DNA of 4,034 bases from a virus (taxonomy: Duplodnaviria > Heunggongvirae > Uroviricota > Caudoviricetes). The notes under the pieces were generated by a model. That model was not told where the DNA came from, did no database searches, and worked only from the letters and a program-made list of their open reading frames with translations. The stretch covers positions 1 through 4,034 of the IMG/VR virus record IMGVR_UViG_2728369188_000007; one strand, written 5' to 3'. Positions within the stretch are counted from its first letter, which is position 1, and each line of letters begins with the position of its first letter. Below are positions 1 through 4,034 of the stretch, one piece after another. The position numbers and the translations under genes are program-made.

Positions 1-1053
1 TTACGGGGTAATGCCAACCGCTGCCGCCACTTTGTCGCCACTTGGCAGCGTTGCCAGAGGATTGAAACGGAGCGCCGTTTCCAGATGATCCGGTGCCAGA
101 TGTGCGTAACGCATAGTCATTTTTATATCGTGGTGTCCGAGAATTTTTTGTAAGGCCAGAATGTTTCCACCCGACATCATGAAGTGCGCCGCAAACGTAT
201 GGCGCAGAACGTGTGTGAGTTGACCGCGAGGGAGCACGATAGACGTTTTTTCCATCACGGATAAAAATTGAAAATAGCAGTCTGTGAAGAAATTGAACCC
301 ATCAAGCGCCATGATCTCTTCGTAAAGCTCTTTACTGATAGGGATGCTTCTGTTTTTCTTCCCCTTCGTTCTTACAAAGGTAATTCGGTATTTGGTCACC
401 TGTGAACGAGTAAGATTTACGGCTTCTCGCCAGCGTGCGCCTGTGCTTAAGCATATCTTAACTACCAGTGCCAGAATTGGGTCCTGACGTTTGCAATCAG
501 CCAGTAATTCAACAATCTGCTCATGGGTAAGCCATGCCATCTCTTTTTCTGCGATGGTGAATTTTCGCATGTTCTCCAGTGGGTTCGGATACGACCATTC
601 GCCCAGGCGGGATAGTTCGCTAAAAACACTACTTAGATAGCTTTGCTCCAGGTTAATGGTGACCGGGCTTGCTCCTTTCTTCCATTTCTCGCTGAAGTAG
701 ATCTCACCTGTCAGGCGTTTATCTCGATAGTGGGCAAACATTTTAGAGGTTAGATCAGTTGCAAGGGGATTGCCCAGAGCGTCAACCATCAGCAGCAATT
801 TGTCATAGACATGCTGCCCAGCAGTCAGTGATTTACCATGTAGTTTGAACCATAGCTCAACCACGTCTTTCAGTGTTCGACGATCCACTGATTCACCTAG
901 CCAGGGCTTTGCTTCGGTTTCTTCCATCGTGTGACGCTCAAAAGCCAGTGCTTCGCCTTTGGTGGCGAATTGTTTACGCACACGACGCCCACTACGTCCG
1001 GCGGGGTAACATTCGCAAAGCCATTTTCCTGTGGTGAGTTTTCGTACAGCCAT
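1..1053 (-). CDS. int: Phage tyrosine integrase (P2/186 family), 350 aa from the ATG at 1053
   Basis: The ORF track gives a 376-aa frame 1..1131. The translation carries tyrosine-recombinase motifs: TGAR, HVLRHTF (H-x-x-R box) and the C-terminal LGHHDIKMTMRYAH with the catalytic Tyr. The internal Met (MAVRKLTTGKW...) at 1053 is preferred as start because GGAGGG lies 8 nt upstream on the coding strand (plus-strand ccctcc at 1062-1067); the ATG at 1131 has no such site. Stop TAA is at 1-3. Confidence 0.88.
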   Translation of the reverse strand: MAVRKLTTGKWLCECYPAGRSGRRVRKQFATKGEALAFERHTMEETEAKPWLGESVDRRTLKDVVELWFKLHGKSLTAGQHVYDKLLLMVDALGNPLATDLTSKMFAHYRDKRLTGEIYFSEKWKKGASPVTINLEQSYLSSVFSELSRLGEWSYPNPLENMRKFTIAEKEMAWLTHEQIVELLADCKRQDPILALVVKICLSTGARWREAVNLTRSQVTKYRITFVRTKGKKNRSIPISKELYEEIMALDGFNFFTDCYFQFLSVMEKTSIVLPRGQLTHVLRHTFAAHFMMSGGNILALQKILGHHDIKMTMRYAHLAPDHLETALRFNPLATLPSGDKVAAAVGITP

Positions 1054-1077
1054 AAAAAATGCCCTCCAATAGAGAGC

Positions 1078-1106
1078 ATTTTTACTGTATGTATAACCAG
1101 TGTCAA
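1078..1106 (-). promoter_or_regulatory. Candidate sigma70 promoter directly upstream of int (-35 TTGACA, 17-bp spacer, -10 AAAAAT on the minus strand)
   Basis: Plus-strand tgtcaa at 1101-1106 is a perfect TTGACA on the minus strand; 17 bp downstream in the direction of transcription, plus-strand attttt at 1078-1083 gives AAAAAT (4 of 6 matches to TATAAT). The predicted start would lie a few nt before the int RBS. Sequence-only prediction. Confidence 0.25.
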
Positions 1107-1241
1107 TGTATGAAATCCTGCGACCATACATCTCACTGAAGCCATAATGAAGTAGGCTATTCTTTTTGCTATGTGATCATGTAACTTTTGCGGTTAACCT
1201 GTGGCTCATTTTTATTTTAGGCGCAGATATAAAAGCAAAAG

Positions 1242-1433
1242 TTATCGTGAGTTTTTAGTACAGATTTTTTTGGATTTACTAATAGTTCCATCATTGCAAA
1301 CGAATTTGCCATCAGAGGTACAGTGAGAAACACCTCCCTTTTTCCCTGAGCAGGGATAATTTCTAGCATAGGTAGCTAGTGGGTTTAATAACAAAGAACA
1401 TGACAAAACCACAAAAAATACCTTACCAAGCAT
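1242..1433 (-). CDS. Small predicted secreted peptide: 63-aa precursor with a roughly 23-aa Sec-type signal peptide and a roughly 40-aa cationic, 4-Cys mature part; no recognised family
   Basis: ATG at 1433 is preceded by GGGAGG with a 5-nt spacer (plus-strand cctccc at 1439-1444) and lies 15 nt downstream of the cI stop in the same orientation. N-terminus [23 protein letters not shown] has a basic n-region, a hydrophobic core and a possible cleavage site after ATYA. The remainder [40 protein letters not shown] has 4 Cys, 9 Lys/Arg and 2 Asp. Local GC is about 32-37%. Confidence 0.5.
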
Positions 1434-1448
1434 AATTTCCTCCCGGTA

Positions 1449-2018
1449 CTATTTAACATACTTGACTGTTAAACTTATAATTTTACCAATTATTTCAATG
1501 TCTTCTATCTTACATTCAAAGGCTCTGTTTCCACCCTCGACGAAGATTCTTCCACCGGGTAAACGAGTAATGTCACGGATCGTTATTTCGCCATCAATAC
1601 TTATTACCCATTTACCATCACGTATATCATCAAATTCCTTATCACAAATAAATTCAGAATTATTATCTGTGATTACAAAAAGATTCTTGAATGCCGACGG
1701 TAGAAATTCTCTATCGAAAATATAAAAACCGTCTTCACACAAGGCCCCATCAGATAATACATATTTAGCAACTTCCATAGTATTTGTATTACCTGAAGTT
1801 TGCTTTGAACCATGCCCGGTTGTGAGCCAATTAAGCGAGGTGCCTGTTTCAAGGGCGCACTGGATTACCCATTCTGCTGGGAATGAGTCACGCATGTAGC
1901 GTGTGGCGAGTGTACTTTTAGAGATTCCTAAATGATCGCACAACGCCTGTCGAGTCTTGAATCCATAAGCTTCTACCATGCGCTCTATGGCGCCTCGTCC
2001 GCCTTTCTCCAAATTCAT
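1449..2018 (-). CDS. cI: 186 CI-type immunity repressor (N-terminal HTH DNA-binding domain, C-terminal oligomerisation domain), 189 aa from the ATG at 2018
   Basis: Translation matches the 186 CI pattern as I recall it: EAYGF...L..H..I..S.L..RY.R....CALETG..L.WL.TG.G in the N-terminal part and G.W...I.G.I.IR..T.LPG....V.GG...FEC.I.DI in the C-terminal part. ATG at 2016-2018 has GGAG 5 nt upstream (plus-strand ctcc at 2024-2027). The ORF track extends to a GTG at 2024, which is less likely. Stop TAA is at 1449-1451. Confidence 0.85.
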   Translation of the reverse strand: MNLEKGGRGAIERMVEAYGFKTRQALCDHLGISKSTLATRYMRDSFPAEWVIQCALETGTSLNWLTTGHGSKQTSGNTNTMEVAKYVLSDGALCEDGFYIFDREFLPSAFKNLFVITDNNSEFICDKEFDDIRDGKWVISIDGEITIRDITRLPGGRIFVEGGNRAFECKIEDIEIIGKIISLTVKYVK

Positions 2019-2042
2019 GGTCACTCCAAGTGAACTTTTATC

Positions 2043-2071
2043 TTGACGATTTCACCGTGCGATCGTATGTT
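2043..2071 (+). promoter_or_regulatory. Candidate rightward lytic promoter (pR-like): -35 TTGACG, 17-bp spacer, -10 TATGTT
   Basis: TTGACG at 2043-2048, a 17-nt spacer at 2049-2065 (containing the GATC-bearing palindrome CGATCG), and TATGTT at 2066-2071, lying in the 125-bp divergent region between the cI start and the Apl-like gene. The predicted start near 2078 gives a roughly 66-nt leader to the ATG at 2144. Not experimentally supported. Confidence 0.35.
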
Positions 2072-2143
2072 TATGGTGTTCACAAAATACAAACGATCCG
2101 TATTCGTCCTGATTAATCATCATTAAACGAGGAATGTTGCATC

Positions 2144-2365
2144 ATGAGACCTAACATTTCAATCACTCTTACCACGCCTCATGTGACTATTGAACGCTAT
2201 AGCGAGCTGACAGGGCTATCCATCGATACCATCAATGACATGTTGGCTGATGGACGCCTTATCCGTCACCGTCTGCGCAAAGATAAAAAACGCGAAAAAG
2301 TGATGATCAACATAGCAGCAATGACCGTTGATGCGCTTTCAGAATGCAATCTAAACCTTAATTAG
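2144..2365 (+). CDS. apl: Small HTH protein in the Apl/Cox position (excisionase / lytic-promoter repressor-like), 73 aa
   Basis: First gene of the rightward operon, immediately upstream of the CII-like gene as in 186. Translation has a helix-turn-helix-like segment ([23 protein letters not shown]) followed by a basic tail ([12 protein letters not shown]). RBS GAGGAA lies about 10 nt upstream. The symbol is assigned by synteny, not by recognised sequence identity. Confidence 0.55.
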
Positions 2366-2397
2366 TTCGATTCTGAAATACATCAGAGGCATTGACC

Positions 2398-2424
2398 ATG
2401 TTTGATTACCAAGTTTCCAAACAT
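2398..2424. promoter_or_regulatory. Candidate CII operator: inverted repeat ATGTTTG-N13-CAAACAT (half-site centres 20 bp apart), implying a leftward pE-like establishment promoter just upstream
   Basis: ATGTTTG at 2398-2404 (overlapping the cII start codon) and its exact reverse complement CAAACAT at 2418-2424. As I recall it, 186 CII binds 7-bp ATGTTTG half-sites spaced two helical turns apart next to the -35 of pE. A weak minus-strand -10 (TATTTC, plus-strand gaaata at 2375-2380) lies at a compatible distance. Confidence 0.4.
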
Positions 2425-2907
2425 CCACATTTTGATGAAGCCTGTCGTGCATTTGCACTGCGCCACAATCTGGTGCAACTGGCAGAACGTGCAGGCATGA
2501 ATGTGCAGATTCTGCGGAACAAGCTGAACCCAGCTCAGCCTCATTTATTAACCGCACCAGAAATCTGGCTGCTTACCGATCTGACTGAAGATTCAACGCT
2601 GGTAGATGGTTTTCTGGCACAGATTCATTGTCTGCCATGTGTACCGATTAATGAGGTGGCAAAAGAGAAACTGCCACATTACGTCATGAGTGCAACCGCA
2701 GAGATCGGGCGTGTTGCTGCAGGTGCGGTGTCTGGCGATGTAAAAACCTGTGCCGGTCGTCGTGATGCTATCAGCAGCATTAACTCTGTAACACGACTGA
2801 TGGCGCTGGCGGCTGTTTCATTGCAGGCCCGTTTACAGGCTAATCCTGCGATGGCGAGTGCAGTTGATACCGTGACTGGCCTCGGTGCTTCATTTGGTTT
2901 GCTGTGA
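2398..2907 (+). CDS. cII: 186 CII-type transcriptional activator of lysogenic establishment, 169 aa
   Basis: Translation [24 protein letters not shown]...[17 protein letters not shown]...[26 protein letters not shown]...[22 protein letters not shown] closely matches 186 CII as I recall it, and the 169-aa length from the ATG at 2398 agrees. RBS AGAGG lies 8 nt upstream. The ORF track start at 2392 adds MT and is less likely. Stop TGA is at 2905-2907. Confidence 0.85.
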
Positions 2908-2914
2908 GGTGCTT

Positions 2915-3115
2915 ATGCTGACGAAAGAACCATCATTTGCATCGCTGCTGGTTAAACAAAGCCCGGCAATGCATTACGGTCACGGCTGGATCATGGGGGA
3001 GGATGGTAAACGCTGGCATCCGTGCCGTTCACAAGATGAATTGCTGGCAGAACTATCTACGAAAAAACGGGGGAACAAATGGCTATTGAAGGCACTGCGG
3101 CGACTGTTCCATTAA
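2915..3115 (+). CDS. fil: Small basic protein in the 186 fil position (Fil-like), 66 aa
   Basis: ATG at 2915 with GAGG 5 nt upstream, starting 8 nt after the cII stop. The ORF track begins at an upstream GTG (2885) that overlaps cII and is rejected. The Fil assignment rests on synteny (gene immediately after cII) and a vague recollection of Fil-family proteins. Confidence 0.55.
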   Translation: MLTKEPSFASLLVKQSPAMHYGHGWIMGEDGKRWHPCRSQDELLAELSTKKRGNKWLLKALRRLFH

Positions 3116-3420
3116 GCCCCGGTGAACGCCTGAATGGACTTAATCACATTGCGGAGTTAAGGGCGAAAATTTTTGGCCTGAATATTGAGTCAGAGCTTGA
3201 GCGGTTTATTAAAGATATGCGTGATTCACGGGATATTAATAGCGAACAAAATAAACGGGCACTGGCTGCCATATTCTTTATGGCAAAAATTCCAGCTGAA
3301 CGTCATAGCATCAGCATTAATGAGCTGACCACTGACGAAAAGCGGGAGTTGATTAAAGCAATGAATCATTTTCGTGCAGTGGTGAGCTTATTTCCCAGAC
3401 GGCTAACCATGCCGAATTAA
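3079..3420 (+). CDS. Hypothetical early-region protein, 113 aa
   Basis: ATG at 3079 is preceded by GGGGGA with a 4-nt spacer. The frame overlaps the 3' end of the Fil-like gene by 37 nt in a different frame, and there is no plausible downstream in-frame start before residue 47. Same strand and operon as the flanking genes. Sits where 186 carries dhr, but no motif was recognised. Confidence 0.6.
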   Translation: MAIEGTAATVPLSPGERLNGLNHIAELRAKIFGLNIESELERFIKDMRDSRDINSEQNKRALAAIFFMAKIPAERHSISINELTTDEKRELIKAMNHFRAVVSLFPRRLTMPN

Positions 3421-3487
3421 CCAACTAATGAAATTAATGGCGTAAACCCGCCGGGCATCCCTTTATCTAAATTCAGGAGAATTGATT

Positions 3488-3709
3488 ATGCGTAATATTG
3501 AAACCCTCTCGACCAAAACCGGACCGGATGACGCAGGGCTTAATATTTTACTGACAGAGGCTCGTCTGGAAGAACGCCGGGCAAGGGCTGAAGCAATGGC
3601 AGCTCGCCTTGATAGCCTGGCGTGTCATATCACATCCCGCCAGCTAACCCACGTCGAAGCGGCAGAACTGCTTCGTGTGACTGCTGAAGCAATCCAGAAC
3701 GAAGCGTAG
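3488..3709 (+). CDS. Hypothetical small protein, 73 aa, predicted helical, Ala/Arg/Glu-rich
   Basis: ATG at 3488 with AGGAGA 7 nt upstream (3475-3480). The ORF track begins at a TTG at 3482, which is less likely. Ordinary early-region position between the 113-aa ORF and the TraR-like gene. Confidence 0.6.
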   Translation: MRNIETLSTKTGPDDAGLNILLTEARLEERRARAEAMAARLDSLACHITSRQLTHVEAAELLRVTAEAIQNEA

Positions 3710-3720
3710 GAGATCCACTA

Positions 3721-3948
3721 ATGGCTGATGCAATGGATCTCGTACAGCAGCGCGTTGAAGAAGAACGCCAACGCCATATCCGTGCTGCCCGTGCCAAAAC
3801 GCCGGGCGTGTCCCGCGTGCTTTGCATTGATTGTGAAGCGCCAATTCCGCCAGCACGCCGCCGTGCCATTCCGGGTGTGCAGCTTTGCATTACCTGCCAG
3901 GAAATCGCAGAGCTGAAAGGCAAACATTACAACGGAGGTGCTGTATGA
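3721..3948 (+). CDS. TraR/DksA-family C4 zinc-finger protein, 75 aa
   Basis: Translation contains CIDC-x17-CITC (CxxC-x17-CxxC), the DksA/TraR zinc-finger signature, after a short acidic/basic helical N-terminus. AGGAGA lies 8 nt upstream of the ATG at 3721. Stop TGA at 3946-3948 overlaps the next start codon. Confidence 0.8.
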   Translation: MADAMDLVQQRVEEERQRHIRAARAKTPGVSRVLCIDCEAPIPPARRRAIPGVQLCITCQEIAELKGKHYNGGAV

Positions 3949-4034
3949 GCACCATCCTGAAATGGGGTAATGACTCCAACTTACTGATAGTGTTTTATGT
4001 TCAGATAATGCCCGATGACTTTGTCATGCAGCTC
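3945..4034 (+). CDS. Start of a further rightward gene (first 30 codons, truncated by the window end); product unknown
   Basis: ATG at 3945-3947 overlaps the TraR-like stop (ATGA) and is preceded by GGAGGTG with a 4-nt spacer. The frame stays open to position 4034 (MSTILKWGNDSNLLIVFYVQIMPDDFVMQL...). Too short to appear in the ORF track. Confidence 0.45.
   Translation, partial: MSTILKWGNDSNLLIVFYVQIMPDDFVMQL

What the first reader, a model, noticed from the sequence alone, without database searches (positions are those of the whole stretch)
1242..1433. Cationic 4-cysteine secreted peptide encoded between cI and int in the lysogenic operon
A 63-codon ORF with a strong RBS sits 15 nt after the cI stop and before int, in the same orientation, so it should be expressed in the lysogen. 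It encodes a Sec-type signal peptide followed by a roughly 40-residue mature peptide with 4 Cys, 9 Lys/Arg and 2 Asp (net charge about +7). That architecture resembles small disulfide-bonded exported peptides (toxin-like, antimicrobial or signalling), not a phage structural or regulatory protein. I do not recall a gene at this position in the 186/P2 core layout, and the locus lies in a block of about 35% GC against roughly 50% in the flanking genes, consistent with an acquired cargo gene. Function cannot be assigned from sequence alone.
Basis: partly seen in the sequence, partly recalled or inferred. Interest (0 to 1): 0.68.

Follow-up and report, generated by a model that had tools for sequence, protein, structure and literature searches.

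The report
Prophage copy of secreted YdcA mini-protein
The ORF is a real, strongly conserved gene for a small exported, lysine-rich, four-cysteine protein of the already catalogued but functionally unknown YdcA family, carried just after the repressor gene of a 186-like E. coli prophage in a slot that sister prophages fill with anti-phage defence genes.

Summary
A 63-codon ORF lies on the minus strand at 1242-1433, with a GGAGG ribosome-binding site 15 nt after the cI stop. It encodes a Sec-type signal peptide and a 40-residue mature peptide with 4 Cys and net charge +7.

It is not an orphan. It passes the curated NCBIfam YdcA model and matches phrog_6000 and Pfam PF27300. Newer RefSeq records call it "YdcA family protein". 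The DNA occurs in 598 of 5426 complete E. coli genomes.

Selection is purifying. All 94 fetched copies are intact, and 12 of 14 polymorphic codons are silent.

Phage 186 has no gene between cI and int. Sister prophages at the same attachment site carry Old, PD-Lambda-1 or a KAP NTPase there. Yersinia and Haemophilus peduoviruses, including an unannotated ORF in HP2, also place a YdcA gene right after cI.

Function is unknown. The module is repeatedly fused to, or in an operon with, secreted nucleases of three folds. It also resembles one lobe of Legionella Dis2. My best guess is a periplasmic polyanion (DNA)-binding or envelope-docking module expressed in the lysogen. A diffusible toxin or antimicrobial peptide is unlikely.

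Known family, moderate interest.

The parts
1242..1433 (-). YdcA-family gene (63 codons plus TAA stop at 1242-1244)
   Evidence: ORF list. NCBIfam NF007463 E = 1.3e-33, above cutoff. phrog_6000 E = 3e-34. Precomputed Pfam PF27300 'YdcA'. All 94 fetched copies intact, with 12 of 14 polymorphic codons silent.
1365..1433 (-). Signal peptide, codons 1-23 ([23 protein letters not shown]); predicted signal peptidase I cleavage after A23
   Evidence: Hydrophobic core and T-Y-A c-region. A23 is invariant or nearly so across the family while the rest of the leader varies. There is no lipobox, and C12 is not conserved.
1245..1364 (-). Mature peptide, codons 24-63: [40 protein letters not shown] (4 Cys, net +7)
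   Evidence: Composition. Family-invariant P27, K32, C38, F44, C46, G49, S52, S54, K55, C58. AF2 core pLDDT 84-91 with a beta-hairpin at 35-38/44-46.
1439..1444 (-). Shine-Dalgarno GGGAGG, 5 nt before the ATG; the whole cI-ydcA spacer is 1434-1448
   Evidence: Read directly from the sequence.
1449..2018 (-). 186-type cI repressor, upstream cistron of the same operon (alternative GTG start at 2024)
   Evidence: Pfam Phage_CI_repr 2.8e-33 and Phage_CI_C 2.7e-27. RefSeq annotation. No promoter-like or terminator-like site on the minus strand between cI and the ORF.
1182..1244 (-). Long stem-loop directly after the ydcA stop (UAACUUUUGC...GCAAAAGUUA); part of the cargo block, function unknown
   Evidence: RNAfold of 1054-1245(-): -52 kcal/mol, z = -4.2. 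Present in the E. coli B allele.
1054..1113 (-). Conserved int leader, which marks the int-side boundary of the cargo slot. It holds a promoter-like TTGACA-17-AAAAAT (1106-1078) and a hairpin plus U-tract (1055-1083) that buries the int Shine-Dalgarno GGAGGG (1062-1067).
   Evidence: Promoter scan. Fold. Conserved across slot variants with co-varying hairpin arms. Partial megablast hits end near 1113.
1..1053 (-). Tyrosine integrase, downstream gene
   Evidence: Pfam Int_N and Phage_integrase. RefSeq annotation, with the prophage end next to rcdA.

Best explanation
The ORF encodes a YdcA-family mini-protein carried as accessory cargo in the lysogenic operon of a 186-like (Peduoviridae) prophage integrated next to rcdA.

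Shown:
- It is a genuine coding gene under strong purifying selection.
- It sits 15 nt after cI on the same strand, with its own strong ribosome-binding site.
- No promoter-like or terminator-like consensus site separates it from cI.
- The cI-int interval is a swap site that holds known defence genes in sister prophages.
- The same cI -> YdcA -> int order recurs in Yersinia and Pasteurellaceae peduoviruses.

Inferred:
- It is co-transcribed with cI in the lysogen.
- It is exported by Sec and cleaved after A23.
- Its four Cys are oxidised to two disulfides, giving a 4.3 kDa, strongly basic beta-hairpin knot in the periplasm.

Most likely mechanism (inference): the conserved Lys-rich core is a binding module for a polyanionic ligand outside the cytoplasm, most probably DNA. 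The argument is that the same module is repeatedly fused to, or in an operon with, secreted nucleases of three unrelated folds. In the lysogen it would act on nucleic acid or the envelope in the periplasm, plausibly helping to keep out incoming phage or foreign DNA, given the company it keeps in a defence hotspot.

Confidence is about 0.9 for identity, export and cargo status. It is about 0.3 for the DNA/polyanion-binding, exclusion-type mechanism. The figure given is a blend.
For: Family membership: NF007463 at 114.6 bits against a cutoff of 93, phrog_6000, PF27300 'YdcA', and RefSeq 'YdcA family protein'.

Selection: the window and E. coli B alleles differ by 11 synonymous and 2 non-synonymous codons, with none changed in residues 25-63. 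All 94 fetched copies are intact. The gene is retained in degraded prophages.

Operon layout: 15-nt spacer with GGAGG; no minus-strand promoter or terminator consensus between cI and the ORF. In 186, pL drives cI-int-orf69 as one lysogenic operon (record annotation). In HP2 the homologue's ATG overlaps the cI stop.

Slot variability: PD-Lambda-1 E = 3e-120, Old E = 6e-234 and PDC-S20 KAP NTPase E = 1e-171, with layouts.

Recurrence: 8-11 of 80 species-level loci show cI -> ydcA -> int. The mature peptide is 72-92% identical where the neighbouring cI is only 36-38% identical.

Nuclease link: fusions to Endonuclease_NS, SNase and PLDc_2. The gene is in an operon 7-9 nt upstream of a secreted SNase in three Brucella/Ochrobactrum species and lies near one in L175. 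A secreted OB-fold (PF12869) protein is a neighbour in HP2 and in an Acinetobacter plasmid.

Basic residues K32 and K55 are invariant, and K31 nearly so.
Against: - No experiment or transcript data were available, so expression in the lysogen and export are inferred.
- pL could not be located by consensus in this window.
- There is no PADLOC hit, and no conserved partner gene in most of the 80 loci.
- Most family members are stand-alone chromosomal genes with no phage link.
- Nuclease fusions would equally fit an anchoring or localisation module.
- Phage DNA normally crosses the periplasm inside a protein conduit, so a free DNA-binding peptide may never meet it.
- In Moraxella and Acinetobacter phages the gene lies among tail genes, not beside a repressor.
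- The only reported phenotype for E. coli ydcA is 3-hydroxypropionate sensitivity. The gene is also reported to be induced by acid. Both point to stress tolerance rather than DNA (PMC7642389).
Confidence: 0.45

Rival explanations
1. Envelope-docking adaptor. The module binds outer-membrane lipoproteins, OmpA/Pal-like proteins or peptidoglycan on the periplasmic face of the outer membrane, as its relative Dis2 does in the Legionella Dot/Icm cap. In nuclease fusions it would tether the enzyme to the cell. In the lysogen it would alter the envelope, for example by masking or stabilising a receptor, pilus or secretion complex.
For: Sequence similarity to Dis2/Lpg0823: phmmer E = 3.2e-5, profile E = 2.4e-4, both lobes aligned. 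A Dis2-like protein carries a precomputed PF27300 hit. hhalign gives E = 2e-4. Dis2 chains are the top two Foldseek hits. Dis2 contacts the lipoproteins DotC and DotD and the OmpA-like DotK near the outer membrane (PMC8486379, PMC12716638). A signal-peptide DUF3761 protein (a Pfam family that co-hits a YdcA-repeat protein) lies in a Halomonas phage lysis cassette.
Confidence: 0.25
2. Stress-tolerance factor. Like chromosomal ydcA, the prophage copy improves envelope tolerance to acid or organic acids, giving the lysogen a fitness benefit unrelated to phages or DNA.
For: Deletion of ydcA in E. coli W made cells sensitive to 300 mM 3-hydroxypropionate, and ydcA is reported as YdcI-controlled and induced at pH 5 (PMC7642389). 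K-12 ydcA lies next to rydC, an sRNA tied to acid resistance through cfa (PMC11340327).
Against: The phenotype was suppressed by yieP deletion and may reflect a polar effect on the adjacent rydC. No mechanism is known. It does not explain the nuclease fusions or the repeated placement after phage repressors.
Confidence: 0.12
3. Secreted toxin, antimicrobial or signalling peptide acting on other cells.
For: It is small, cationic and disulfide-rich with a signal peptide. A YdcA-family gene was listed among genes associated with antimicrobial-positive Pseudomonas protegens strains, without functional evidence (PMC13541209).
Against: A Sec leader reaches only the periplasm in a Gram-negative cell. 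There is no double-glycine leader, ABC exporter, immunity or lysis gene in the locus. The core occurs as a single-copy chromosomal gene in many Proteobacteria, in tandem repeats, and as the N-terminal domain of enzymes, which is domain behaviour rather than bacteriocin behaviour.
Confidence: 0.06
4. Neutral hitch-hiker: a gene fragment carried along with the cI allele, with no function in the prophage.
For: It shares the low-GC block with the cI C-terminal domain. About half of the prophages with this integrase lack it.
Against: Strong purifying selection and 94 of 94 intact copies. The mature core is far better conserved than the adjacent cI. It has a strong ribosome-binding site. It is retained in decayed prophages.
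Confidence: 0.03

Closest known systems
E. coli K-12 YdcA (b1419) and the YdcA family (Pfam PF27300; NCBIfam NF007462-NF007464, PRK10040; phrog_6000)
   Same: Same architecture: a Sec signal peptide followed by the core PCSGxKGG(V/I)SHC...GKFVCNDG(T/S)xSxSKKxC, with the same four Cys and a length of 56-63 aa. The window protein passes the curated NF007463 cutoff.
   Different: It is prophage-borne and sits in the cI operon, instead of at the chromosomal rydC-ydcA-hokB locus. The signal peptide is unrelated, and GC is 36% against 44%. The function of the family is unknown, so membership gives a name but no mechanism.
[quoted passage not shown]
   Same: A signal peptide followed by a Cys-stapled module with the motifs C-S-K-x-GG-(I/V)-x-x-C and (V/L)-C-N-(D/N)-G-x-x-S. 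It is the only solved structure with detectable sequence similarity and the top Foldseek hit.
   Different: Dis2 has two lobes and five disulfides, lacks the conserved lysines, and is part of a T4SS. The window protein is a single lobe with four Cys and no T4SS context. Statistical support is modest, and the structural match is not significant.
Genes co-transcribed with the repressor in prophages, such as lambda rexAB downstream of cI and P2 old, tin and fun (established knowledge, not tested here)
   Same: An accessory gene placed so that the maintenance promoter expresses it in the lysogen. In sister prophages the same slot holds Old and PD-Lambda-1.
   Different: Those are cytoplasmic or membrane proteins with demonstrated exclusion phenotypes. 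This is a 4 kDa periplasmic peptide with no PADLOC match and no known phenotype.
Haemophilus phage HP2/S2 lysogenic operon (cI - unannotated ORF - orf1(S) - int)
   Same: A 60-aa YdcA homologue sits immediately after a 191-aa 186-type cI and before int. Its ATG overlaps the cI stop.
   Different: The cI proteins are only 32-38% identical. HP2 has an extra secreted OB-fold gene (PF12869) before int. The HP2 ORF is not annotated in the GenBank record.
DUF3761 (PF12587) and the PBCV basic adaptor domain (PF08789)
   Same: Short Cys- and Lys-rich motifs of the KGG / CxDGxxSxS type. Precomputed PF12587 co-hits a three-repeat YdcA protein. PF08789 hits two longer family members.
   Different: The window protein itself matches neither model. 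I did not determine which region of those proteins the hits cover. Both families are also of unknown function.

Membership tests
YdcA family (NCBIfam NF007463 / Pfam PF27300) | Whole-protein score above the curated model cutoff | tested here: met
   NF007463: 114.6 bits against a cutoff of 93, E = 1.3e-33, profile positions 1-58 of 58. Precomputed PF27300 on the identical protein P0001. The local Pfam copy lacks this model, so there was no hit there.
YdcA family (NCBIfam NF007463 / Pfam PF27300) | Signal peptide followed by the conserved four-Cys core PCSGxKGG..C..F.C.DG..S.SK..C | tested here: met
   Alignments A1 and A2: C38, C46, C58, K32, F44, G49, S52, S54 and K55 are invariant; C28 is invariant or nearly so. 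Same layout as K-12 YdcA.
Member of the 186-type lysogenic (cI) operon | Same strand as cI and int, close spacing, no intervening promoter or terminator | tested here: met
   15-nt spacer. No minus-strand promoter-like or terminator-like site between 1434 and 2024. The 186 record documents the pL-cI-int-orf69 operon.
Member of the 186-type lysogenic (cI) operon | Transcript and protein detected in the lysogen | not testable with these tools
   No expression data were reachable. Literature searches found none.
Dis2 (Lpg0823)-type T4SS cap component | Two tandem lobes pinned by five disulfides | tested here: not met
   Single module with four Cys in the mature part. Dis2 is described as having two lobes and five disulfides (PMC8486379).
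Dis2 (Lpg0823)-type T4SS cap component | Encoded in a genome with, and assembled into, a Dot/Icm-type T4SS | tested here: not met
   The locus is a P2/186-like prophage next to rcdA, with no T4SS genes within 6 kb. Assembly itself is not testable here.
Dis2 (Lpg0823)-type T4SS cap component | Significant sequence or fold similarity | tested here: inconclusive
   [not shown]
Bacterial lipoprotein | Lipobox [LVI][ASTVI][GAS]C, with a conserved Cys at +1 | tested here: not met
   The only candidate is V-L-S-C12. It has L at position -2 and lies too close to the N-terminus. That column holds G, S, I, A or T in homologues.
Bacteriocin / microcin-type secreted peptide | Dedicated leader (double-glycine) plus exporter and immunity genes in the locus | tested here: not met
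   Sec-type leader. The neighbours are cI and int only.
Known anti-phage defence or superinfection-exclusion proteins (PADLOC-DB 2.0) | Match to a defence-system model | tested here: not met
   No family at E <= 0.01, whereas the genes occupying the same slot in sister prophages match Old, PD-Lambda-1 and PDC-S20.

The most novel reading that the evidence does not exclude
The YdcA core would be a previously unrecognised extracytoplasmic DNA-binding mini-domain. It would be disulfide-stapled and Lys-rich, used by secreted nucleases as a substrate clamp, and present in degenerate tandem form in the T4SS cap protein Dis2. On this reading, P2/186/HP1-type temperate phages across Enterobacterales and Pasteurellaceae co-express a free copy with their repressor as a periplasmic barrier to incoming DNA, that is, a new kind of superinfection or DNA-uptake exclusion. 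It would also give a function to the E. coli y-gene ydcA.
Probability: 0.15. Interest if true: 0.7.

Novelty: already known. Interest (0 to 1): 0.38.

Why it matters
In itself the gene is ordinary. It is an exact, already catalogued member of a named family, and current RefSeq records annotate it.

It still gives some useful leads.

1. The family has no known function, although it includes an E. coli K-12 gene and is widespread in Proteobacteria.

2. The mature peptide is held almost constant while the adjacent repressor and its own leader diverge. That implies a very conserved ligand.

3. The repeated fusion or operon link to secreted nucleases gives a concrete, cheap hypothesis to test: DNA or polyanion binding.

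4. The likely relationship to Legionella Dis2 has not been noted in the Dis2 papers, which describe Dis2 as Legionella-specific.

5. The cI-int junction of this very common E. coli prophage lineage turns out to be a defence-gene hotspot (Old, PD-Lambda-1, KAP NTPase). That makes a lysogen-expressed periplasmic peptide in the same slot a reasonable candidate for a lysogenic-conversion or exclusion factor.

6. HP2 and several Acinetobacter and Moraxella phage records lack an annotation for this ORF.

Tried and rejected
- **Local Pfam-A scan:** no real hit, only GULLO2-like at E = 0.076. The family model PF27300 is newer than the local copy.
- **Megablast of the locus against deposited phage genomes:** no match. 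The prophage type has not been deposited as a phage.
- **PADLOC:** no hit.
- **Disulfide pairing:** model coordinates are not exposed, so it could not be checked.
- **Rfam on the window:** nothing.
- **Conserved operon partner:** upstream and downstream neighbours in 80 species-level loci are heterogeneous. The roughly 240-aa genes after ydcA in Acinetobacter plasmids, Moraxella and HP2 are at best weakly related.
- **Lipoprotein reading:** rejected, no lipobox.
- **Bacteriocin reading:** rejected on locus content and domain behaviour.
- **Locating pL in this window:** failed, both by consensus and by alignment to 186.
- **Literature:** searches for YdcA, ydcI, prophage, the WP accessions, PF27300 and DUF3761 found no functional study.
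- **The search for related loci on viral contigs:** returned only near-identical E. coli copies. These were useful for the intactness count but not for diversity.

Full report
**1. The observation**

The window is the immunity and early region of a 186-like (Peduoviridae) prophage. The genes, in window order, are:
- int, 1-1053 (-)
- the ORF in question, 1242-1433 (-)
- a 186-type cI, 1449-2018 (-)
- an apl/cox-like gene, then cII (CP76), fil, DUF5347, DUF2732 and a TraR/DksA zinc-finger gene on the + strand.

In a complete genome with an identical copy, the prophage end lies next to rcdA.

The ORF has 63 codons. The cI stop ends at 1449. A 15-nt spacer follows, with GGGAGG five nt before the ATG at 1433.

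The product starts with a Sec-type leader: K4, a hydrophobic stretch at 5-16, and a T-Y-A c-region. Family-wide conservation of A23 as the -1 residue points to cleavage after A23. The 40-residue mature part has four Cys, nine Lys/Arg and two Asp, with net charge +7 and pI 9.7. A fifth Cys lies in the leader, but it is not conserved and does not form a lipobox.

GC content is 31-37% from about 1100 to 1800, against 45-55% elsewhere. That block also covers the C-terminal two thirds of cI.

**2. It is a real gene**

The window allele and the E. coli B-lineage allele (C43(DE3)) differ at 13 codons. Eleven differences are synonymous. The two replacements, A20T and R24K, flank the cleavage site, and residues 25-63 are unchanged.

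All 94 fetched copies are intact. They comprise 7 DNA alleles and 3 protein alleles. Of 14 polymorphic codons, 12 are silent.

The exact protein is indexed in 19,603 blocks of the assembly collection. It persists in prophage remnants that have lost most other genes. The DNA of 1100-1500 is present in 598 of 5426 complete E. coli genomes. Rare frameshifted singletons do exist, for example P0008.

**3. What it is**

The protein passes the curated NCBIfam equivalog model NF007463 (PRK10040.1-2) at 114.6 bits against a cutoff of 93. It matches phrog_6000, a family of unknown function. The identical database protein carries Pfam PF27300, named YdcA. Recent RefSeq annotations already call it "YdcA family protein".

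E. coli K-12 YdcA (b1419, 57 aa) sits between rydC and hokB. It has the same core: [32 protein letters not shown].

A profile search of 1.84 billion representatives finds 450 clusters at E <= 1e-3. One genome per species gives 120 confirmed loci across alpha-, beta- and gamma-proteobacteria.

The leader varies freely, while the core is nearly fixed. P27, K32, C38, F44, C46, G49, S52, S54, K55 and C58 are invariant.

The literature gives no function. YdcA is described as a 57-aa predicted periplasmic protein of unknown function (PMC11340327). Deleting ydcA in E. coli W caused sensitivity to 3-hydroxypropionate, and ydcA is reported to be acid-induced (PMC7642389). Other searches found nothing.

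**4. The slot**

In phage 186 the cI stop overlaps the int start. The record documents pL driving cI-int-orf69 as the lysogenic operon.

The integrase of this window occurs in 1135 of 5426 complete E. coli genomes. About half of these carry the window-type cI-ydcA block. In the rest, homology stops about 60 nt upstream of int, near window position 1113, and the slot holds other genes together with a different cI allele:

| Slot content | Evidence |
|---|---|
| PD-Lambda-1 | E = 3e-120; |
| P2-type Old nuclease | E = 6e-234; |
| Unknown genes | |
| A second YdcA allele (61 aa) followed by a KAP NTPase, PDC-S20 | E = 1e-171; |

The cI-int junction is thus a cargo and defence hotspot.

YdcA, when present, is always the gene directly after cI. 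The same order, cI -> YdcA -> int, occurs in three Yersinia species, in Buttiauxella, and in Pasteurellaceae. It also occurs in Haemophilus phages HP2 and S2. There the 60-aa ORF is unannotated, its ATG overlaps the cI stop, and a secreted OB-fold protein follows before int.

Across these phages the cI proteins are 36-38% identical and the YdcA leaders 17-36% identical, yet the mature peptides are 72-92% identical.

In Moraxella and Acinetobacter siphophages the gene instead lies in the tail-gene region. On plasmids and chromosomes the neighbours are heterogeneous.

**5. Clues to mechanism**

(a) *Domain behaviour.* The core occurs alone, in two or three tandem copies, and as the N-terminal module, after a signal peptide, of larger proteins.

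(b) *Nucleases.* Seven of the 59 representatives of at least 100 aa have an identifiable second globular domain. Five of those seven are secreted nucleases from three unrelated folds: Endonuclease_NS (three), SNase (one) and the PLD-like PLDc_2 (one). Another Endonuclease_NS fusion appears in the second search and one in a Methylococcales genome. In three Brucella/Ochrobactrum species the gene lies 7-9 nt upstream of a secreted SNase gene, and in another genome it lies close to one. Secreted OB-fold (PF12869) proteins are neighbours in HP2 and in an Acinetobacter plasmid.

(c) *The only solved relative.* This is Legionella Dis2 (Lpg0823). The evidence is phmmer E = 3.2e-5 with both lobes aligned, profile E = 2.4e-4, a Dis2-like protein with a precomputed PF27300 hit, and hhalign E = 2e-4 at 46% probability. 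Dis2 is a two-lobe, five-disulfide protein. It sits under the outer membrane in the Dot/Icm cap and touches DotC, DotD and the OmpA-like DotK. It is dispensable for assembly (PMC8486379, PMC12716638). Those papers describe it as Legionella-specific.

**6. Interpretation**

*Firm.* This is a YdcA-family gene, almost certainly translated. It is laid out to be co-expressed with cI and exported to the periplasm, and it is carried as part of a swappable repressor-plus-cargo module.

*Inferred.* The invariant lysines, the disulfide-stapled mini-fold and the recurrent partnership with secreted nucleases point to a binding module for a polyanion outside the cytoplasm, DNA being the most economical candidate. 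The main rival is docking to outer-membrane or peptidoglycan components, as Dis2 does. These two cannot be separated in silico here.

What the free peptide does for a lysogen is unknown. Its position in a defence hotspot makes an exclusion role plausible, but PADLOC has no model for it and no phenotype exists. A stress-tolerance role like that hinted for chromosomal ydcA remains possible.

The toxin or antimicrobial reading is unlikely. The leader is Sec-only, there are no export or immunity genes, and the core behaves as a domain.

**7. Novelty and score**

The entity is already known as a catalogued family member, and the function of the family is not known. The new items from this work are contextual:
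- the conserved placement after cI in peduoviruses of two bacterial orders;
- the hotspot nature of the slot;
- the nuclease association;
- the probable Dis2 relationship.

Interest is moderate, at 0.38.

Noticed in passing
window 1054-1113 (minus strand): The int leader is conserved across all slot variants. It holds a promoter-like TTGACA-17-AAAAAT (1106-1078). It also holds a 13-bp hairpin plus U-tract (1055-1083) that ends at the int AUG and buries the int Shine-Dalgarno sequence. The hairpin arms co-vary between variants: GCTCTC/GGAGGGC, GCCCTC/GAGGGC and GTCCTC/GAGGAC. This may be a terminator or attenuator combined with RBS sequestration that limits int expression from the lysogenic transcript. 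The putative promoter would start inside the 5' arm and free the RBS. The terminator scan did not flag it.
   Followed up: partly
L004, L005, L008, L189-L192 (the cI-int interval of sister prophages at the rcdA attachment site): The cI-int junction of this E. coli prophage lineage is a defence hotspot. It holds P2-type Old, PD-Lambda-1 (annotated 'SNIPE associated'), the PDC-S20 KAP NTPase, and several unknown genes (342 + 226 aa; 314 aa). Each variant is paired with a different cI allele of 187-312 aa.
   Followed up: partly
L017, L019, L025, L027 (between int and rcdA): A second cargo slot lies between int and the attachment site. It holds DUF4917/PDC-S21, SocA_Panacea plus a 251-aa gene, or small 89-111 aa ORFs. 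In phage 186 the corresponding position holds orf69.
   Followed up: no
[not shown]
   Followed up: yes
PDB 7MUC/7MUD chain AN (Dis2/Lpg0823); P0229, P0230: Dis2 of the Legionella Dot/Icm cap is described in the literature as Legionella-specific with no structural relatives. It looks like a tandem, lysine-poor YdcA-type module, and a Dis2-like protein carries a precomputed PF27300 hit.
   Followed up: partly
L117, L120, L122 at 2986-3670; L128 at 2878-3936: In Brucella/Ochrobactrum oryzae, anthropi and pecoris, ydcA is followed after 7-9 nt by a secreted SNase gene. A Methylococcales genome has a YdcA-Endonuclease_NS fusion next to a second Endonuclease_NS paralogue.
   Followed up: partly
window 1100-1800: The low-GC block (31-37%) spans the YdcA gene, the spacer after it, and the C-terminal domain of cI. 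The cI helix-turn-helix end is about 50% GC. This suggests a mosaic joint inside cI.
   Followed up: no
window 1182-1244 (minus strand): A long stem-loop (10-bp outer stem UAACUUUUGC/GCAAAAGUUA) starts at the ydcA stop codon. It has no U-tract, so it is not a canonical terminator. It is conserved in the E. coli B allele.
   Followed up: no
L017 (E. coli C43(DE3), B lineage): The laboratory B strains (BL21, C43 and derivatives) carry a decayed copy of this prophage. cII and the replication endonuclease are truncated, but cI and YdcA are intact. Public BL21 expression data could therefore answer the expression question.
   Followed up: no

Follow-up and report, generated by a model that had tools for sequence, protein, structure and literature searches.

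A probable 186-type lysis-lysogeny switch with face-to-face promoters and its own immunity specificity in a Peduoviridae prophage

Introduction

The closest characterised system to the genetic switch described here is that of coliphage 186. In its annotated record, the starts of the rightward promoter pR and the leftward promoter pL lie 62 bp apart; the -10 hexamer of pL, CATGAT, occupies positions -10 to -5 relative to the ATG of apl, and its -35 hexamer, TTGCGA, positions +13 to +18. The CI sites annotated at FL, FR and pB follow the format (A/C)TTCAC-N5-G(T/A)GAAT. At 186 pR there are three CI operators, placed two helical turns apart (PMC3675496). The sites of 186 Apl are 6-bp direct repeats 10-11 bp apart, at least three of which must be adjacent for binding, and in P2-like phages the promoter starts are separated by 40-60 bp (PMC7498355).

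Here we analyse a stretch of viral DNA of 4,034 bases (the window) and in particular the 125 bp between two of its divergent genes. Judging from sequence comparisons, this region very probably controls the choice between lysis and lysogeny in a temperate prophage of the 186 family, one that has an immunity specificity of its own.

Results

Gene content of the window

The window corresponds to the left end of a prophage of the 186 family (Peduoviridae), with genes ordered as in coliphage 186. The minus strand carries the ORF of a tyrosine integrase (int, 1-1131), a YdcA-like ORF of 63 amino acids (1242-1433) and the immunity repressor gene cI (1449-2018), whose product of 189 amino acids is placed in the 186 CI family by Pfam and PDB matches. 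On the plus strand lies an apl-like gene (2144-2365) for a Cox-like excisionase/repressor of 73 amino acids (PHROG 575, E = 6.1e-31); it heads the early lytic operon, divergent from cI. The cII gene follows (2398-2907; PF06892, E = 4e-42), and downstream of it, on the same strand, Fil, DUF5347, DUF2732 and a DksA/TraR zinc-finger protein are encoded. The last ~69 bases of the window are the end of an IS1 element, which interrupts the phage dam gene.

The repressor contains both PF07022 (E = 2.8e-33) and PF16452 (E = 2.7e-27). It is 33% identical to 186 CI (BLASTP, E = 7e-38) and matches the structure 2FJR (E = 2.6e-31), as well as the C-terminal domain that forms a 14-mer wheel in 2FKD (E = 1.9e-14). 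The Apl-like protein finds no match in Pfam and has a weak, marginal similarity to 186 Apl at its N-terminus only; in RefSeq, its gene is still labelled "hypothetical". In the initial annotation, this had been read as a switch of the 186 type, with a 186-family cI on one side and, on the other, a first lytic gene resembling Cox/Apl; gene content, order and domains all agree with this reading. The extent that it gave for the intergenic region, 2019-2143, is equally exact: the ATG of cI is the complement of 2016-2018 and that of the apl-like gene starts at 2144, leaving 125 bp as compared to 129 bp in 186.

The immunity module (1400-2400) is present in 657 of 5,426 complete E. coli genomes (~12%) and is 100% identical in strain S40. 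The closest phage records reach only ~70% identity across part of it, and none of those in the searched collection has the immunity type of the window. From ~2130 rightward, the DNA is 93-94% identical to that of Klebsiella Peduoviridae. Since this identity begins only there, cI and most of the switch constitute a separate mosaic module.

Comparative material

The annotated 186 record and the complete prophage copy of E. coli S40, which lies at ~3,255,100-3,290,000 of NZ_CP010235.1, served as references. Phage records and E. coli genomes supplied heteroimmune relatives, among them prophages and phages of Enterobacterales such as Klebsiella and Salmonella. From species-representative genomes came 19 loci and from IMG/VR 80 close copies; eight more distant 186-family phages complete the set.

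Four loci share the immunity type of the window: L009, L028 (strain E2348/69), L011 (Enterobacter) and L012 (Klebsiella). All four have essentially the same CI N-terminal domain as the window, and an intergenic region of equal length, 125 bp, which can be aligned with that of the window. The remaining loci fall into about 11 further immunity types, many of them encoding a nearly identical Apl-like protein. Compared with the window, the Enterobacter and Klebsiella loci differ in 50-64% of synonymous codons (cI N-terminal domain and apl codons 10-73); in the 125-bp intergenic region the differences number just 12-13, and one of the nine first apl codons differs. The conservation of these first codons could partly reflect the protein sequence or a constraint on translation initiation. 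Among the 80 close copies, variation is concentrated halfway along the pR spacer, at 2055-2058; at 2056, the C of the window is the minor allele. The functional significance that we ascribe to the elements of the switch stems from this comparative evidence, not from statistics.

The predicted rightward promoter pR

The number of promoter-like sites that scanning finds in the window, six, is no higher than in shuffled sequences (6.1 ± 2.5). The best rightward candidate within 2000-2200 consists of a -35 hexamer TTGACG (2043-2048) and a -10 hexamer TATGTT (2066-2071), separated by 17 bp and scoring 9/12, with a predicted start at ~2078-2079.

The pattern TTGAC(A/G)-17-TAnnnT occurs at the corresponding place in nearly every locus compared. 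When 12 heteroimmune types are aligned on it, TTGAC and the TA...T of the -10 hexamer are invariant, and there is little information in the flanks or in most of the spacer: outside a GATC tetranucleotide, spacer columns hold 0.2-1 bit, except for a near-invariant G at -19. In a few prophage copies the -10 hexamer has undergone promoter-down changes (CATGTT in E2348/69, TGTGTT in Klebsiella R390), and scattered singletons affect the -35 and -10 hexamers of others. It is well supported by this conservation that TTGACG-17-TATGTT represents the rightward early promoter, pR. The same hexamers had been singled out, with the right coordinates, in the initial annotation; the comparison adds that they match a skeleton kept at one place across heteroimmune relatives.

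A conserved GATC in the pR spacer

The GATC in the spacer (2061-2064; pR -17 to -14) is a Dam site, with 2 bits of information in the 12 heteroimmune types. Its invariance in all 12 non-186 types is on par with that of core promoter positions. It is also found in Salmonella phage RE-2010, and is absent from 186 and its near relatives.

We considered a link between this site and a phage-encoded Dam methylase. RE-2010 fits such a pairing, but ESSI-2 encodes a D12 methylase (Dam) and has a pR spacer without GATC, and in SEN1 and SW9 the GATC is shifted by 1 bp with no methylase detected in the sequence examined; given these three phages, the link is not established. The literature searched offered nothing directly relevant on the classes of 186 operators or on early promoters of P2-like phages being controlled by Dam, and no published explanation for the spacer GATC was found. 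According to a review, excision of the P2-like prophage SopE-phi is favoured by Dam, through a target that is not known (PMC7380047).

That the spacer GATC is a functional Dam methylation site, providing the lytic promoter with an epigenetic or replication-coupled input, is conceivable, yet we consider it rather unlikely. If true, pR strength or repressor binding could follow full, hemi- or no methylation, and the methylation state could influence the outcome of induction or infection, perhaps together with the Dam methylase that these phages encode in the operon of pR.

Part of this invariant stretch lends itself to another reading, in which cI is transcribed from a leftward promoter in the intergenic region that overlaps pR back-to-back, as in lambda, with operators shared for CI. 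On the minus strand, the invariant ATCnTA (2062-2067) reads TAnGAT, which resembles a -10 hexamer with T1, A2, A5 and T6 kept in 12 of 12 types, and the genes themselves are divergent. Such a hexamer, however, has no -35 partner. Between cI and pR, no leftward candidate scores 8/12 or more; the only one at 8/12 is the face-to-face pL described below, and the others within 2000-2200 score 7/12 at positions that are not conserved. A -10 element would explain neither why G is invariant at 2061 nor why position 4 of the hexamer has a non-consensus G, and 186 has no promoter of this kind. We regard this arrangement as highly improbable.

The predicted leftward promoter pL

The best leftward candidate within 2000-2200 has its -35 hexamer TTGAAA at 2157-2162 and its -10 hexamer CAACAT at 2134-2139, 17 bp apart on the minus strand. 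It scores 8/12, equal to 186 pL, and is predicted to start at ~2127-2128. The -35 hexamer covers +13 to +18 relative to the apl-like ATG, within codons 5-7; the -10 hexamer, at -10 to -5, directly follows GAGGA (2129-2133), the ribosome-binding site of the apl-like gene. Of the initial statement that both hexamers lie inside the apl-like gene, the part on the -35 hexamer stands; the -10 hexamer is upstream of the ATG. Both offsets are those of the annotated, experimentally mapped pL of 186. Near-186 phages show the same geometry, with a -35 hexamer TTGTAA in BIS20.

The -35 hexamer TTGAAA is identical in 27 of 27 non-186 loci, including a group whose Apl starts with MSTDISIRVPKE. In the same 27 loci apl codons 5 and 6 are always ATT TCA, while neighbouring codons vary synonymously: isoleucine at codon 7 is encoded in three different ways. 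The -10 hexamer follows the pattern CAnnAT in 28 of 28 loci, being CAACAT, CAGTAT or CAATAT in those other than 186.

These observations bear on a simpler explanation: there would be no face-to-face pL, and cI would be expressed only from the CII-dependent promoter pE or from another one further to the right. The conservation of ATTTCAA and of the hexamer resembling a -10 would then be due only to the N-terminus of the Apl-like protein and the initiation of its translation. Indeed, the hexamers score below the threshold of the promoter scan, ATTTCAA encodes a conserved Ile-Ser-Ile and CAACAT is situated between the ribosome-binding site and the start codon of apl. Reduced synonymous variation is, moreover, common at the 5' ends of genes. 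Mapped 186 pL, however, has identical offsets and also scores 8/12. Against the simpler explanation also speak the single codon each at Ile5 and Ser6 in all 27 loci next to three at Ile7, the conservation that persists where the Apl sequence differs otherwise, as in the MSTDISIRVPKE group, and the TTG of the -35 hexamer, kept in 186 (TTGCGA) and BIS20 (TTGTAA) despite different residues. The pattern at synonymous sites and the exact 186 geometry thus weaken this explanation, which we hold to be very unlikely.

The leftward candidate, called a weak match in the initial annotation, is well supported as pL, by its 186-identical offsets and the 27/27 invariance of its -35 hexamer: it appears to be the positional homologue of mapped 186 pL, firing leftward into cI and int. 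Equally well supported is the predicted geometry, in which pR and pL are face-to-face and their transcripts overlap by ~48 bp. Across types, 66-89 nt separate the -10 hexamer of pR from the ATG of apl. Calibrated on 186, the predicted start-to-start distance is ~48 bp in the window and ~42-65 bp in its relatives; for the window, this prediction departs from the 62 bp of 186 that the initial annotation cited. Alignment with 186 and its relatives, proposed at the outset as a way to define the switch, has located pL; the CI operators remain provisional.

Candidate CI operators

Chance levels for repeats come from shuffling the 125 bp 2,000 times with dinucleotides preserved. The palindrome TCACT-cca-AGTGA (2021-2033), one of two repeats put forward initially, has a 5-3-5 format found in 17% of shuffles (P = 0.17). 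It overlaps the ribosome-binding site of cI, GGAG (complement of 2025-2028), and an alternative GTG; the ATG of cI, also said to be overlapped, is not. The other repeat, GTGAAC (2030-2035) with GTTCAC (2078-2083) bracketing the promoter, was correctly located but is at chance level, at least two six-bp inverted pairs occurring in 74% of shuffles (P = 0.74). We read GTGAAC and GTTCAC as half-sites of two separate elements. The repeats suggested as CI operators were, in sum, partly real elements in a wrong pairing, and their assignment is as unproven as was then said.

The first of these elements is a candidate operator that we call OL: a 17-bp 6-5-6 dyad with 5/6 matching positions, GGTCAC-TCCAA-GTGAAC (2019-2035), which contains the 5-3-5 palindrome and overlaps the cI ribosome-binding site. 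It adjoins the start codon of cI and ends 7 bp upstream of the -35 hexamer of pR, off the core promoter; the annotated operator region of 186 pR likewise begins at the cI start codon. Its format and its core TCAC-N5-GTGA are those of the 186 FL, FR and pB sites. A 6-5-6 dyad with at least 5/6 matches is seen in 56% of shuffles (P = 0.56), and the 38-kb S40 locus contains a single copy of the core, against 0.49 expected. Relatives of the same type keep OL except for spacer position 2029 and one singleton; in the diverged same-type copies, the only substitution falls in the N5 spacer.

A weak dyad, ACGAT-N10-ATCGT (2047-2066), occupies the pR spacer. Its centre, 2056.5, coincides with the hot spot of variation at 2055-2058 and lies at about the alignment column of the central 186 pR operator dyad, ATCTCT-caattg-GGAGAT. 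Dyads with five-bp arms of this sort average ~2 per 125-bp shuffle, and we propose it as a possible middle operator with low confidence.

The only symmetric element above chance is a long imperfect inverted repeat (2061-2098): its 18-nt arms, GATCGTATGTTTATGGTG (2061-2078) and CACAAAATACAAACGATC (2081-2098), are complementary at 14 of 18 positions around a centre at 2079/2080 and span the DNA from the pR -10 hexamer to ~+20. An equally good repeat arises in 0.55% of shuffles (P = 0.0055). The initial annotation had missed it, as it had the spacer GATC, though GTTCAC (2078-2083) is a part of the repeat.

Five other immunity types possess perfect, type-specific dyads from about +1 of pR, as revealed by a pR-aligned dyad scan: GTACCC-aatt-GGGTAC, AGGTTT-N7-AAACCT and the co-varying GGGTTT-N7-AAACCC, GGTTTG-N5-CAAACC, and ATTCCC-N5-GGGAAT. 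In two of these types, copies of the half-site recur upstream of the -35 hexamer (P = 0.03 and P = 0.015). The type of the window has no perfect dyad at the pR start: its canonical 17-mer (2078-2094) reaches only 3/6 as a dyad, and among direct-repeat offsets none is significant (P = 0.85). On these two figures we set aside a KP12-style pair of 17-bp operators exactly 59 bp apart, which is a weak possibility only.

Taken together, the candidate operators are centred at 2027, 2056.5 and 2079.5-2086. Their spacings of ~23-30 bp (~29.5 bp between sites, or 59 bp from outer to outer) differ from 21 bp and do not match the two-turn phasing of 186. Provisionally, the likeliest targets of CI are the repeat at 2061-2098, the best candidate near pR, and OL at 2019-2035.

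The symmetry of these elements might instead belong to RNA, as structure in the leader of cI (the pL transcript) or in that of the early lytic transcript. Both arms of 2061-2098 would be present in a pL transcript, where the minimum-energy fold pairs them, and the perfect dyads at ~+1 in other types could form 5'-terminal hairpins. The folding energies are nevertheless ordinary (z-scores of -0.74 and +1.08 for the leaders of pL and pR, respectively), Rfam yields no match and, of the two arms, the pR transcript includes just one. Other types have their recurring half-sites upstream of the -35 hexamer, outside the pR transcript, and substitutions among same-type copies do not restore pairing in 2061-2098. 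We reject RNA structure in the leaders on the z-scores and the empty Rfam search; as an account of the repeats, it has hardly any likelihood.

Further CI sites were sought beyond the intergenic region. With up to three mismatches, the 17-bp motif has 19 matches in the complete prophage against 14.1 expected, none of them at pB or at FL/FR-like positions. The same-type alignments contain no conserved island; distal sites of another sequence class could have escaped the motif search. The exact sequence GWGAACTTTTA occurs in 38 kb only at pR and at the ogr/B promoter; by our own estimate, corrected for all k-mer pairs, a shared 9- to 11-mer is expected by chance at ~0.07-0.15. We discarded it as an immunity-specific operator: KP12, with a different cI, has the same sequence upstream of its B promoter. 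A one-mismatch copy within cI, GTGTACTTTTA (1910-1920), was dismissed as an FL-like site, being absent from the Enterobacter and Klebsiella loci of the same type. An inverted repeat at 2337-2345/2370-2378 lacks conservation and shows no substitutions that restore pairing; it, too, was dismissed, as a candidate for FR or for a CII site.

Candidate Apl-like and CII sites

Two phased direct repeats on the plus strand, TTAATCA (2113-2119) and TTAAACG (2123-2129), start 10 bp apart. L011 and L012 keep both while the three nucleotides between them vary, and the Ewingella type has CTAATCA and CTTAACG at the same spacing. Tentatively, we take them for sites of the Apl/Cox type. We see only two, against seven in 186. 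We found no Apl motif common to the att-proximal region or to the types that share the Apl helix-turn-helix.

The inverted half-sites at the start of cII, ATGTTTG-N13-CAAACAT (2398-2424), are those of the CII site annotated in 186 for the activation of pE (positions 2936-2963 of the 186 record). This stretch is coding sequence, and its conservation may come in part from the protein.

Discussion

We propose a working scheme for the switch, drawn largely by analogy with 186. From pR, transcription would proceed rightward through the apl-like gene, cII, fil and the early lytic operon. As in 186, the strong pR would suppress the weak pL by transcriptional interference, and repression of pR by CI would relieve pL. 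The Cox/Apl-like protein would act between the promoters and serve as an excisionase, and CII would activate a third, leftward promoter, pE, from its half-sites at the start of cII. This logic is already known from phage 186, which makes the present analysis a useful annotation rather than new biology. The placement of pR, pL and pE is a map usable in studies of induction, superinfection immunity and prophage engineering, and heteroimmune relatives built on one promoter skeleton are a resource on how specificity changes in 186-family repressors.

The P2 Pe-Pc switch resembles that of the window in its face-to-face early and lysogenic promoters, 40-60 bp apart, and in a first lytic gene of the Cox type with a dual function. 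Published work describes a P2 C repressor that recognises two direct repeats, and P2 as lacking a CII/pE establishment pathway. In contrast, the window encodes a two-domain repressor of the 186 CI type and possesses a cII gene with its half-sites, which sets it apart from the C/Cox systems of P2. It differs as well from the back-to-back pRM/pR of lambda by its predicted face-to-face pL.

Heteroimmune 186-like relatives include KP12, vB_EcoM-813R9, Kapieceevirus and the Felsduovirus RE-2010/Fels-2 group. Their apl-like, cII and downstream early genes are nearly alike, and they share the pR skeleton with its spacer GATC, the positions of the pL hexamers and the 66-89 nt between pR and apl. What differs is the N-terminal domain of cI and the DNA from cI to ~2130, which are type-specific, with ~70% identity or no possible alignment. 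Some of these relatives have clear perfect dyads at the pR start (GTACCCAATTGGGTAC, ATTCCC-N5-GGGAAT), whereas the window has only the imperfect long repeat.

From coliphage 186 (Eganvirus ev186) the window is separated by a CI that is 33% identical, an Apl-like protein that can barely be aligned and switch DNA that is unrelated. The predicted start separation is ~48 bp instead of 62, three operators at two-turn spacing are not recognisable, and neither copies of the FL, FR and pB motif nor seven Apl repeats are seen in the window's prophage. A GATC in pR and a Dam methylase in the early operon distinguish the window further, 186 having neither. In common with 186, it has the order int, cI, then divergent apl, cII and fil, a CI with both domains, the predicted face-to-face promoters and the CII half-sites at the start of cII. 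Both place pR 15-25 bp from the cI start codon and pL at identical offsets from apl, and the core TCAC-N5-GTGA of the 186 sites adjoins the cI start codon in the window. Altogether, the switch is an ordinary, hitherto uncharacterised heteroimmune variant of the well-known 186 family.

Mosaic organisation of the switch

The sequence of the window changes affinity at about position 2130. Rightward of this mosaic junction it is 93-94% identical to Klebsiella Peduoviridae, whereas leftward, through cI and the switch, identity is about 70% or below. The leftward promoter pL (hexamers at 2134-2139 and 2157-2162) is therefore a passenger of the apl module, and the rightward promoter pR and its operators belong to what moves with cI. 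Within the window's own immunity type, the CI protein of locus L009 is 99% identical to that of the window. The contigs of L009 and L016 carry enterobacterial 186-like prophage DNA under the label 'MAG: Bacillota bacterium'; mis-binning is the probable cause, or else contamination of the metagenome-assembled genomes concerned. Also in this immunity type, the E2348/69 prophage (L028) has two CI-family genes side by side (126-1049 and 1100-1669). In other relatives the encoded CI is long, its N-terminal helix-turn-helix domain being present in duplicate (L007, 1096-1974; L004, 1-774).

Genes and sites flanking the switch

Between int and cI, the minus strand has a YdcA-like ORF of 63 aa (1242-1433; NF007463, phrog_6000) with a signal-peptide-like N-terminus, which has the appearance of a 'moron' gene for lysogenic conversion. 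At the start of cII, the half-sites ATGTTTG-N13-CAAACAT (2398-2424) match the inverted half-sites of the annotated CII binding site of 186, so a CII-activated leftward promoter, pE, should start close to the end of the apl-like gene.

At the right edge of the window lies an IS1 terminus (3966-4034). The insertion breaks a phage D12-class dam gene, which starts at 3945, after only 7 codons, and its position is upstream of the place that the replication gene occupies in intact copies; this prophage copy is thus probably defective.

Candidate operators and sequence elements around pR

In other immunity types, the arms of inverted repeats co-vary between related types (L006 and L010 against L014 and L022; L015 against L017): the pair TCCAAAAG...CTTTTGGA is matched by TTCCCAAA...TTTGGGAA, and AAGGTTT...AAACCTT by AGGGTTT...AAACCCT. 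Such arms are likely the operator half-sites of those types.

A different element, GAGAACTTTTAAG, is found 2 bp upstream of the -35 box of the ogr/B late-activator promoter in S40 (L002, 1399-1409) and KP12 (L003, about 860-875). It shares GAACTTTTA with the stretch just upstream of the pR -35 box (window 2032-2040). Because GAGAACTTTTAAG occurs whatever the immunity type, we rejected it as an operator specific to immunity; a role as an UP-like element is possible.

The pR hexamers themselves carry single substitutions in E2348/69 (L028), Klebsiella sp. R390 (L012), K99B (L008) and several IMG/VR loci, giving CATGTT and TGTGTT at -10 and TTGGCA, TTTACG and TTGATG at -35. This suggests decay of lytic promoter activity in resident prophages, or selection against it. 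Among 80 near-identical copies, polymorphism also concentrates in the central part of the pR spacer (2055-2058); at 2056 the window's C is the minor allele, 59 of the 80 having T.

Most remaining spacer positions vary as well between heteroimmune types, but a GATC at -17 to -14 of pR (window 2061-2064 and the corresponding column of L003-L027 and L116) is kept in all 12 heteroimmune switch types. We found no explanation in the literature for this invariant spacer GATC, and no link between it and phage-encoded Dam was established. In this respect the 12 types differ from 186 and its close relatives, whose pR is devoid of GATC at -17 to -14.

Follow-up and report, generated by a model that had tools for sequence, protein, structure and literature searches.

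A predicted CII operator at the cII start codon and a putative leftward pE-like promoter in a 186-type Escherichia coli prophage

Genes and promoters of the prophage immunity region

The window, by which we mean the whole stretch of 4,034 bp of DNA that was analysed, covers the early and immunity region of an Eganvirus-like E. coli prophage, related to P2 and of the 186 type. Its gene order, int-cI-apl-cII-fil, as judged by RefSeq annotation and Pfam matches, is the same as in phage 186. Three genes are read leftward, on the minus strand: the integrase gene int (1-1053; Pfam PF24624 and PF00589, also annotated in RefSeq), which forms the distal end of the leftward operon; an ORF for a hypothetical protein of 63 aa (1242-1433; WP_001513672.1), located between int and cI; and cI itself (1449-2018; Pfam PF07022 and PF16452, 'phage repressor protein CI' in RefSeq), which encodes the immunity repressor and would be the main target of pE.

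The rightward features, on the plus strand, begin with a pR-like early lytic promoter detected by a promoter scan (2043-2071; TTGACG and TATGTT separated by 17 bp), which is convergent with the predicted pE. It is followed by an apl/cox-like gene of 73 aa (2144-2365), called Cox-like or regulator in other records. This gene lies between pR and cII and would be crossed in antisense by the predicted pE transcripts. The cII gene (2398-2907) encodes an activator of 169 aa with a match to Pfam PF06892 (Phage_CP76, E = 4e-42). Downstream of cII are fil, genes carrying DUF5347 and DUF2732, and a TraR/DksA zinc-finger gene, as annotated by RefSeq and Pfam. A search against Rfam gave no match in the window.

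This prophage type is widespread. Positions 1-3966 are 100% identical to prophages of many complete E. coli genomes, and no fewer than 581 complete E. coli genomes have a copy that covers most of the window. In strain RM10740, the identical prophage copy adjoins rcdA. The closest phage records are those of Klebsiella phage KP12 and Escherichia phage vB_EcoM-813R9, with about 94-95% identity.

An inverted repeat at the cII start is shared with the CII operator of phage 186

The 5' end of cII carries two short arms in inverted orientation. The promoter-proximal arm, ATGTTTG (2398-2404), runs from the cII start codon through Phe2 to the first base of Asp3, and the promoter-distal arm, CAAACAT (2418-2424), from the third base of Ser7 through the Lys8 and His9 codons. 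A 13-bp spacer (2405-2417) separates them and places the arm centres, at 2401 and 2421, two helical turns (20 bp) from each other. A first-pass annotation of this DNA had described an exact 7-bp inverted repeat with this spacing, whose first half-site would consist of the cII initiation codon and the next four bases. Both points hold, the ATG at 2398-2400 being the first codon of the 169-aa CII ORF. This start is backed by a GAGG ribosome-binding site (2385-2388) located 9 nt upstream of the ATG. It is also the start used by RefSeq in the identical E. coli copies, and the resulting N-terminus agrees with that of 186 CII.

When the window was searched with the 27-bp pattern, allowing up to two mismatches, this site alone was retrieved, with no second CII-type site. 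At the same tolerance, 0.01 matches are expected per window and any match was obtained in 3 of 200 shuffles, in line with the earlier opinion that a chance origin is unlikely.

The GenBank record of phage 186 (NC_001317) annotates cII at 23435-23944, a CII protein_bind feature ('activate pE') at 23435-23462 and pE at 23400-23462 on the minus strand. The 186 operator sequence is ATGTTTGATTTTCAGGTTTCCAAACAT, that is, ATGTTTG-N13-CAAACAT, and it begins at the cII ATG. The window is identical to it in both half-sites (23435-23441 for the proximal and 23455-23461 for the distal one in 186), in spacer length and in position at the cII ATG, and differs from it at 3 of the 13 spacer bases. The two also share their leftward orientation, with apl and pR ahead of cI and int.

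In 186, CII binds an inverted repeat with half-sites two helical turns apart, centred at -38 and -58 of pE, and it contacts the alpha and sigma subunits; the basal activity of pE is negligible and its induced activity strong (PMC6593788). The half-site centres in the 186 record, 23438 and 23458, agree with a +1 at 23400 and with these published positions. The half-site sequence and spacing of 186, which the first-pass annotation had given, were right, since the NC_001317 site and the published description (PMC6593788) agree with them.

The protein expected to act on this site is conserved as well. CII of the window and CII of 186 share 69% identity over 169 aa, in a gapless alignment. The helix-turn-helix segment AGMNVQ(I/T)LRNKLNP is kept, including V36 and Q37, the substitution of which inactivates 186 CII and is used as the standard cII-null allele (PMC7708051). 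This is in contrast to the two other regulators. The CI proteins share only 33% identity, and the prophage is therefore heteroimmune to 186. Apl of the window (73 aa) can barely be aligned with Apl of 186 (87 aa), showing weak local similarity only. The pE promoter of 186 and its CII operator were reportedly worked out by Neufing et al. in 1996, Shearwin & Egan in 2000 and Murchland et al. in 2014, as cited in PMC7708051 and PMC6593788.

As judged by these comparisons, a heteroimmune prophage has retained the CII-pE connection of 186. The same operator and the same predicted -10 as in the window are also carried by KP12, vB_EcoM-813R9 and similar Eganvirus/Felsduovirus prophages of Enterobacterales. 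KP12 and vB_EcoM-813R9 share 93-95% identity with the window over cI-apl-cII, and their records annotate the genes but not the operator or the promoter.

The half-sites are constrained beyond the protein sequence

To follow the repeat in relatives, cII loci were gathered from IMG/VR and from one genome per species. They span Escherichia, Enterobacter, Citrobacter, Pantoea, Erwinia, Serratia, Xenorhabdus, Photorhabdus, Providencia and Morganella. Patterns of the N-terminal peptide served as seeds in the genome scan, so the search itself accounts for part of the protein-level conservation of MFD...SK, and only statistics of synonymous sites were used as evidence.

The proximal arm ATGTTTG was unvarying in 101 of 101 distinct relatives, and the distal arm followed the consensus (C/T)AAACAN. 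Spacer length was constant in 186 and in the 101 relatives; spacer bases varied, with both synonymous and replacement changes. Distant relatives (Erwinia, Xenorhabdus, Photorhabdus, Providencia, Morganella and some Enterobacteriaceae) carry CAAACAA, CAAACAC or TAAACAG as the distal arm. The change of the last distal base accompanies a His to Gln change at residue 9 (loci L092, L100, L102, L103, L139-L142 and L150-L161). Because this last base varies, what is conserved of the operator is the core TGTTT(G)...(C/T)AAACA and not the complete 7-mer.

Synonymous choice was then read from a codon alignment of 56 representative cII genes differing by more than 5%. Among the 74 conserved degenerate codon columns of these genes, the median fraction of the major codon was 0.55. 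Only two of the 74 columns were invariant: F2 (TTT in 56 of 56) and K8 (AAA in 55 of 55), which are precisely the two codons located entirely within the half-sites. Elsewhere in cII, the same amino acids are encoded more freely, as illustrated by F19 (TTT in 24 genes, TTC in 32) and K42 (AAG in 47, AAA in 9). The AAA codon kept at K8 is thus the one disfavoured at the other Lys positions, which favour AAG. The synonymous invariance of F2 and K8 shows selection acting on the half-sites at the level of nucleic acid, beyond coding.

Taken together, the base-for-base match of the half-sites to the 186 site, the conserved helix-turn-helix of CII and the constraint on the half-sites support the reading of 2398-2424 as the predicted CII operator of a 186-type pE, which would fire leftward with CII-activated transcription into cI and int. 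We give this reading a probability of roughly 0.88. The element would then be the orthologue, in a heteroimmune E. coli prophage, of the known CII operator and pE of 186, with a mechanism that is already known; understanding of the 186 switch is left unchanged. What the comparison adds is that the operator (proximal arm and core) is invariant from Escherichia to Photorhabdus and that it constrains two cII codons.

Position of the -10 element and of the pE start

We examined the region upstream of cII for the core elements of pE. The 60 bp preceding the gene were clustered into 32 types differing by more than 25%, and a simple -10 matrix was used to score all leftward hexamers. In 29 of the 32 types, a leftward -10-like hexamer with more than 3 bits was found 21-23 bp away from the ATG. 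Other windows of three offsets on the minus strand reached at most 7 of 32, and the best window of the plus-strand control also reached 7 of 32. The conserved hexamer has the consensus [C/A/T]A[T/A]AAT, with an A at position 2 and a T at position 6 in all 32 types. In the window, the predicted pE -10 at this place is CAGAAT (2370-2375, minus strand), 22 bp from the cII ATG, with a score of 3.78 bits and agreement with the -10 consensus at 4 of 6 positions only.

In 186, the counterpart of this hexamer is TAAAGT, at -13 to -8 of the annotated +1 and 21 bp from the ATG, compared to 22 bp for CAGAAT in the window. This 186 -10 was deduced from the GenBank coordinates of pE together with the published -38 and -58 positions. 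Another 186 hexamer, TACAAT at 10 bp from the ATG, was considered and rejected, as it cannot fit half-sites at -38 and -58. When the 186 geometry is applied to CAGAAT, transcription would start at about 2362-2363 (minus strand), on the apl stop codon, and the proximal and distal half-sites would be centred at about -38/-39 and -58/-59, respectively. The convergent overlap of pR and pE would then be about 285 bp in the window, compared to about 337 bp in 186.

No conserved -35 was found, and -35 matches were poor in the 12 module types that were inspected. The candidate in the window, TGGTCA, agrees with the consensus at 4 of 6 positions. The window and 186 are alike in having a -10 at about 21-22 bp from the operator without a -35, in keeping with an activator that sits on the -35 region of its promoter. 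A scan of 1950-2500 for consensus sigma-70 promoters returned pR alone and no leftward promoter. This is expected of an activator-dependent promoter lacking a -35, and the scan therefore says little about pE.

The first-pass annotation had placed a weak leftward -10 at GAAATA on the plus strand (2375-2380). The hexamer exists at this position, but we reject it as the -10. Read leftward as TATTTC, it has a score of -1.27 bits, compared to 3.78 for CAGAAT, and a -10-like hexamer at its offset, 17 bp from the ATG, occurs in 0 of the 32 types, against 29 of 32 at 21-23 bp. One could still envisage a real CII operator acting on TATTTC (2380→2375), which has the T-A-T of the -10 consensus and whose leading TAT is found in several related module types. 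The start would in that case lie near 2368 and the half-sites at roughly -33 and -53, a geometry in which the operator is turned by half a helical turn compared to 186 and faces the opposite side of the helix. With these scores, counts and geometry against it, we regard the use of TATTTC as distinctly improbable. The -10 assignment should shift 5 bp leftward, from TATTTC (2380→2375) to CAGAAT (2375→2370). The broader earlier proposal, a leftward pE-like promoter with a transcript antisense to apl that would cross pR and reach cI and int, gains support from the identity with 186, the conserved helix-turn-helix of CII, the constraint on the half-sites and the conserved -10.

Pairing of the two arms in the cII mRNA

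The same two arms could pair in the cII mRNA as a 7-bp hairpin with a 13-nt loop. This hairpin is present in both the minimum-free-energy and the centroid folds of 2380-2440. One possibility is a dual function of the element, in which the DNA serves as the CII operator and the arms pair over the cII start codon in the RNA transcribed from pR. We consider it unlikely. If it were true, one element of 27 nt would set both CII-dependent transcription of cI and the translation rate of CII.

Alternatively, the role of the repeat might be mainly at the RNA level, the hairpin hiding the AUG and limiting CII translation, with DNA binding secondary or absent. The invariant synonymous positions of both arms would suit a constraint on RNA as well as one on DNA. 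However, the fold shows no significant gain in stability over shuffled sequences (z = -1.64, with 12 of 200 shuffles at least as good) and its stem includes two G-C pairs only. The proximal arm being invariant, a covariation test is impossible. Moreover, an RNA model leaves unexplained why a -10 is found on the opposite strand at a fixed distance, and the 186 site is documented as a binding site for the CII protein (NC_001317; PMC6593788). A mainly RNA-based role thus appears very improbable, and the hairpin may be a secondary property of the element.

It is hardly credible that the repeat is a by-product of the N-terminal peptide MFD...SKH, or of chance, without a regulatory role. In favour of this reading, the two arms fall within cII codons and M-F-D-x-x-x-S-K is a conserved peptide. 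Against it, chance would give 0.01 matches per window even when up to two mismatches are tolerated, only F2 and K8 are invariant among the 74 degenerate columns, the K8 codon is disfavoured elsewhere in cII, and the repeat is identical to the characterised 186 operator.

A junction between cII and its upstream module splits the predicted promoter

We return to the CII operator and its predicted pE to consider their position relative to module boundaries. IMG/VR loci with a cII gene at least 99% identical to that of the window carry several unrelated types of upstream apl-cI regions. The mosaic junction falls at the cII start (about 2395-2398 in the window; about 1498-1501 for L002-L081), where similarity stops a few bases from the ATG, and one phage match starts to align only at base 2395. 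A short block around the pE -10 (AGTTCnATTnTG) is common to otherwise dissimilar modules.

An end of similarity near the cII ATG implies that the operator travels with cII, and the -10 and the start with the exchangeable cI-apl module. In published trees, CII follows the structural genes, and cI, apl and int do not (PMC11126057); an operator that moves with cII agrees with these trees. Sequence comparison thus points to pE as a split promoter, with its operator inside cII coding sequence and its predicted -10, at a fixed 21-23 bp, contributed by no fewer than 32 distinct immunity modules. If this is true, immunity modules could be swapped while the establishment circuit stays unbroken. The interest of the element resides mainly in this promoter split across a module junction and in the constraint at the codon level.

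Proposed mechanism and comparison with lambda

In 186, CII produced from pR transcripts recruits RNA polymerase to the otherwise silent pE, the transcript of which runs antisense via apl and pR into cI and int, yields the first repressor and integrase, and interferes with pR (PMC6593788, PMC7708051). By analogy, rightward transcription from pR after infection would yield Apl and CII in the present prophage. CII would bind both half-sites on the same face of the DNA, two helical turns apart, at about -38 and -58. As pE would have no usable -35, bound CII would bring RNA polymerase to the weak -10 CAGAAT. Transcription would start near 2362-2363 and cross apl and pR in antisense before reaching cI, the small ORF and int. 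The pE transcript would provide the first burst of repressor and integrase for the establishment of lysogeny, and would interfere with pR. For this prophage, CII binding, CII-dependent activation, the exact start and the biological role are all inferred from the 186 system. Sequence alone makes it possible to annotate with confidence the operator, the -10 and the predicted start of the circuit that establishes lysogeny in a prophage family very common in E. coli.

The same logic is found in lambda, where an unstable activator from the early rightward operon, CII, acts on a leftward promoter without a -35, pRE, to supply CI. The lambda pRE transcript is antisense to the cro-equivalent gene, like the predicted pE transcript. 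The lambda CII site lies within cII codons, like the operator at the 5' end of cII in the window. In contrast to the window, with its inverted repeat spanning two helical turns, lambda CII uses TTGC-N6-TTGC direct repeats flanking the -35, with a spacing of one turn. Lambda CII also activates pI and paQ. The protein encoded in the window matches PF06892 (CP76) only and the repeat differs from that of lambda in sequence and in orientation; neither is of the lambda type, and the resemblance is one of function. The CII proteins of lambda and 186 are functionally analogous but unrelated (PMC7708051).

CI sites, a pL candidate and other features of the window

An imperfect palindrome of 18 nt (GATCGTATGTTTATGGTG / CACAAAATACAAACGATC) at 2061-2098 overlaps the -10 of pR and is a probable CI operator. 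The sequence AACGATCCGT at its right edge (2092-2101) has a perfect inverted copy of 10 nt within cI, at 1575-1584, which could be a distal CI site of the FL type. As a 10-nt motif with mismatches allowed, AACGATCCGT is statistically not unusual. According to the 186 record, the FR CI site of that phage, ATTCAC-N5-GTGAAT, lies over the pE -10. No FR-like CI site was seen near pE in the window as judged by the absence of a AACGATCCGT copy there, AACGATCCGT serving as a stand-in motif with the heteroimmune CI of this prophage.

A possible pL-like promoter for the maintenance of cI expression was noticed by eye at 2134-2162 on the minus strand, with TTGAAA (2162→2157), a 17-bp spacer and CAACAT (2139→2134). 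Like pL of 186, it is directed towards pR, and the consensus scan was silent on it.

The last 70 or so bases of the window (3963-4034) are the end, a terminal inverted repeat, of an IS1 element, and match about 72,000 places across E. coli genomes annotated as IS1-like elements. The insertion breaks the prophage just past the TraR/DksA gene, where intact copies have a DNA adenine methylase gene (5445-6302 in L162). Owing to this interruption, the present prophage copy may be defective.

Finally, int and cI abut in phage 186 with no gene between them, in contrast to the window, where the additional 63-aa ORF is found. Its product, which has no match in Pfam, shows a hydrophobic, signal-peptide-like N-terminus and several cysteines. 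The ORF lies within the predicted pL and pE transcripts and may therefore be expressed in lysogens; it may represent a moron.
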